Source of the DNA: an uncultured Puniceicoccaceae bacterium
Lineage (GTDB): Bacteria > Verrucomicrobiota > Verrucomicrobiia > Opitutales > Oceanipulchritudinaceae
Assembly (NCBI GenBank): GCA_963933835.1
Contig: CAWVVV010000001.1
Location: forward strand, 416,001 to 480,000
Direction: 5' to 3'
DNA length: 64,000 nucleotides
This document shows, one piece after another, positions 1 through 64,000 of this stretch. The notes under the pieces were generated by a model. The model was given only the letters and a program-made list of their open reading frames with translations, made no database searches and had not been told where the DNA came from. The translations under genes were made by a program, and so were the position numbers. Positions within the stretch are counted from its first letter, which is position 1; every line of letters begins with the position of its first letter.

Positions 1-1227
1 TCCGTCTCGCCCGGCCAGATGATCGTCAAGATCATCAACGACGAGCTCACGGACCTCCTCGGCGAAGGCACGACCGAGCTCGTTGATAAGAAGCACCTGC
101 GCATCATGCTCCTCGGACTGCAGGGCGCGGGTAAGACCACTCTCGCCGGCAAGCTCGCCCTCCACCTCCGCAAAAAAGGCTTCACCAAGCCCGCCCTTAT
201 TGCCTGCGACGTCTACCGCCCAGCCGCCATCGATCAGCTCGAAACGATCGCGAAGGCAAACGACTTTCTCTTTTACGGCGACCGCACGACCAAGGACGTC
301 AACAAGATCGGCAAACAAGGCTGGGAATGGGCCAAGAGCCAAGACGCCGACGTCATCATTTTCGACACCGCTGGCCGCCTCCAGATCGACGAAGACATGG
401 TCAAGGAGGTCGCCCGACTTAAGGACACCGTCCTCCCCGACGAAATCCTCCTCGTCGGCGACGCTGCCCTCGGACAAGAAGCGGTTAACGTCGCGAAAAG
501 CTTTAATGAACAAGTCGGTATAACTGGCATCGCTCTGACTAAGCTCGACGGTGACACCCGAGGGGGTGCTGCCCTCAGCATGAAGGCGATCACGGGCGTC
601 CCGATTAAGTTCCTCGGCACTGGCGAGAAAACCGAAGACCTCGAAGTCTTTCACCCCGACCGCCTAGCCCAGCGCATCCTTGGCATGGGCGACGTTGTCT
701 CCCTCGTCGAAAAAGCGCAGGAAGTGGTGAACGAAGAAGACGCCGTGAAGATGGCGGAGAAGATGCAGCGCGCCGACTTCAACTTCGAAGACTTCCTCGG
801 CCAAATGCAGGCGATTAAGAAAATGGGCTCCCTCGGCGGCATTATGAAAATGATGCCCGGCATGAGCGGCGTCGAAGTCGGTGACAAAGAAGAGAAGAAG
901 CTCAAGCACACCGAAGCCCTCATCCTTTCAATGACGCCAAAAGAGCGTCACAACCCACAGATCCTCAACGGCTCGCGCCGCGCCCGCATCGCTCGCGGTG
1001 CTGGTCTCGGGATCAAAGACCTCAACGCCCTGATCAAGCAGTTTCAGCAAATGAAAAAAATGATGAAGATGATGAAAGGCGGCAAAGGCCGAAAGATGAT
1101 GAAAGCGATGGGCAAAAAAGGTGGCGGTGGCTTCCCAGGAGCCGGCGGTGGTGGTGAATTCCCCGACCTCGGTGCTCTCGGCGGAGGCGGCATGGGCGGC
1201 GGTGGACTGAATCTTCCTGAATTCTAA
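1..1227 (+). CDS. ffh: Signal recognition particle protein Ffh (5' end outside window)
   Basis: [10 protein letters not shown]-loop, [19 protein letters not shown] and Met-rich M domain; frame is open from base 1 (SVSPGQM...); Gly-rich tail. Confidence 0.97.
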
Positions 1228-1305
1228 ATAGGCCTGCTGAATCCACCAAGGGACACGCTTCATCTAGGCCTTGAAAAGCAACTCGGCTCCAAATTTACTG
1301 ATCTT

Positions 1306-1623
1306 ATGCATAACCGTTTCTTACTTTCCTTTCTAGCTATCGCTTGCTTCGCCTTCGTCGGTTGCGAGACGAACGACACTGCATCCACTTCCAGCGAATG
1401 GCATTCTTTCGAGGGTGAAGTTGTATGGGTGAAAACCAGTCGCGGATTCTGGGCGATCCAGACGAAGAAATCGGGGAAGATTAACCCGCTCAAGCTGCCT
1501 GAGGCCTTCAAGGTCAATGGCCTGAAAATTTGCGGCGAGGTCAGACTTTTCCCGAAGGCCGAAAGCGCGCGCAACTGGGGTACGGTGGGCGAAGTCAGAG
1601 CAGTAGAACGCTTGAGCGAATAG
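1306..1623 (+). CDS. Small hypothetical lipoprotein
   Basis: 105-aa ORF with hydrophobic signal ending in lipobox-like AFVG-C. Confidence 0.65.
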   Translation: MHNRFLLSFLAIACFAFVGCETNDTASTSSEWHSFEGEVVWVKTSRGFWAIQTKKSGKINPLKLPEAFKVNGLKICGEVRLFPKAESARNWGTVGEVRAVERLSE

Positions 1624-1663
1624 ATGCCCGTGGCCGTCGGTGACCGAGTTCAAATCGCCACGG

Positions 1664-2950
1664 TCAGACCAACATTCCTGCGACCGCCGCCGTCATGAAA
1701 CAGGCGATCGATCCACCTAAAACAGCCCGTAAAGCGAGCTGAGTCAGATTCGCACGTTGCCCTGGCGCGATAACGCTGATCCCTCCGATCTGAATTCCGA
1801 TCGAAGCAAAATTGGCGAAACCACAGAGTGCATACGAAACCAGAATGACGGCCCGCTGATCAGACAAGACTCCACTGTCCTGCATCTGGCCAAGGGTCCC
1901 GAAGGCAACAAACTCGTTGAGGACCAACTTCTGCCCAAGCAGCTGTCCCACTGACATGAGGCTACCATAGTCGACGCCAATCAGCCATGCCACGGGGGCA
2001 AAGAGGATTCCAAAAATGAAGTTTAGATCGAAGTTCACGTATGCACCGTCGGTCCATTGTTCAACCAAACCATTCAAGCGCAGCCAGCTTCCGATGTATT
2101 CACCCAGAACGTAGTTCGCGAAATAAATCATCGCGGTAAAGGTGATGAGTGCCGCAACGACATTGAAGGCCAAGTTCATCCCCTGGGTCGTTCCAACCAT
2201 GGCGGCATCGAAGGCGTTGACTCCCAGGCGATCTCGTTCGATTTCGAGGGACGTATCCACTTTTTCACTCTGCGGAATCAACATCTTAGCGGCTAGGATC
2301 GCGGCTGGCGCAGACAAGATCGAGGCGGTCAGCAGGTGCTTACCAAAGAGCACCCGCAGTTCCTCATCGTCGCCCCCTAAGAAGCCGACGTAACCAGCAA
2401 AGACACCCCCTGCGATCGTCGCCATGCCCCCCGTCATGAGGCAGAGCAATTCACTCCGCGTCATGCGCTCGACGTAAGGCTTCACGACCAGTGGCGCCTC
2501 AGTCTGTCCAACAAATACATTGGCCGCGGCTGCGAGACTTTCCGCGCCACTGAGCCGCATCGTCTTTTGCATGATCCATGCGAAGGTGAAGACGATTTTC
2601 TGTAGAATTCCAAAGTAATAGAGAACCGAGGTCAGGCCGGAGAAAAAGATAATCGTAGGCACCACTCGCACCGCGAAAATGAAGCCGAACTTCGAGCCGT
2701 CATAAAGATCTCCGAAGACAAATTTGCCCCCATCATCGGCAAAACTGAGCACATCAATGAAGAAGCGCGTAACGCCATCAAAGAAATCAGCAACAAAGCC
2801 CAACCTCAAAACCGCGAGGCCGATCAGCACCTGCATCGTGACCCCAGTGAGGACCAATCGCCAGTCGATCTTCTTCCGATCGGAGCTGAAAAGATAAAGG
2901 ATACCAATAAAAGCAAGCAGACCGATCAGGCCACGAAAGATATCAACCAT
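1664..2950 (-). CDS. Concentrative nucleoside transporter (CNT/NupC family)
   Basis: AAANVFVGQTEAPL, GGMATIAGGV, KLVLNEFVAF and YALCGFANFASIGIQIGG motifs; start set at MVDIFRG. Confidence 0.93.
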   Translation of the reverse strand: MVDIFRGLIGLLAFIGILYLFSSDRKKIDWRLVLTGVTMQVLIGLAVLRLGFVADFFDGVTRFFIDVLSFADDGGKFVFGDLYDGSKFGFIFAVRVVPTIIFFSGLTSVLYYFGILQKIVFTFAWIMQKTMRLSGAESLAAAANVFVGQTEAPLVVKPYVERMTRSELLCLMTGGMATIAGGVFAGYVGFLGGDDEELRVLFGKHLLTASILSAPAAILAAKMLIPQSEKVDTSLEIERDRLGVNAFDAAMVGTTQGMNLAFNVVAALITFTAMIYFANYVLGEYIGSWLRLNGLVEQWTDGAYVNFDLNFIFGILFAPVAWLIGVDYGSLMSVGQLLGQKLVLNEFVAFGTLGQMQDSGVLSDQRAVILVSYALCGFANFASIGIQIGGISVIAPGQRANLTQLALRAVLGGSIACFMTAAVAGMLV

Positions 2951-3008
2951 ACTCCGATCTAGGGCGACGAAGCAGCTACAGGCAAGCGCCAAGCCAACCT
3001 CAGAGAAG

Positions 3009-4058
3009 TCAATCGGCGAGGAGTTCGTCGACCCACACATCGATGACACCAACGGCAGGCGGCACGCCTGCCTCCACAATCGTCTCACGGAGCAAACCAC
3101 GATGCGTAGCCGGAAAGACAACGGGGGGCGGGAAGCCCTCAATGGCCAAGGACTCAAGCGTCACGACGCCATCGCCGAGATGCTCCTTGGTATGGTCCCA
3201 CCACGCTTCCAAGGCCTGATCCGAAGTGTCGCTGGGTGAGCGTTCAAGGAGCCATTCAATGCTCGAATCAAAGCGGTCATCTTTCATCACCACCCCACCA
3301 ATCTGTGCTACATCAACTCCACTCGGCCATGGGCGAGCGTTCAGGGTATCGAGAAATACACTGCCCGGGCGGAGATCGACCTTGGCCGTTCCAAGACCAT
3401 CGTGCAGCGCTGAGAAAAGGGAAAAATCGCGCGAGGCGTTGCTCTCGAACTGATCCATCAACTCCAACCAGATCCTCAGCCGCGCCCACTCTGAGCCATG
3501 GTTTGGCGTTCCCACTAGAAAGACGGCGACGACTGGAGCGCCCGAAACCACTGCCGATCCCTCAACCGGATGCCGATGGCGAGAAACAAAGTCCCGCGCT
3601 ACAAGACCACCCATACTGTGGCCAATGAGGATCACAGGCCCACTCTCCCCGAGTGCAGTCCACTGAGAAGCAAGGAGATCTGCACTGAGATCAATCGCTT
3701 GATCATTTGGGTAGCGTAGCTCCCAGAGGTCGACCGGCTTGCTAGCGAGCACGGGGATCAGCTCATCCCAGATCCCACCTGGCTCATCCAGTCCGTGAAT
3801 CAGGACGACCGAGAGCGCAGAGGCTCCTCTGCCTTCGTCGTCATGCGAGAAGAGTCCGTAGACCCCTTCAGGCGGCTGCATAGCCTCAGGAAACCAGTCC
3901 GTGAGTAAGCTACGCATTCCAAGTCTGAACACGCGTTCTTGCTCCGGCTCAGACTCCACCCACCAGATCCAAGCAACCGTTGCGACGACGACAGAAAAAA
4001 GAGCGACCAGAATAAACCGCTTGCGGCGAAAGTTTGTGATGCGAAAGCGCTGGCTCAT
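3009..4058 (-). CDS. Membrane-anchored alpha/beta hydrolase (lipase/esterase-like)
   Basis: VLIHGL oxyanion motif, GHSMGG nucleophile elbow, GTPNHGS, GDGVV, late His; N-terminal TM helix. Confidence 0.85.
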   Translation of the reverse strand: MSQRFRITNFRRKRFILVALFSVVVATVAWIWWVESEPEQERVFRLGMRSLLTDWFPEAMQPPEGVYGLFSHDDEGRGASALSVVLIHGLDEPGGIWDELIPVLASKPVDLWELRYPNDQAIDLSADLLASQWTALGESGPVILIGHSMGGLVARDFVSRHRHPVEGSAVVSGAPVVAVFLVGTPNHGSEWARLRIWLELMDQFESNASRDFSLFSALHDGLGTAKVDLRPGSVFLDTLNARPWPSGVDVAQIGGVVMKDDRFDSSIEWLLERSPSDTSDQALEAWWDHTKEHLGDGVVTLESLAIEGFPPPVVFPATHRGLLRETIVEAGVPPAVGVIDVWVDELLAD

Positions 4059-4099
4059 CGTTTCGATTCAGGCGTGAGCTGAGCGCTCCCGCCAGAAAT

Positions 4100-4131
4100 A
4101 AAAAAAAACGCTCAGACCGAAGTCTGAGCGT
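4100..4131 (-). terminator. Intrinsic terminator after rplS
   Basis: ACGCTCAGAC-cgaa-GTCTGAGCGT hairpin with adjacent A-run (U-tract on the minus strand). Confidence 0.85.
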
Positions 4132-4168
4132 CTATCAAAAATAAACGGATGACAAAAAAGCGTCCGGA

Positions 4169-4540
4169 CTAGTTGCGCTTGGCAGCATCGTAGAGGCGTT
4201 TTTCCTTAACCTTATTCGCTGCCTTACCGATTCTGTCGCGGAGGTAGTAGATACGTGCACGCATCGTGATCGATTCGCGATCGACTTCAACCTTCTCAAT
4301 ATTCGGGCTGTGAACTGGGAAGACACGCTCTACACCTTCGCCGAAGCTGATACGGCGAACGGAGAATGATTCGTGAATGCCTCCGCCTTTACGAGCGATG
4401 ACGATGCCAGCGAAAACCTGGATCCGTTCCTTACTGCCTTCACGCACACGGGTGTGGACCCGAACTCCGTCGCCTACCTTAAAGTGGGCGCGGTCTGATT
4501 TGATTTGTTCCTGCGTGAGTTCTTGAATGAGTGCGTTCAT
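4169..4540 (-). CDS. rplS: 50S ribosomal protein L19
   Basis: FKVGDGVRVH..EGSKERIQVFAG..GEGVERVFP..RARIYYLR; start at MNALIQ. Confidence 0.97.
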   Translation of the reverse strand: MNALIQELTQEQIKSDRAHFKVGDGVRVHTRVREGSKERIQVFAGIVIARKGGGIHESFSVRRISFGEGVERVFPVHSPNIEKVEVDRESITMRARIYYLRDRIGKAANKVKEKRLYDAAKRN

Positions 4541-5232
4541 GACAATGGGTCTTTTGAAAGTAAGTCTGGGCGCCGTTGGCGTGTTTTCTCCTCTTGGCGT
4601 TCGCGTCTCCATGCGGCGATGGCGGCGTGATTACCTGAAAGAAGCACCTCAGGCACATGCATCCCATTATATTCAACGGGACGCGTGTATTGAGGAAAGC
4701 CGAGCAAGCTGCTACTGAAGGAATCTTGGGTCAAGGACTTTTCCTCACCTAATACTCCAGGAATTTGTCGGGCGACGGTATCGATGAGAACAGCCGCTGG
4801 TAGAGTGCCATTTGTGAGGACGTAATCACCGATGCTAATTTCGCGATCGATCTTCGCCTCACGCACTCGTTCGTCGATGCCTTCGTAGTGTCCACTAACG
4901 AGAACGAGGTGCTTTTCTTGGGCCAACTCACGTGCCAAGGCAGTCGTCAGTCGTTCACCATCAGCGGAAAGGTAGATGACCTTCGCTTCTTCGCTTTTCA
5001 CCGCATCGATGGCAGAAAAAAGCGGTTCAGGCTTCAAAAGCATACCGGCTCCACCACCAAAGGGGCGGTCGTCGGTAATTTGCCACTTACCCTCTGCCCA
5101 GTCGCGGAGATTGTGTGCTTTCGCATCGATTAAGCCACGCTCAATCGCGCGACCAATCATGCTTTCGGTCAAAAACCCGCCAATCATGGCGGGAAAGAGG
5201 GTTAGAATATCGAAGCGAATCTGAGCCGTCAT
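4537..5232 (-). CDS. trmD: tRNA (guanine-N1)-methyltransferase
   Basis: DILTLFP, DDRPFGGGAGM, GHYEGIDER, SIGDYVLTNG, YTRP, LLSGNH. Confidence 0.97.
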   Translation of the reverse strand: MTAQIRFDILTLFPAMIGGFLTESMIGRAIERGLIDAKAHNLRDWAEGKWQITDDRPFGGGAGMLLKPEPLFSAIDAVKSEEAKVIYLSADGERLTTALARELAQEKHLVLVSGHYEGIDERVREAKIDREISIGDYVLTNGTLPAAVLIDTVARQIPGVLGEEKSLTQDSFSSSLLGFPQYTRPVEYNGMHVPEVLLSGNHAAIAAWRRERQEEKTRQRRPDLLSKDPLS

Positions 5233-5291
5233 CGATATCTGCGATTCTTCGCTGAGCCAGATCGCCCGATGGGCGGGGGCTTCACGCGAAT

Positions 5292-5666
5292 TTAGGCCTC
5301 AGTCTCGGTAGCAGCCTCAGCGGGTGCCGCAGCAGCCTCAGCGGGCGCCACAGCAGCTTCAGCGGGTGCCGCAGCAGCCTCAGCGGGCGCCACAGCAGCT
5401 TCAGCGGGTGCCGCAGCTGCTGCTTTGCGAGCGCGCTTGATGATCGATCGGACTGTTTCCGACGGCTGCGCGCCAACACTTTGCCAGTAGTCAATGCGCT
5501 CAAGGTTGATCAGCTCACGCTTTTCAGCCACTTTGTTACGTGGATCGTAGATGCCTACTTTCTCAACAAAGCGACCATCGCGACGGAAGCTGGATTCAGC
5601 AATGACGACGCGATAATTTGGGGAGTGAGTTGCGCCTCCACGCTGCAAACGAATTTTAAGTGACAT
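5292..5666 (-). CDS. rpsP: 30S ribosomal protein S16 with Ala/Pro/Glu-rich repeat tail
   Basis: MSLKIRLQRGG..YRVVIA..RDGRFVEKVGIYDP..GAQPSETV. Confidence 0.96.
   Translation of the reverse strand: MSLKIRLQRGGATHSPNYRVVIAESSFRRDGRFVEKVGIYDPRNKVAEKRELINLERIDYWQSVGAQPSETVRSIIKRARKAAAAAPAEAAVAPAEAAAAPAEAAVAPAEAAAAPAEAATETEA
5311..5417. repeat. About five 21-bp tandem units (42-bp higher-order repeat) encoding APAEAA(A/V) in rpsP
   Basis: gcagc(c/t)tcagcggg(t/c)gcc(g/a)ca repeated. Confidence 0.9.
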
Positions 5667-5767
5667 GTGTACTAGAAAATTTAGGGAAAAGCGGCGAAGA
5701 AAAGGTCGGTTTCTAACCCGAGTCAAGGGCATTTCGACACAAGCAGGACCTCAGACTCATAAAGCGT

Positions 5768-7012
5768 CTACTCTGCAGCAGGGTTTTCTTCCGTCTCCTC
5801 AAGGAATCCCTCTAGCCACTCGACATCGTCAGCAGGCTCACGGGCAGCCGCATCCACATACGTTTGGTGCAGACGCTTTGTCGCGTCTTCAAGCTGCTTT
5901 TGCGCTTCTTGAAGGGCTTCTGCATCCGCCGCACGCTGCAAGTTTTGGAACTGCTCATTGAAGTCCAGCCATGCTTCGCGCTGCTCAGGCAGCGTTTCGT
6001 CGCTCAGAAAGAAAAGTTTATCAGGTGAATCCAACATTGCCGAGCTTGCTTCCAAGGCCTCACTAAAGCGCTGAAGACCCTTCACCTCTGAAACCACGCT
6101 ACGCAGGTTGGCAACCTCTTCGGTCAATCCATTAAGCGCAGCTGATTGGCGGGCTTTAGCCGAGATTAACATCGTGCGTTGGCTCACCAACTTCTCGCTC
6201 ACTCCCTGTTCGGAAAGGAGCTTACCTGCGCGCTTAGGCACGGGAATGCGTAGCATATCGTTGCCTACCAAACGAATTGGGGCACGCCGCTGGCCCAGCG
6301 TCTGGCGCTGAAAATTCATCTCATTAAAAAAGGGGATGAGCGTCGCGAGGTCGATGTCGGGCAAGTTCATCTCTCCTTCGAGCTTGCGTGCGATGTCTGT
6401 AAGCGTCTCTGAAACGCCTACCTTGTATTCGACGAAGTCATAGTTTCGCTCATCGAGCGCCTCCCCAGAAATTTCTCCAACTGCTGCCAGGCCTTTCCAA
6501 GCATCCTCAAGCAGGCTAAGCGCTTCGCTGATTTCAACCTCAGCGGCGTCGAGCGCATTCAATTGCATATCAATCGAGGCCACTGTAACAGCCGTTATCG
6601 AAGCAATCGCCTCAGTCTCGATGATCAAATCGGCAACGACACTATCAATCACGACACGCCCTTGGCGCATCAACTCACCGCGCTCTTCGTAGGCAACCTG
6701 CATTGAGGCTACATCATATGCGAGACGTGCTGCGAGGGATTCCGCCAATATCTCACGAGTGCGAAAAAGCTCATCCTCCAACGCGGACTGGATCGCCTTG
6801 GCGCTCTCATCCACAACGGGGACTTCAATCACGTCCACCCGCACGCGCTCGTCCGATTCGACGACGGGAACTAAGCTTACATTCTGCTCTACGTCTGGTC
6901 CATCACCACCGAAAATGATCGGATCCGAACTCTCGCGAACAACAAAGTAACCCACCAGGGCCAAAAAAACGACTAGATAGGCTATTCGCCGGATCCATCC
7001 AAATGCACTCAT
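5768..7012 (-). CDS. Hypothetical membrane-anchored coiled-coil protein with a LysM-like segment
   Basis: N-terminal TM helix, long helical heptads, central YKVGVSETLTDIARKL...LVGNDMLRIP. Confidence 0.7.
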   Translation of the reverse strand: MSAFGWIRRIAYLVVFLALVGYFVVRESSDPIIFGGDGPDVEQNVSLVPVVESDERVRVDVIEVPVVDESAKAIQSALEDELFRTREILAESLAARLAYDVASMQVAYEERGELMRQGRVVIDSVVADLIIETEAIASITAVTVASIDMQLNALDAAEVEISEALSLLEDAWKGLAAVGEISGEALDERNYDFVEYKVGVSETLTDIARKLEGEMNLPDIDLATLIPFFNEMNFQRQTLGQRRAPIRLVGNDMLRIPVPKRAGKLLSEQGVSEKLVSQRTMLISAKARQSAALNGLTEEVANLRSVVSEVKGLQRFSEALEASSAMLDSPDKLFFLSDETLPEQREAWLDFNEQFQNLQRAADAEALQEAQKQLEDATKRLHQTYVDAAAREPADDVEWLEGFLEETEENPAAE

Positions 7013-7329
7013 GACATTATCTTATGTTAGAGAATTCAAGTATCTGTTCAATCTAGGAACATCGGCTCGAGAAGAGCGCGGAAGATTTAGAAGACTGTAA
7101 ACTTTCGTTTAGTTGAGGAACGACTTTGCGTCAAATGAGTATTCAAAGCGTGCTTTGCATCAGGCTTATCCATAACGCACTATCTATAACAAACGGGGCC
7201 ATCCCAACAACAAAATGCTAGATCATTATTTAGCTGTGCGGAGGGGAAAGTTGCCCAAAGGACACGAATCGATCTGAAAGCAGTCTCTCCGTCTTGCCTC
7301 TACAAGATCACATCCTTTCAGTGTAGAAC

Positions 7330-8697
7330 ATGTCATCGCTCAATCTCCGCAGTCCAAACGCCACTCTCGGCGGGGTCGCACACCTTGCTCGGCTCATCGA
7401 TAAAATCCGCGCCTTCAATCGTGGCGAGCTCCCTGCCGACTACCAACCGAAGCTCGGAGTCGCCTTCGACGGCTTTGTCTGTGATTTCCTCGGGCTCGAC
7501 TACTCAGCCTTCCGTGCCGCGATGACGGCATTAAACTTCGACGACGAAGAGGCGCTCGTATGGATCAAGTCGAATATCGCCTGGCCTAGCGATGAACGTA
7601 TCTTGTTTTTTAATACATTTCTGCGCGCAAGAGGATGGCGCGACAGTTTCCGAGAAACCCTTCCAAAACGACTCGAGGGCATGGGGCTCGACGACGACGG
7701 CTCGATCAAGACCTGCTGCGAGATGATCGATACAGATGAAGGGCGCCCAGTTCCGCAGCTTCCCATCGATGGTGAACCCGCTGATGGCTCTGGACCCGAA
7801 CGACCCTCCTCTGTCGTGCGACGTGCCGCGATCTTTCAAGAGCACGCCAGTCCTCTCGAGGCCCAGCCGACAGACGAAGTTCCGGTGCTGCCAAAGCTCA
7901 GCCCGATCAAATCGGTCGTTTTCGATATCTATGGCACGCTCATCATCTCCGGAACAGGAGACATCAGTCTTGCTGAAAATGAGGACCGGAGCGCACAACT
8001 CAAAGCCGCCCTCACCAGAGCAGGCATTACCGGTGTGGCGGAGGAAGTTCCCCTCGCTGATCGATTCCATGCTGCAATCAAAGCGGCTCAGGATGAACGC
8101 CGCGCGGACGGCATCGAATACCCCGAAGTTGAAATTCGCGAAGTTTGGACAACCTTCCTGACTGAACTCAGCGCCGAGGGACCCTCCTTTGAAGTGCCCT
8201 CCGGCGAAGCGCTAGAGCAGCTCGCGATCGACTACGAATGTAGGGTCAACCCAGTTTGGCCGATGCCAAATCTCGCTCCCTGCCTTGCTAGCCTCGCCTC
8301 GAGCGGACTCACCTTGGGGATCGTTTCGAATGCGCAATTTTACACCCGCCTGATGTTCCCCGCCTTTATGGGTGTTCCACTGGCTGACCTTGGCTTTGCA
8401 CTCGATTGCTGCGTTTACTCCTACAGCGAACGGGAAGGAAAGCCGTCGACTGCTCTGTACGAAAAACTCGCTACACGGCTGAAAGTCCGCGGCATAGAAC
8501 CGAGTGAAACGCTCTATGTCGGTAACGACCTTCGAAATGATGTTTGGCCCGCACAGCTTGCAGGATTCAAGACGGCGCTCTTTGCCGGCGACAAGCGCTC
8601 ACTTCGCTGGCGGAAAGAGGACTCGCACCTCGATGCGATCCGTCCGGACGCAATTATCACCGATCTTTGGCAACTTCCTAAACTTGTCTCAGAGTAG
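7330..8697 (+). CDS. Fusion of DUF5069 domain and HAD-superfamily hydrolase
   Basis: N-term LRSPNATLGGVAHLARLIDKIR..DFLGLDY..DTDEGR (DUF5069-like); C-term FDIYGTL, IVSNAQ, GKP, YVGND HAD motifs. Confidence 0.8.
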   Translation: MSSLNLRSPNATLGGVAHLARLIDKIRAFNRGELPADYQPKLGVAFDGFVCDFLGLDYSAFRAAMTALNFDDEEALVWIKSNIAWPSDERILFFNTFLRARGWRDSFRETLPKRLEGMGLDDDGSIKTCCEMIDTDEGRPVPQLPIDGEPADGSGPERPSSVVRRAAIFQEHASPLEAQPTDEVPVLPKLSPIKSVVFDIYGTLIISGTGDISLAENEDRSAQLKAALTRAGITGVAEEVPLADRFHAAIKAAQDERRADGIEYPEVEIREVWTTFLTELSAEGPSFEVPSGEALEQLAIDYECRVNPVWPMPNLAPCLASLASSGLTLGIVSNAQFYTRLMFPAFMGVPLADLGFALDCCVYSYSEREGKPSTALYEKLATRLKVRGIEPSETLYVGNDLRNDVWPAQLAGFKTALFAGDKRSLRWRKEDSHLDAIRPDAIITDLWQLPKLVSE

Positions 8698-8719
8698 ATA
8701 GCCTATTCTAAAGTTTACA

Positions 8720-9136
8720 ATGCCTGACCCCACGACAGATTTTGTCCCACCTTCGAGACTCGAAGTGCTTAAACGCGGAGCCTCTGGATGCTGCCCTCGC
8801 TGCGGATGTAACCATATTTTCATTACAGGATTTCGCCTCCATGAGCGCTGCCCAGAGTGTGAGCTCCCTCTAGAAATGGAGGATGGCTGGAGCTACGGAA
8901 GCGTCCCACTGGCCTATATCCTGACTGCTGTCGGCTGGGGCACGCCGGTCGTCGTCCTCACTTTGTTTGGAATCCTGAGCACACAGATGGCGCTTATTCT
9001 AGGTATCGGCGGCGCGATGGTCCTACCGATCGTCACCTTCAAGTTCACGAAGAGGCTCTGGATCGGAATCTACTACGCGCTCATCCCTCAAGAGCTACGC
9101 CCACGCGATCCGAACGAGCGCGGCGATGTGCACTAG
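8720..9136 (+). CDS. DUF983 family membrane protein
   Basis: CPRCG..CPEC zinc-ribbon followed by two TM helices. Confidence 0.75.
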   Translation: MPDPTTDFVPPSRLEVLKRGASGCCPRCGCNHIFITGFRLHERCPECELPLEMEDGWSYGSVPLAYILTAVGWGTPVVVLTLFGILSTQMALILGIGGAMVLPIVTFKFTKRLWIGIYYALIPQELRPRDPNERGDVH

Positions 9137-9143
9137 AGGACAC

Positions 9144-9545
9144 CTAGTCTTGACCCGATTCATCGTCATCAACGGCGTCCGGGACAGGCACCGCATCGAC
9201 CTCTGTCACCACAACGGGTTTCCGCTCGTATCGAACGACTTCGCGAAAGTTGCCTTTCAGCCGATCGCGTAGCTTTTCCTTGAGTGCATCTGGAATACGG
9301 GCGACGGCGTCTTCAAGCGTCAGGGTAGCGACCAGCGCTGGATTCACACGCTTGGCAGGAGATTTCTCAGCTGGCGGCTCTGGATCGACCGTGTCCGGGA
9401 GGTCTTTTTGGTCAGCAAGCGATGCCTCCCATTGCGCTTCAGGTTCACTGAAAGTGGGTCGAGATCCGGCAGCAACGAGTGCGCTACCTTCAAGTTCTGG
9501 AATGATCGGCTGTCCCCCACTGCGCTTAAGCGGCGGGATCAGTCG
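9144..9545 (-). CDS. dnaX: -1 frame C-terminal extension of DnaX (putative tau-specific part)
   Basis: Frame is open from the A9 run ([11 protein letters not shown]...[23 protein letters not shown]...) to the stop at 9144, with no ATG in it. Confidence 0.7.
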
Positions 9546-10681
9546 TTTTTTTTTCCAACTTCAGGCAATTGCCCGGCGAGGTCAGAAATCTCTTTGATCA
9601 GGCTGTCGATGGCCCGAGCTCGGCCGGCTTCCACTCCACGTAAGAGGGCGACTTCAAAATTCACTTTTTGCGAGAGCCCACGCTGCACGGCTTCTTCCGA
9701 GGCATGGAGGGTGTCGAGCATCCGCATGAGTGACTCGACAGACAGGCCGTCGCCAAAGCGGGCGCTCTTCCCACCGTTGCGAATCGCATCGAGAAGGATT
9801 TCCCGGAGGAGTGCCTGTAGGTCTAGAAGGATACGGTAAAGATCGAGGCCTCCCTCAGCCAGCCGCTCAACCATCGCCACGATTTCAGCGTAGTCTGCGT
9901 CGACAAGAGCCTTGGCGAGCGCCTCGACATCATCCGCTGAGGCCAAGCCATAGACGTTCAGAACATCATCAACGCCGATGCTTTCGCCACAGAAGGAAAT
10001 CATCTGGTCCAAAATACTCTGTGCATCGCGCATCCCGCCATTAGCGAGGCGGGCGATGGAAAGGAGCGCGGGCGGTGCCACTGTGATCTTCTCGGCATCG
10101 GAGATCTGGGAGAGGCGATCCACAATCACTTCGTCCGATATGGGGCGAAACTCGAAGCGCTGACAGCGCGAGGTGATCGTCGGTAAGACTTTGTGCGATT
10201 CAGTCGTCGCGAAAATAAACTTCACGTGGGCCGGTGGCTCTTCGAGCGTCTTGAGCAGCGCATTGAAGGCCTGCGCTGAGAGCATATGCACCTCATCAAT
10301 GATGTAGATCTTGTAGGTGCACTGAGCCGGAGCGTATTGGCAGTCTTCGCGCAGATCTCGCACCTGATCGACCGAGTTGTTCGATGCGCCATCGATCTCG
10401 ATCACATCCATGCAGTGGCCCGACATGATCGATTGACTGATTTCGCTCTCAGGATCCGGCGCGACCGATGCCCCACCTTCAGCATTCAGGGCCTTGGCGA
10501 GGATGCGGGCGGTCGAGGTTTTGCCCGTGCCGCGGGGGCCGACAAAGAGGTAAGCATGCGCAATGCGACCCGTCGTGATCGCATTCTTCAGGGTACGGAC
10601 GATATGGTCTTGACCGACCAATTCGTCAAACGTCTGCGGACGCCAGCGCCGCGCAATAACTTGATACCCCCCTTGAGACAT
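9539..10681 (-). CDS. dnaX: DNA polymerase III gamma/tau subunit (domains I-III, 380 aa in frame 0)
   Basis: [57 protein letters not shown]. Confidence 0.97.
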
Positions 10682-10702
10682 ACGTGAGAAAATTAAAAAA
10701 AT

Positions 10703-10798
10703 GGCCAGGCACCCTACGGCACACGAGATTCCAAATTACCGTTGCTGCCTTCCGGCCCTGGCGGGATTCACAGGCCTCTCGTTGCATAGGACCCGACC
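10703..10798 (-). ncRNA. ffs: Bacterial small SRP RNA (4.5S)
   Basis: Minus strand reads GGTCGGG...GTGAATCCCGCCAGGGCCGGAAGGCAGCAACGG...CCTGGCC, with the helix-8 CAGG-CCGGAAGG-AGCA motif and paired ends. Confidence 0.93.
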
Positions 10799-11038
10799 AC
10801 CTTCAACGTCGGCCATCCATTCTAGGATTTCAACCCCCTTTTTCATTCTTCCAAGGAGAATGCATTCACAGCTCACTATTATCTACCAAGGCAGGGCGAA
10901 GGCCCTCCGCCATCCAATTCATGGCACCCATATAAAATGAAGCTGGCGGCGAATACCGAAATTCGCTAATTTAGTTTGAACAGACCCCGCTCTAACACCG
11001 ACATTTAGCATATCGATTGCTCTTTTTCTTAGAAATCC

Positions 11039-12082
11039 ATGCGAGCCTACTTCCTCCGGCGTTTGCTGCTCATTCCACCGACCCTCCTCGGGATTACGCT
11101 CATCGTCTTCGCGATCACGCGTTTTGTCCCCGGTGGTCCTGTCGAGCAACGGTTGCTTGAGATGCAGGGTGGCGCCACATCGATGGAGGGCAGCAGCGCT
11201 TCAAACCATCTCGGGCAACAAGCCGTTTCAGAAGCAGAAATCGAAAGGCTGAGGGCCTACTACGGCCTCGATAAGCCCTGGTATATCGCTTACGTCAATT
11301 GGCTGGGTAAAGTCGGCCGCGGTGACCTTGGTGAATCCTATCGATGGAATGAGCCCGTCACTCGTATCCTTTATAATGCCTTACCCATATCGACTTTCTA
11401 CGGGATAATCAGTTTCATTCTGATCTACTCGATCTCAATCCCTCTAGGGATGGTCAAGGCTCTGAGGCACAGGACATTTCTTGATAGCAGCACATCCATC
11501 CTTGTTTTTGCCGGGTATGCGATTCCTGGATACGTTTTGGGTGCCATTCTTATTTTCTTTTTCTCGATTCAGAAGGACTGGTTCCCATCCGGGGGCTTTG
11601 TTGGCTACGAATATCAGTATCTCATGCCCTTCGGCGTCTTCACCGACGGCGGCGCAATTTTGAGCCTGCTCCATCATGCGGTGCTTCCTCTCATCTGCTA
11701 TCTCATCGGTGGCTTTGCCTTAACCACCCTTTTGATGAAAAACCACCTAATGGATAACCTTGCGGCCGACTACATGCGCACCGCGGTCTCTAAAGGCTCA
11801 ACCTTTAAACGCGCAGTCTTCAAGCATGCGCTGAGAAACTCACTCATTCCGATCGCTACTACATTCGGACAAAATCTCGCTCTCTTCGTCTCTGGCTCAT
11901 TTCTCATCGAGTTTCTTTTCGATATCAATGGGTTTGGCCTCTTAGGCTTGGAATCAATTCTGCAGAGAGACTACCCCATCGTGATGGGAATCGTCCTCTT
12001 TTCCAGTCTCTTAATGCTAGTGGGAAATATCATTTCAGACATACTTGTCGCCATCGTCGACCCAAGGGTGCGCTTTAATTAA
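11039..12082 (+). CDS. Peptide ABC transporter permease (YejB/OppB-like)
   Basis: RRLLLIPPTLLGI..PGGPVE, GDLGES, KHALRNSLIP, QRDYPIV, VDPRVRF. Confidence 0.92.
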   Translation: MRAYFLRRLLLIPPTLLGITLIVFAITRFVPGGPVEQRLLEMQGGATSMEGSSASNHLGQQAVSEAEIERLRAYYGLDKPWYIAYVNWLGKVGRGDLGESYRWNEPVTRILYNALPISTFYGIISFILIYSISIPLGMVKALRHRTFLDSSTSILVFAGYAIPGYVLGAILIFFFSIQKDWFPSGGFVGYEYQYLMPFGVFTDGGAILSLLHHAVLPLICYLIGGFALTTLLMKNHLMDNLAADYMRTAVSKGSTFKRAVFKHALRNSLIPIATTFGQNLALFVSGSFLIEFLFDINGFGLLGLESILQRDYPIVMGIVLFSSLLMLVGNIISDILVAIVDPRVRFN

Positions 12083-12090
12083 TTTGCTCT

Positions 12091-13344
12091 ATGGGTGCTA
12101 CAAATTCAGTCGATACCCAGGATGAGAACGCCTTCTCTCCTTTAGGAAAAGGCGTTGTCCTCTTCGTCCTACTTCTGACTGGGATTCTTCTAAATAGATA
12201 TACGAATCCTTACTTCGCACTCAGTGGCATTATCACGCTTAGCTGGTCGGCACGCGGGCGCATGGGCTGGAAAGCGAATCCTCTTACGGTCCGTAAATTA
12301 AAGCGCTTTAAAGCGATCAAGCGTGGTTCAGCTTCATTTAATATCCTTCTCCTACTCTGGATCTTTTCACTCTTCGCCGAATTCTTCATCAGCAACCGAG
12401 CCCTCGTTGTTCGATACGACGGTCATTGGTATTTCCCTACATTTTCGAGTGTCCAGCTTGCAGGTGAGTTTGGTATCGCCGGGAGTGAACGTTTCGAGCC
12501 AGTCAACTATCGGGAACTGCAGGCTAGTTTCGCACAGGAGAATGGCTCAGGGAACTTCGCTATCATGCCGCTGATTCCCTACAGTCCGAATGAGAGCAAT
12601 TCCTACAATGGCATCCTCAGACCCGAGCCACCCAGCTGGAGCAATCAGCATCTTCTCGGCACGGACGAAACAGGCCGCGACATTTTTGCCCGCCTCATCT
12701 ATGGTTTCCGCATCGCCATCTTCTTCGCCCTCGCATTCACCGTCTTCACTTATCTCATCGGAGTCGTCATCGGATGCCTGATGGGATACTTTGGAGGCCT
12801 AACGGATCTGCTGGGGCAGCGGTTGATCGAAATCTGGTCGAACATTCCTTTCCTCTATACCGTCATCATCATCTTCTCGATTGTCCCGACCGATTTTGAA
12901 GTCAGCATCAGAATCACTATCTTGCTTGTTGTCATGGTCCTCTTCTCATGGACGGGCATGACCTACTACATGCGCTCGGGCACTTTAAAAGAGCGAGCTC
13001 GTGACTACACCTCTGCTGCGATAGTGCTGGGTGCTTCACCCTCGAGAGTCATCTTCTCACACATCCTCCCGAACACCCTCTCCACCCTCGTAACCTTTAT
13101 GCCCTTTACGATCAGCGGAGCGATTGCGGCGATCACAGCTCTCGATTTCCTCGGCTTCGGGCTCCCTGCGCCCACCCCAAGCATAGGGGAACTTTTGAAG
13201 CAGGGGCAAAGCAACATCACAAATGCCCCTTGGATCATTACCTCGGCCTTCGTCTCTTTGACTGTTTTACTCACCCTTATCACTTTCGTCGGTGAAGCCG
13301 TGCGCGAAGCCTTCGACCCGAAAAAATTCACCCAATATCTCTAA
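12091..13344 (+). CDS. Peptide ABC transporter permease (YejE/OppC-like)
   Basis: HLLGTDETGRDIFARLIYGFR, HILPN, LDFLGFG, GEAVREAFDP. Confidence 0.92.
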   Translation: MGATNSVDTQDENAFSPLGKGVVLFVLLLTGILLNRYTNPYFALSGIITLSWSARGRMGWKANPLTVRKLKRFKAIKRGSASFNILLLLWIFSLFAEFFISNRALVVRYDGHWYFPTFSSVQLAGEFGIAGSERFEPVNYRELQASFAQENGSGNFAIMPLIPYSPNESNSYNGILRPEPPSWSNQHLLGTDETGRDIFARLIYGFRIAIFFALAFTVFTYLIGVVIGCLMGYFGGLTDLLGQRLIEIWSNIPFLYTVIIIFSIVPTDFEVSIRITILLVVMVLFSWTGMTYYMRSGTLKERARDYTSAAIVLGASPSRVIFSHILPNTLSTLVTFMPFTISGAIAAITALDFLGFGLPAPTPSIGELLKQGQSNITNAPWIITSAFVSLTVLLTLITFVGEAVREAFDPKKFTQYL

Positions 13345-15449
13345 TGAAGACTATGAAATTCACCTTTCGGGCAATGGGCCTTTGCGCAGTTGTTATTCTT
13401 ATCACCGGTTGTGGCGGAGGAAAAGATTCAGATAATCCTACTACATCTCAAGAGATTCAATCTGGCACCGCCCAACGCATGCCTATCCCGGCCGAAATAC
13501 AGCAGTTTTATGACGCCAAAGTCAGCCTGCCACCTGCTCTCTACGAAGACCTTGAAGCCGGCCGCGTCACGCAGGAAGAGATCGATCAGCGCACGGCCTC
13601 AGGTGAGTTTCCAAAGCGTTTCGAATTTAAGACGCTCGATGATTTGCCCAGCGATCTCGTCTGGGAAGACGGCATGGAGCTCGAAGAATTCGGTTCCTCT
13701 GAGGCCAAGAAAGGCGGCACTTTTTATTACTTTTTCCCTGACTTTCCTCGCACCCTCCGTGTCATCGGCCCTGACGCCTCGAGCGCCTTTAGAAACTATC
13801 TCCTAGATAATGTAACACTAGGACTTGCTGCGAGACATCCAAACAATCCAAGCATAGGGGAAAACGGCTTCACCTACTACGCGGAGCTCGCAAAAGAATG
13901 GTCATTAGATAAAGCCAACAATACAGCATACATTCGACTTAGACCCGAAGCAACGTGGTCTGATGGCGTTCCCATCACGGTCGACGATTTCTTTTACTCA
14001 ATCTATTTCCATACCTCCGAGCACCATCAGCAGCCGTTCTATATAAACTATTATAATCGGAATATCGTGCGCCTAGTGAAATATGACGACTACACTTTTT
14101 CTATAACAGTCGCAGAACAAAAACCCGATTTTACTGGCAGCGTTTTAGCGCTCCCGCCCATGCCGATGCACCACTACGGCGTCATGGATGAGGACTACAT
14201 CGACAAATTCCAATGGGTATTCCAGCCGACAACAGGCCCCTATGTAATTCGGAAGAAAGACATCAATAAGGGTAATTTCATACGCCTCAACCGGAACGAT
14301 AACTGGTGGGCAAAAGACCTGAAGTTCCAGCGCTATCGATACAATTTCGACGTCATTCACATCAGCACGATCCGCGACTACGAGAAAGCGATCGAAGTCT
14401 TTAAGAAAGGTGAAATTGATATCTTCCCGATCAACATCACCCACTGGTGGCATGAAAAAGTAGCGAACGACGATCCGCTCGTGACCAGTGGCTACATCCA
14501 TAAATACATCTTCTACAATGATCGCCAACGCTCAACCCGTGGCATATGGATTAACAAAGCGGTCGCTCCGATGGATGATATCAATATTCGTCGCGGCTTC
14601 CAATACTCGATGAACTGGGGCCGTGTAATCAATGAGTATAATCGAGGCGACTATAAGCGCCTTAATACCGTCAACGATGGCTATGGTCCCTTCTCACACC
14701 CGAGCCTGAAAGCTCGCGCCTTCGATGTAGAGAAGGCACTCGAATACTTTGCCAAAGCGGGCTACAACAGCCGCAACGATGAGGGCATTCTTATCGATGA
14801 GAATGGAGAGACTCTGCGCATCACCCTGACAACCCCATGGCCCTCCGCTGAAAACGAACTCACGATCCTTCAGGAAGAAGCCTTGAAAGTCGGCCTAGAT
14901 CTCAATCTAGACCTCCTTGATTTCACCACCGGCCTCAAGAAAGTGAATGAGAAAAAGCACCAAGTGGCCTATATGGGCGTAGGGGGCGGCGCTGAAATGA
15001 CCCCACGTTACTGGGAATATTTTCATTCGAAAAACGCTTTCCAGAATGCCTTTCTCGAAGATGAATCCGCGAATCCCGAGCGAAAACTTCAGCCCAATAC
15101 AAACAACACAATGAGTGTCGCTGACCCTAAAATGGACAAGCTCATTGAGATCTATCGCTCCTCATCAAGTGCAGAAGAGATGCAAGGTCTCTCTCACCAA
15201 ATCCTAGAGATCATTCATGAAGAAGCGGTCTTTAATCCTGGTTACTATCGGCCCCACATTCGCACCGCGTCATGGCGCTGGGTCCATTGGCCAGAAGATC
15301 ACAATGTGAGGATCGCGAGCAACTTTGAAGAATTCTACCTCGCTTGGATCGATGAAGATGAAAAACGCGAAACCCTCGATGCGATGAAGAAGGACAAAGA
15401 ATTTCCCGCCGTGATCGAAACACATGATCAGTACCTAAAAGCAGAGTAA
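13344..15449 (+). CDS. Family-5 solute-binding lipoprotein (YejA-like)
   Basis: Lipobox ITG-C, AKKGGT, LRPEATWSDGVPITVDD, TGPY, YNFD. Confidence 0.9.
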   Translation: MKTMKFTFRAMGLCAVVILITGCGGGKDSDNPTTSQEIQSGTAQRMPIPAEIQQFYDAKVSLPPALYEDLEAGRVTQEEIDQRTASGEFPKRFEFKTLDDLPSDLVWEDGMELEEFGSSEAKKGGTFYYFFPDFPRTLRVIGPDASSAFRNYLLDNVTLGLAARHPNNPSIGENGFTYYAELAKEWSLDKANNTAYIRLRPEATWSDGVPITVDDFFYSIYFHTSEHHQQPFYINYYNRNIVRLVKYDDYTFSITVAEQKPDFTGSVLALPPMPMHHYGVMDEDYIDKFQWVFQPTTGPYVIRKKDINKGNFIRLNRNDNWWAKDLKFQRYRYNFDVIHISTIRDYEKAIEVFKKGEIDIFPINITHWWHEKVANDDPLVTSGYIHKYIFYNDRQRSTRGIWINKAVAPMDDINIRRGFQYSMNWGRVINEYNRGDYKRLNTVNDGYGPFSHPSLKARAFDVEKALEYFAKAGYNSRNDEGILIDENGETLRITLTTPWPSAENELTILQEEALKVGLDLNLDLLDFTTGLKKVNEKKHQVAYMGVGGGAEMTPRYWEYFHSKNAFQNAFLEDESANPERKLQPNTNNTMSVADPKMDKLIEIYRSSSSAEEMQGLSHQILEIIHEEAVFNPGYYRPHIRTASWRWVHWPEDHNVRIASNFEEFYLAWIDEDEKRETLDAMKKDKEFPAVIETHDQYLKAE

Positions 15450-15456
15450 CCGCAAT

Positions 15457-16470
15457 TTGGATACATCACGAAAACTTCTTCAGGTCCGCGACCTCGTCTC
15501 TGCCTTCGACACTGACGACGGCCAAGTCACCGCTGTTGACCGCGTAAGCTTCGAGGTCGAAGCGGGAAAAACTCTCGGTATTGTCGGTGAGTCTGGCTGC
15601 GGGAAAAGTGTGACAGCATTCTCATTGATGCGTCTTCTTCCCCAGCCGATGGGTAAAATCCTCGAAGGGGAGATCCTTCTCAATGGGGAGGATATTTTGA
15701 AGCTTCCCCCCAAGGAAATGCGCAAGATCCGGGGCGAAACAATTGGGATGATCTTTCAAGAGCCGATGTCTGCGCTCAATCCGGTGCAACGCATCGGCAA
15801 GCAGATGAGTGAGGTCTACGAGCTCCACCGATCGAAGATGTCGAAGAAAGAGACCTGGGAGGCTTCGATCGAAATGCTCCGAAAGGTGGGAATCCCCTCT
15901 CCCGAACTACGCATCGGAGACTTCCCGCATAAGCTTTCAGGTGGGATGCGCCAGCGCGTCGTCATCGCCATGGCCCTCGCCCTCAAGCCCAAGCTCGTCA
16001 TCGCAGATGAGCCGACGACTGCACTCGACGTCACGATACAGGCTCAAATTCTTGATCTCATGAAGTCACTTCAAGCGGAGATGGGGATGGGGCTCATCAT
16101 GATAACACACGACCTCGGCGTTATCGCTGAAACCTGTGATGATGTTGTCGTCATGTATGCAGGTCGGGTTGCAGAAAAAGGAAGCGTCGAGCAGATTTTC
16201 CACCATCCTCAGCACCTCTATACGAAAGGTCTTCTCAATTCGATCCCCCGACTTGATCACCCCGCCAAGACACCTCTTTCGACCATTCCTGGCCTCGTCC
16301 CCAGCCTCAGCCAAATGCCGGTCGGCGCCCGCTTCGCCCCACGCTCCTCGCACCCAGAAGTAAAAGAATACTTAGCCTCCGAAGCCTTTAGATCCAAGCG
16401 CCCTGAACTCGTTGAAGTGGAGCCAGGTCACTGGGTCGAAGATGAGAAGGTAGTGAGGAATTTTGAATGA
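15457..16470 (+). CDS. Oligopeptide ABC ATPase (OppD-like)
   Basis: GESGCGKS, LSGGMRQR, IADEPTTALD. Confidence 0.93.
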   Translation: MDTSRKLLQVRDLVSAFDTDDGQVTAVDRVSFEVEAGKTLGIVGESGCGKSVTAFSLMRLLPQPMGKILEGEILLNGEDILKLPPKEMRKIRGETIGMIFQEPMSALNPVQRIGKQMSEVYELHRSKMSKKETWEASIEMLRKVGIPSPELRIGDFPHKLSGGMRQRVVIAMALALKPKLVIADEPTTALDVTIQAQILDLMKSLQAEMGMGLIMITHDLGVIAETCDDVVVMYAGRVAEKGSVEQIFHHPQHLYTKGLLNSIPRLDHPAKTPLSTIPGLVPSLSQMPVGARFAPRSSHPEVKEYLASEAFRSKRPELVEVEPGHWVEDEKVVRNFE

Positions 16471-16962
16471 TGAATAATGAGTGATGAATGGACAGTAGAT
16501 GACGAAGCATTCGATTTTCCTGCTAGCGTCGAAGAGGAGTGCTCCAAATACGGAGGAAGGAATATCCCAACACGGACCAAGCAATTTGCGCTTAGGATCG
16601 TGAAGGTAGCACAATCCCTCCCCCACTCGAACGCCAGCCGACACTTTGCCGACCAGCTCATGCGTTCAGGAACATCCGTCGGCGCCCATCTGCATGAAGC
16701 CAGACGCTCTCGGTCAGATGCAGAAATGATTAGTAAAATTGGAATCGCCCTCCAAGAGCTCGACGAAACTGACTACTGGCTGTCTCTCACCATTGGTGCT
16801 CAACTCCTGCCTCTCGAACGACTCTCAGCTCTCAAGGCAGAAATCCAAGAGCTCATCGCCATTCTCACCACATCAAGCAAAACCCGTAAATCCCGCCGAA
16901 AACAAAAGTAGACTACGCGTTACAGCAGCTAATTCATCACTCAGCATTCATCATTCAAAATT
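16459..16962. mobile_element. Four-helix-bundle gene cassette bounded by 31-bp heptamer-built inverted repeats
   Basis: Left arm 16459-16489 AATTTTGAATGATGAATAATGAGTGATGAAT matches the reverse complement of 16932-16962 at 29 of 31 positions. Confidence 0.65.
16477..16911 (+). CDS. Four helix bundle protein (23S rRNA IVP/Avd-like family)
   Basis: RTKQFALRIVK, QLMRSGTSVGA, EARRSRS, ELDETDYWL, ELIAIL. Confidence 0.9.
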   Translation: MSDEWTVDDEAFDFPASVEEECSKYGGRNIPTRTKQFALRIVKVAQSLPHSNASRHFADQLMRSGTSVGAHLHEARRSRSDAEMISKIGIALQELDETDYWLSLTIGAQLLPLERLSALKAEIQELIAILTTSSKTRKSRRKQK

Positions 16963-16965
16963 TCC

Positions 16966-17961
16966 ATGCCCCCGCCTTTACTTCAAACCTCTGACCTAAA
17001 GATGCACTTCCCTGTTAAGGGCGGTGTGATTCAGCGCACGAAGCAATGGGTGAAGGCAGTTGATGGCGTCGATCTTGCGATCAATGAGGGCGAAACACTG
17101 GGCCTTGTTGGCGAGTCGGGTTGCGGGAAGTCTACTCTAGGAAAATGTATTGTAAAACTGAATACACCGACAGAGGGTAAAATCAACTTTCGAGGCCATG
17201 ATCTATCCGGATTGTCAAACAGGGCGATGAAGCCACTGCGGCGTGACATTCAGATGATCTTTCAGGATCCGGTGGAATCGCTTAATGCCCGCCACACAAT
17301 TGGGCAAATCCTCGAAGAGCCCTTTATTATTCACGGACTCGGGAATGCAACGGAGCGCAAGCGGAAGGTCGCTGAGCTCGTCGAACGCGTCGGTCTTCAG
17401 CAAGATGTCATTGCGCGCTACCCTTTTGAGTTCTCTGGCGGGCAACGCCAGCGCATCGGCATCGCACGAGCGATCGCTTTACGACCGAAGTTCATCGTCT
17501 GCGACGAGCCTGTCTCGGCGCTCGATGTCTCGGTGCAAAGCCAGATTTTAAATCTCCTTCTTGATCTTCAGAAAGACTTCGGGCTGACCTACCTTTTCAT
17601 CGCGCATGATCTCGCCGTCGTGAAGCTCATCAGTGATCGTATCGCGATCATGTATCTCGGGAAGATTGTTGAACTCGGGCCGGCAGCAGAAGTCTTTAAG
17701 AATCCACTACACGCTTATACAAAAGCGCTCATCTCAGCCATCCCACATCCCGACCCGCGCAAAAAATCCGAGCGGATCATTCTTCAAGGCGACGTCCCCT
17801 CTCCGATCGACCCGCCCAAAGGCAGTGCCTTCGCCTCCCGAAGCTGGATGCCTTGTCCAGATGAATGGAAAGAACGCCCCGGCAAGTTCATTGAAGTGGA
17901 CCCAGGACACTGGGTCGAAGTCCACCCAGCGACGTTTGAAGATTGGCAGGAATACCTCTAA
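16966..17961 (+). CDS. Oligopeptide ABC ATPase (OppF-like)
   Basis: GESGCGKS, FSGGQRQRIGIARA, CDEPVSALD, GDVPSPIDPP. Confidence 0.93.
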   Translation: MPPPLLQTSDLKMHFPVKGGVIQRTKQWVKAVDGVDLAINEGETLGLVGESGCGKSTLGKCIVKLNTPTEGKINFRGHDLSGLSNRAMKPLRRDIQMIFQDPVESLNARHTIGQILEEPFIIHGLGNATERKRKVAELVERVGLQQDVIARYPFEFSGGQRQRIGIARAIALRPKFIVCDEPVSALDVSVQSQILNLLLDLQKDFGLTYLFIAHDLAVVKLISDRIAIMYLGKIVELGPAAEVFKNPLHAYTKALISAIPHPDPRKKSERIILQGDVPSPIDPPKGSAFASRSWMPCPDEWKERPGKFIEVDPGHWVEVHPATFEDWQEYL

Positions 17962-17984
17962 AAGAGTCTTGGAATTGACCTTTT

Positions 17985-18538
17985 TTAGACTTCGCCTTCA
18001 ACCATTCTGTCCTGGAGACCAATGATGCTTTCAATCTCTTCTTCGAGGGTGAGGCACTCTTCTTTCGAAGCCTGTCCGCCAAAGAGCTTAAACTCATTCT
18101 CTCGCTTCATGATCACTCTTAACTGGTAACTCACGCTGGTCCCATTCTTCGATCGAGTGACTTTTCTAGCGGTGTAGAGTTGATCAACCTCCGCCACAGC
18201 AACGGACCTATCGCCAAGCCATTTCAATGGATAGGAACGAACCGTAAACGTTGTCGGAGAAATTGTCACATCCGTCTTGTTCACAAAAGATGCGACCATC
18301 GCATAGGTGACTAAAAGGCCCACCAAAACATGAATGACCGGAAAGAGAACCGCCTTCATGTCAGGTTCATTCTGATTCATTAGAGCCGTATACAAAACAA
18401 CCAACATGCCGTCCAAAAGAGGACGAAAAACAGGAGGAAGAAAGACTTCGTCCCAAACCACTTCCGTCGGATCGTGATGTCATCCATTCCGGGGATGAGC
18501 TCGATGTTCTTCGGCAAAGGGCGATTACTCAAAGTCAT
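17985..18538 (-). pseudogene. Frameshifted membrane protein gene
   Basis: MTLSNRPLPKNIE..RRKWFG..LFFVLFW continues after a one-base shift near 18419 into DGMLVVLY..LFPVIHVLVG; start region duplicated (22 bp). Confidence 0.6.
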
Positions 18539-18565
18539 AAGGGCGATTACTCAAAGTCATAAGGG
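18517..18565. repeat. Perfect 22-bp tandem duplication
   Basis: aagggcgattactcaaagtcat occurs twice, followed by aaggg. Confidence 0.95.
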
Positions 18566-18633
18566 TTGTAGAGATTGTTCCTAAATCGTTTTAGCGATCA
18601 AAATGATCTGCATTGGACACTTCGTGAAGACAC

Positions 18634-18669
18634 AAAAAAGCCCAACGCCAAAAGAGGAAGTTGGGCTTT
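18634..18669 (-). terminator. Probable intrinsic terminator
   Basis: AAAGCCCAAC...GTTGGGCTTT stem with A-run. Confidence 0.6.
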
Positions 18670-18705
18670 GAAATATTAAGCTAGAGCAAGCTGATGCGCT
18701 AGACG

Positions 18706-18867
18706 CTACTTCTTCAAAAGGATGTAGAAGGCGTGAATAATTGCGCCAATTCCGCGAGTAAAGATCAGGAGCCCAATGTTAATGACTAAGTCCATTCCAG
18801 CACCCTTTTTCAAGAAAACAAGGACGGGTGGAAGGAAGATGGCGAGGAGGATATCAACAATAGACAT
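18706..18867 (-). CDS. YqaE/Pmp3 family small membrane proteolipid (53 aa, below the ORF-track cutoff)
   Basis: MSIVDILLAIFLPPVLVFLKKGAGMDLVINIGLLIFTRGIGAIIHAFYILLKK. Confidence 0.85.
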   Translation of the reverse strand: MSIVDILLAIFLPPVLVFLKKGAGMDLVINIGLLIFTRGIGAIIHAFYILLKK

Positions 18868-18935
18868 GTCATCAGTGTGCCACATTCTTTTTTACAGGGC
18901 AAGCTGTAAAAAATGCCCTCACTGATGGCACTCAA

Positions 18936-19922
18936 TCAGGCAAAAAGGCGGTTTCTAAAACGAAGTATGGCCGCTCCGAGAAAGAGCTGAATCGGATGAT
19001 AGAAGAGCAAGGGCAGTATCACAGCGCTCTGATCAGTCTCTGTAACTCCTGGAATAAAGATAGCGGCCGCGTAGGGCACACCGACAGCTAGACTCTTTTG
19101 ACTCCCGCAAAAGAACGCAGTCACACGCTCCTCTGGCTTTTGCAGTATCCATCGACTGCTCAGCCATACTAGAAACGATACCCCGATGAGCAGAATCGAG
19201 GCAGCAAGGAAGGCCTGAAAGGCGAATGTGATCCCGACTGTTTCCCACGCCTTGTCACGGAAGCTCATCGCAAAGGCTGCATAGACGATAAAGCAAATGA
19301 TCCCCTGCGTTGTGGGCTTCGCGATTGTTTTGACGGGAGCGATCCACTTTGCAAAGGGGATGCGCGCAACGTGCCCGACAAGAAGCGGGAGAAGGAGCAT
19401 GAGGCAGAGCTTCTGAAAGATCGGCCAGACCGCCGGCATCTCACCACTATGCGTTGTCGCGGTGTACCAAACAACTGCAGCCGGTACGATCAGAACACCC
19501 ATCATGTTCGAAAGGACGGTGTTAAAGACACCTCCAGCAACATCCCCATCGGCCTGACTGATAAGTGCCACAGCTGAAGAGACCGTCGTGGGTAAAACTG
19601 CCAGAAAGAACAATGCAGTGCGCAGATCTGCTGGCAGCAAATTTCCAACAATAGACAAGGCTCCTAAAACACAGAGGGGCACCCCCAGAGAAATCCAACC
19701 CTGAGTAAAAATGTGGAGGCGAGCGTTCGAGAACCCCTTGACTAGACTTTGGCTGGAAAGACCGAAACCCTGAGCGAGGAAGATAATCACTACACCAAGC
19801 TTCGTAAGAACTTCGGTGTGTAAAATGCCGCCTTTAGCACCCCATTCCGATGTCAGCCAGCCGAAGATAACCGCGGCAATGAGGCTCAATACAAAACTAT
19901 TCGCACGCACAAAATTCACCAT
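18936..19922 (-). CDS. Bile acid:sodium symporter family transporter
   Basis: LPTTVSSAV, NTVLSNMMG, FCGSQKSLAVG, PLLFYHPIQL; multiple TM helices. Confidence 0.88.
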   Translation of the reverse strand: MVNFVRANSFVLSLIAAVIFGWLTSEWGAKGGILHTEVLTKLGVVIIFLAQGFGLSSQSLVKGFSNARLHIFTQGWISLGVPLCVLGALSIVGNLLPADLRTALFFLAVLPTTVSSAVALISQADGDVAGGVFNTVLSNMMGVLIVPAAVVWYTATTHSGEMPAVWPIFQKLCLMLLLPLLVGHVARIPFAKWIAPVKTIAKPTTQGIICFIVYAAFAMSFRDKAWETVGITFAFQAFLAASILLIGVSFLVWLSSRWILQKPEERVTAFFCGSQKSLAVGVPYAAAIFIPGVTETDQSAVILPLLFYHPIQLFLGAAILRFRNRLFA

Positions 19923-20004
19923 AGCCCGGCGAGAGAAGAGCATCCAAAATGGTCGCTGGCGAGCACAGGTTTACCCTACGAACCAAAGCCACTATCTAGA
20001 CGCT

Positions 20005-22602
20005 CTAAAATTGATACTTAAAGCTCACGACAGCTTCTGTCTCGGGCGCTTTCGTGATCAGTGTATTCGCACCAAAGTCTGGATCAGCGCCGAGATAGTA
20101 GTCCTCATTAAAGAGGTTCTCTATGCTCAAGTTGATCTCCACTCGCTCAGATCGCCAGCCGAGACGCGCATTGAAGACAAGCGATGAATCGATTTTTAAG
20201 GTGCGGTCATAGTTATGCCAAAAACTACTCCGATAAATGCCGCCACCGGCGATCTGAAATCCCTTCGGAAGATCATACACCGCGTAGAGCTTGAAAGAGC
20301 TTTCAGGTGCCCCCGGCACAATGAGGTCTGGATTATTCGCAAGCAACTGCGCGTCTCCCGAAACAACATCGGAATTATACAAAGCACCGCCTTCCAGTGC
20401 GACGCCGATCTCTTCGTTGTTTGCTCCCGTTGGATCCGCTAATCCCCACGGCATGGCCCGAAAGAATGGAGCTACAAGGCGCTTTGTTTCACGGTCAGAA
20501 TAGGACGCAAGCACTGTCAGTGACTCGCTCACGGCCCAGCTTAGCTCTACTTCAATACCCTCCGAGGTGTAAGGATCTTCTACCCCGCTTTGATTTGAGA
20601 AGGCAGTCTGCTCCCAGCGGTAGGCTGAAAGCGTCGCAAAGCCCCGACCATCGAGGAAGCTATACTTGAACCCTACTTCGCGCAGGCTCCCATCACCAAA
20701 GTTCGCTGCGTTTAAGACCACACCACCATCGCCGGGAACAAAAGTTGTCGTCTCCTGAATCGCTCCATAGAGTGAAAGCTCGGGAGTGAGTTTGATGACC
20801 GGATTCACGCTCCAGTTGGTGTAATCGACTTCATCGGATGCCGTTTCAAAAGGAATATCGGTTGGTCCGCCCGGCGTCTTCACTTCGAAATCCGCTCGCT
20901 CGTGACGCGTCGAAAAGATGATCGAGAACAGATCCTTGTAATCAACCTTCACTACGCCAAAGGCTGCAATCTGAAGTAAATCGGATTCTGCCGCATTTGT
21001 GCCGAGCCCTGCTCCCCCGAAGCCGCCACCCCAATAGTTGTTCTCGAAAAATGAAGGGTCGGCCTGAGCGCCGGTGAGGATAATTGAATTGGGTGAAATC
21101 CCGCTCCGGGTGATGTCACGACGGGCAAAGGGTTCGGTCCAATAGTCTTCCAACTGGATCACATGTGAGAAGCGCGTCTGCACACCGCCGATGATTTCGT
21201 AAGCGATCGCGCCGTCCGTTTCAGACGACAGGACAAAGGAAAGACGATTATCATACACTTCCTGCTCACTCCGAAAGCTGTAGCCGTAAGAAGAACGCTT
21301 ATCTGTGTTTAAGGCCTCAGCAAAAAACTTGTTCTCAATCGTCAGTGTATCTGAAACATCATACGTCAGATCGAAGAAGAAGATCGCATCTTCAGAATCC
21401 GCAAAATCGCTCGGATCGGCCAGCGCAGTGCTGCCATCTATGGGCGCAGTAAAGACGACCCCACCTAGATTGAAGTATTCTGGGGTGTAGAGATAGCCGG
21501 AAGACGTCTGAACAATATTCGGTCCTAGCCCCGCATAGGTGGCCGTCCTCACCTGAGGGTTGCTCATATCCTTCATCGCCGCCACTTGTGCGGCTGAGAG
21601 AGCTCCGGTCGTGATGGCTTCGTTGATGACCGCATCGGGCACGACCAAAGCGCGGAAGTCGGCGTTGTTTTGATTTGTGAGCCAGGAGAAATCATAAACG
21701 ACGCTATCGATCACTCCCCGATCGGCGACCCCGCCGTTGAGCGGGTTGACCAGACTTAAGGGTTCGCCGATAACATAGTCGCCCTTGTCGATGAGGTTCT
21801 GAGTGGGCCGATTCCAACCGGCATTCTCATTCGACTTAAAATCGTAATACTCCCCCCCAGCGAAGAGTCGCAAGCGGTTCGACAGTTTCACCTTCACCGC
21901 CGCATATACTGAGTAGTAATCATTGGATACGTCGTCATAAAAGCTATCCCCATCCTGCGCCGTGACAGAAACACGGAAGGCCGCGGGAACATCCCCAAGA
22001 AGTAAGGGACCGCCCACATCTACTTGGCCCTGATAAGAACCAAAAGAGCCTAGTTCGACTTCGATCGAACCACGGGACTGATCATAGTAGGGCGACTTTG
22101 GAATCATATTGGCAAAGCCTGCGACATGGGTCGCAACATACTGAGCAGGGGCCGGCCCTTTGATGATGTCCATGGCCTCGAGTGAGCCAAAGGAGGTGGG
22201 CATCGCATTCCACTGGTAGGCCCGCAGCATACCGTTGAAGTAGACCCCACCCTGCCAACCACGGATCGTCGGTGCTCCTGCAATACCGAAGAAGTTATAG
22301 CGCTCTGTGCTCGCCCCAATTTTATCGAGATCACTGAAGTCATCTATTCTGAGTTGCTTCAAGAGTGCTGGATTCAAACTTAGAACTGACCTTGGCGTGT
22401 CGAGAACGGCCATATCTTTAAAGAAGGCACCATCAACAGTACGATCCGTGGGAATCAGCGAGTCAGCGTCTTCCGCTGCAATCTCCTCGGAAATAAACGC
22501 TTCTAGTTCCGTTGGCTCCTGAGATTGAGCAGTTAAAAGTGCAGGCAGAAACCAGTACAGGGGGGCGCATTTGAGTTTTAGACTCCTAAGAGGTTTTCTC
22601 AT
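20005..22602 (-). CDS. TonB-dependent receptor
   Basis: Signal peptide, plug (DTPRSV..IRG..IIKGP), beta-barrel, NLFNEDYY, terminal YQF. Confidence 0.92.
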   Translation of the reverse strand: MRKPLRSLKLKCAPLYWFLPALLTAQSQEPTELEAFISEEIAAEDADSLIPTDRTVDGAFFKDMAVLDTPRSVLSLNPALLKQLRIDDFSDLDKIGASTERYNFFGIAGAPTIRGWQGGVYFNGMLRAYQWNAMPTSFGSLEAMDIIKGPAPAQYVATHVAGFANMIPKSPYYDQSRGSIEVELGSFGSYQGQVDVGGPLLLGDVPAAFRVSVTAQDGDSFYDDVSNDYYSVYAAVKVKLSNRLRLFAGGEYYDFKSNENAGWNRPTQNLIDKGDYVIGEPLSLVNPLNGGVADRGVIDSVVYDFSWLTNQNNADFRALVVPDAVINEAITTGALSAAQVAAMKDMSNPQVRTATYAGLGPNIVQTSSGYLYTPEYFNLGGVVFTAPIDGSTALADPSDFADSEDAIFFFDLTYDVSDTLTIENKFFAEALNTDKRSSYGYSFRSEQEVYDNRLSFVLSSETDGAIAYEIIGGVQTRFSHVIQLEDYWTEPFARRDITRSGISPNSIILTGAQADPSFFENNYWGGGFGGAGLGTNAAESDLLQIAAFGVVKVDYKDLFSIIFSTRHERADFEVKTPGGPTDIPFETASDEVDYTNWSVNPVIKLTPELSLYGAIQETTTFVPGDGGVVLNAANFGDGSLREVGFKYSFLDGRGFATLSAYRWEQTAFSNQSGVEDPYTSEGIEVELSWAVSESLTVLASYSDRETKRLVAPFFRAMPWGLADPTGANNEEIGVALEGGALYNSDVVSGDAQLLANNPDLIVPGAPESSFKLYAVYDLPKGFQIAGGGIYRSSFWHNYDRTLKIDSSLVFNARLGWRSERVEINLSIENLFNEDYYLGADPDFGANTLITKAPETEAVVSFKYQF

Positions 22603-22633
22603 AATCACCGCAATACGTAGCGAACGAAGCGGG

Positions 22634-22649
22634 TGCAATGAAAATGCCT
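22634..22649 (-). promoter_or_regulatory. Putative sigma-54 promoter of the TonB-dependent receptor
   Basis: Minus strand AGGCATTTTCATTGCA fits GG-N10-GC. Confidence 0.55.
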
Positions 22650-22696
22650 TTCCTAGCAATTCATCCGTTCGCCAGAAAAGCTAATAACTTAGCGCT

Positions 22697-22860
22697 ATGC
22701 ATCACTCACTCGACAACTCCACTCCCGTAAATCGCTGGGACAACAGCGACCCACCATGCTTGACGATCGACCCCGGCGACCGGCTTACCCTTGAAATGCA
22801 CGACGCGAGCGGAGGCTAAGTGAATCCTGGGATGGACGGCGCACTTTTCACAAGCTTGCT
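22697..22860 (+). pseudogene. Acetamidase/formamidase N-terminal relic
   Basis: MHHSLD..RWDNSDPPCLTIDPGDRLTLEMHDASGG*VNPG; in-frame TAA at 22817 where Gln is usual. Confidence 0.6.
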
Positions 22861-22892
22861 TAGAAATGGGCAGATCAGCATAAGCAAACCCG

Positions 22893-23127
22893 TGTATCCT
22901 CTTAGCCCCATTGTATATCGACTTACCGGAAGCGTCTTCGTCTCTCTGCTCGTAGCTTCCAGTCTCTTAGCAGATGCGCCGCGCGACATCGGTCCAGACT
23001 ACCCTACATCTGGGCACATCGAACGCCTCGATCCGTGCCTCGATGCACTGTTCTCTACATGACCGCCAACCATAGCCTCCGCCGCATTGAGCTGCTACCA
23101 TACGAGGCTGAAGCCACAGGTCATTGA
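22893..23127 (+). pseudogene. Internally deleted SMP-30/gluconolactonase-like gene
   Basis: Signal peptide plus GHIERLDPCLDAL joined out of frame to C-terminal-like LYMTANHSLRRIEL. Confidence 0.55.
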
Positions 23128-23205
23128 TCACCGAGCAGAAAGCTCTCCAACTGACATCACCTTCGACTTGCTTTACAGCCCATTTTTATTTCCCCTCCTC
23201 TTGAG

Positions 23206-23466
23206 ATGAAAAGCGCCTCCAACTCATCGCAGCCCGAAGCAAAGGCCGCCCGATCCAAGGCGCTCGAATGGGTCTGCGAGAACGTGATCCCCAATTGCGA
23301 CAAGGCAATCGCTCTGGTTGAAAAAGGCATCGAGGAGCCCCTTACGAGCGGAAACAAGCTATCGCTCAAGTACCACAAGCGCCTCTGCCCTTTCTGCGGC
23401 TGTAACGAGGGGAAGTTCACCTCACTGCTTGAGCGCTACAAAGCGGTCGATGCAGAGCGGGGGTAA
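23206..23466 (+). CDS. Small zf-HC2 (anti-sigma-like) protein
   Basis: C...LKYHKRLCPFC, an HxxxCxxC motif. Confidence 0.6.
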   Translation: MKSASNSSQPEAKAARSKALEWVCENVIPNCDKAIALVEKGIEEPLTSGNKLSLKYHKRLCPFCGCNEGKFTSLLERYKAVDAERG

Positions 23467-23491
23467 CCCAATTCTTCCTAGGGCCCTAGGT

Positions 23492-23529
23492 AAAAAAAAG
23501 CCCCACCGCTCAAAGAGCAGTAGGGCTTT
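23492..23529 (-). terminator. Terminator after amtB-glnK
   Basis: AAAGCCC.AC.GCTC-aaa-GAGC.GT.GGGCTTT hairpin with A8 run. Confidence 0.7.
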
Positions 23530-23564
23530 GCAGGAAAAATCCTGTTATCGAAGCTGAGAGCGAA

Positions 23565-23921
<357 letters not shown>

Positions 23922-23956
23922 TTAGGATTCCAATTAATGGATACGCAAGTTTCGAG

Positions 23957-25345
23957 TTACCCGTTTGTAGAGGTTTGGAAGTCTGGGTAGGCTTCCTGCC
24001 CATGTTCGCCAATATCGAGGCCGCCGAACTCTTCTTCTTCAGAGACTCGGATGCCAAGAACCATCTTAATGATAAAGAAGATGATGAATGACGAAACGAA
24101 GGCAAAGGCGGAGATCGAAACCGTTCCGATTGCCTGCGAGAGGAGTGAACCGCCACCGAAGATACCAACGGCCAACGTTCCCCAGATACCACAAACACCG
24201 TGAACGGAGATCGCGCCGACCGGATCATCAATCTTGATTTTGTCAAAGAAGATGATCGCAGCTACGACAAGGACGCCAGCGATCGCACCGACAAGAACAG
24301 CGCTCCATGGGCCCATGCTGTCAGCACCCGCCGTAATGCCTACCAGACCAGCGAGGATGCCATTGAGAGACATCGAGAGGTCAGGCTTCTTCAGAACGAT
24401 CCAAGAAGTGCACATCGTGGCGAGTCCACCGGCAGCTGCTGCCATCCCAGTAGTGACAAAGACGAGAGAGACCAGTGCTGGGTCAGCACTAAGAACCGAA
24501 CCGCCGTTAAACCCAAACCAGCCGAGGAAGAGAAGGAAAACACCGATCGTTGCCAAAGGCATACTGTGACCGAGGATCGGCTTCACTCTACCACCTGGGA
24601 GATACTTCCCTTTTCTTGGCCCAAGCAGGATGACCGCAGCGAGGGCAGCAAAACCACCGAAGGCGTGGACAAGAGAGGATCCAGCAAAGTCGACGAAAGG
24701 TGTTTCTAGTTTATTCAACCAACCAGAGTCACCGCCCCATTCCCAAGAACCCGTGATTGGGTAGGCAAACATCACGAGGAGGGTCGCTCCAATCATGAAC
24801 GAACCGAGCTTGATCCGCTCAGCAACCGCACCGGAAACGATCGTCGCGGCTGTAGCCGCGAACATCGCTTGGAAGATAAAATCGGACCAAGCAGTGTAGT
24901 CAGCGTAGGCCGATGTCATGTTGCCGGTAAAATCACCGAAATCTGTCGCGTTCGGAATCATGCTGCCGGCAGCAAAGAAGCCATTGAATTCACCGGGATA
25001 CATCGCATTAAAGCCCCACAGTGCATAGGTCAGGGGGCCCATGCAGATCACGAAAACATTCTTAAAGAGAACATTGACCGTATTCTTTGAGCGAGTGAGA
25101 CCGGACTCAACCGTGGCGAAACCAAGGTGCATAATGAACACCAGCGCTGCCGCGATCAAGATCCAGAGGTTATCGACGATGAACTTAGCATCGGCCCCAG
25201 AAATAACTGGAGCGGCTTCTTCAACCGCTTCGGTTACAGCTTCGACGATTTCTACCGCGTCCTGTCCTTGGACAATACTCGGAATACTCAGGAGGAGCCC
25301 GAGACTAAGCCACTTCCACAATTTATGCCGTATCAGTTTCTTCAT
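23957..25345 (-). CDS. amtB: Ammonium transporter
   Basis: FQAMFA, SGAVAER, DFAGSSLVH, GWFGFNGGS, DDPVGAISVH. Confidence 0.96.
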   Translation of the reverse strand: MKKLIRHKLWKWLSLGLLLSIPSIVQGQDAVEIVEAVTEAVEEAAPVISGADAKFIVDNLWILIAAALVFIMHLGFATVESGLTRSKNTVNVLFKNVFVICMGPLTYALWGFNAMYPGEFNGFFAAGSMIPNATDFGDFTGNMTSAYADYTAWSDFIFQAMFAATAATIVSGAVAERIKLGSFMIGATLLVMFAYPITGSWEWGGDSGWLNKLETPFVDFAGSSLVHAFGGFAALAAVILLGPRKGKYLPGGRVKPILGHSMPLATIGVFLLFLGWFGFNGGSVLSADPALVSLVFVTTGMAAAAGGLATMCTSWIVLKKPDLSMSLNGILAGLVGITAGADSMGPWSAVLVGAIAGVLVVAAIIFFDKIKIDDPVGAISVHGVCGIWGTLAVGIFGGGSLLSQAIGTVSISAFAFVSSFIIFFIIKMVLGIRVSEEEEFGGLDIGEHGQEAYPDFQTSTNG

Positions 25346-25405
25346 AATAGCGTTTTCTAATTTTTATTGGTGAGGTTGAAATTCAGACACCTAGACGGAC
25401 CATTC

Positions 25406-25422
25406 AGCATTCAATATGCCAA
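25406..25422 (-). promoter_or_regulatory. Sigma-54 promoter of amtB-glnK
   Basis: Minus strand TTGGCATATTGAATGCT fits TGG-N10-GC, about 60 bp upstream of the start. Confidence 0.7.
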
Positions 25423-25579
25423 CCCGTAGAATAGTCCTCTGAAGTTAGAAACTCTTCCGTTTTATCGCAGAGTTTTAGAAGCCGTGCAGGATGCCTTTCC
25501 TGATGCCCGTCGCCCGTGGCCCCCTGTTTCAGAGGGATCAGTCGATGCTGACTCGTCCGCGACGAACAATTTTTGCGAC

Positions 25580-25610
25580 AAAAAAGCCCGCCTCCTAATC
25601 GGAGGCGGGC
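25580..25610 (-). terminator. Terminator after aspS
   Basis: GCCCGCCTCC-taatc-GGAGGCGGGC plus A6. Confidence 0.85.
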
Positions 25611-25636
25611 CATGAAAAAACTTATACAGCAGGTGC

Positions 25637-27433
25637 TTAGGAAGCGTCTTCGGGGTCGATCGGCTGAATATGGAGATCGCTAAGCTGCTTCTCGGTCGCT
25701 GGGCCGGGCGCCTCAGACATAAGATCCTGTCCTTTTTGCGTCTTCGGAAAAGCGATCAAATCGCGGATATGCGGGCGCTTGGCCAAAATCGAAACCATCC
25801 GGTCGAAGCCAACTGCGATTCCACCATGCGGAGGGGCTCCATAGGAAAATGCTTTGAGCATGTAGCCAAAGCGCTCTTCTACGACATCCTTGGGAATCTT
25901 GAGGAAATCCTCGAAGACCTTACGCTGGAGCTCCGGCTGGTGAATACGAATCGAGCCGCCGGCGATTTCCCAGCCGTTGAGCACGCAGTCGTAGTGTTGG
26001 CCACGAACGGCTTTCGGATCGGTGTCGAGCAGTGCGGCATCTTCCGGCACCGGCGAGGTGAACGGGTGGTGCGCCGCCACATAGCGACCTTCATCCTCAT
26101 CCATGAGCATGAGCGGGAACTCGATGACCCAGAGAAAGTTATACTGGTCGGACGAAATTTCGAGGCGACCGCGCTGCACGAGGAGCTTGGAAGCATCGAG
26201 ACGAATGCGGCCGAGAATAGCACAAGCGCGCTCCCACTCTGCCGCCGCGAAGAGGACGAGGTCGCCGTTCTCCATCTGCAGTTTTTCCTTCAACGCCGCT
26301 TTTTCTTCTTCGCTGAAGAATTTCAGAATCGGCGATTTCCACTCCCCTTCCGGGGTCACTCGGATGAAGGCAAGTCCCTTAGCACCAAGGCTTTTGGCGG
26401 TGTTTTCGAGATCACGAATCTCGCCTTGGGTCGCATCGCTGAGGCCCTTGGCATTGAATGCCTTGATCACGCCGCCGCTGGCAATGACGCCTGCGAAGAC
26501 CTTGAACGAGCTTGCCTTGAAAACGTCTTCGAGATCAACCAGCTCCATCTCGAAGCGGGTTTCCGGCTTATCCACTCCATAGCGGTTCATCGCGTCATGG
26601 TAGGAAAGGCGCGGGAACGGCGTCGGGAGGTCGACATCGAGGACGTTCTTCCAGATCCGTTTCATCAGACCCTCGATGAGCGCATACATGTCCTCGCGAT
26701 CGATGAAGGAGAGTTCGAGGTCGATCTGGGTAAATTCAGGCTGGCGGTCGGAGCGAAGGTCTTCGTCGCGGAAACAGCGGGCCAACTGGTAGTAGCGCTC
26801 GACCCCAGCGACCATGAGCATCTGCTTGTACTGCTGCGGGCTCTGCGCGAGGGCGTAGAAATCACCCGCATTCATACGACTAGGAACGAGAAATTCGCGG
26901 GCTCCTTCCGGCGTGCTCTTAAAAAGGTAGGGGGTCTCGATTTCGAGGAAGCCTTCTTCATCGAGGAAATCGCGGGTCGCTTTCGCTGCCTTACTCCGGA
27001 GGAGCAAGTTGTTATACATGCTCGGGCGACGGAGGTCGAGGTAGCGGTATTGAAGGCGGAGGTCTTCGTTAACCTTCTGGGCCTTCTCATCTTCGAGCGG
27101 AAAGGGAGGGGTGTCGGAAATGTTGAGAACTTCGAGTTCCGTCACTTGTAGTTCCACCTCACCGGTCGGAAGCTTCTGGTTCGCCTCTTCGTCGCCACGG
27201 GCTGTCACAACGCCCGTCACCGCGATGACAGACTCGGGCTTTAGTTTCCCAAGGGCCTCGGCGTAGGACGTATTCTGAGGATCAAAAACTATCTGGGTAA
27301 GTCCTTCACGATCACGCAGATCGGCAAAGGAGATACCACCGTGATCGCGGATCGAATCAATCCAGCCCATTAAAGTGGCTGTTGTTTCGACGTCGGATTT
27401 GCGCAATGCGCTGCAATGATGGGAGCGTTTCAT
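25637..27433 (-). CDS. aspS: Aspartate--tRNA ligase
   Basis: RDHGG..DLRD, STPEGAREF, QSPQ, CFRDEDLR, GAPPHGG; start at MKRSHH. Confidence 0.97.
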   Translation of the reverse strand: MKRSHHCSALRKSDVETTATLMGWIDSIRDHGGISFADLRDREGLTQIVFDPQNTSYAEALGKLKPESVIAVTGVVTARGDEEANQKLPTGEVELQVTELEVLNISDTPPFPLEDEKAQKVNEDLRLQYRYLDLRRPSMYNNLLLRSKAAKATRDFLDEEGFLEIETPYLFKSTPEGAREFLVPSRMNAGDFYALAQSPQQYKQMLMVAGVERYYQLARCFRDEDLRSDRQPEFTQIDLELSFIDREDMYALIEGLMKRIWKNVLDVDLPTPFPRLSYHDAMNRYGVDKPETRFEMELVDLEDVFKASSFKVFAGVIASGGVIKAFNAKGLSDATQGEIRDLENTAKSLGAKGLAFIRVTPEGEWKSPILKFFSEEEKAALKEKLQMENGDLVLFAAAEWERACAILGRIRLDASKLLVQRGRLEISSDQYNFLWVIEFPLMLMDEDEGRYVAAHHPFTSPVPEDAALLDTDPKAVRGQHYDCVLNGWEIAGGSIRIHQPELQRKVFEDFLKIPKDVVEERFGYMLKAFSYGAPPHGGIAVGFDRMVSILAKRPHIRDLIAFPKTQKGQDLMSEAPGPATEKQLSDLHIQPIDPEDAS

Positions 27434-27537
27434 GGGCCTCAGTGAGGTTTTGAGAAAAACGACGAAGTTGGCACTCCCCCCAAGCGGGGCAAGGGAAAAG
27501 CGGGAAGCAGCCACGCCGAGTAGCGCTATCTTCGGTC

Positions 27538-27572
27538 AAAAAAAGCCCCCGCTCCGAATTCGGAGCGAGGGC
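27538..27572 (-). terminator. Terminator after the 27608 gene
   Basis: GCCC.CGCTCCG-aatt-CGGAGCG.GGGC plus A7. Confidence 0.8.
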
Positions 27573-27607
27573 GCAAAACTTGTGTGCCTATCTTCTGGGC
27601 AACGACT

Positions 27608-28693
27608 CTAGTTTGAAATCCAAGCGGAGTTCTCCAGATCGTAGAACCAACGCAGGCCTTCGCTCTCACTGAGAGGCTGTGGAAAGCGGTAGAACCATGA
27701 ACCGGTCGACGAGCTAAAGACGAATGGATTCGAGGTCGATGAGGTCCAGAGCCAGCCCATTGTCTGATCGAAGTACCAAAGATGATTCTCTCTCTGATCC
27801 TCCATCTCATACCAGAGCCAGCCGATGTCGGAGTGGAAGTTCCAGCCTGAGCTTGGATCGTCATAGAATACACCGAACCAACTGCTTTCCTTCCAGTCGT
27901 CGACGAAGTGGACGAGCTGAATGTCAGCCACCTCAAAGCGAGCGGCGTAGGCAGCGTTGTCGAGGATCTGGTAGCCGCGATCTGCTGGCAAGAGGCTCGA
28001 GAGCCCGACGACGTCGAGGATCAGATCCTCTGGGTCATTCGCGGCCTCATGCAGTGCGTATTCACTCGCACTGCTGCGGAGCAAGCCCAGGAGAATCGCA
28101 CTATCTGACCACTCGAGGAAGTTGTCATTCGGTGGTGACTTGAAGCCCAATGTCGGCGTGATCACCGCACCACTCGGAGTGGAGATGTTACCAACATCCA
28201 AGATGAAGTAGGCAATGAAGGTCTCGCGGGCCAGGGCACGGAAGCGTGAGCGAGCCGTGGTCTGATTTTGAGCATCGATCGCCTCGCCATACTTCCTCAA
28301 CCAGAGATCAGCAATAAAGGCGTCGATCTCAGTTGTCGGAGCAGCGGCATTTGGCAGCGATGCACCATAAGTGGACTCGAAGGTCGGCAAGAGCAGTTCA
28401 ACAATCACTGTCACAGCGCTCGCACGCTCAGCATTGTCGAGCGGCGCAAAGTCCGCCGAGGCTGCCTGTGATACGAGGCGCACGCCTGCTTCTAGTTCCG
28501 AACGCGTCGGCCAAGCCTTCGTTGTCGTCGATCCGTTGCCATCATCCACCTCAACTTGACCGAGGAGGTTGTAAGCAAGGAGCATCGAACCCTCCGCGAG
28601 AAATGCCTTCTCCCGGGGAATCGAACGCGCATTGCGACTTTGAACTGACTCATCTGACGAGACCCGTCCAAGACTCTGTACTTCAATTGACAT
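27608..28693 (-). CDS. Hypothetical protein with Trp-rich C-terminal domain
   Basis: C-term SSWFGVFY..GWNFHSDIGWLW..WYFDQTMGWLWT..PFVFSS..SWFY; start uncertain. Confidence 0.7.
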   Translation of the reverse strand: MSIEVQSLGRVSSDESVQSRNARSIPREKAFLAEGSMLLAYNLLGQVEVDDGNGSTTTKAWPTRSELEAGVRLVSQAASADFAPLDNAERASAVTVIVELLLPTFESTYGASLPNAAAPTTEIDAFIADLWLRKYGEAIDAQNQTTARSRFRALARETFIAYFILDVGNISTPSGAVITPTLGFKSPPNDNFLEWSDSAILLGLLRSSASEYALHEAANDPEDLILDVVGLSSLLPADRGYQILDNAAYAARFEVADIQLVHFVDDWKESSWFGVFYDDPSSGWNFHSDIGWLWYEMEDQRENHLWYFDQTMGWLWTSSTSNPFVFSSSTGSWFYRFPQPLSESEGLRWFYDLENSAWISN

Positions 28694-28859
28694 ACCGAAC
28701 TTACCTGAAATAAAACGGCCCGCCATCGACAGACTTTAGGTTCACTTGAGTGGATTTTTGTTAAAAAAAATCCACATAGATCAGCGTCCTGTCCCTTTTA
28801 CCAAGAAATTACCCGAAGAACCGCTTGCCCCTGTCGTTTGAGCGCCGGATAGTCGAGAG

Positions 28860-31800
28860 ATGTCCGCTGCTGAAGAGCTCCCTTTTGTCCACCTTCACTG
28901 CCACACCGATTACTCCCTTCTCGATGGCTGTGCCAAGATCGATCGCTACATGCAGCGCTGCAAAGAGTTGAACATGCCCGCCCTTGCGATGACCGATCAC
29001 GGCAACCTCTTTGGCGCGATTAATTTCTACCGGGCGTGCGAGAAGGCCGGCATTAAGCCCCTCGTCGGGTGCGAAATCTACCTTGTCTACGATCACGAAC
29101 AGTCCGAGCGCCCAAAACGTGACCGCAAGCGCTCAGATGACATCGACGACGTTCCAGAAGACGAACTCGGTCCGGAGAACTACCCAAAGCACCAGATCCA
29201 CCACAAAACGATCATCGCTAAGGATTTCCGCGGCTACCAGAACCTCGTAAAACTGATCTCCGACGCCCACATCAACGGCATGTACTACCGCCCGCGCACC
29301 GACATGGCGCGCCTCGCTGAACATGCCGAAGGACTCATCGGGCTCAGCGGCTGCATCAACGGCGTCGCCTCTCAAAAACTGATCTACAACGACTTCGAGG
29401 GCGCGCGAAAAGCCACCGCGACATTCATCGATATCTTCGGCAAAGAGAATTACTTCATCGAATTGCAAAACCACGGCATGGCCGTGCAGCAACGCATCCT
29501 GCCCGGCCTTAAAAAGCTCTCTAAGGAATTTGGCCTCTCAATGGTAGCGGCGAACGACGTGCACTACGTCTATCGAGACGACTGGCAGCCACACGACTCC
29601 CTTCTGTGTATCCAGACCGGCAAACTCGTGAAGGATGAACAGCGCATGCGCTACCCGAACCGCGAGTTCTACCTTAAAAGCCATGATGAGATGTCGCGTA
29701 TTTTCTCCGAGTTCGACGGTGCGATCCAAAACACCGTTAAGCTCGCTGAGATGGTCGACCTCAAAATCAACTTCGGCGACGACCACTATCCGATCTATGA
29801 GAAGCCGATCGAAGTCGCTGTGCCGGATGATTCGAGCGGGTTTGATACGATCCTAGAAGTCTATGTGCGAGAGAAAAACAAAGTTCTAGCACGCGAAGAC
29901 AAGGAGCTCATCAGCATCAGCCCCGAACAAAGGGCAGAACACAAGAAGAACGGGCTCTACCTTTTTGACCTCTGTAAACGCGGGCTGAAAGAACGCTACG
30001 GCATCGACTATGATACCATTCGTAGTGAGTTTCCAACACACCTGCGTCCCGAGACCCCCGGCGCTGGCGAATTCGATCCCGAGAGCGAAGTCTACGCCCG
30101 AGAGATTTGCGACAAGCTCGACTACGAGCTCGCGATCATCGTCGGCGCAGGCTTTGTCGACTACTTCCTTATCACATGGGACTTTATCGACTGGGCCCGA
30201 AAGCAAGGCATCCCCGTCGGGCCTGGGCGGGGTTCTGGAGCAGGATCGATCATCTCCTATGCGATGAAGATCACTGATATCGATCCGCTCCAATTCGGAC
30301 TTCTTTTCGAACGTATGCTCAGCCTTGAGCGCGTCAGCCCACCGGACTTCGACGTCGATTTCTGCATGCGCCGACGTGACGACGTGGTAAACTACGTGCG
30401 CGATAAATATGGTGAAGACCGTGTCGCCAACATCATCACCTACGGTAAGTTTGGAGCGAAGATGATCGTGCGCGACCTCGCTCGCGTCCTCGACATACCT
30501 TACGCTGAGGCCAACCGGGTGGCAAAGATGGTGCCAGACGATCTCAACATCTCGCTCGAAGCAGCGGTTGAGAAATCAGGAGAACTCGCGGCCGAAATCA
30601 ACACCAGTCCAACCGTAGCAGAAATCTTCCGACAAGGAAAAGTCATCGAAGGCATGGTGCGCAACACCGGCAAACACGCCTGTGGCATCATCATCGGGGA
30701 TCAGCCGCTGACGAATCTCGTCCCCCTCACGCTTCAAGAAGGCGACCTGACGACCCAGTATGCCAAAGGTCCTGTAGAGGATCTTGGGATGCTCAAGTGT
30801 GACTTCCTCGGACTCAAAACCCTCACTGTCCTCAATGATGCGAAGAACCACATTCGCCGCACCACAGAGCTGACAGACTTCAACTCGGAGACAGTCCCTC
30901 TCGGCGACGAAAAGACCTTTGCGCTGCTCAACAGTGGTCACACGACAGGCGTCTTCCAGCTGGAATCAGGCGGCATGCAGGCACTCTGTCGCCAGCTTGG
31001 GATCAGCAGCTTTGAAGAGATCATCGCCCTCGTCGCCCTTTACCGCCCGGGGCCGATGCAGTTCATTTCGCAGTATATTGAAGGGAAGCGAGACCGCTCA
31101 AAAATCCAAGTCCCCCACCCCCTTCTAAAGGAGCTCGTCGAAGAGACCCATGGTATCCTCGTGTATCAAGAGCAGGTCATGAAAGTGGCCCAGATCATTG
31201 CGGGCTACACCCTTGGTGAAGCGGATATTCTCCGCCGTGCGATGGGCAAGAAGATCAAGTCGATGATGGACGAGCAGAAGGACATCTTCGTCAAAGGGGC
31301 TGAACGGACAAACAATATCCCACGCAGACAAGCTGAAACAATTTTCGGCATGCTGGAAAAGTTTGCCCAATACGGCTTTAATAAATCTCACTCTGCCGCC
31401 TACGCGATGCTCAGCTATCGCACCGCGTATTTGAAAGCCAACCACCCGGTGCAGTTCATGGCTGCTGTCCTCGGTTGCGAACTTGGCAACAGCGACAAAC
31501 TCTCCCACACCCTCGAAGAGTGTCAGTCGATGGGCGTGCCCGTCCTCGGCCCCGACGTGAATGAGTCACGGGAGAACTTTGCTCCGATCGTCGAAGCGGA
31601 CGGCTCAGGCTCGATTCGTTTCGGACTGGCCGCAATCAAGGGAGTGGGCGAAGGCCCAGCACACGCTATTCTTGTCGAGCGCGAGGCGAACGGCCCATTC
31701 GAAAGCTTCCAAGACTTTGCTTCCCGAGTGGAGGGCAAGACTGCAAATAGACGCGTAATGGAAACCCTCGTACGCACGGGTGCCTTCGACAACTTAGGCG

Positions 31801-32672
31801 AGGAGCGAGGCGATCTTATGCAGCACCTTGACGCCATCCTTCGCGAAGTCGCTGACCTCCAGAAAGACAAAGAAAGCGGTCAGGCCAACATGTTCGACAT
31901 CTTCAGTCTCGGACCAGATGAAGGCCTCGGCAAAGAGAATGACCGCACCCAGTTCAATGCCCCTAAGACCCCCGCGATGCCCATGAGCGAGAAGCTACAG
32001 GCGGAGAAAGAACTGCTCGGTTTCTACGTCAGCGGTCACCCCATGGACGCCTTCAAGGGACTCAGCGATAAACTCGACACCTTCCAAGGCGAAGACTTCC
32101 GCAAAATGGAGAACCGCGAAGCCTTCCGTCTCTGTGCTGTCATTACTGGAGTTTCGAAGAAGATTTCCCGACGCGACAACAGGGCATGGGCGATTCTGAC
32201 GGTCGCCAATCGGACCATGTCTTACGAAGTTTGCGTTTACTCCGAGAGCTTCGAAACCTGTGGAGATCACCTTGAGATCGGACGCTGCATCATGCTCGAA
32301 GGCTACATTCAACGCCGTCAAGACGACGAAGTGACGCTCGCAGCGACGAAGGTAGCAGACCTCGTGGCATCACTTCCCTCGGTCATGAAAGAATTGACCT
32401 TCGTCATATCGCCCAATGGCGACTCAGAAGATTTTATCGATACGCTTAGAGACAGACTATTGCCTGCCCAGGGACCGCTGAAGGTAACCCTCGGTTTCCT
32501 CGTCGATTCTGACCATGTCGTCGTAGCCGACCTCGCAACTTCACTCAACTGGTCCATGCCAATGGGAGACTTTCGTGAGCTGGCGGCTCATCCCGCCGTT
32601 GAAGATATCCTTCTTGTTGCAAGCGAACCTGAAATTCCAGCGCCTCGCTGGGCAAAACGAAAAAGCAGTTAG
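28860..32672 (+). CDS. dnaE: DNA polymerase III alpha subunit
   Basis: PHP domain [50 protein letters not shown]. Confidence 0.98.
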
Positions 32673-32708
32673 GAAGAAACCAAGCCGCCTAAACCTCCCA
32701 CCCTTTCC

Positions 32709-33587
32709 ATGACCAACGATCCTGCCAAAAACCCGATCAAATCCGATTTTGCGACGGGCTTACTGATCTACTCGATCACCGCCTTTATCTTTTTTCCGCT
32801 CACGCGGTTTCTTTTTGATCAGACGGTCAATCAAGACCAGCTACTCCACTCCTTCCTCGTCTTGTCGATGGCTGGCGCGCTCCTAGTTTATGAGAAGCGC
32901 GTGAGGCTGAATCCGGTCTGGGAGCTCGGGCTCTGGAGTCGACGCCTGCTCATCATCTCCTACGTCATCCTCATTACCGTGGTCATGACGGGCTGGACGC
33001 TGTTGATGATTCCAAGCTTTTCCTGCGCAGTCGCATCGGCTGCTATCTTTGTTTTTGGTGACCAAGTAAAGCGGTTCGTCGCTGCACTCGTCGGCGCCTT
33101 CACTCTTTTCCAAGGCTTCGTCCTTGCTCTACCATTTCTCGACTGGCCGCTTCGAGGAGTCGCTGCGCAGATGTCGGGGAGCGTCCTGAAGTTTCTTGGT
33201 CGAGAGATCGAAATACGTCTCTATCAACTTGATGAACCTGCCCTCCTGCTCCTTAGCAATGGGAAGGAGTTCCTCGTCGCACCTGAGTGCAATGGCTTTG
33301 GCGTCACCGTCTCTTCTCTACTCCTCGCGCTCCTCCTCGTCGTCTTCCGCCGGATTAAACTTTCAGGAAAGATCGGGTCTTTCTTCCTCGCTGGAATCAT
33401 CGGTCTGATCGGAAATACGATTCGGATTACGATCATCGTTCTCCTCGCGCCCATCGTTGGCGAAGACGGCTACCATCTAATGCATGAGATCGTCGGCACT
33501 ATCGTCTACTACGGAACCTTAACCTTTATCTGGTGGATGATTCTCCGCCTCCCGACGATCAAAGAAGTCCCCCCTCCCTCTTCCTAA
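32709..33587 (+). CDS. Exosortase/archaeosortase family protein
   Basis: Multi-TM; VAPECNG (Cys), GNTIRI (Arg) and HEIVG (His) triad. Confidence 0.85.
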   Translation: MTNDPAKNPIKSDFATGLLIYSITAFIFFPLTRFLFDQTVNQDQLLHSFLVLSMAGALLVYEKRVRLNPVWELGLWSRRLLIISYVILITVVMTGWTLLMIPSFSCAVASAAIFVFGDQVKRFVAALVGAFTLFQGFVLALPFLDWPLRGVAAQMSGSVLKFLGREIEIRLYQLDEPALLLLSNGKEFLVAPECNGFGVTVSSLLLALLLVVFRRIKLSGKIGSFFLAGIIGLIGNTIRITIIVLLAPIVGEDGYHLMHEIVGTIVYYGTLTFIWWMILRLPTIKEVPPPSS

Positions 33588-33674
33588 TCCTAATCCCAAT
33601 CTTAATCTTAATCTCCATCCGAATCCGTCGAGATTTGGATTAGGATTATGAGTTTAGATTTGGATTTGGAGTTA
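33585..33674. repeat. Inverted array of hexamer repeats (NAATCY x7, short loop, RGATTN x~7)
   Basis: taatcc taatcc caatct taatct taatct ccatcc gaatcc-gtcg-agattt ggatta ggatta ... agattt ggattt ggagtt. Confidence 0.85.
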
Positions 33675-34046
33675 ATCCCAGAGTGCGATTCTCAAGAGCC
33701 ATAACCACCCGGCGAGAAATGCGAGGCCTCCGATCGGGGTGATCGCGCCCAGCCACCCGATGCCAGTGAGGGAGAGGATATAGAGGGAACCTGAGAATAT
33801 CACTATCCCCACGATCCACGCATGACGCGTGAAGCGCACTAGGCTAGCTCGGACACCCAAGCCACCCAGTGCAAGCAGTCCCACGGAATGAATCAGGTGG
33901 TAGAGCACCGCGGTCTCCCACGTATCAACGCGGTCCATTGCGATCAGGCGATCTTCGAATAGATGGGCTCCAAATGCACCGATTGCGACCCCTAGAAAGC
34001 CAAGGATCGCAGCCGCTCGAATCGATTCATTAACGTCATTTCGCAT
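33672..34046 (-). CDS. DUF423 (YgdD/TMEM256) membrane protein
   Basis: GAFGAH, WETAVLYHLIH, FSGSLY, GAITPIGG. Confidence 0.9.
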   Translation of the reverse strand: MRNDVNESIRAAAILGFLGVAIGAFGAHLFEDRLIAMDRVDTWETAVLYHLIHSVGLLALGGLGVRASLVRFTRHAWIVGIVIFSGSLYILSLTGIGWLGAITPIGGLAFLAGWLWLLRIALWD

Positions 34047-37000
34047 CCTTAACCTCCAATCTCCATTCATCAGTATTTCCAAATACGTGATTGAGATACA
34101 TCGGTTCGACGATGGCTGGTTGTGCCTGAAAACGACCAGGGGATTCTGCCCTGAGTCTGTAGCGAATTTCCCATACACCCTCCGGCAGTCGGTCAAAAAG
34201 AAGGCCGACATGCTTATCTCTGAGCTCCAAGTATCCAGAGATTTGTTCGAGGTTCGGCGCTGGATTAACCGTATCAGCAACACGACGGGCAATCGCACTT
34301 GGCCCGCTCAATACCTGAACGGCCTCAAATCCAGCCGGCTTAGGATCCTCGATCAAAACGTAGCTCATGTCCCGCGGACATTCGATGCGCAGGACCACTT
34401 CGATCCGATCACCAGAATTCACGAATGCTTTATCATCGAGCGGCGTCATAATCTCACTGACACCTTGTAGAAGAGTTGGGACGGGCTTGAGATGAACATA
34501 GGAACGCGAGATAGAAATATCACTTGAGCCAGCATTCAAACGCTCTGATTGGTCATAAAACTCCGCGTAGAGCTCAAAATTAAACCCAAGTCTAGAATCC
34601 GAACGTTTGATCGAAATCACATCTTCAGGGTTGATTGACGCTGTATCCAAATCTGCCACCGCGGGCACCCAATCCTTCGAAGTCAGCTCGATCGTGGTGT
34701 CACCGGACGTCGCCGAATAGACAACCGCCTTCTGATCATCCTCCGCTTGGCGTAAGTAGTTGGAAATAGCGATCACAGCCAATCCCGTAGAGCGCGTATT
34801 TTGCCAATGCGTACCTGTCCTGTTACGCGCTAACCAAGTAACGGCAGGCTCAATCAAGCGGCTGCGTTGATCAATTTCGAGTAAGGCCGAAAGCACCCAT
34901 GCGGTTGATTCCACCGCTCCTTCGCTCCAATGATAGTAGCCCACTTGTCGGCCCCAGAAGGCCGTCGGCAAGGTCAACGGATGACCCTGTGCGTCTTTGC
35001 TGCCGCTTAAATTACCTGAGCTTTCTTGCACCGTATTCTCCAGATTACGGATGATCAATTCAGCGTCTTCATCGAAACCAAAGTAGTGCGCGCTCAAGGC
35101 AAGCATCGCGAGATTCATTGGCTTAAGCGTACCACGCCTAGACATCAGGTTGAGAAAGCTCCGAGCCTCCATCCGGGAAGGGCGCCCCACTCCGTGGCCA
35201 CGGTAGCGGCTCGACAATGCGAGCAGGACCCAGGATTCACGCGAGGGTGATAACTCGGATTCGATGAGCTGGCGTTCCAGCCAGTCGCGCGCTGCACCCA
35301 TATCAATCGATTCCAAATCGACGTCCATTTCCTCTGCTAGGGTGAGTGACCAGACCGCGTAGGCTGTCATGAAAAGATCACTACGCCCGCCCGGCATCCA
35401 TGGCCAACTGCCGTCTGCCAGCTGAAGTTCTTCCATTCGAGTAATACCATCAGCAATAACTTCTTCGAGAAGATCACGAAAATCTTCTCGCCCACCAACG
35501 GCTTCATTGGAAAGCTCTCCGAAGATAAAACTATCGATCTCTTCTAGATCAAGCGCGAGCTGTTCTGCAGCTCCCATCACCGCCACAGAAGGCAGGAAGC
35601 GACTGAGCGTCTGCTCGGTGCAGCCATAAGGAAATTCGATCAAATACGGCAACGCGCCAAGCATCTGAGTCGCATATGTCGTCGAGAGTTTAAGCGTCAC
35701 TTGTGTATCTTTGCGCTCCTCCGAGGCGGGCAGATCTAGCTTCAGCTCTACGTTGTCTTCACTCGTGCGACCAACAAGACCCACCGTCCGATTCATCCCA
35801 CTCGGGATGATTTCGATCATGCGCTCTACGCCGTCTGAGTGATTGTGTGAGATGGCTCCAAGGCTGAGTTCAGCCTGACCCACTGTTTTTGCCTCTACTT
35901 CCCACTCAGCTCGAAAAAGCCCTCCAGCGGGCACCCGCTTGCGAAGGATCTCAGCACCCTCTAATTCAAGAATCTCGTCCACTTCAAAAGCCGCCGTGAC
36001 GTCGATCGGGCTCTCGGTGTTGTTCTGAATGATGCCACTGAGCTTCGCGACATCCCCTTCAACAAGGAAGCGCGGGGTCTGCATCCGAGCAACGAGCGGC
36101 AGGCGCGTTGTCGTGCGCAAACTAGTTTCACCGACACGGGTATCTCCTGTGATCGCGAGTGCTTGAAGCCTCCACGCAGTGAGGTTGTCTGGAAATTCGA
36201 GCTCAACGGTCGCTTTACCCTCCGCATCGGTCTGCACACGAGGAAGCCAAGCTAGGGTCGAGCGGAAGTCGCTGCGAAGGGACATTTTTGATATGTCCAA
36301 TTCCAGTAGAAACTCATTGTCAATTGCAGCGGCCGATAATGGCAAATCCCTCAAGGACGTGTTCAAACTAGTTCCTGAAATAGAATTAATAGAGCGATAC
36401 CCGACATCGTCGGATAAATCTACAGTGAATGGTGACAACTCGATTATTTCATCCTGCGATTCGAACGGAGAAGACTCCGCAGACTGTTCCAGCGGCTGAA
36501 AGAATGGCTGGTTCCTTAAAGAACTGCGCGAACCAAAGTCATGCGTGTTCTTATCCCCGTAGAAAGCTTCGAGAACTGAAAGCCTCGAGGTGTCGACGAG
36601 CGAATAGAGCGCTTCGTCAGATGCGAAAAAAGTCAGCTCGGTTTCAACTGGGGTTCCATCCGCATCGAGCACGAGCAAATCTACCGATGCCATGTCTCCT
36701 GGCTCATAGCCATCCTGATCAGGTGAGATTAAGACATCGAGATATTGCTCACTCGGCGGGACTTCTAATTCGATTGAATCAGTCAGGTGAGCTTCATTTG
36801 AGATGAGCGAAACATCGACGAAGGCATTTGGGAAAAATTCGGGCGATGGCAGGATTGTAATCAACTTACTACTACCATCGAGACGAATAACTCGGTGCTC
36901 GATAAGTGCGTCTGCGCTGATCGTTAACAAGGCCCAGCGATTCTGAGCCGGAGCGGCGATCATGAGCGGGATCGGAGTCCCAACTTCAAATGGCCCATTA

Positions 37001-39765
37001 TTTGCGACAAGCTGAACCCCACCGGGACGGTAGCCCAGCTCTGTAACCGCTTTGTCGCTGACCCAGAGTGGCACCTCCGCCGTAACTGGCCGCCCACGCT
37101 CTCCTCGGCTGATCCACTCGAAAACGTAGTAGCCCGTCTCGGGAGGACTAAAGACGTAGTGGGCGAAGCCCTCGGCATTCGTCACGAGTGCCTCACGCAC
37201 AATTTCTTCGGTTACAAAGCCAGACTCCAGAAGGCGGTAATCACTCTGAGCGGCATTTATGATAGAGCGGTCAGGCAAGGTGCGGTAGGTCTCCCCACTG
37301 ATTTCTGAGCCCCTTTTGCGATGCACGTAGACTTCACGCCATTGCTCCCGAGTCACCCGCAAGGTGCCGTCATCGACGACGGGCTGTTCATTCGCATCTT
37401 GTAGTGAAATTTTAACGCGCCCGCTATCGCCGGGGGCAAGTAATCTACGATCTAAGGTCAGCTCAGAAAAATACGCCTGCTGCGTTACATGGACACTCGC
37501 CGCCGTTACCGTTTCACGCCGTGACAAGTCACGCACTCGCGCTTCAAAGGCGTAGGTGTAATCCTGATCAGCGTCTCTAAGCGTGCGATAGGAGAAGGTT
37601 GCATGGCCACGTGCGTCTGTCGTGAGGTTGATGCGCTCAAGCTCTTCGGACTCGTATGACGGGTAGAAGTCCCTTCTCCTCAGGTCCAGATCTGCATAAC
37701 CATCGTAGGGCACAATACTCCAAGACTGATACGGCGTCCGCGTGACAATGATTTCAACGGTCGCATCTTCAACCGCTCCTCCCGCGTAGTAGTTCACGTT
37801 CAGAGTCCCCTCGAGTTCATCTCCTGGATAAATCGGAGCGCTCGAACCAAAGCTTATCTTCGCTTCGATGTCTGGCGTGCGATACTCTTCAACATAGAGG
37901 GCAAAGTTGTCGCTGTCCCAATACTCCAATGCATCTCTTTCGACGCTAAACCCGTATTCTCCGAGCGGAGCATCCGAGGGAAGCTCAAAATCGAGGACAA
38001 AACTCCCACTCGAATTCATCTCAAGGGAACCCTCTGTTATATAGTCACCGCCCCAAGATCCAAATTCGTATTTAAAATCTTCCGACAGGTCCGGAAGCGA
38101 CCACTGATTGTCCGTCTTCTCTCTCAACCAGCCAACGAGGCGAACAGTATCTCCCGGCCGATAAATCGAACGGCCAGTGACTAGATAGACCATCCTTTCG
38201 CTAGTGTCGCGAGTGCCTGACCACGAATTATTGACGAGCGCTGTAGCGCCTTCGCCAAAACTACTCGAAGCCAACAAGACCCGCTGCACACTCCCACGCA
38301 AATGGTCGGGGACAGTGTAGCTCCAGAGACCCTCGTCATCCGTCGTGCCCGAAAGCTGAACTTTGACAGGATCCTTTCCGCGCCCATCGGGCCACGCCTT
38401 GAGCTCAAGGGAAAGATCTACATTGGGGCGCGGTTCGCCATCATCGGCGTCGGCGAGATAGAAGAGAATCTCATCGCCTACTTCGTGACTCAAAATGACA
38501 AGGTCGGTCACATAGAGCGGAGCGAAAGCGACTGTCTCGCCACTCGTGGCCACAACAACATATGCCCCGGGTTCAAGCGATTGCTCGAGACGCACGCGAT
38601 CCAGAACAGGATAATGCGGAAAAGCTGGGAGTGCCTGCAAATTACTCAGGCTACTCGACGGCACGAGTAGATCCAGCGGCGGAGGCACCTCACCTGCTTT
38701 CCCACTATGGAGCACATGGCTGAGGGGGTCGACGCGGTAGACTTCGACCGATGGGGCCTCGATGTTTCTCCAGCGCACTGCGAATTGAACCTCGGCCTCA
38801 AGCCGGAAGGCATGGCTGACAAGGACCTTCAAATCGGGCGTCTCAAGACGTTCGATCGCCCGCTTAGCACGATCACGGAAATGGCTCCATTCCTCCCTCT
38901 TGGTCTCAAGGAGCTTTTCATAAGCCAGCTTAGCGTCGATGTAGTCAGGCTTAAAGATGAGTTGGCCGACGTCGTTATACTCCGACATGCCGTAGCGCTC
39001 TGACCACTGCCCATGTTCCCAGAGAGCCAGAGCATAGGTCGACGTCTTCGACCCAGCCGCGACCGCCCGAGCAAGGGCATCGCCTTGGCGGATACGTATC
39101 TCAGGGGCGTTCTCCATCGATTGCCGTGCGTAGGCGTGAGCTAACTCGAGATTGAAATAGGCACTGTCTTCGTCGCTCTGTGCGATGTGCACCGCTTGAC
39201 GCAAGACGCCGAGCGCGTGATCTGTGTTGCTGTAAGTTCGACCCAGTTTGCGAACGAGACGCAGGTATTCCGGCCTCGCACGCACCAGATCGGTCGACGA
39301 TGCCCAGTATTCGAGCAACTCGTCGAAGAGCGTCTGCCCGTCGTCCGTTCGAGAAAGGTAGGTCGCGGCATTCTCGTAGAGGCTCTGCCAAAAAGCGTCC
39401 TTCGGTCTATCTTGACGAATTTCCCGCGCTGCCGAGAAGACGGCCTCACTTAACTCAGAGAGAATGCCCTCTTCAGCCTCGTCCCAGGTGCGATTCTGAA
39501 GCCGCAGTTGGTAAGTGGTCAGGCGGTCGTAAGCCTGCGCTTGCAAGCGATCGAGCGGAGTCGCCCGCGCATCGACAGCAAGCTCAACAAAGATCGGCTG
39601 AGCGATGGCAAACGAACCTTCCTCAAACGCAGCCATGGCCTCTTCGAAACGGGTCGGGGTCGACCCCCGTTCGGCGGCTTCTTGGGCGCTGAGCGGTGCA
39701 AGAAGCACGCTAAGCAGGCAAAAGACGGTGTAGACTAGGCGGGGAGGGAGTGGGAGCGCACGCAT
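34036..39765 (-). CDS. Bacterial alpha-2-macroglobulin family protein
   Basis: Signal peptide, IYRPGD MG2 motif, PDNLTAWR, thioester PYGCTEQ, WQNTRST, IEDPKPAGFE, YRLRAESPG..PMY. Confidence 0.95.
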   Translation of the reverse strand: MRALPLPPRLVYTVFCLLSVLLAPLSAQEAAERGSTPTRFEEAMAAFEEGSFAIAQPIFVELAVDARATPLDRLQAQAYDRLTTYQLRLQNRTWDEAEEGILSELSEAVFSAAREIRQDRPKDAFWQSLYENAATYLSRTDDGQTLFDELLEYWASSTDLVRARPEYLRLVRKLGRTYSNTDHALGVLRQAVHIAQSDEDSAYFNLELAHAYARQSMENAPEIRIRQGDALARAVAAGSKTSTYALALWEHGQWSERYGMSEYNDVGQLIFKPDYIDAKLAYEKLLETKREEWSHFRDRAKRAIERLETPDLKVLVSHAFRLEAEVQFAVRWRNIEAPSVEVYRVDPLSHVLHSGKAGEVPPPLDLLVPSSSLSNLQALPAFPHYPVLDRVRLEQSLEPGAYVVVATSGETVAFAPLYVTDLVILSHEVGDEILFYLADADDGEPRPNVDLSLELKAWPDGRGKDPVKVQLSGTTDDEGLWSYTVPDHLRGSVQRVLLASSSFGEGATALVNNSWSGTRDTSERMVYLVTGRSIYRPGDTVRLVGWLREKTDNQWSLPDLSEDFKYEFGSWGGDYITEGSLEMNSSGSFVLDFELPSDAPLGEYGFSVERDALEYWDSDNFALYVEEYRTPDIEAKISFGSSAPIYPGDELEGTLNVNYYAGGAVEDATVEIIVTRTPYQSWSIVPYDGYADLDLRRRDFYPSYESEELERINLTTDARGHATFSYRTLRDADQDYTYAFEARVRDLSRRETVTAASVHVTQQAYFSELTLDRRLLAPGDSGRVKISLQDANEQPVVDDGTLRVTREQWREVYVHRKRGSEISGETYRTLPDRSIINAAQSDYRLLESGFVTEEIVREALVTNAEGFAHYVFSPPETGYYVFEWISRGERGRPVTAEVPLWVSDKAVTELGYRPGGVQLVANNGPFEVGTPIPLMIAAPAQNRWALLTISADALIEHRVIRLDGSSKLITILPSPEFFPNAFVDVSLISNEAHLTDSIELEVPPSEQYLDVLISPDQDGYEPGDMASVDLLVLDADGTPVETELTFFASDEALYSLVDTSRLSVLEAFYGDKNTHDFGSRSSLRNQPFFQPLEQSAESSPFESQDEIIELSPFTVDLSDDVGYRSINSISGTSLNTSLRDLPLSAAAIDNEFLLELDISKMSLRSDFRSTLAWLPRVQTDAEGKATVELEFPDNLTAWRLQALAITGDTRVGETSLRTTTRLPLVARMQTPRFLVEGDVAKLSGIIQNNTESPIDVTAAFEVDEILELEGAEILRKRVPAGGLFRAEWEVEAKTVGQAELSLGAISHNHSDGVERMIEIIPSGMNRTVGLVGRTSEDNVELKLDLPASEERKDTQVTLKLSTTYATQMLGALPYLIEFPYGCTEQTLSRFLPSVAVMGAAEQLALDLEEIDSFIFGELSNEAVGGREDFRDLLEEVIADGITRMEELQLADGSWPWMPGGRSDLFMTAYAVWSLTLAEEMDVDLESIDMGAARDWLERQLIESELSPSRESWVLLALSSRYRGHGVGRPSRMEARSFLNLMSRRGTLKPMNLAMLALSAHYFGFDEDAELIIRNLENTVQESSGNLSGSKDAQGHPLTLPTAFWGRQVGYYHWSEGAVESTAWVLSALLEIDQRSRLIEPAVTWLARNRTGTHWQNTRSTGLAVIAISNYLRQAEDDQKAVVYSATSGDTTIELTSKDWVPAVADLDTASINPEDVISIKRSDSRLGFNFELYAEFYDQSERLNAGSSDISISRSYVHLKPVPTLLQGVSEIMTPLDDKAFVNSGDRIEVVLRIECPRDMSYVLIEDPKPAGFEAVQVLSGPSAIARRVADTVNPAPNLEQISGYLELRDKHVGLLFDRLPEGVWEIRYRLRAESPGRFQAQPAIVEPMYLNHVFGNTDEWRLEVKDAK

Positions 39766-39921
39766 GGTGTTCTGCAGAGTTGGACGCTGCTAAGGTAAGA
39801 ACGTTCTCGATCTTTCAAACTTAGGAAAGTTGCCATTGTGCACAATAATCCTGCACGGTAACCACCTACAGATCGGATTGGACGGGAATAACACCCAGCG
39901 ATCAAACATCTTTCGGAACAC

Positions 39922-42063
39922 ATGCGCCTCAGTTACTTCACATCCTTTTGCCTCTTTATCACTCTCAGCCTGCAGAGCCTCAACGCTGCGCCCGTGCGTG
40001 ACATTCACGTCGAGGCCGAGCTTATCGCCCAAAATTTGAGCATCCAGCCCGGTGAAACCTTTACCGTCGGCCTACGGCTCGATCACGACGAACACTGGCA
40101 TACCTACTGGAAGTCCTCCGCCACGGGCTACGCGACTTCGGTCGAATGGGATCTTCCAGAGGGGTTCACTGCCAGCGATATTCAATGGCCGACACCCAAA
40201 CCCTATGCGCTGGGCGACTTCGTCGATTTTGTCTTCGAGGGCGAAATCATCCTCGAATTTGAGCTGACCGCCCCTGAAACCATCGCAGCTGGCGATCAAA
40301 TCACTTTAAACGCCTCCGCCGAATGGCTCATGTGCAAAGACACCTGCATACTAGGGAGCGCCGAGTTGAGCCTGAGTTTGCCGGTTTCGGATGATGCTTC
40401 AGCCCCCGACGCCCAATGGGCAGCACTCTTTGCTAAGAATGCTTCTAAAATGCCCCTCGCAGAGACCCCCTACTCGGCAACGGCATGGACGGAGGGCAAT
40501 AAAGTCTACCTCGCGGTGAGCGGTGATGAAGCCGTCCCAAGCGACCTCTACTTCTTCGACGATCAAATTTTCCTCAAACCTGTCGTCACGCAGCCTTCGC
40601 CAACACTCTCTGATGGCACTGTCGTGATTGAACTCGAAATCAATCCCGATGGCAGCGGCGAAGCTGACAGCCTGACCGGTGTGCTTTCGACGAGCGGCAG
40701 CTGGATAGCTGGCGCGCAACAAGCCGGATGGGCCCTCGATGTCGCGTGGGGTGAGCCGGTTAAAGCTGCGGTCACAAATGAAAGCGGCTCCGCAGACGAA
40801 GAGCCCACCAGCCTCCTCGGAATCATCGCCTTTGCTTTTATTGGCGGCCTCATTCTCAATCTCATGCCCTGTGTTTTTCCGGTTATCGGGATCAAGATCA
40901 TGGGCTTCGTTAATCAAGCGGGCGAAGATAAGAAAAAGATCGTCCTACACGGGCTTACCTTCACCGCAGGCGTGCTGATTTCGTTTTGGCTCCTCGCCGG
41001 CCTCCTCCTCATTTTGCGGAGCGGCGGCAACCAAGTTGGTTGGGGTTTCCAGCTCCAAAATCCAGCCTTCGTCTTTCTCCTCACTGCCTTCCTTTTTGCC
41101 TTCGGCCTGAACATGAGCGGTCTCTTCGAGATCGGAACCTCAGCAATCGGTGTCGGCAGCGGTCTGACTGCGAAATCCGGCCTCAGCGGCTCCTTCTTTT
41201 CTGGAGTCCTCGCCACCGTCGTAGCAACTCCGTGCGCCGCCCCATTCCTCGCTCCCGCTTTGGGCGTGGCACTCACGATTCCGCCCCTGCCCTCCCTGGT
41301 CCTATTCACCGCGATTGGACTCGGGCTCTCGACCCCCTACCTTCTGCTTTCGGCCTTCCCAAGTTTGATCAACAAGCTTCCGCGCCCCGGGCCATGGATG
41401 GAAACCTTCAAACAAGGCATGGCCTTCCTCCTTTATGCCACCGCTGGCTACCTCCTCTGGGTGCTCGTCGGGCAAATGGTCGAGGAACAAGGCTACGCCG
41501 TCGATGCCCTCCTCTGGTCGTTCTTCGCCCTCGTCCTCCTCGCCGTTGCGCTCTGGGTCTATGGCCGCTGGTGTGCGCCACATATGCCAAAGAAGACCCG
41601 CCGCATCGGCCTAGCTGTAGCGATCCTCGTCGGGCTCGGCGGGCTAGCCCTCGGGTATCCAAAGCAGGCCTACAACCCTGCCGCCTTAGCCGCAACCGAT
41701 GCCCCACCCGTGCAATGGGAAAAATGGGCTCCTGGCAAAGCCGAGGCACTCGCCGCTGACGGAAAGGTCGTCTACGTCGACTTCACCGCCCGCTGGTGCA
41801 CCACCTGTCAGGTAAACAAGAAAGCTGTCTTTAGTTCCGCCGAGGTCCGCCGCTTCTTCGCTGAAAACGACGTCGTCGCCCTCAAAGCCGACTGGACAAG
41901 CAAAGACGCTACCATCGCCCAAGCCATCGAGTCCTACGGGCGCGCGGCCGTGCCGCTAAATCTCATCTTCAGTCCTTCCCTCGAAGAGGAGATTCAACTC
42001 CCCGAGCTCCTCACGCCAGGTGTTGTCCTGAATGCGCTGGAGAGAGCGAAGAGCCAACCCTAG
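39922..42063 (+). CDS. dsbD: Protein-disulfide reductase DsbD family (N-domain, TM domain, thioredoxin)
   Basis: WHTYW..WP.P..MCKDTC, LNLMPCVFP, ATPCAAPF, DFTARWCTTC. Confidence 0.9.
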   Translation: MRLSYFTSFCLFITLSLQSLNAAPVRDIHVEAELIAQNLSIQPGETFTVGLRLDHDEHWHTYWKSSATGYATSVEWDLPEGFTASDIQWPTPKPYALGDFVDFVFEGEIILEFELTAPETIAAGDQITLNASAEWLMCKDTCILGSAELSLSLPVSDDASAPDAQWAALFAKNASKMPLAETPYSATAWTEGNKVYLAVSGDEAVPSDLYFFDDQIFLKPVVTQPSPTLSDGTVVIELEINPDGSGEADSLTGVLSTSGSWIAGAQQAGWALDVAWGEPVKAAVTNESGSADEEPTSLLGIIAFAFIGGLILNLMPCVFPVIGIKIMGFVNQAGEDKKKIVLHGLTFTAGVLISFWLLAGLLLILRSGGNQVGWGFQLQNPAFVFLLTAFLFAFGLNMSGLFEIGTSAIGVGSGLTAKSGLSGSFFSGVLATVVATPCAAPFLAPALGVALTIPPLPSLVLFTAIGLGLSTPYLLLSAFPSLINKLPRPGPWMETFKQGMAFLLYATAGYLLWVLVGQMVEEQGYAVDALLWSFFALVLLAVALWVYGRWCAPHMPKKTRRIGLAVAILVGLGGLALGYPKQAYNPAALAATDAPPVQWEKWAPGKAEALAADGKVVYVDFTARWCTTCQVNKKAVFSSAEVRRFFAENDVVALKADWTSKDATIAQAIESYGRAAVPLNLIFSPSLEEEIQLPELLTPGVVLNALERAKSQP

Positions 42064-42126
42064 AGCTCGCATGCGGGGACAACCAAGCTGTATCCAAGTT
42101 ATACAGAAACAACCTTTTTGACCGAG

Positions 42127-42393
42127 ATGAAAACGGCCCTATTGATTTCGATATTAGCTATAGCCTTCTATTCGACACTGAAGGTCTCCGCTCAGCCAAC
42201 CATCTACGGTGTCCAGAGCCGCGCGTCCTCGCCCAATTTCCAGCTCTTCAACCATATCAATGACGACTCCACTATCGCCAATCCGGATGCTCCTCTTTTC
42301 GTTTTAGCCGGCGGCATCCATGGAGCCGCATTTAAGGATGAAGTCTTCTATGGGGTAGAATTAGAAAACGGAGCTGGGTGGGATTTTCTATGA
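42127..42393 (+). pseudogene. Probably truncated secreted protein
   Basis: Signal peptide MKTALLISIL..SA-Q; ORF ends abruptly inside the opposite-strand fragment. Confidence 0.45.
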
Positions 42394-42817
42394 AGAAGGC
42401 AGAGAGGATGTGGTAGCTGTTATCGGTTGCGTCGCCTTCTACGCCGATGTCGCCGGAGAGGATGGTTGCGTTTGTAGTCACTCTAGCCTGGGAAAGCAGA
42501 GTTTCGCTGCCTGCGAAGCCGCCGTAGATGCTTACGCCTTCCCTGAGGGAGAACGTTGCGGAGCGGTTGCCGACTGTCTGGCTACCGCCTTCGTCCGGGT
42601 AGTAGGTGCCTGCTGCGACCCAGATCTCGTCGCCGGAGACGGCGAGCGCGAGGGCGTCTTGGAGGTTTTGAGAAGCGGTCTCCCAGGTGCTGTAAGGACT
42701 GGCGCTGGAGGCGGGGGCGATGCTCGCATTGACGTAAAGGCGGGCCGACGGGAGGGTGGCTGCGGCGGTGCCGAGCGTGAGGAGGAAGGCGGCGGCGAGA
42801 ATTCGACAGAGTTTCAT
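42332..42817 (-). pseudogene. Truncated beta-helix/Pmp-like secreted protein (N-terminus only)
   Basis: YVNAS..SWE-like TWETA..LQDAL..GDEIWVAAGTYYP..YGGFAG.E..ILSGDIG..DNSYH, then loss of the family pattern. Confidence 0.65.
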
Positions 42818-43212
42818 AAGAACGGAGCGATCTAAAAAGAGACTAAATGAGCACAGCAGGGAGTGTGTTGAGTTGGAAGAGAGGTAAGGAAACACGCAAT
42901 GTATTTATAAGAATCCCACAGCCTATAAGTGCTCATCATATAATCGAGAGGCTCTCGCCTCCAAAGCCCTAAAATGGGGCCGTCCACTAATTTCACCTTC
43001 CTCACCGTTCCCCATCTATTCCCTTTCAAGCATCTCCGCGTGAGGCAGTTGATGACTTGTCTCATGATTCACGGGTTCACTAGCGCCAGTCGTCGTGCTG
43101 GACTCGCGGGAGAAGGCGAAGGGGAATCTCTAACGAAGCGCCCAGCTCCCCCTAAGAGGAGATGGCAGACCCCTCTTCCTCTCCCTCCGTGCCTATAGCA
43201 CCCGCGCTATAG

Positions 43213-43238
43213 GTAGGGCCGCTTGTCCCCAAGCGGCT
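43213..43238 (+). repeat. GTAG-type REP-like palindrome
   Basis: GTAG-GGCCGCTTG-tccc-CAAGCGGCT; single copy in the window. Confidence 0.45.
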
Positions 43239-43277
43239 GTCACGAGGAACGTTCAGTAAGCGTAGTCGCTTTCCGTC

Positions 43278-44192
43278 CTACCCTACGATCTTCCCAAACG
43301 CCTTGAGGTAGAGCTCGCGGGTGTTGTCGATGACGTGCGCTGGCAACGACGGGCCCGGCGCGGTCTTGTCCCAGTCGAGGGTCTCGAGAAAGTCGCGCAC
43401 GTATTGCTTATCGAAAGCCGGCTGAGTTTTACCCGGCTCATAGACGGGTGCAGGCCAGAAACGCGAACTGTCTGGCGTGAGCACTTCGTCGATCAAGCAA
43501 AGCGTTCCATCGATATCAAAGCCGAACTCGAATTTTGTGTCCGCGAGGATGAGACCTGCGTTCTTCGCGGCGGCATTTCCGAGGGCATAGAGCTCTAGGC
43601 TGATCTCGCGGGTCTGCGCAAAGACGGCCTCACCCACAAGCGCCCCTCCTTCCGGCACCGTCACGGGCATATCGTGATCACCCACCGCGGCCTTCGTCGT
43701 GGGGGTGAAGAGCGGTAAAGGCAACTTTGCCGACTCGCCAAGGCCTTGCGGCAATTCCTGACCAAACAGGTTTCCATGCGCCAGATAGTGCTTCCATCCA
43801 CTGCCCGAGAGGTAGCCGCGGACGACGGCCTCGAGCGGCAGTGGTTTCATCTTCCGAACGAGCATCGAGCGCGCGATGAAAGCGGGAAAGTCCTTCAACA
43901 GGGCCGCCAGCTTTAGATCGTGATCTGGAACGAGGTGGTTCGGCACGATCTTCGTAATTTCCCCGAACCAATGCAGACTGAATTGGGTCAAGATAACGCC
44001 TTTCCCTGGAATCCCATCGGGCAGAACGACATCAAAAGCCGAAAGCCGATCGGTCGCGATGATAAGAAGCGTCTCACGATCGACCTCAAAGATTTCCCGC
44101 ACTTTACCCGAAGCGAGATGACGGAAGGGAAGCTCGGGAAGCTCTAATAATGCCGTCTCCGGGAGACGTGAGCGCAGTTCAGCAAGATTCAT
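43278..44192 (-). CDS. purC: SAICAR synthetase
   Basis: SGKVRE, TDRLSAFDV, EAVVRGYLSGS, DTKFEFG, DEVLTPDSSRFW, DKQYVRD. Confidence 0.97.
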   Translation of the reverse strand: MNLAELRSRLPETALLELPELPFRHLASGKVREIFEVDRETLLIIATDRLSAFDVVLPDGIPGKGVILTQFSLHWFGEITKIVPNHLVPDHDLKLAALLKDFPAFIARSMLVRKMKPLPLEAVVRGYLSGSGWKHYLAHGNLFGQELPQGLGESAKLPLPLFTPTTKAAVGDHDMPVTVPEGGALVGEAVFAQTREISLELYALGNAAAKNAGLILADTKFEFGFDIDGTLCLIDEVLTPDSSRFWPAPVYEPGKTQPAFDKQYVRDFLETLDWDKTAPGPSLPAHVIDNTRELYLKAFGKIVG

Positions 44193-44314
44193 GGATAGAT
44201 ATATCTAATTCAAGGAAACCGAGGAAAATGAACTGAAACGCATCTGCGGCAATTTTTTTAGGAAAAAGACTTGCTCGTCCACCTTCCTAAAGTAGCTTCC
44301 TCCCTCTTCACCGT

Positions 44315-44392
<78 letters not shown>

Positions 44393-44487
44393 TTTTTAAA
44401 AAATGGCATCCGTAGCTCAGAGACACGAAGAACAGGAAGTTTAGCACGACAACTTCTGTTCAAATCACTCCAAGAGCGCAAAACCCG

Positions 44488-44925
44488 CTATTCGCGGATT
44501 TCATCCTTGATCGCATATAAACTACGCGAGGCTTCAAAGGCAGAGTTTAGCAGTGCGATGCAGATCAGAAGCATACCTGAAACGAAGCTTATGACTGTTC
44601 CCATTAGGAATGAGAAAGGCGTCAGTATCGTTGCGGTGAAGAATCCAATCGAGAGCAGAAAGCAGAGCATCGCGAGGTAATGTCCGGCGACGCTATTGCG
44701 GAGCATCCAAGCCCGGCGTTGTAGAAACTCAAGCTGGCCAAAGTGCTTTTGTTGCGTCGCTTCATCCTCCGATCCCAAATGGGCCGACATCGCTCGAATC
44801 GTCTGAACGACACGACTGTAACGGGTCTGAAGGGCCCACACCAGCGTGGCGCACGAGGTAATGAGGAGAAAGGGCGACAGTGCAGTCGTAAACTGCAATA
44901 GAACACCAGCGCCTAACTCCTCCAC
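44488..44925 (-). CDS. DUF2721 family membrane protein (copy 2)
   Basis: ALSPFLL..LQTRYSRVV..R..LQRRAWMLRNS; GTG start uncertain (could be 44943). Confidence 0.75.
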   Translation of the reverse strand: MEELGAGVLLQFTTALSPFLLITSCATLVWALQTRYSRVVQTIRAMSAHLGSEDEATQQKHFGQLEFLQRRAWMLRNSVAGHYLAMLCFLLSIGFFTATILTPFSFLMGTVISFVSGMLLICIALLNSAFEASRSLYAIKDEIRE

Positions 44926-45374
44926 TCTTTCGCCTCCAAACACACGATTTGGAAGGAAAGCAAGGCCTCCCAGGTTGCGATCAGAATGCCGCTAAAAAGC
45001 GATAAGAGGGCTAGAACAAAGGCGATGAGTGATACGACCGGAGGCACGAACACCCCGATAAATGGCAGACCAAGCCCAAGCGACGCACAGACGAGGAAAA
45101 AGATCGTGAGGTAAAACGCACAGATCGAGTTACGCACTAAACGAGCGCGGCGCATGAGCGATTCCATCTGCGCGCGCAACCTCACCTTACGTTTTGTCGG
45201 CAAATCTTCAGTCCCTTCGGCCAAACTCTCCACATGCATCTGACGCAGGGTTGCGACCAAAGTGCTATACTTTGACTGCAAGCCTGCGAGCAACAGCCCG
45301 ACACCCGTAAAGACGACGGCAGGCGCAAGCGAGGCGTTGATAAAAGAAACGGTCGATTCAAGAGTGAGACTCAA
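44913..45374 (-). CDS. DUF2721 family membrane protein (copy 1)
   Basis: LAPAVVFTGVGLLL..KYS..LR..RRARLVRNSI..E. Confidence 0.75.
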   Translation of the reverse strand: MSLTLESTVSFINASLAPAVVFTGVGLLLAGLQSKYSTLVATLRQMHVESLAEGTEDLPTKRKVRLRAQMESLMRRARLVRNSICAFYLTIFFLVCASLGLGLPFIGVFVPPVVSLIAFVLALLSLFSGILIATWEALLSFQIVCLEAKEWRS

Positions 45375-45401
45375 GGGGGCCTTGTTCGAAAGTGTCGCTG
45401 A

Positions 45402-45971
45402 CTACTCTGCTGCCGCCGGAGCGGGAGGAGGAGCCATCGGCGGGCCGGATGGACCCATGTTGTGCGGGAGCAAAAGTAGGCGTGACCAGCGAGCCTCTGA
45501 TGTCGTCGTGCCGTCTGCGGCGGCGGCCTTGCCATGAATCGTGATGGTAGCTCCCGCTGGGATCGCTGTCTTGGGCCACATCAACATCGTTTTCCGCTTT
45601 GTATCCGCTTCAGTGCGAGCAACTTTCACTCGCTTCTTTTCCAGCATGGTGTCGTTCACTTCGACCCAAAAAGTCGAGGTGCCCGCCAAACTGAGTCCCG
45701 CATCGACGACGACGGTGTAGGAGCCGCCAATCGGAAGTCGGATCGAGGCAGACGCTTCGGTGTGCTCGGGGAGGTCGAGTGTCATCCATTTCTCGGCGTC
45801 ATATTTAAAATTCGATTCACTCAGATCGAACATATCGGCTGAGAAAGTCACCGCGCCTGGGACCGTTGAGAGATCCGGCAAGACGAAGTCCGCTGGTGGT
45901 TTGCCCGATGGCTGAGCCAGTAAAGAACCGGCCACAACGGTCGCGGCGAGAAGAGATAAAAGTAGTTTCAT
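45402..45971 (-). CDS. Hypothetical secreted protein with Pro-rich tail
   Basis: Signal peptide MKLLLSLLAA..LLA-Q; beta-rich body. Confidence 0.65.
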   Translation of the reverse strand: MKLLLSLLAATVVAGSLLAQPSGKPPADFVLPDLSTVPGAVTFSADMFDLSESNFKYDAEKWMTLDLPEHTEASASIRLPIGGSYTVVVDAGLSLAGTSTFWVEVNDTMLEKKRVKVARTEADTKRKTMLMWPKTAIPAGATITIHGKAAAADGTTTSEARWSRLLLLPHNMGPSGPPMAPPPAPAAAE

Positions 45972-46150
45972 TGGGGCAGAGGGGATCAGAGCTATCATTG
46001 TTTACGAGGAGTTAGATATGTGACGCCGGTCTAAGCAAGCTTCAGCGCGCAATTCTATAGATGCACTAAACCCTAAAGGCGTTCAGTCAAAGCGTTCGAA
46101 AATTGCGCTATTGAATCGCCGCTTCGTTTCGGACGATATCAGATCTCATC

Positions 46151-47053
46151 GTGAGCAGCTTCTCCATAACCCATTTACTCGCAAAACTCGTGCTGCTCGC
46201 ACTCGTTTCTGCCCTATCGACAAACCGAAGCGATGGAGCTTCGGCCGTGGTTACGACAGATTTCGAGCAAGGGCTTGGTCCATGGCAAGCGCTCTCAGAA
46301 GGCCTCTGGGAACTACAGGATATTGATGGCAATACCGTCGCCGCCCTCGTTGAAACAGGGGTCGATCGCCCACCCGTTCGGCGCCCTCAAGCCTACATCC
46401 TTTTAACTCAGCATGCTTTTCTTGACTTTACGATAACCGCCCGGGTCCAGTCGCTCGAGCCGAATACTCAGCTCGGGCGTGATGTTGTAGTGATTTTCGG
46501 CTACATCGACGATACGCACTACTATTACGCGCATTTAGCAAACAGCAACATTGGCACTTACCACAACATCATCGTTAAAGTGTCAGGTGATACGCGTGCG
46601 ATCATACAAAATAAAGCCAAGCCCGAGGCACGACTTTTTGATGGCTGGCAGGCTGTTAAAGTCACCCGAGACACCGAAGGTAATATCGCAGTTTTCATGG
46701 GTGATTTCGGAACCCCGATCATGACGGCTACTGAGATCGACTACCCTCTTGGGACGATCGGCTTCGGTTCCTTTGATGGCCGCGCGCTTTTTGACGACAT
46801 CCACGTCGAAGGAACACCTCCTGATTCGCTAACGATCGAACGACCGACAACACAGAGCGTAACGAGTGTCCATTACACCGTATACGAAGGCATTCCTGTA
46901 ACGATCGAGAGCTCCGCTGATTTCAGCAATTGGAGCCCGCTCTTCGAGCCAGTCACAACGCTCTTCACAAGCGTCCAGAGCTATGCACTGCCCACTCCGA
47001 TCAATACACCGACTTTCTTCCGAGTGGACTACGTATATCCTGCGCCCCTATAG
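46151..47053 (+). CDS. Secreted ConA/laminin-G-like domain protein with C-terminal ESSADFSNW..FFRV module
   Basis: Signal peptide, TDFE..W..DFTITARV..FGYIDD..GTIGFGSFD..FDDIHV. Confidence 0.7.
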   Translation: MSSFSITHLLAKLVLLALVSALSTNRSDGASAVVTTDFEQGLGPWQALSEGLWELQDIDGNTVAALVETGVDRPPVRRPQAYILLTQHAFLDFTITARVQSLEPNTQLGRDVVVIFGYIDDTHYYYAHLANSNIGTYHNIIVKVSGDTRAIIQNKAKPEARLFDGWQAVKVTRDTEGNIAVFMGDFGTPIMTATEIDYPLGTIGFGSFDGRALFDDIHVEGTPPDSLTIERPTTQSVTSVHYTVYEGIPVTIESSADFSNWSPLFEPVTTLFTSVQSYALPTPINTPTFFRVDYVYPAPL

Positions 47054-47171
47054 ACCTTGGGTTAAGTTTTCGGGTAATATTCAGGCATAATTGGCTAGGT
47101 AATGTGGCCTAAAAAACCCCACCACTTACATTGACCCCAGCCAAACACTACTGAATAAGGGCTCTAACATT

Positions 47172-48794
47172 ATGGACAAAAAGCCTTTTTCAGAGCTGGG
47201 ACTATCCCCAGAAACCCTCAAAGCCGTCTCTTCGATGGGCTTTGAGGAAGCCTCACCGATTCAATCTGCCGCCATTCCCGTGCTCATGAAGGGAGGCGAT
47301 GTTGTCGGCCAATCCCAAACAGGTTCAGGTAAAACAGCCGCTTTCGCGATCCCTGCGATCGAGCGGGTCGACACCCATTCAAAGGCCACCCAGGTTCTCA
47401 TCCTTTGCCCGACACGCGAACTCGCTGTTCAAGTCGCGGAAGAGACCGCCAAGCTCGCCGTAAACTTTAAAGGCCTGCGTGAACTTCCTGTCTACGGCGG
47501 GCAGTCCTACGAACGTCAGTTCCGCGGCCTCAAAGCGGGTGCCCATATCGTTATCGGGACTCCAGGCCGCGTCCTCGACCACATCGAGAAAGGCACTCTC
47601 AAGCTCGGTGAGATCAAGACCGTCATCCTTGACGAGGCCGACCGCATGCTCGACATGGGCTTCATGGAGGACATGCAGAACATTCTTTCCTTCATGCCGA
47701 AAACGCGCCAGACGGTGCTCTTTTCCGCCACTGTTCCCAAGCCGATCGAGCGCTTGATCAAAGAGTTCACAAATAATCCTTCGTGGGTCAAAATCGAGTC
47801 TAAGGAACTCACGGTTCCCCTCATCGAACAAGTCTGGTACGAAGTCTCTCGCCGCACGAAAGTCGAAGCTCTGTGCCGCATCATTGACAGCGAAGACATC
47901 GGCTACGCCGTCATTTTCTGTGCGACGAAGATGATGGTCGATGAACTCGTAGAACACCTTCTCGCCCGGGGCTACCCCGCTGACCGTCTACACGGCGACT
48001 TGAGCCAGCCCTTGCGCGAACGCGTCATGAGCCGCTTCCGCAATCGCTCAATCGAATTTCTCGTCGCAACCGACGTGGCTGCGCGGGGTCTCGATGTCAA
48101 AGATGTGGAAGTCGTCTTCAATTTCGACCTCCCGAACGATGGTGAAGACTACGTTCACCGCGTCGGCCGCACTGGGCGCGCCGGGAGCAAAGGCAAGGCG
48201 ATCACCTTCGTAGCCGGGAAAGAAGTCTATAAGCTGCAGAACATCATCAAGTTCACCAAAGGCAAAATCCGCCGTGAACAAGTGCCTACGATCGAGCAGA
48301 TCGAAGAACGCCGATCGAATGTCTTCTTTGAAAGTCTGCGCGGTCTCCTCGAAGAGGGGAACTTCAAATCTTTCGACCACTTCACTGACCGTCTCCTTGA
48401 GCAGGGCTATTCACCGACTGCGATCATTTCCGCTCTCGTCCATCTGCGCGAACAAGAGAATCCGAAAGTCAGCAAAACTGGGACCAAAGACATCGACTTT
48501 TCCGACACCAAACCGAAGCGGGATCGTGGCTTCAGCAAGGGCCCTTCAAACAAGAGCTACGGAAAGAAAAGGACCTTCAGCAGAAGGGGCGATGGTCCTG
48601 CACCTCGCCTCAATCGTGATCGAAAAGACAGCTATTCCGGTGGCGAAGGTTCAGGTGAAAAGAAACCGTACGAAAAGCATGGGCCGAAGAAAAAGTTCGA
48701 AGGGGCATCTTCATACGGTGGGGGAAAATTCGGAACCTTCAAAAACGCAAAGAAGAAGACCTTCGAGTTTAAGCATAAGCCGCGCGAAGACTAA
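47172..48794 (+). CDS. DEAD-box RNA helicase (DeaD/CshA-like)
   Basis: Q motif, QTGSGKT, PTRELA, TPGR, DEAD, SAT, ARGLD, HRVGRTGR; basic tail. Confidence 0.95.
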   Translation: MDKKPFSELGLSPETLKAVSSMGFEEASPIQSAAIPVLMKGGDVVGQSQTGSGKTAAFAIPAIERVDTHSKATQVLILCPTRELAVQVAEETAKLAVNFKGLRELPVYGGQSYERQFRGLKAGAHIVIGTPGRVLDHIEKGTLKLGEIKTVILDEADRMLDMGFMEDMQNILSFMPKTRQTVLFSATVPKPIERLIKEFTNNPSWVKIESKELTVPLIEQVWYEVSRRTKVEALCRIIDSEDIGYAVIFCATKMMVDELVEHLLARGYPADRLHGDLSQPLRERVMSRFRNRSIEFLVATDVAARGLDVKDVEVVFNFDLPNDGEDYVHRVGRTGRAGSKGKAITFVAGKEVYKLQNIIKFTKGKIRREQVPTIEQIEERRSNVFFESLRGLLEEGNFKSFDHFTDRLLEQGYSPTAIISALVHLREQENPKVSKTGTKDIDFSDTKPKRDRGFSKGPSNKSYGKKRTFSRRGDGPAPRLNRDRKDSYSGGEGSGEKKPYEKHGPKKKFEGASSYGGGKFGTFKNAKKKTFEFKHKPRED

Positions 48795-50092
48795 GCATCG
48801 GCAAAGGGGTTAACACCATCAACCCACGTTGCACCAACCTGATAGGAAAGGTTAGTGCCAACGTATGGCGAATGACTGTGTCGATCGAGCAGATCCGATT
48901 TCGACACCGTAGCCTCCGCTCTTTTCAAACGACAGAGATCAGCCGGAAAGCCAACCTCTAGGCGACCGGTATCGAGGCCGAAGATATCGGCAGGCGCATG
49001 CGCAACCAGATCGGCCACCGTTTCGATTCGCTGCCCACGGCACACTAGCCCTTCTGCAAGCAGCGGCAGTGAATGCTGAACACCCGATATGCCACCCCAA
49101 GCGGCAGCGAAGTTTTCGCCCTGTTTCATCGAAGGAGGACAGGGCGAATGGTCTGAGCCCACTGTATCCACTTCCCCTCTACAAAGCGCTTCCCAGAGCT
49201 TTGTTTGTTCAGCTGCGTTTCTCAGCGGAGGTGCGCACTTCGCCAATGGGCCGAGCCGCTCAAGGTCATCCTCCGTCAAGCAGAGATAGTGTGGGCAGGT
49301 CTCGGCGGTCACATCGATGCCTTTTCCTTTAGCTCCTGTAATAAGCGCAAGGCCATCTGCCGAAGTCACGTGCACGATATGCAACGGACAGCCTGTTTGC
49401 TCGGAGAGGGACAGCGCTTCGCGGATTGCGATCAGCTCAGCTTCGATCGGGCGACTCTCTAAAAATGCATTCACATCACAACGGCCCGCCGATGTCATCT
49501 CGGCCGCAAGTCGTGCGGTGAGCGCTTCGTCTTCGGCATGCACTGCGACACGCATCCCCGGAAGCTTTGCGACGATTTCCATCCCCTTGCCGAGTGAATC
49601 TGAGTCCACGCGCGCAAAATCGTCGATGCCACTGTCAGCCATAAAGGCCTTAAAGCCAATCACGCCGCACTCATAGAGCGGCTCAAGTTGATCAAGGTTA
49701 TCTGGTGTCAGCCCGCCCCAGAGTTTTACCTTCACGCGGCTATGCTTCTTCGCCGCCGCTTCCTTTTCTCTGAAACGTTCAGGAGTGAGCAGCGACGGAG
49801 ACGAGTTAAGCGGCATATCAAAGACGGTTGTTACTCCACCCGCAGCGGCCGCGGCCGAGCCACTTGCAATGCCTTCCCAGTCTGTCCGACCCGGCTCATT
49901 GAAGTGCACATGCGCATCGATCATTCCGGGTAAAAGCCAATCACCTCCAAGATCGATTTCTTTGACCGCCTTTCCTGACACGTCAGCTCCAATCTCGCTG
50001 ATTCGGCCCTCTGAAATCGCGAGGTCTCCTTGGATTGGACCCGAAGGCGTAATCAATATTCCATTACGAAAAATAAGGTCATGCAACGACAT
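48791..50092 (-). CDS. allB: Allantoinase
   Basis: DAHVHFNEPGRTDWEG, DMPLNS, ETCPHYL, KCAPPLR, SDHSPC, AWGGISG. Confidence 0.9.
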   Translation of the reverse strand: MSLHDLIFRNGILITPSGPIQGDLAISEGRISEIGADVSGKAVKEIDLGGDWLLPGMIDAHVHFNEPGRTDWEGIASGSAAAAAGGVTTVFDMPLNSSPSLLTPERFREKEAAAKKHSRVKVKLWGGLTPDNLDQLEPLYECGVIGFKAFMADSGIDDFARVDSDSLGKGMEIVAKLPGMRVAVHAEDEALTARLAAEMTSAGRCDVNAFLESRPIEAELIAIREALSLSEQTGCPLHIVHVTSADGLALITGAKGKGIDVTAETCPHYLCLTEDDLERLGPLAKCAPPLRNAAEQTKLWEALCRGEVDTVGSDHSPCPPSMKQGENFAAAWGGISGVQHSLPLLAEGLVCRGQRIETVADLVAHAPADIFGLDTGRLEVGFPADLCRLKRAEATVSKSDLLDRHSHSPYVGTNLSYQVGATWVDGVNPFADA

Positions 50093-50440
50093 CGCCAAAG
50101 CCTTCCTCTGCTAAGCGTGCAACTGCATCCACGAAGACCTCTAGGGCTGCTCGGATGTCTTCGGGTTTCACGTATTCATCGGGGTGGTGGCTGAGCCCTT
50201 GGCGGCAGCGAACGAAGAGCATTCCCACGGGGCAAATCTCCGACATCGCGACGGCATCGTGTCCAGCCCCACTGATAATCTGGGGAGCCTTACCCTGCAC
50301 CGCCTCAGCGCTGCGCGTAAGCAGATCTACTAGGTGCGGATCCATCGGCACCACTTCTGATTGCTGCAGGTAATCGAAACGCAGACGAAGCTTTCTCACC
50401 CGAGTGACTTCAAGGCACTTGGCATGGATCATTTCCGCCC
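50079..50440 (-). pseudogene. C-terminal remnant of allantoate amidohydrolase (M20 family)
   Basis: SGAGHDA, MLFVRC, GLSHHPDE; the N-terminal part of the enzyme is absent. Confidence 0.8.
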
Positions 50441-50444
50441 GAAG

Positions 50445-50528
50445 GTGCCATATATGGCGTATATATCGAGATTGACTTATCGTGCCTTATATGACGTCTT
50501 ACTGCCTTTCATACGATTTATACGTCAC
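50445..50528. promoter_or_regulatory. Three related 16-bp operator-like sites upstream of the HipB-like gene
   Basis: GTGCCATATATGGCGT (50445), GTGCCTTATATGACGT (50482), inverted ACGATTTATACGTCAC (50513). Confidence 0.55.
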
Positions 50529-50540
50529 AAAGGACGCTTA

Positions 50541-50888
50541 ATGATAATCGAGCCAAATACGCCCGTTGAAAATATTCTCATCGAATGGGGGCATCGTCTC
50601 GCTGCAAGGCGACTCGCTAAGAACCTAACCCAAAAGATCCTAGCTCGTGAGGCTGGCATCGGTTTGCGCACCTTGCAGCGTCTCGAGAGCGGGGCCGTCG
50701 CATCGCAGCTATCGAGCCTTGTGGCCGTTTGCAAAGCGCTCGGTCTCGACGGCGAGCTGGCGGCATTCATCCCAGAACGAGCGATTAACCCGATGGATCA
50801 GCTCCGCCTAGCAGGCAAAGAGCGCCAGCGGGCTTCCAACGTCGCCCAAGATTCTGCTCCTGACGAACCTTGGGCGTGGGGCGAGTAG
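50541..50888 (+). CDS. XRE-family HTH protein (HipB-like antitoxin)
   Basis: RLAKNLTQKILAREAGIGLRTLQRLESG; directly upstream of hipA. Confidence 0.85.
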   Translation: MIIEPNTPVENILIEWGHRLAARRLAKNLTQKILAREAGIGLRTLQRLESGAVASQLSSLVAVCKALGLDGELAAFIPERAINPMDQLRLAGKERQRASNVAQDSAPDEPWAWGE

Positions 50889-50891
50889 ACC

Positions 50892-52193
50892 ATGATTGCC
50901 GAAATTCGCCTCTGGAACCGCACGATCGGAGCCGCCTCGAGTATACCCGGCGATCCGATCACTAGCTTTCAATACGACCCCGACTTCATCAAAAGCGGAA
51001 TCGAAGTCTCACCGCTACACCTTCCACTCAGGGATGAGCCTTATCGTTTCCCGCAGCTCGCGCGTGAGACTTTTCATGGGCTTCCAGGGCTGCTCGCCGA
51101 CGCCCTGCCCGATCGCTTCGGAAATGCTGTCATCGATGCATGGCTAGCGAGCGAAGGTCACCCAACTGACAACTTCAATGCACTTGAGCGACTCTGCTAT
51201 ACGGGCAATCGCGGGATGGGTGCCCTTGAATTTCGGCCAATGCAAGGCCCCCAAGCTCGCCGCTCTAGCACGCTCGATATCGATACCCTCGTAAACCTCG
51301 CCACCGAGGTCCTCACAAACCGCAGTGAGCTCGCAGGTAATCTTGCAGAAACCGCCCGAACCAAAGCGCTCAACGACATTCTCCAAGTGGGGACCTCGGC
51401 GGGTGGAGCCCGTGCCAAAGCGGTCATCGCTTGGAATCTATCCACAAACGAAATGCGCTCAGGCCAGATTGAAAGAGGAAGTGGCTTCGAGTATTGGCTT
51501 CTCAAGTTCGACGGCATCGCCGCCACGGTCGAGCGCGGCCTCACCGATCTCCAAGGCTACGGAGCGATCGAATACGCCTACAACCTCATGGCCATAGCGG
51601 CAGGCATCACAATGAGTCCGTGCCGTCTCTTTGAAGAACGTGGCCGACGTCACTTCATGACACGTCGCTTTGACCGCACCGCCAGCGGCGAAAAACTCCA
51701 CATGCAAACCCTCGGAGGCCTCGCCCACTTCGACTACAATCAGGCTAATGCGCACAGCTACGAGCAGGTCTTCGCCGTGATGGAGCAGCTCGGCCTCACG
51801 GCCGCTGAAATCGAAGAACAATTCCGACGGATGCTCTTCAACATCGTCGCGCGCAATCAGGATGATCACGTCAAAAACATCGCCTTCCTCATGGATAAAG
51901 CGGGGCGCTGGGCGCTCTCCCCCGCCTACGACATCACCTACGCCTACAAACCCGGCAACCCATGGCTGAACAGCCACCAACTCAGTCTCAACGGCCAACG
52001 CAAGACCTTTACCCGTGCTGATATCCGCGCTATCGCCAAACGGACCCGCCTCCCACGAGGCCGCGCTGATACCCTCCTCGAAGAAGTCACGAGCGCCGTC
52101 CAACGGTGGCCCGAATTCGCATCCGAGGCCATTGTTCACAAACACCAGATCAGCGCCATCGGGCAAACTCACCGGCTCGAATTCGTTTCATAG
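50892..52193 (+). CDS. hipA: HipA-family serine/threonine kinase toxin
   Basis: LADALPDRFGN, GTSAGGARAK, WLLKFD, RRFDR, NQDDHVKN, LSPAYD. Confidence 0.92.
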   Translation: MIAEIRLWNRTIGAASSIPGDPITSFQYDPDFIKSGIEVSPLHLPLRDEPYRFPQLARETFHGLPGLLADALPDRFGNAVIDAWLASEGHPTDNFNALERLCYTGNRGMGALEFRPMQGPQARRSSTLDIDTLVNLATEVLTNRSELAGNLAETARTKALNDILQVGTSAGGARAKAVIAWNLSTNEMRSGQIERGSGFEYWLLKFDGIAATVERGLTDLQGYGAIEYAYNLMAIAAGITMSPCRLFEERGRRHFMTRRFDRTASGEKLHMQTLGGLAHFDYNQANAHSYEQVFAVMEQLGLTAAEIEEQFRRMLFNIVARNQDDHVKNIAFLMDKAGRWALSPAYDITYAYKPGNPWLNSHQLSLNGQRKTFTRADIRAIAKRTRLPRGRADTLLEEVTSAVQRWPEFASEAIVHKHQISAIGQTHRLEFVS

Positions 52194-52257
52194 CCATCGC
52201 TCTATAGGCTGGATGTTGAGAAATAACTCCCCTGAAATCATTCGCATCTCCTAGCTC

Positions 52258-53244
52258 ATGTTTCGACCTTTCCTAAGCAGTATCACCCTCATCGCCCTAG
52301 CCTGTCTCACGGCTTGCGTCCCCGAGGCTAAAGATACCGCGGAATCGACCCGACTCACCGTCATCCTAGACTATCTGCCTGGGCCCATCCACGCAGGCTT
52401 CTACGCCGCTGATGCGAGGGGAGACTACGCCGCCGCTGGACTCGACGTCGTCATCCAGACCCCATCCGCCACGACTGACACCCTTCGCCTCATGGCTGCA
52501 GGTCAAGCTGACCTTGGACTCGTGCCCCTTCTCGACTTTATCAATCTCCGCTCTGAGGGACGGGAGATGAAGCTGCTCATGGCTGTGGTGCAAACACCGC
52601 TCAATGCCATCATTACCTCGGCCGAATCTGGGATCAAAAACCCCCTCGATCTTGAAGGGCGTTCTATCGCGACGACTGGAATCTTAGGCGATGAAATCGT
52701 TCTTCAAGCCCTCCTCAAAGCTCATGGAGGTGACGCCACAAAAGTAGACACCATCAACCTCGGGTTTAACACTATTCAAGCCCTCGCCTCTAGCCGGGTG
52801 GATGCCGCCTTTGGTTTTTGGAACGCCGAGGGCGTGCAGTATCAAGAATCTCATGACGCTGTCGTTCTCCGAAGCTTTGAACAAGGCATCCCTGCCTACC
52901 CGGAGCTCGTTCTCTTTACTAGCGATGACCGCATCGCCGAGAAAGAAGACGCTATTCGCCGCTTTATAGAAATCACTCTCGCTAGCTACGAAAGCCTGCT
53001 CGCTGATCCCGAGGAAGCACTCATTTATTTCGCAGCATCCGTCGATGGCTATGAAATTGAAAGCGCCCGGCCCTACTACGACATCCTTCTGCCCGTCTTC
53101 CAATATCAAGCGGCCAGCTACGGACTGATCGACCGCCAAACTCTGATCGAAACAATGGACTGGCTGAGCGAGAGTGGCTTCCCGCAATACCAACTTCCCG
53201 TCGACACCCTCCTTGCTCCAGGCCTCACTGTCATTGCCCCATGA
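52258..53244 (+). CDS. NMT1/THI5-like ABC substrate-binding lipoprotein
   Basis: Lipobox LTA-C, LDYLPGPIHAGFYAA..G.Y.AAGLDV, GIKNPLDLEG. Confidence 0.85.
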   Translation: MFRPFLSSITLIALACLTACVPEAKDTAESTRLTVILDYLPGPIHAGFYAADARGDYAAAGLDVVIQTPSATTDTLRLMAAGQADLGLVPLLDFINLRSEGREMKLLMAVVQTPLNAIITSAESGIKNPLDLEGRSIATTGILGDEIVLQALLKAHGGDATKVDTINLGFNTIQALASSRVDAAFGFWNAEGVQYQESHDAVVLRSFEQGIPAYPELVLFTSDDRIAEKEDAIRRFIEITLASYESLLADPEEALIYFAASVDGYEIESARPYYDILLPVFQYQAASYGLIDRQTLIETMDWLSESGFPQYQLPVDTLLAPGLTVIAP

Positions 53245-54029
53245 CGACCGCTACGAACGCTTTTGAGCTCATCGGGCTCAGCCACGCCTACCAAGACGAT
53301 GGGCAGGAGACTCCGGTCCTAAACGACATCAATCTCCGTGTCGTGCAAGGTGAGTTTGTCTCGCTCATTGGTCCGAGCGGTTGTGGGAAATCAACCCTCC
53401 TCAAAATCGCTTGTGGTCTCCTACCGCCAAGCGAAGGCAAACTCACTCTCAACGATAGCCCTGCTGCGCCTCTCGGCACGATAGGCTACATGCCTCAGAA
53501 CGATCTACTCATCCCTTCGCGCACCATCCTCGACAACACAATCGTCGGATTAGAGATCGCTGGGATTGCAAAACGTGACGCTCGTAAAAAGGCCCACGAG
53601 CATTTCTCAGCTTTTGGACTCGAAGGTTTCGAAGACCGCTACCCCGACCAGCTCTCTGGCGGCATGCGCCAGCGCGCCGCCCTCCTCCGCACCTTCCTCG
53701 TCGAGCGCAGCTTCTATGTCCTCGATGAACCGTTCGGGAGTCTCGATGCCCTCACACGGCTATCGATGAACCGTTGGCTTACGGACATATGGAAACACTC
53801 TGGAGCCGGGATTCTTTTCACCACGCACGAGCTCGACGAAGCCCTCTTCCTCTCTGATCGCATTTATGTCATGGGGCCTAGGCCTGGGCGAATCATAGCT
53901 GAAATTCCGGTCACAGCCACCCGACCCCGCGACCACGCAAAGATGGCGCGCGACCCAAAGATCACGGAACAAAAAGCGCAGCTGCTAGAGCTCCTCGCAC
54001 CCGCAAAAGCGGAAGGCGGTGCTCAGTGA
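53241..54029 (+). CDS. ABC ATPase (NitT/TauT type)
   Basis: GPSGCGKS, LSGGMRQR, LDEPFGSLD. Confidence 0.92.
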   Translation: MTTATNAFELIGLSHAYQDDGQETPVLNDINLRVVQGEFVSLIGPSGCGKSTLLKIACGLLPPSEGKLTLNDSPAAPLGTIGYMPQNDLLIPSRTILDNTIVGLEIAGIAKRDARKKAHEHFSAFGLEGFEDRYPDQLSGGMRQRAALLRTFLVERSFYVLDEPFGSLDALTRLSMNRWLTDIWKHSGAGILFTTHELDEALFLSDRIYVMGPRPGRIIAEIPVTATRPRDHAKMARDPKITEQKAQLLELLAPAKAEGGAQ

Positions 54030-54796
54030 GTAAGCTTTCCACAAGCGCTCCAGCCATCCTCTTCGGCCTTGGACTTTTTGGCCTTTGGGAAGCCTACGTT
54101 CGCTTCGCTGAAATTGATCCACTTCTGCTCCCTGCTCCTTCGGCTGTATTAGAATTCATCCTCGTCCACTTCCGCCTCCTTGCACCTCACACTCTTGCGA
54201 CAGCCCTGATTATTATCCTCGGGGTCCTACTAGGCGCAAGCGGTGGGCTCGGCATTGGCATCGTCCTTCACCGCAGCGAATGGATACGACGCGCGAGCTA
54301 TCCCTGGCTCGTTGCCTCCCAGATGATACCCATTCCAGCGATCGCGCCCGTTCTTCTCCTCTGGATGGGTTTCACCATCTGGCCAAAACTACTCGTCGTT
54401 GCTCTAATCAGTTTCTTCCCCGTTGCCGTCAATACGATCGATGGTCTTCGCCGAGTGGAACAGGGAGCGTTGGATCTCCTTCGCACTTTTAAGGCCAGCC
54501 CTGCCCAACAGCTTAGAATCGTGAGCCTGCCGGCCGCGTTACCTTCGATCTTCTCTGGACTCCGTATCGCAATGGCCCTTGCCGTCGTCGCCGCTATCTT
54601 TGGCGAGTGGGTCGGCACCCGCATGGGACTGGGTAAACTGATGCTCGTTTACAACAATCAAGCACGCACAGACGGCCTCTTCGCTACCATTGCACTGCTT
54701 GCCATCGTCGGCATCACTCTCTTTCTCTGCCTCGGGTGGATCGAGCGGAAACTCATGCCTTGGATCAACCCGCGATCAGCTGCCAAACGCCTTTGA
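54026..54796 (+). CDS. ABC permease (NitT/TauT type)
   Basis: LLPAPS, QMIPIPAIAP, LPAALPSIFSGLR, GEWVG. Confidence 0.9.
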   Translation: MSKLSTSAPAILFGLGLFGLWEAYVRFAEIDPLLLPAPSAVLEFILVHFRLLAPHTLATALIIILGVLLGASGGLGIGIVLHRSEWIRRASYPWLVASQMIPIPAIAPVLLLWMGFTIWPKLLVVALISFFPVAVNTIDGLRRVEQGALDLLRTFKASPAQQLRIVSLPAALPSIFSGLRIAMALAVVAAIFGEWVGTRMGLGKLMLVYNNQARTDGLFATIALLAIVGITLFLCLGWIERKLMPWINPRSAAKRL

Positions 54797-56021
54797 CTCC
54801 CATCGCGGACGTGATCACCGCGAAGACAAAGATGGCTGAAAGGATTAGGTTCATCCCTACGCCATTCTTGTGCTCCCCCATCAAATCTCGGCGGTTCGTC
54901 AGATAAAGAATACACCCAACCGTCGCTGGTAGAATTAATGCTCCAAACGCCTGCGACACAATCATGACGAAGACCGGGCGGGCATCAAATAGCGGAACAA
55001 CGAGCCCCAACAATGAGATGAAAAAGACGATTACACGATAGCGCGTCATCGTCATATCGCGCTCGGAATTATTGTAGTCACAGAGCAACCACGGCAAAAG
55101 TAGCACATTCGGAAACTGTGATGAAACACCCGCCGCTATAATCCCGATGACAAAAATCGACGTCGCTAGGCTGCCGGCTAAAGGCTCCAATAATTCGACC
55201 ATTTGCGAAGCCCTTGAAAGGCCTAAACCCTCTGCGTAGAGCGTGCCCGCCGCAGCCGCCATGATCGAACCGCTGATAACAAACATCAATATAACGGAGA
55301 CCAAGGCATCATTGCGCTGAACTTTAGCATCCTTGATCGTCCACCCAGCCTCCTTCACCAGCGTCGAACGAATAATAAAAAGGCTCGATGAAACGGTGGT
55401 GCCTACCATCGACGCAATGATCAGAAACGGACCTTTGCCCGCATCGGCAGGAACCTCTGGGAGGCTCGGGATCAACCCCTTCGCGATCTCGACGGGGGGT
55501 GGCATCATGATGAAAGAATTGATCAGAAAGCACGAGGCCATGACCGCAACAAGCACCGCCAGCGCGCGTTCGAAAAACTGAGTCCGACCGCCCCAAAAGA
55601 TGAAGTAGACTAAAGAGATAAAGAAGATCGCGAAGGAAATCGGGGGAATGCCGCCATCAATGAACGCCTTCGACCACTCATAAGACATATCCGCTACGAT
55701 CCCCATGACCCCCATCACGCCGCCACTAACTCCAGCCGTCATAGCGATGATGAAGAAGATCCCGACGGCTGGGTGGATGTGCTTTCGGAAGGCCTGTAGA
55801 GCAGTTTCTCCGGTCACCAAGGTGTAGCGACCGTAGATCAAGATCATAAAATAAGTCGCCAGACACGACGCCACAATCGTCCAAAGCAGCGACATCCCGT
55901 AGGTTGCACCGGCCTTTGCCATCGCGGTGACAGAGCCCGTCCCGATGTTAAAACCGAGAAGAAAAATTCCGGGAAGAAAGAGTGCGAGCGTCTTGGAGAA
56001 TCTAGATTGAAGGAGAGTCAT
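54765..56021 (-). CDS. NRAMP-like divalent cation transporter family protein
   Basis: PG..NIGTGSVT..AGATYG..LLW, ASMVGTT, MGEHKN; multi-TM. Confidence 0.8.
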   Translation of the reverse strand: MTLLQSRFSKTLALFLPGIFLLGFNIGTGSVTAMAKAGATYGMSLLWTIVASCLATYFMILIYGRYTLVTGETALQAFRKHIHPAVGIFFIIAMTAGVSGGVMGVMGIVADMSYEWSKAFIDGGIPPISFAIFFISLVYFIFWGGRTQFFERALAVLVAVMASCFLINSFIMMPPPVEIAKGLIPSLPEVPADAGKGPFLIIASMVGTTVSSSLFIIRSTLVKEAGWTIKDAKVQRNDALVSVILMFVISGSIMAAAAGTLYAEGLGLSRASQMVELLEPLAGSLATSIFVIGIIAAGVSSQFPNVLLLPWLLCDYNNSERDMTMTRYRVIVFFISLLGLVVPLFDARPVFVMIVSQAFGALILPATVGCILYLTNRRDLMGEHKNGVGMNLILSAIFVFAVITSAMGVKGVWQLIAG

Positions 56022-56181
56022 AGGGGGAATTCAAAGGAGCGGAGCAAGTATTAGGGGTAGTATAATACTTCATAAAAGCGCATTCAGATCGAAATACCTC
56101 CCTCGCGTCAAACGTATGAAATATGTCCACAGACGGTAAATTCACAATACAATGACCTCACCACTGCACTATTTTCCCTCT

Positions 56182-57135
56182 TCAAAGAAATCCCACTAAG
56201 GCATTGAGCAAATATCCCGTCACTACGATTGATAGTGTAGTGATTCCAAAATACATCGCGATCAAAGGTAGGCGCATCGTGCGGCGAAGCATGATGGCTT
56301 CGGGTAAGCTCAGCGCTGCCATTGCCATCATAAAGGCTAGTGCGGTCCCCAATGGAATACCTTTTTCAAATAGCACCACTGCGACAGGGACAATTGCCGC
56401 GCAGCTCCCGTACATCGGCACTCCTAAGACCGTAGCAATTGGGACCGAAAAAATACCCGTCGCATCCATCACACGGTGAATCGTCTCTTGTGGGACGTAG
56501 TTGTGAATGAATGCGCCAACCCCAACGCCGACGAATACCCATAGCCAAATCTGTTTCAGAACACTCACCGCTTCATTCCATCCGTAACGTATCCGATCAC
56601 TCCACTTTAAGACTTTAGGCAGCATGGCAGCAGTCGAGACGTCCGTGATGTCGGTCTCAAGATGCCTCTCAAGCTTCATCCGCCCGAGCACTGCGCCCGC
56701 AAGCGTCCCAATTATCAGACCACTCAAGACATACGCCACGGTGATTGATACGCCAAACTCACCCGCCATCAGGATCACCAAGTATTCATTGATAATTGGT
56801 GATGTAATGAGAAATGAGAACGTCACACCAAGCGGTACTCCCGCCTTCAGTAGACTGATAAAAATCGGTATCGATGAGCAGGAGCAAAACGGCGTAATCG
56901 CCCCAAAAAGGGCCGCGACGACATTACCCCAGAGACCACCGCGCCCCATCCACCGCTTCAGTCTCGCCTCCGGTAGCCACGTGCGCAGGACTCCGATAAC
57001 GAAGATCATCACTGCAAGCAATAGGAAGATCTTAACCGTATCGTAGAGAAAGAAATGGATCGAGCCGCCTAGGCGCGTCGCTGGATCGAACCCGCCAAGG
57101 TCGTAGACCAAAAGATCGACGAGTTTTAGCAACAC
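56182..57135 (-). CDS. ArsP/DUF318 family permease
   Basis: [27 protein letters not shown]. Confidence 0.88.
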
Positions 57136-57335
57136 TTGTCGCCCTTGGAATCATCGCCGCCACAGCAGTCGCCTACGTTGGCTTTTCCCTCGGCCTTCGC
57201 TTTCATCTTCTCGTCGATCGAAGAAAAGATCCGCTTGAAGAAGCCGGGGGGTTGAGCAGAAGGCTCTGTTCCACAGCAGCTAGAGTCTTCCACTTCACAA
57301 CATAATGGTGTCTCTTTAGTTTTCTTTTCTGACAT
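57126..57335 (-). CDS. Small Cys-rich protein (four CC pairs)
   Basis: 69 aa with GAGG RBS, between arsR and the permease; CC..CC...CC..CC. Confidence 0.7.
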
Positions 57336-57445
57336 AATTTCCTCCTGATAAAAAAGTTAGACTTCAGCCTTCAGCCATATGACTGCGGCTAGATTACCCA
57401 TGCACAAAATTAGTATCTTTGGTTTGCTGATATCAAAAGTAGTCG

Positions 57446-57808
57446 TTAACAAATACATGGCGCGCAAGCCACCGACTCTTCAGAAAGCCTAGCAACAATC
57501 GCAGAACGCTTCTTTAGATCCGTCCCAAAAGAGAGGTGTTCGCTCGAACATTCCTGAAGGCATTTCAGGTTTTCGACGAGCAGAGGGTTTTCTGCATCTT
57601 TTAGTCGATAGACCATCCATTGCGCCTGCCGCTCGCCTTCGACCATACCTAGCTCCTTCATGTAGCGCAGCTGTTTAGAGATCTTCACTTGTTCAGCTTC
57701 GAGAATCTCAATCAAGTGGCAGACGCAAAGTGGACCCTCCTTCAGGAGGTTTAAGATGCGAAGCCGCTGGATATCGCAAAGACACTTATAAACGCTAATG
57801 CATTCCAT
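57446..57808 (-). CDS. arsR: ArsR/SmtB family regulator
   Basis: RLRILNLL..LCVCHL..SKQL..WMVY. Confidence 0.85.
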   Translation of the reverse strand: MECISVYKCLCDIQRLRILNLLKEGPLCVCHLIEILEAEQVKISKQLRYMKELGMVEGERQAQWMVYRLKDAENPLLVENLKCLQECSSEHLSFGTDLKKRSAIVARLSEESVACAPCIC

Positions 57809-57902
57809 GCCCTACATATTCCACTAATTGCATATGCTTGCAAGTGCATTTTGACTTTCTACGTTCGACGAACCGTCATTCATGACCAAAGCTACCTGGA
57901 CC

Positions 57903-58535
57903 ATGTATACCGGAATCGTCACCGCCACCTTTCCTATTGCTAGTCTAGAGCGCCGAGACAACTCGGCCACTTTTGGCTTCGATTTTGATCCCGAGCACCT
58001 CGGTGATCTCAAAATTGGAGCGAGTGTCAGTCTCGACGGCGCCTGCATGACAGTCGTTTCCATTCAAGATGCACGCGTAACCTTCGATGCCTCAATCGAG
58101 ACCCTGCGTCTAACAACACTCGGCGAGAAGACGGTTGGCGACCGGATGAACATCGAGCGTTCGGCCAAGAGCGGAGCCGAAGTGGGCGGCCATGGCATTA
58201 GCGGTCATATCGACGGCATGCTCAACCTTACCGGTGTAGATCGAACGAGCGAGAACTGCGTGCTCAGCCTCAAGGTTCCTGATGCCTTTCGGCGCTATGT
58301 CTTTAATAAAGGATACATTGGAATGAACGGGTGCAGTTTAACCGTGAGCGATCTGAACCGAGCGACTGGCGAGTTCAAAGTATTCCTCATCCCTGAGACA
58401 CTTCGCCAAACCACCTTCGATGCGACCGCTGTCGGTGATCAGATCAATTTCGAAATCGACCGGCAGACTCAGATCATGGTCGATACGATCCATGATGCTG
58501 TCCATCTCGCCCTGAGCGAAACAAAGGGCAGTTGA
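57903..58535 (+). CDS. ribE: Riboflavin synthase (alpha chain)
   Basis: MYTGIV start, GASVSLDGACMTV, GGHGISGHID, NGCSLTV, LIPET. Confidence 0.93.
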   Translation: MYTGIVTATFPIASLERRDNSATFGFDFDPEHLGDLKIGASVSLDGACMTVVSIQDARVTFDASIETLRLTTLGEKTVGDRMNIERSAKSGAEVGGHGISGHIDGMLNLTGVDRTSENCVLSLKVPDAFRRYVFNKGYIGMNGCSLTVSDLNRATGEFKVFLIPETLRQTTFDATAVGDQINFEIDRQTQIMVDTIHDAVHLALSETKGS

Positions 58536-58538
58536 GGC

Positions 58539-58931
58539 CTACTTCTCGTCAGGCTCTGACGGCTTGTATGCAAAAGACGCCTCACAATCCAGGCAGTCCA
58601 CTTCGCGATTCTTCGTCGGGATGAATGCACCGAAGAGAAAGTAGCCGATCAATGCTGGCAGACCCAGCTCACGCATCCGCACATCATTCGAACCACAGTG
58701 TGGGCATTTTAAGATCCCCACCTGATCCCGCGCCACCTCCAGCAACTCACGCGCCAGCGCTACATCCTCCTCAGCCACCTCTACTTTTACGCCGCCAATC
58801 GCATTCGAATAAATCCAGTTTACTGAAACCGTCTCCGCATCCCGCACCTCCACCGCGATCCCATTGCCCTCCAGCATCGACGCCGCTAAATAGGCATCTT
58901 CCGATTTCGAGTAAGAAGCGATCGTCACCAT
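58539..58931 (-). CDS. DUF2007 family protein with zinc ribbons
   Basis: AYLAASMLEGNGI..NAIGGVKVEV..CPHCGS..CLDC. Confidence 0.8.
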   Translation of the reverse strand: MVTIASYSKSEDAYLAASMLEGNGIAVEVRDAETVSVNWIYSNAIGGVKVEVAEEDVALARELLEVARDQVGILKCPHCGSNDVRMRELGLPALIGYFLFGAFIPTKNREVDCLDCEASFAYKPSEPDEK

Positions 58932-59166
58932 AATTTTAATAATCATGCTCCAAAAACACCCACAGAGCAAGCCAACCCATGAAAGATCCGCATCGCCGCG
59001 ACCTTAAAACCCGGACGAGTGCCCCGCAGTTGGTCGGAAGCTACGTAAAGCGTTGGCAAGAGATAGAGTTGGACGCAGCGCGGTGAGGAATTTAAATATA
59101 GAAACCTACGGAATGACCCCTTTTGAACCCTAGTATCAAACCGATTTCCATCGACCATTCGCTCCA

Positions 59167-60107
59167 ATGTGAAAATCTTACTCCAAGACGTTATCAGATT
59201 TCAATGCTGCCCGAGAATTACTGAAGAAAAGCTCAATACGTGAGCTAGGGCTTACTACGAAAGACGAACAAATCTGGGGTGAGTATTACTGCTCTGAGTT
59301 CTATAGGAACGAAGGCGCTATAGTGGAATTGGGCCCCTGGCTAGGCTCATTGACTAAAGCGATGCAAAGAGGCTTAGTTAAAAACGAGAGATATAAAATA
59401 AACCCGAACCAAATCCATTCCTATGATCGATTCGAATGGTTAGACTGGTGCGAGAACAACGTTCGAGGGACAGAACATGCGGGGAAGTATCAGAATGGCT
59501 CATGCTACAAAGACGTTTTTCTCGACGTTGTGCGTCACTCTGCCGTTCCAGTAGAAGCTCATAAGGTAAATTTAGAAAAAGACTTCTGGCTCCCTGAAGA
59601 GATCGAATTTGTTCTCAATGATGCGGTGAAGGTCTGGAGTACGGCTAAGACTCTCGTGAATGAAATCATTCCGAAAATGATCCCAGTGCCTACTTAGCTC
59701 ATCAAGACTTTCAATGGTCAACAGAAGCCTTTCTCGTCCCTGTCATGTATTTGCTTCGCGACTACTTCATACCCATGTATGCGATTCCAGAGTCATGCAT
59801 GGCCATTTTTCAGCTATCTAAAAAACTGGAGAATCCATCCTCGATCGGACTTCCGAATCAAATACATGGTTTGTCCGCTGAATTGATTAATGAATCATTT
59901 ATGTGGATGCAGCAAAGCATAGAGGGCCAAGATCCAACCATATCGCATTTAGGACACGCCGTTACTCTTTGGAAAGCAGGACACCTCGACGAAGGTAAAG
60001 CTCTTATCAAAAAGTATCAGCTGGCAACAAATGCATCAAACCCAAGGCTTAAATTCCAAAGAAAAGCCATAGCTGGGGGAAGTATTAAAGCATTACTGGA
60101 GGACTAG
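59167..60107 (+). pseudogene. Disrupted class I SAM-dependent methyltransferase-like gene
   Basis: EGAIVELGPWLGS motif I; one-base shift near 59685 links MIP to AYLAHQDF..MYLLRDYF; in-frame ATG-TGA at the 5' end; visibly AT-richer than the flanks. Confidence 0.6.
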
Positions 60108-60126
60108 ATATCTCCCTATAATGCTG

Positions 60127-60999
60127 CTATCGCATTGCGAAACCAGTCATCGCATCGAGCAGGCCCCCGGGGAGGCCAAAGCCAAAGCGCTCTTCATTTT
60201 TGAGTTCAAGCGCGCGATAGCCTTCTAACTTCATGAGGCGATTCTGGGCTTCGGTAAGCTGCAGTTCTCCTTCTCTAATTTCATCGGTCATCACCTGCAA
60301 AACATCAAAGAGCCTCGGGGTAAAGACATGTAGTCCGAACCAGCCGAGCCAAGTGTCCTTGGGTAGTCCTTCGATATGAAGCTCGGAACGCGCGACTTCG
60401 GGCGAAGGTTTTTCGATCATGCGCTTCACCTCAATCAAGCCACTTTCACTGAGCCGTTCTCCTCCGATCGTTCCGTAGCCATGGAGCTGTTCGGCGCTGA
60501 CTTGGGTTACGGCGGAGAGTGACTTCTCGGGCGTCAATTCAAAGGCTGTCGTGACTTTTTCATGACAGCCTTTCCGATAAAGGATATCTCCGGTGCAAAG
60601 CAGAAAAGGCTCATCCCCGATAAAAGCCTTAGCACACAAGACGGCATCTGCAAATCCGTTGGGTATGGATTGTTCAATAAACTCTAGGCAACTCAGAATA
60701 CGAGCCATCTCATTGAGCTCTTTGGCATGCTCTGGACGCTGGGTGTAAAGCTCACGCCGATCTACCGAGGGGCCTGAGAAGTAGCGTCGAATCGCCTCTT
60801 CGCCGCCTGGGTCAACGACCAGGCCAATCTGTTCGATGCCTGCGGATAGAAGCTCACGCAGCTGAAAATGTAGCATAGGGCGCGCGACTCCATCCGGCCC
60901 AACGACGGGGAAGAGCTCCTTTCGGCAGGCCAAAGTCGCAGGGAAAAGGCGCGTTCCGAGCCCCGCCATGGGAACGAGTGCTTTCTTGATCAGGCTCAT
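60127..60999 (-). CDS. Sugar-phosphate nucleotidyltransferase (GalU-like)
   Basis: [44 protein letters not shown]. Confidence 0.85.
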
Positions 61000-62768
61000 G
61001 AATCACCTCCCTGAAAAAACGATTTCACCCCTTCGAGGCTCCGCGAATTCAGCACATGCTTCGCTTCGACCCAACCCTTCCGAGCAATGATAACGCCCGC
61101 CTCGGTAAAGTCGAAGTGTTCCGGTGCGTGAGCATCGGGATTGATCGAGGTGAGCACACCCGCCTCTGTAGCTGTTTTCCAATGACGCCAGTCCATGTCT
61201 AGTCGACTCGGGTTTGCATTGATCTCGATAACGACGCCGTACTCTACGGCGGCTTCAATGATCGCAGAGACATTCACTGCATAAGGTTCACGACGCAGAA
61301 GGATGCGGCCGGTGAGATGGCCAAGCATCTTGCGGGTTTTGGTCGGGGTAGCCATCGCCCGAATGATACGGTCGGTCATCTCATTCTCCGACATCCCCGT
61401 CATCGAGGCGTGAACAGAGATGACCAGATAGTCCAGCTGATCGAGAATCTCTTTTGAGAAGTCTAGGCTGCCATCCCTTAGGATATCGACCTCACTCCCT
61501 GCGAACAGGTGCAGGGGTGCTGTGCCGCTTTCGTTCAGGCTTCGTATCGTCTCAACTTGCTTAAGCAGACGTTTTTCATCGAGACCATTCGCTTGGAAGC
61601 TAGCTTTCGAGTGGTCTGCGATTCCAAGGTATTCCCAGCCTTTCGCCGCCGCGGCCTCTGCCATTTCAAGCAGTGTCGCAGAGCCGTCTGAAGCGTTCGT
61701 GTGATTATGAAAGACTCCGCGCAGATCAGTAACCTGTAGGCGCTCAGGAATAGGTGCATTTTCGGCAAATGAAATTTCGTCACGCCCTTCACGAAGCTCC
61801 GGCGGGATGACATGAAGGTCGAGCGCCTTGAAGAGATCGCCTTCAGTCTTCACCGTATCCACAGCTAAGATACGCCCTTCGCCTCCTGCAGTATGTGCCG
61901 CATCATCGTTCGCGTCGAAGAGCCCCCACTCGCTCATGCTCCAGCCACGTTCCAAAGCCCGCTGCCGCATCATGACATTGTGTTCCTTTGAGCCAGTGAA
62001 GTGGTGTAGTGCGAACGGAAAGCGATCGAGCGGGACAACACGCAGGTCTGCCTGCAAGCCGCCTTCAAAGCGGACGCTCGATTTCGTTTCCCCCTTAGCG
62101 CTGACCTCAAGCACTTCCGCCCTAGACGTAAACCATTCCATGACGAGCCCGGGTTTTGAGGATGCTACAATGAAGTCGAGGTCCCCTACTGTTTCTTTAC
62201 CCCGTCGATAGCTTCCCGCGATCTCGGCGCGATCCACATCTGGTAGTTTCCGCAAGCCATCGACGATAGGAAGAGCGATTGAGCGCACATTCCACCAGAG
62301 GTGTCGCTGGGCATACGCTTCTCGGTTAGCAATGTCGCTGAGCAACTTCTCTTCGGACTTTTTACCAAAGCCCGCAAGCTCGGCAATCTTACCTGCCTCC
62401 GCAGCGGAACGAAGCGCATCGACGGAATCAATGCCAAGCGCCTCATGCACCTTCTTGATTTTCTTAGGCCCAAAATTTGGAATCTCAAGCATCTCGACCA
62501 GACCTGGGGCAACGGAAGCTTTGAGGTCATCGTAGTAGGCAAGATTGTCCGTCTGATGCAGTGTAGTGATTTTATCAACAAGTGCTTTGCCAATTCCTTT
62601 CACGGATCCAAGTCGATCCTCCTCGATAACGTCAGACAAAGCGTCGTCCATGCTCTCTAGCGCGCGTGCTCCATTTTGGTAGGCGCGAACCTTAAAGGGA
62701 TTCTCTCCTTTTAATTCAAGCAGAACACCGATCTCTTCGAGGACGCTGACAATGGAAGCTTTATCCAT
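60996..62768 (-). CDS. polX: DNA polymerase X with PHP domain
   Basis: ENPFKVRAY, HhH motifs, [36 protein letters not shown]. Confidence 0.94.
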
Positions 62769-62827
62769 GCCTCAAGATGGACAGGTTCTGAGTCACGGGT
62801 CAACGGGCGGAATCATTGAAATCGCGC

Positions 62828-62856
62828 AAAAAAGAGCCCACCTAGCAGGTGGGCTC
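62828..62856 (-). terminator. Terminator after gpmI
   Basis: GAGCCCACCT-agc-AGGTGGGCTC plus A6. Confidence 0.8.
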
Positions 62857-62882
62857 CCAATTAAGAAAAACTGTAATCAAAC

Positions 62883-64000
62883 TCAGTCTTCGAGAAGGCA
62901 TTCACCCGTCATCGCGACCGGCTGAGGGAGCTTCATCAAGCGGAGTAGCGTCGGTGCAATATCACCAAGACATCCACCCTTCTTCAGTTTAAGTTCTGCA
63001 CAGCCATCGCCATAAACAACCATTTCCACTGGGTTAAGGGTGTGGGCGGTGTGAGCACTTCCATCGACTTGCTTCATTTGGTCACTGTTGCCGTGATCGG
63101 CAGTAATGATCGCACGACCTCCCATCTGATCGATTGCCTCGAGGAGTTCACCCACGCAACTATCAACCACTGCGCATGCCTCAACCGCAGCATCGAGCGA
63201 GCCGGTATGGCCGACCATGTCTGCGTTCGCAAAATTAACCACGACCAAGCCGTACTTGCCACTTAGAATCGCAGCCAAGGTCGCATCCTTAATTCCATGA
63301 GCACTCATCTCGGGCTTCTGGTCGTAGGTAGCGACTTCCTTGGGGCTTTGAATCAACTCACGGTCTTCTAAATCATACGGCTCTTCTCGGTAGTCGTTGA
63401 AGAAGAACGTGACGTGCGGAAACTTCTCCGTCTCGGCGCAACGAAATTGCGGGATGCCCAAATCAGCAACAAAGCTACCCAAGATATGCTTCATCTGAGG
63501 CGGCTTGCGGAAGACAACGTTCGGGCACAGTCCTTTTTTATACTCCGTCATCGTGGAGTAATAAAGGTCGAGCTTCTTGCCGCGATCAAAGCCGTCGAAA
63601 TCGTCCTCTGTAAACGCTCGCGTGAGCTCACGGGGACGATCCCCTCTGTAGTTGAAAAATAATACTGTATCGCCATCTTGCACCGTCGCGAGCGGCTCTC
63701 CGTCATCGCCAATGACAGCGGTCGGGACGACAAACTCATCGCCCTTGCGCGAATCGTCGAGGGGGTTGTCGTAGTAAAATTGGACGGCTTCGGTCGCACT
63801 CTTGGCTGTGCGCTCGATTTTTCGACCGGTCAGGCAGTCGTAGGCCTTCTGCACACGTTCCCAGCGCAGATCGCGATCCATCGACCAGAAGCGCCCGGTC
63901 ACGCTCGCGATTTTTCCGACCCCAACTGACTTCATCTTCTTTTCAATCGCAGCAACAAAGCTCAGACCGGAAGTAGGCGCCGTATCACGGCCATCGGTAA
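62883..64000 (-). CDS. gpmI: 2,3-bisphosphoglycerate-independent phosphoglycerate mutase (5' end outside window)
   Basis: [46 protein letters not shown]. Confidence 0.96.

Follow-up and report, generated by a model that had tools for sequence, protein, structure and literature searches.

Recoding of dnaX has been described in several forms. In Thermus thermophilus, transcriptional slippage occurs on an A9 run of the gene (Larsen et al. 2000, via PMC1088944 and PMC5009743), and in E. coli the site consists of an A_AAA_AAG heptamer with an upstream Shine-Dalgarno (SD) element and a downstream stem-loop (PMC3711429, PMC5009743). The original prediction for the locus reported here held that the unshifted product is tau in the known cases, which does not extend to the reversed two-ORF dnaX genes, of which 17 in 12 genera, mostly with an A10 run, were described by Antonov et al. 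2013 (NAR 41:6514, PMC3711429) and which were restated in the review of Atkins et al. 2016 (PMC5009743). A reversed dnaX layout is thus not new, having been published in 2013, and the available text of Antonov et al. (PMC3711429) gives only Chlorobi as named examples. The 2016 review also states that, where slippage is highly efficient, changing a single base can swap the 'standard' product for the other one (PMC5009743). No paper on the present dnaX site in Opitutales was found among the matches listed in the dnaX and Verrucomicrobia literature.

The dnaX gene analysed here is encoded on the minus strand of a 64,000-nt stretch of DNA (hereafter the window) from an uncultured marine Puniceicoccaceae bacterium of the order Opitutales, the 1.94-Mb genome of which is a metagenome-derived assembly of 10 contigs (97% complete). 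The elements reported in the original prediction were all present in the sequence: the minus strand reads GGA AAA AAA AAC GAC TGA at the junction, frame 0 stops after 380 aa, the +1 frame closes soon after the run (KKTTDPAA*), the -1 frame is open as far as position 9144, and the heptamers A_AAA_AAA and A_AAA_AAC are in phase within GG A_AAA_AAA_AAC. The frame-0 ORF (9539..10681, minus strand, as are all dnaX features below) encodes a gamma-length DnaX with domains I-III (ATPase, lid, and collar), as evidenced by Pfam matches to DNA_pol3_delta2 (1.7e-42), DNAX_ATPase_lid, and DNA_pol3_gamma3 (residues 237-352), and by the NCBIfam dnaX_nterm match (6.9e-124). Its TGA stop (9539..9541), located two codons past the A9 run (9546..9554), lies within CTG ATC, which the tail frame reads as Leu-Ile. 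The run is the candidate recoding site that would join frame 0 to the tail frame, through either an A added to the mRNA or a -1 shift of the ribosome, and the -1-frame continuation (9144..9551) comprises 135 codons plus a stop, with a Pro/Glu-rich, unconserved linker followed by a conserved tau C-terminal tail. An mRNA with one added A would encode a 512-aa product. Both this layout and the homology of the tail uphold the earlier view that the gamma-length product is the default and that the tau-length product needs a -1 shift at the A-run. Across the genome, 12 A/T runs of at least 9 nt were found, and the dnaX A9 was the only one situated far inside a long open frame, which extends 393 codons upstream of it, compared with at most 128 for the others. 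A second candidate two-frame site (T10, minus strand, C2:396735-396744) was dropped, as no coherent gene reading was obtained for it. The palindrome GGCAATTGCC, also reported earlier, is present 5' of the A9 run at 9564..9573, with no sign of function.

Two samples of Opitutales dnaX were surveyed for this arrangement. The first comprised 38 loci from 38 genomes (three further relatives without a complete dnaX were left unscored), among which 25 were split just past the A-run, 8 were in frame with A9/A10, and 5 were in frame without a run. The second, found via an alignment of domain III, comprised 79 named Opitutales loci, 13 of them duplicating the first; the remaining 66 included 47 split loci with the tail in the -1 frame, 2 with the tail in the +1 frame, 13 in-frame loci with A9/A10, 3 in-frame loci without a run of at least 8, and 1 unclear case, with seven divergent tails being assigned to their class by eye. 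In combination, 74 of the 104 loci were split at the same site, with the tail in the -1 frame at 69 and in the +1 frame at 5 (L030, L114, L115, L187, and L194), counts that overstate the number of independent confirmations because kin are not independent. The tau frame was continuous and A9/A10 was nevertheless retained at 21 of the 104 loci, and in the eight such relatives of the first sample both other frames stop within 1-22 codons, as in Thermus. Overall, A9/A10 occupied the site in 94 of the 104 loci, i.e., 73 of the 74 split loci and all 21 in-frame loci with a run, and the comparison of related dnaX genes suggested with the original prediction thus revealed the conservation of both the A-run and the frame break. 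An outgroup sample was made up of the matches listed for the whole 380-aa protein among genome contigs, mostly from other phyla. In one Opitutaceae MAG (L037), a frame-0 TAG lies two codons ahead of the A10 run, which is unexplained by a slippage model and is maybe an assembly error.

The pattern across these loci suggests that RNA-polymerase slippage on the A9 run probably produces tau from a reversed two-frame dnaX in which gamma is the default. According to this model, standard decoding of the templated mRNA would yield the 380-aa gamma-type clamp-loader subunit, ending at the stop two codons past the run, whereas RNA polymerase, slipping during transcription on the nine A's that T9 of the template encodes, would generate a mixed mRNA population, in which transcripts that had gained one A or lost two would bring the downstream -1 frame into register. 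Ordinary translation of the slipped mRNA would then produce the 512-aa tau, consisting of the ATPase/collar core, a flexible linker of Pro/Glu type, and a conserved C-terminal motif of roughly 35 residues that would bind the DnaE C-terminal domain, and the slippage frequency would set the tau:gamma ratio. Several features of the survey bear on this model. The A9/A10 run of the split loci exceeds the length that a heptamer requires, and its phase within frame 0 varies among 28 loci, falling at position 1 in 3, position 2 in 18, and position 3 in 7. Moreover, mixed shift direction among homologues has been used by Antonov et al. as a criterion for transcriptional realignment (PMC3711429), and both directions are present here, with 69 loci of the -1 type and 5 of the +1 type. 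Slippage on runs of 9 has been reported to add up to 6 extra nucleotides (PMC5009743), and nine is the run length at which selection against runs becomes visible in many genomes (PMC1088944). The excess of the -1 type (69:5) fits slippage that mainly adds bases. Taken together, a run held at 9-10 nt, variable phase, both directions, and the lack of a conserved stimulator favour transcriptional slippage, and we infer RNA polymerase, not the ribosome, to be the source of the shift; any value for the tau:gamma ratio would be inferred in the same manner.

The relationship among the layouts raises a further possibility. In a DnaX tree of 41 rows, the layout changed between split and in frame 7 times, at least 2 of these changes being forced by well-supported branches, and the in-frame L013 pairs with the +1-type L115 as its sister (98%). 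Such repeated layout switching would be expected if the mRNA populates all three frames, and the flipping of the layout among three frames over 104 loci while the run stays supports the published view that a one-base change can reverse the standard product (PMC5009743). It is conceivable, although we give it clearly less weight than an even chance, that the A9/A10 site feeds all three frames comparably, with the tau frame being near-neutral and toggling, and that a few lineages, with the window and the relative L010 as candidates, are perhaps converting from slippage to a ribosomal mechanism. If true, Opitutales would capture the transition from a Thermus-type to an E. coli-type system in one clade, with gamma as the default. 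As a separate observation, the run of L010 is only A6, yet A_AAA_AAC is in phase there and a 7-nt spacer leads to an 11-bp hairpin (top 1.4% within its own gene), indicating that a ribosomal version of the dnaX site may exist in Opitutales.

A programmed -1 ribosomal frameshift on A_AAA_AAC (or A_AAA_AAA), stimulated by a stem-loop in the manner of E. coli but with the products reversed, corresponds to the heptamer and hairpin cassette of the original prediction. The hairpin is real, since a stem-loop predicted from MFE folds (about 9510..9542) starts 7 nt past the AAC codon, i.e., at the classical spacing, and the 40 nt downstream of the run reach -14.9 kcal/mol, with only 1.9% of the 40-nt windows of the same gene being as stable. 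The 96-nt context likewise showed a z of -1.84, with 5 of 200 shuffles as good, and the same heptamer with a strong hairpin recurs at the A6 site of L010. In addition, Chlorobium phaeobacteroides is a reversed candidate with E. coli-like stimulators (Atkins et al. 2016, PMC5009743). However, the conservation of the hairpin in related dnaX genes, suggested as a check with the original prediction, was not borne out: the downstream structure had a median own-gene percentile of 0.44 across 28 loci (at most 0.05 in 3 of them), and the hairpin was not retained in the same-genus relative L002 (percentile 0.37). Over 60 nt, z was -0.82 in the window and averaged -0.31 over the 28 loci, as calculated with approximate dinucleotide-type shuffles. 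In the window, the fold of the 45 nt upstream of the run was no more stable than those of shuffles (z +0.18), no GGAG, GAGG, or AGGA was present at -22..-4 of the run, and an SD-like element was found in 8 of 24 split loci. Furthermore, the run is kept at 9-10 nt though 7 would suffice, and the opposite direction would be needed at 5 loci. The tRNA complement also speaks against this mechanism, as ARAGORN identified one Lys-TTT and one Lys-CTT among 37 tRNAs, i.e., tRNA-Lys(UUU) and tRNA-Lys(CUU), whereas the shiftiness in E. coli depends on a single Lys tRNA, and A_AAA_AAC and A_AAA_AAA are far less shift-prone in E. coli than A_AAA_AAG (PMC5009743). Thus, the cassette holds as a local structure, yet the run length, phase, direction, and structure seen in relatives favour slippage, making a stem-loop-stimulated ribosomal shift an unlikely explanation overall. 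Because the window's own hairpin is locally strong, as a possible local stimulator that is not conserved, and an in-phase heptamer is present, -1 ribosomal frameshifting could play a part, or even the main part, in this genome.

Both RNA-polymerase slippage and a ribosomal shift presuppose that the downstream frame belongs to dnaX. A truly split gene would instead yield only a gamma-length DnaX and, without recoding, a separate 67-aa protein opening at GTG 9347, the earliest start codon in the -1 frame, and this ORF does hold the whole conserved putative DnaE-binding motif. Nevertheless, such a split is very improbable in view of the tail frame itself. The tail frame was located with an HMM of the tail motif and coincided with the frame running stop-free back to the run, which is the -1 frame in the window. 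In the linkers of 24 split loci, this frame had 0 stops in 1889 codons, whereas the two remaining frames had 32 and 80, a zero count that is partly built in, because the tail frame was chosen as the longest open frame, and for which the HMM serves as an independent check. The frame is open through the whole unconserved linker to the run in every split locus, and 'KKKxLIP' recurs right behind the run, at the start of the tail frame, in several relatives. Moreover, the tails of the split loci can be aligned with the C-termini that unsplit relatives encode in frame, and 29 unsplit relatives share the motif and fuse the same tail to the core. Neither an SD-like sequence ahead of GTG 9347 nor a promoter-like site inside the gene on that strand was visible. 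Tau has the role of tethering the polymerase to the clamp loader in the Pol III holoenzyme, which a free tail would be unable to do. On this comparative evidence, the continuation past the run is an authentic, conserved tail of tau, not an ORF unrelated to dnaX.

The linker between run and motif is short, Pro/Glu-rich, and unconserved, and no domain was found in it with Pfam or NCBIfam. The tail likewise had no match by sequence in Pfam, NCBIfam, or PDB; a profile search of PDB returned chance-level matches only, with the one to an unrelated RNA polymerase V subunit at E 0.18. The dnaE gene (Pol III alpha, 1270 aa) is encoded in the same window (28860..32672, plus strand; PF07733 match, 2.2e-88). 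The 75-aa tail (30-row alignment) was co-folded with DnaE residues 1000-1270 (18-row alignment), alongside three controls. The co-fold with the DnaE C-terminal domain gave an ipSAE of 0.67, and the best of the three controls gave 0.01; the ipSAE mark used is attained by 116 of 157 solved complexes and by 2 of 215 mismatched pairs, a calibration that is only roughly valid with own alignments. At least 68% of the contacts were shared between runs, and the partner pLDDT was no lower than 59. The predicted interface involves tail residues 17-50, exactly the conserved motif (L..EDAVARIP...L..., residues 17-50 of the last 75, 9222..9323), and residues 183-250 of the DnaE chain, which starts from residue 1000, placing the predicted docking site at about residues 1182-1249 of DnaE (nt 32403-32606, plus strand). 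The tau tail is thus predicted, with support in silico only, to dock on this genome's own DnaE C-terminal domain, suggesting that a short, previously unannotated C-terminal motif is the likely DnaE-binding element of Opitutales tau. Solved tau-alpha complexes could have influenced the co-fold, though the tail is without a sequence match in PDB.

Whether the A9 run is itself genuine and uniform was evaluated with independent assemblies. The A9 run is spanned with 0 differences and 0 gaps by Logan contigs of X3 and X4, two sequencing runs of other samples, and of X1, which may be the source, and a TARA metagenome contig, the sole match in the metagenome scan and maybe from the same population, is identical across 1805 nt, including A9. 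DNA-level phase variation, in which replication slippage would create a mixture of A9 and A10 cells with tau made in the A10 cells, might be invoked, as runs of 9-10 nt are prone to replication slippage and assembled contigs, on which this check rests, hide minority length variants. It is nonetheless most improbable, given that the out-of-frame consensus is fixed over 74 loci in many genera and that A9 is present in each of the three or four assemblies of this population. In addition, dnaX tau is essential in studied bacteria, so every cell would need it. Finally, a sequencing or assembly error concealing an A10 run and one continuous dnaX, a caveat of the original prediction that gains some plausibility from the error-prone nature of homopolymers and from a metagenome-derived source inspected as contigs, has a negligible probability, since the other samples and the TARA contig carry the same A9 and the same break occurs at 74 of the 104 related loci from many independent assemblies, including the isolate genome of Thalassobacterium sedimentorum (L208) and single-contig chromosomes, with the frame-0 stop directly behind the run across the split loci. 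The split dnaX layout is genuine and not a sequencing error.

This layout has consequences for annotation, as dnaX in most Opitutales genomes would, without recognition of the recoding site, be annotated as a pseudogene or as a shortened gene followed by an orphan ORF, and the essential tau subunit is missed here by standard gene calling. Under transcriptional slippage, Opitutales would represent one more lineage in which the ratio of tau (tethering) to gamma (non-tethering) is set by a homopolymer slip, with gamma as the default.

Compared with known systems, the window shares with Thermus dnaX a sense-strand A9 at the gamma/tau boundary. Mixed mRNA gives rise to two products of one gene in Thermus, a layout that corresponds to 21 of the 104 Opitutales loci, but there the templated mRNA encodes tau and the slipped mRNA gamma, the reverse of the window. 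Similarly, E. coli dnaX has the same boundary, an A-rich in-phase heptamer, and a downstream stem-loop (PMC3711429, PMC5009743), which in the window is about 7 nt away. The window differs in its reversed products, in a heptamer with C or A as its last base where E. coli has G, in the lack of an SD-like element, in the two Lys tRNAs of the genome, and in a hairpin that is unconserved in relatives. A homopolymer also marks the point at which the tau-specific part goes out of frame in the dnaX genes of Blochmannia vafer and Blochmannia floridanus, and transcriptional slippage has been proposed to rescue it (BMC Genomics 2010, PMC3017870). However, their break lies downstream of the gamma site, in the tau-only region, and is viewed as a tolerated defect of eroding endosymbionts (PMC3017870), unlike the Opitutales break, which falls exactly at the gamma/tau boundary and is conserved through a free-living order. 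In Shigella flexneri mxiE, two ORFs are fused when transcription inserts one base at a homopolymer, and slippage is needed for the longer product, as proposed here, although this is an unrelated gene with a U-run in its mRNA that encodes a regulatory transcription activator (PMC1088944). The closest counterparts are the two-ORF dnaX genes of Antonov et al. (PMC3711429), in which, as in the window, the gamma-length ORF ends right behind the poly-A, tau needs a -1 transition, and transcriptional realignment is the proposed mechanism. The window shows the features of this reversed type, namely domains I-III followed by a stop, a poly-A junction (7-10 A), a tau tail in the -1 frame, and a conserved break, and differs from its mostly A10 members in having an A9 run with a strong downstream hairpin of its own. 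To this known type, the sequence survey adds +1-type members and repeated layout switching within one order.

The recoding site of dnaX, on the minus strand, reads GGA AAA AAA AAC GAC TGA, with the A9 run at 9546-9554 and the frame-0 TGA at 9539-9541 terminating an ORF of 380 aa (10681..9539). This ORF corresponds to DnaX domains I-III in Pfam (DNA_pol3_delta2, 1.7e-42; ATPase lid; gamma3, residues 237-352) and to dnaX_nterm in NCBIfam (6.9e-124). Translation revealed that the +1 frame reads KKTTDPAA and then stops, and that the -1 frame has 135 open codons down to 9144, with GTG at 9347 as its earliest start codon; one extra A in the mRNA would give a coding capacity of 512 aa. The original prediction of a reversed arrangement, with short gamma as the default product and long tau requiring a -1 shift at A9, was thus borne out by the sequence in every observed part of the layout (frame-0 stop after A9, +1 closed, -1 open), and the described palindrome upstream of the run (9564-9573, minus strand) and hairpin (a stem-loop 7 nt past the AAC codon by sequence and MFE folding) were both found. 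A bacterial small SRP RNA gene (RF00169, 72.1 bits, E 2.4e-15; 10700-10798, minus strand), followed by a T-run, lies immediately 5' of the dnaX start, which is the classical ffs-dnaX neighbourhood.

The dnaX recoding site is real and conserved. Logan contigs of the sequencing runs X1 (possibly the source sample), X3, and X4 (both other samples) span the A-run with 0 differences and 0 gaps, that of X6 being without coverage there, and the sole metagenome match, a TARA contig that may come from the same population, is identical over 1805 nt and keeps A9. A homopolymer sequencing error mimicking the split, as originally cautioned, is therefore contradicted by the repetition of A9 in the X3, X4, and TARA contigs. 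Moreover, among the 12 A/T runs of at least 9 in the 1.94-Mb genome, only the dnaX run lies deep in a long open frame (393 codons open upstream vs at most 128 elsewhere). The window's second A9 run, at 4100-4108 on the plus strand (C1:420100-420108), where all six frames are open only briefly, is probably intergenic.

Conservation was assessed in two samples of Opitutales. The first comprised the 40 nearest genomes, all with dnaX, from which 38 loci in 38 genomes (own included) were scored, three relatives with only dnaX fragments or paralogues being left out. The gene was split at 373-396 aa, just past the A-run, in 25 of the 38 loci, 22 of which continue the tail in the -1 frame and three in the +1 frame (L030, L114, and L115; the L114 contig ends ahead of the tail motif). 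Eight further loci had an uninterrupted dnaX with A9/A10 at the same site, the two alternative frames each closing after 1-22 codons, and five an uninterrupted dnaX without the run, three of them from 0.8-1.3-Mb genomes. The second sample, obtained with a domain-III alignment as probe, gave 79 named Opitutales loci, 13 duplicating the first sample, and the tail frames of the 66 new loci were set by an HMM of the tail motif, with 11 leftover cases classed by eye: 47 were of the -1 type (A10 in 44, A9 in 3), two of the +1 type, 13 in frame with A9/A10, three in frame without a run of at least 8, and one of undecided type. Together, 74 of 104 loci were split, and the -1/A10 arrangement occurred in five Coraliomargarita MAGs and the isolate Thalassobacterium sedimentorum. 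Among the matches listed, eight Verrucomicrobiota loci outside Opitutales (L039-L042, L044, L046, L050, and the incomplete L045) had no such split.

On a quick IQ-TREE phylogeny of DnaX (41 rows; 19 of 38 inner branches unresolved), seven switches between split and in-frame layouts were counted, at least two of them forced by well-supported branches, and the in-frame L013 and the +1-type L115 were sisters with 98% support. Three loci from 0.8-1.3-Mb genomes of the same order (L119, L120, and L121) have lost the run together with most of the linker, and a short tail motif follows in frame to give a DnaX of 389-429 aa; a single product is therefore expected. In an Opitutaceae MAG (L037, left out of the 104-locus tally), a frame-0 TAG lies two codons before A10, ~100 nt past the domain-III match, so that core and tail could not be linked merely by slippage on A10; misassembly, a pseudogene, or another cause may lie behind this TAG.

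Where dnaX is split, the tail can be aligned with the C-terminus that unsplit relatives encode in frame (consensus LE.A...IP...R..L...LR..FREVR). Across 24 split loci, the linker in the tail frame, taken as the longest open frame, had 0 stops in 1889 codons, compared with 32 and 80 for the two alternative frames, and the tail-motif HMM independently checked the frame of the motif. The proposal that the -1 frame continues tau thus held on both the alignment and the HMM. In relatives, KKKxLIP often stands in the tail frame right after the run, which places the frame-0 TGA within CTG ATY. The tail sequence had no match in Pfam, NCBIfam, or PDB. The window also carries dnaE (Pol III alpha, 1270 aa; 28860..32672, plus strand) ~19 kb from dnaX, and co-folding of the C-terminal 75 residues of the tail (30-row alignment) with residues 1000-1270 of DnaE (18-row alignment) gave an ipSAE of 0.67 (runs 0.67, 0.65, and 0.67; best of three controls 0.01), a mark attained among solved complexes by 116 of 157 and among mismatched pairs by 2 of 215, counts that are only rough here because own alignments were used. 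Contact agreement among runs was at least 68% and partner pLDDT at least 59, with a predicted interface between tail residues 17-50 (the conserved motif, window 9222-9323) and DnaE ~1182-1249. This model lends support, short of proof, to the shifted-frame product being a polymerase-binding tau. Solved tau-alpha complexes exist, so the score may partly reflect likeness to them.

As for how the frame is shifted, RNA-polymerase slippage on the A-run is probable in this genome. It is favoured by the retained run length (A9/A10 in 73 of 74 split loci), the variable phase of the run in frame 0 (positions 1, 2, and 3 in 3, 18, and 7 of 28 loci), the mixed direction of the split (69 of -1 and 5 of +1 type), and the nearby stops in both other frames of in-frame relatives. 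In addition, an SD-like element upstream of the run is absent from the window and present in 8 of 24 loci, downstream structure in 28 loci gave no general signal (mean z -0.31 by approximate dinucleotide shuffle; median own-gene percentile 0.44), and the genome has two Lys tRNAs, all of which argue in the same direction. Thus, of the features compared with relatives at the original suggestion, the A-run and frame break were conserved and the downstream structure was not, and the initial emphasis on a ribosomal heptamer and hairpin fits poorly with the mixed direction and variable phase. Ribosomal frameshifting is unlikely as the main route here but may contribute, as the 40 nt downstream of the window's run fold at -14.9 kcal/mol (most stable 1.9% of own-gene 40-nt windows) at a 7-nt spacing. 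It draws further support from L010 (= L193), which alone among the split loci has a run as short as A6; there, A_AAA_AAC lies in phase and is followed, after a spacer of 7 nt, by a bulged hairpin of 11 bp (-15.9 kcal/mol, within the most stable 1.4% of windows in its own gene), an arrangement resembling a ribosomal -1 frameshift cassette in place of a former slippage run. Upstream hairpins stimulate slippage in IS elements; the 45 nt upstream of the run were unusually stable in L002, L004, L012, L013, and L022 (z -2.2 to -3.4), L002 having a 7-bp inverted repeat adjoining the A-run, and showed no unusual stability in the window (z +0.18).

Among the matches listed from other phyla, two Myxococcota MAGs (L055 and L059) have a dnaX in which a conserved GC-rich segment lacking any homopolymer precedes the end of frame 0 (399 and 409 aa), and in which the +1 frame continues with tau-like sequence over 267 and 234 codons; this is a different, apparently conserved two-frame dnaX. 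The same matches included uninterrupted dnaX genes with in-frame A9-A11 at residues ~379-426 (L049, L065, L084, L085, L088, L090, L091, L093, L097, and L098) from Planctomycetota, Fibrobacteria (A11), Bacteroidota, Ignavibacteria, Leptospira, and Desulfobacteraceae MAGs, suggesting that Thermus-like slip sites may be widespread.

Among the papers listed for dnaX in Verrucomicrobia or Opitutales, none described the site in this order. The claim of novelty is not supported, as two papers already describe reversed dnaX: Antonov et al. 2013 (PMC3711429) reported it in 17 genes of 12 genera, nine with A10, and proposed transcriptional realignment, and Atkins et al. 2016 (PMC5009743) repeated the case, adding that at ~50% efficiency a single-base change can swap the roles of the two products. 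Other studies cover a frameshift at a poly-A tract of Blochmannia dnaX (PMC3017870), and the Thermus A9 case and the nine-base threshold (PMC1088944). The Thermus layout (in-frame tau, A9/A10, nearby stops in the other frames) is that of the eight uninterrupted run-bearing loci of the first sample, and the dnaX of the window is a further case of the reversed layout already described.

Follow-up and report, generated by a model that had tools for sequence, protein, structure and literature searches.

The bait region of a Puniceicoccaceae alpha-2-macroglobulin resembles the N-terminus of TonB-dependent receptors

Why the bait region of a bacterial alpha-2-macroglobulin (A2M) should resemble the N-terminus of a TonB-dependent receptor (TBDR) is the question raised by the locus examined in this study, a gene in a 64,000-nucleotide stretch of DNA (the window) from an uncultured Puniceicoccaceae bacterium. 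Table 1 lists the features of this gene. The encoded protein has the architecture of an A2M, with a predicted signal peptide and MG, bait-region, thioester and C-terminal bMG10 domains. All Pfam scores lie above the cut-offs (MG2 55 bits, A2M_BRD 41.7, A2M 56.5, TED_complement 35.5 and bMG10 74.7), and approximately 390 N-terminal residues have no Pfam match. The CxEQ thioester is intact, as the first-pass annotation of this DNA had stated, and among 16 homologues E1384 and Q1385 are invariant and C1382 nearly so. The protein would act as an exported thioester-bearing protease trap, probably located in the periplasm. No canonical lipobox was visible by eye in the translated signal peptide, and the Pfam scan identified no penicillin-binding or transglycosylase proteins among the 41 open reading frames (ORFs) of the window that were scanned, in agreement with the earlier remarks that the gene has neither a lipobox nor a neighbouring pbpC. 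The neighbouring genes are DsbD, DUF423, exosortase (EpsH) and DnaE. Exosortase sorting of the A2M, a possibility prompted by the adjoining EpsH gene, was rejected because no PEP-CTERM-like C-terminus was visible by eye.

Table 1. Coordinates of the A2M gene and its features in the window, with residue numbers of the encoded protein
Feature	Position in window	Strand	Basis
A2M gene, 1909 aa	34036..39765	-	ORF list and translation, Pfam
Predicted signal peptide, aa 1-27, ending LSA/QE	39685..39765	-	Translation read by eye, inferred
Bait-region domain, Pfam A2M_BRD, aa 918-1056	36598..37014	-	Pfam
Predicted disordered bait loop, aa 1083-1168	36262..36519	-	AlphaFold2, pLDDT<50
TBDR-N-terminus-like segment (TonB box, linker, first plug strand), aa 1104-1153	36307..36456	-	Database matches and HMM
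TonB-box core IIELSPFTV, aa 1107-1115	36421..36447	-	TBDR 9-mer matrix
Pfam A2M domain, aa 1170-1257, conserved, directly after bait; RSDFRST block at aa 1164	35995..36258	-	
Thioester motif GCTEQ, aa 1381-1385	35611..35625	-	Translation

The protein belongs to a family of large thioester A2Ms of 1800-2100 aa, annotated as TPR or YfaS proteins, from Acidobacteriota, Planctomycetota, Verrucomicrobiota and Nitrospinota. A search found 573 homologues at E<=1e-10 that share its Pfam set, most of them having GCTEQ. The closest solved structures are those of the type I A2Ms of Escherichia coli (ECAM, or YfhM) and Salmonella (SaA2M; 5a42, 4ziq and 4rtd), to which the similarity is limited to E ~5e-8 over aa 1179-1407. 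Shared with these are the ring of MG domains, a bait-region domain, a disordered bait (here predicted), the CxEQ thioester, a TED and a C-terminal MG domain, and the snap-trap mechanism is presumed to be the same. The bait of ECAM is disordered and lies at the same position as here, according to the available text of PMC4498604. Unlike the type I proteins, the A2M of the window exceeds them in length by approximately 300 aa, its N-terminal region is unannotated, it has no lipobox (by eye) or pbpC neighbour, and its bait contains a TBDR-like N-terminus.

The peptide in question is encoded on the minus strand by positions 36298-36462 and corresponds to A2M residues 1102-1156. It sits between the A2M_BRD and A2M domains, 11 residues upstream of RSDFRSTLAW, so that translation and Pfam boundaries agree with its first-pass placement at the bait position. 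When this 55-aa peptide was compared with 1.84e9 representative proteins using phmmer, 647 matches were obtained at E<=1e-3, including 3 at E<=1e-10 (best E 2.3e-12, 61-63% identity). Pfam domains were checked in 25 of the best 150 matches, chosen as the longer ones plus oddities, and 22 of the 25 contained Plug, beginning approximately 30-35 residues past the start of the bait match. A word-indexed search of 5.8e9 proteins returned five matches beyond the A2M itself, four with Pfam Plug and the fifth a 126-aa fragment. An HMM was built from 154 TBDR matches, and the consensus of these real TBDRs bore out the opitutal TBDR pattern that had been given at first pass. This HMM scored the bait at 78.9 bits (E 1.4e-24), compared to 62-101 bits for the TBDRs themselves, with HMM positions 1-50 aligned to A2M aa 1104-1153. 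In a TonB-box matrix built from 106 distinct TBDR 9-mers, the core IIELSPFTV scored 30.6 bits and was the top site of the whole A2M, a score equalled at no non-bait position. The likeness is far beyond chance and establishes, at the level of sequence, that the bait segment is homologous to TBDR N-termini, as had been proposed.

The capture appears to run from an acidic lead-in through the TonB box and linker to the first plug strand, collinear with TBDRs over approximately 51 residues and lacking a plug fold or barrel. The match reaches no further than approximately the first 15 residues of the plug, and alanines stand in place of the plug-strand hydrophobics of the TBDR consensus. Pfam returned no Plug match for the A2M or the 55-aa peptide, even at E<=1, and no matches of any kind for the peptide searched alone; no TonB_dep_Rec or OMP barrel match was found in the A2M, in which the segment is followed by A2M domains. 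In TBDRs this segment lies behind the signal peptide; here it is embedded within a soluble protein, its TonB box starting at aa 1107, and about 35 residues past the box are also preserved. AlphaFold2 modelling of aa 899-1293 (21-row alignment) predicted fragment residues 185-270 at pLDDT<50 and devoid of secondary structure, flanked on both sides by well-folded domains, with A2M_BRD modelled as a beta-sandwich (pLDDT 80-93).

A chimeric assembly or mis-called frame joining an A2M gene to a TBDR gene would produce such a protein, and we consider this explanation to have practically no chance of being correct. A single open reading frame of 1909 codons encodes both the A2M and the TBDR-like segment, and the flanking A2M domains are collinear with homologues. 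An assembly chimera was ruled out because the identical protein occurs on eight contigs from several sources (the longest 1.05 Mb) and at one identical locus on a metagenome scaffold, the only locus recovered when metagenomes were scanned for further orthologues. Members of this cluster differ by 0-1 mismatches, and the bait is identical throughout. A DNA search with the bait in 26 related genomes revealed no similarity to any TBDR gene; a very recent transfer from a sampled relative therefore does not account for the 61-63% protein identity.

The segment is more than a peculiarity of one genome. Loss of ELSPF.V among related A2Ms had been set beforehand as the finding that would count against the proposal, and the motif proved to be conserved in their baits. 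The top TonB-box site of the whole protein falls in the bait in 11 of 211 A2Ms (approximately 9 distinct), all of them from Puniceicoccaceae/Opitutales relatives. These 11 baits score 10.5-30.6 bits, compared to a 99.99% quantile of 3.94 for 375,914 non-bait positions, and sequence comparison thus places a conserved TonB box in the baits of related A2Ms. Between 32 and 84 residues separate the box from the RxDF block, a variation expected for a linear motif in a disordered linker. In one relative (P0158, approximately 74% identical overall), IIVLSPFEV is kept and the remainder of the bait has diverged. The box is missing or degenerate in other members of the same family (G018, G017, G007, G003, G008, G014 and the main G012 copy). 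G006 has a weak box that scores 2.1 bits and stays under the threshold.

Baits of the wider A2M family vary by clade. The ELSPF-type box is confined to Opitutales/Puniceicoccaceae, an ITVTA type occurs in Thermoanaerobaculia, LP.NGR is found in some Blastocatellia, and others contain unrelated motifs. With a simple regular expression, the TonB-box type of their own phylum was identified in the baits of 9 of 9 Thermoanaerobaculia A2Ms and 1 of 70 others. With a motif trained on only 29 acidobacterial TBDRs, the top whole-protein site fell in the bait of 5 of 7 full-length Thermoanaerobaculia A2Ms compared to 1 of 61 others, the latter being a structural strand before RxDF. These counts demonstrate recurrence at the motif level in Thermoanaerobaculia, where the box alone is conserved, within low-complexity linkers. 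In Blastocatellia, LP.NGR, the plug-start motif of the Oar-type TBDRs of that class, is present in 7 of 29 A2M baits and absent from 50,141 non-bait residues of the same proteins; the TonB box in these baits is degenerate at best. Twenty long ORFs containing LP.NGR in three Blastocatellia genomes comprised 15 CarboxypepD_reg+barrel TBDRs, 1 VWA-TBDR fusion, 1 VWA fragment and 3 A2M baits. Database-wide, a 54-aa Blastocatellia (Pyrinomonadaceae) bait, L198, matched only the A2M itself among 70 candidates, and single-bait phmmer searches against 30 acidobacterial TBDRs matched 1 of 79 baits at E<=0.01; the plug-start likeness in this class consequently rests on motif-level tests only.

This distribution bears on the possibility that the segment is an evolutionary relic, a TBDR 5' end that recombined into a fast-evolving bait loop and persists there as would any flexible, cleavable sequence, its motifs decaying and without a role. 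The family tolerates very different bait sequences, the module is degenerate or absent in several relatives, and the alanine replacements in the window's own bait would be in keeping with decay. However, baits of three separate lineages contain TBDR-type motifs, in each case resembling those of the lineage's own TBDRs, and the TonB box has been kept where the sequence around it has diverged. The bait also scores as a genuine TBDR N-terminus, and the DNA search argues against very recent transfer from a sampled relative. A relic without function is accordingly judged improbable.

The TBDRs and TonB system of the genome itself provide a further line of evidence. No TBDR with a bait-type N-terminus was detectable when the HMM was run against all six-frame ORFs of the genome; the bait was the sole significant match (E 1.3e-22; next best 0.55). 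The six TBDRs of the genome score -6.9 to 13.2 bits on the TonB-box matrix, compared to 30.6 for the bait. The parallel drawn at first pass with the window's own TBDR (20005-22659) is weak, in that the motifs are present in that receptor but neither the HMM nor the matrix detects it. The genome encodes an ExbB-ExbD-TonB operon and has 8 TonB_C matches compared to 6 Plug matches. ORFs resembling TonB_C, ExbB or ExbD flank 6 of 127 A2M loci, as judged by detectors made from this genome's proteins, which may miss distant ones; none adjoins the window's A2M gene, which thus has no gene linkage to TonB. A complex prediction for the TonB C-terminal domain (residues 112-217) and the bait (residues 1095-1162) yielded no call (score 0.02) and was counted neither way.

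There are several potential explanations for a TonB box in a bait. To our knowledge, the only established role of this element is pairing with the C-terminal domain of TonB, and TonB is so far known to us to act on outer-membrane receptors and imported toxins. TonB-dependent colicins and pyocins are soluble proteins that use a TonB box on a disordered stretch to engage TonB; those, however, are imported toxins with an N-terminal box, whereas the A2M is made and exported by the cell itself and displays its box within an internal loop. The pairing of a TonB box with TonB is described in the available text of PMC6434023. Since the TonB box appears to be the part of the capture kept by selection in this clade, we read the bait, tentatively and without claiming even odds for it, as a handle that engages TonB yet remains cleavable. 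We infer both TonB binding and every functional consequence of it. In the periplasm, the bait would offer a short linear motif to TonB or to one of the several TonB_C-domain paralogues of the genome, and an A2M with no anchor of its own would thereby be docked on the inner-membrane TonB/ExbBD machinery. TonB could also pull on the loop, whose release would trigger the trap. The loop would stay a cleavable bait, so that cleavage by a protease would release the A2M from its tether at the same time as it triggers the trap. That the genome keeps the box without the corresponding TBDR class fits a reader of the box such as TonB better than it fits protection of that class.

Several observations fit a TonB-engaging handle less well. 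TonB-linked ORFs are rare beside A2M loci, the box is absent, degenerate or weak in several relatives of the same family, and the preservation of some 35 residues beyond the box, like the LP.NGR of Blastocatellia baits, would not be needed by a pure TonB handle. In addition, cleavage is what defines a bait, and one that imitates a substrate requires no new partner. A close rival, possible although we lean away from it, is therefore that the bait mimics the N-terminus of the lineage's TBDRs, which is exposed to the periplasm or prone to unfolding, and traps proteases that cut there, whether foreign ones reaching the periplasm or those of the cell's own envelope, without contacting TonB. The mimic would then be placed in an element known to be cleaved, according to the available text of PMC4498604, in a protein whose thioester is intact. 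The part of the TBDR front end that is kept differs between lineages (the box in Opitutales and Thermoanaerobaculia, LP.NGR in 7 of 29 Blastocatellia baits), LP.NGR belongs mostly to TBDRs in the three Blastocatellia genomes, and the window's bait retains the linker and first plug strand besides the box. G017, which lacks both the TBDR class (0 matches) and a TonB box in its bait, fits such mimicry no less well than a handle. Direct contact between a periplasmic protease and a TBDR has a precedent in PopC and Oar, according to the available text of PMC6434023.

On the other side, the imitated TBDR class was either lost from the window's genome or never present there, and yet this genome holds the best-preserved mimic, and Thermoanaerobaculia conserve nothing but the box. 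We know of no protease with specificity for a TBDR N-terminus or TonB box, and none was found. Bacterial A2Ms are regarded as generic traps with anonymous and usually variable, permissive baits, with which a conserved 9-mer is at odds. The further suggestion made at first pass, that the bait traps TonB-hijacking toxins, is the weakest of the options because such toxins, for example colicins, present TonB boxes to TonB rather than bind them.

No paper joining a macroglobulin with a TonB box, or a macroglobulin with TonB and bait, was found in the openly accessible literature. Either of the two leading readings, a bait that engages TonB or one that imitates a protease substrate, would represent new biology. 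In both, the bait reproduces a specific element of the envelope in recognisable, conserved form and follows the TBDR type of its own lineage. If the bait is a handle, TonB has a soluble endogenous client, and a protease trap is linked to the energy-transducing machinery of the cell. More speculatively, and on balance unlikely in this general form, protease traps of the periplasm may, as a whole class spanning at least three phyla, be wired to TonB through TBDR front ends in their trigger loops, with TonB tethering the trap or springing it by a pmf-driven pull that draws the bait from its seat, instead of or besides proteolysis. If the bait is a mimic, nutrient receptors are attacked by proteases at their TonB-box or plug end, and decoys are the bacterial defence. 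These findings also suggest a rule for reading A2M baits, namely that they be compared with the exposed envelope sequences of the same genome, which may reveal the targets of other bacterial A2Ms.

Translation of the minus strand across the proposed bait returned the residues quoted in the first-pass annotation, and the protein that carries them belongs to the bacterial thioester alpha-2-macroglobulin (A2M) superfamily, with Pfam matches to MG2, A2M_BRD (aa 918-1056), A2M (aa 1170-1257), TED_complement and bMG10. As annotated, the thioester motif GCTEQ is intact (aa 1381), and there is neither a canonical lipobox, judged by eye, nor a neighbouring pbpC, which places this A2M outside the lipoprotein/pbpC type I. 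Its closest solved structures are those of the E. coli A2M (ECAM; E about 5e-8). The positions of the Pfam domains and the ORF put the bait peptide past the bait-region domain and ahead of the conserved domain that follows, 11 residues in front of RSDFRSTLAW; passages of PMC4498604 describe a disordered bait at the corresponding place in ECAM. An AlphaFold2 model of aa 899-1293 (alignment of 21 rows) contained two confident beta-sandwich regions (pLDDT 80-94) parted by aa 1083-1168, where pLDDT fell below 50 and secondary structure was absent, so that the segment resembling TonB-dependent receptors (TBDRs) is predicted to lie in a disordered loop. An assembly artefact was ruled out, the A2M being identical or having one mismatch on several contigs and a metagenome scaffold. 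Exosortase (EpsH) and DUF423 genes lie directly downstream and a divergent DsbD gene upstream; a HipBA-type toxin-antitoxin pair is also present in the window.

Coordinates of the A2M gene, its bait peptide and other features discussed in the text
Feature	Location	Strand	Remarks
A2M gene	window 34036-39765	minus	single ORF, 1909 codons
TBDR-like bait peptide	window 36298-36462	minus	aa 1102-1156 of the 1909-codon ORF
Exosortase (EpsH) and DUF423 genes	window 32709-33587 and 33672-34298	plus and minus	
Window's own TBDR	window 20005-22659	minus	
HipBA-type pair	window 50361-52193	plus	HTH (HipB-like) gene, then HipA_C/Couple_hipA kinase gene
TonB_C sites, window's genome	C2:194490-196609; C6:74505-75155; contigs C4, C3, C1, C8		
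L034, second A2M copy of G012	G012:C20:3213-6245		
VWA-extended TBDRs, Blastocatellia genome G044	L245:3-3017; L234:1068-3017		L234 cut by locus end

At the sequence level, the likeness of the bait to TBDR N-termini is real. When the 55 bait residues were searched with phmmer in a set of 1.84 billion representative proteins, 647 matches reached E<=1e-3 (best match E 2.3e-12; identity 61-63%). These point to TBDR N-termini, as had been proposed: in nearly all of the best 150 of the 647, the aligned part lay no further than ~100 residues from the start of the matched protein, and 22 of 25 Pfam-scanned matches, picked from those 150 as longer and odd ones, had a Plug domain that starts some 30-35 residues past the match start. 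Of the remaining three, two are short fragments and one is a repeat ORF. Searching 5.8 billion proteins with a word index yielded five matches beyond the A2M itself, four of them Plug proteins and one a 126-aa fragment. A profile made from 154 TBDR matches, themselves selected by likeness to the bait, agreed in its consensus with the TBDR pattern that the first-pass annotation had given, and the score of the bait on it was 78.9 bits (E 1.4e-24), compared to 62-101 bits for the TBDRs themselves. The two are collinear through an acidic lead-in, TonB box, linker and first plug strand, in which the bait has alanines in place of alternating hydrophobic residues. Unlike a TBDR, the A2M has no Plug fold or barrel after the bait segment, and it is therefore not a TBDR; by homology, these alignments establish the bait, the trigger loop of a thioester trap, as a mimic of a TBDR N-terminus. 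In the database protein P0011 (846 aa), SISPFTV recurs in the unit of a 14-fold tandem repeat and gave 14 weak matches to the bait; this ORF probably comes from a repeat read spuriously or in antisense.

Baits, taken as about 100 residues ahead of the conserved RxDF block, were drawn from A2M loci of related genomes, 119 database homologues and 80 named genome loci. A 9-mer matrix built from TBDR TonB boxes only (106 distinct 9-mers) was scanned along the whole length of 211 distinct A2Ms, with a threshold of 3.94 bits (the 99.99% quantile over 375,914 non-bait positions). Eleven A2Ms, about nine of them distinct because two pairs are near-duplicates, contained an above-threshold bait site (10.5-30.6 bits), which in all 11 outscored every other position of the protein. 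All belong to Opitutales/Puniceicoccaceae (the window, genomes G002, G005, G022 and G016, the second G012 copy, P0158, P0160 and an Opitutales MAG), and five also match the full TBDR profile (E 1e-12 to 1e-6), each time in the bait. In P0158, which shares about 74% overall identity with the window's A2M, the box is kept and the remaining bait has diverged. An ELSPF-type box is thus conserved in these roughly nine proteins but not throughout the family: among same-family baits, those of G018, G017, G007, G003, G008 and G014 and of the main G012 copy lack the box or have it in degenerate form, and that of G006 stays below threshold with a weak 2.1 bits. The box is also absent from the four A2Ms belonging to other families in the order, whose genomes had no match to the bait-type TBDR N-terminus either. 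The G001 contig stops just ahead of the bait. By this distribution, the TBDR-type bait is a family trait, though not a universal one. The second G012 copy, L034, lacks GCxEQ and has one in-frame TGA within the match; its long, TBDR-like bait matches the profile (E 1e-12) from the TonB box through profile position 50.

Relatives of the window's A2M are Puniceicoccaceae/Opitutales by name. The window's genome assembly (1.94 Mb, 97% complete) has six Plug matches versus eight TonB_C matches, the latter including an ExbB-ExbD-TonB operon. TonB-like readers thus outnumber receptors; two ExbB-(ExbD)-TonB-TPR operons were observed, and contig C2 has a tandem pair of TonB_C proteins, each about 447-449 aa long. 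No TBDR with a bait-type N-terminus was found in this genome, where the bait was the sole tblastn match and, across all six-frame ORFs, the only significant match to the 154-TBDR profile (1.3e-22; next best 0.55), while same-family relatives have up to 20 such TBDRs. The TonB boxes of the genome's own TBDRs are of a broadly similar type but score -6.9 to 13.2 bits on the TBDR matrix, versus 30.6 for the bait. A DNA-level comparison with 26 related genomes found no TBDR gene resembling the bait, and recent transfer from a sampled relative was therefore ruled out. The window's own TBDR is atypical: its Plug match is weak (26.8 bits), it falls in no Pfam family at E<=1e-5, and its N-terminal ELEAF-type box is left unscored by the TBDR matrix.

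In Acidobacteriota, a motif discovered in 29 usable of 30 TBDR N-termini from three genomes was the classical TonB box, 13-15 residues ahead of Plug. Among 68 full-length named A2Ms, the top site of the whole protein fell in the bait in five of seven from Thermoanaerobaculia, compared to one of 61 others, that one being a structural strand before RxDF. A simple regex for the motif matched 9/9 Thermoanaerobaculia baits versus 1/70 others, with nine matches in 14,237 residues outside the bait. In Blastocatellia/Pyrinomonadaceae, 7 of 29 baits contained LP[IVL]NGR, a motif missing from the 50,141 residues outside the bait in the same A2Ms. When three of the Blastocatellia genomes were scanned with a degenerate DNA pattern of this motif, 29 sites emerged (seven with a reversed control). 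Of the 20 in long ORFs, 15 belong to CarboxypepD_reg-plus-barrel (Oar-type) TBDRs, which have it where the plug begins; the others are one VWA-TBDR fusion, one VWA fragment and three A2M baits. A weak seven-sequence profile of Oar-type N-termini matched nine A2Ms at E<1 (three at <=1.3e-3), all 4-59 residues ahead of RxDF. Under stricter tests the apparent Blastocatellia likeness failed: a database search with one bait returned only itself, and single-sequence phmmer of baits against acidobacterial TBDRs was nearly blank. Three TBDRs (the database protein P0017 and the Blastocatellia loci L245 and L234) have a VIT+VWA or VWA extension, inter-alpha-trypsin-inhibitor-like, ahead of TonB box, plug start and barrel, and look like a subclass with a VWA front end. 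Other conserved, clade-specific bait motifs, partly in Planctomycetota, include RRYG[LM][IV]P in one A2M group and L.ALGY.GG in another (P0195, P0210, P0227, P0229, P0246, P0249 and P0268; P0181, P0187, P0189, P0200 and P0225; also L156 and L171), which suggests that other baits also copy specific sequences.

We tentatively favour the reading that the bait engages TonB, because the TonB box itself is the conserved element in the window's clade and in Thermoanaerobaculia, where it forms a short motif whose spacing varies within disordered linkers that otherwise diverge; because the window's genome keeps the box without the imitated TBDR class; and because pairing with the TonB C-terminal domain is, to our knowledge, the box's only established function. 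Passages of PMC6434023 describe that pairing. In addition, the type of box matches that of the TBDRs in the lineage concerned, which would be expected if TonB is the common reader, and this lineage-matched recurrence makes it improbable that the bait is a neutral relic with no role of its own. Following closely behind TonB engagement, though itself doubtful, is a decoy that imitates the TBDR front end in order to be cut by proteases: the bait is the part meant for cutting, that of the window preserves more than the box, the part retained in Blastocatellia is the plug start and not the box, and the periplasmic protease PopC contacts the TBDR Oar, according to passages of PMC6434023. If the bait instead engages TonB, TonB would serve as an inner-membrane tether for an A2M that has no lipid anchor, and a cut in the bait would free it. 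TonB/Exb genes showed no linkage to A2M genes (6 of 127 loci). Since activation depends on bait untethering in ECAM (passages of PMC4498604) and, in human A2M, on withdrawal of the cut bait from a channel (PMC9352918), a partner pulling this loop could conceivably actuate the trap, by analogy and as speculation. No paper linking macroglobulin with "TonB box", or with "TonB" and "bait", was found in a search of literature outside subscription-only sources. The present sequences extend the occurrence of TBDR front ends in A2M baits to Verrucomicrobiota and Acidobacteriota, and add a short, unfolded type of insert.
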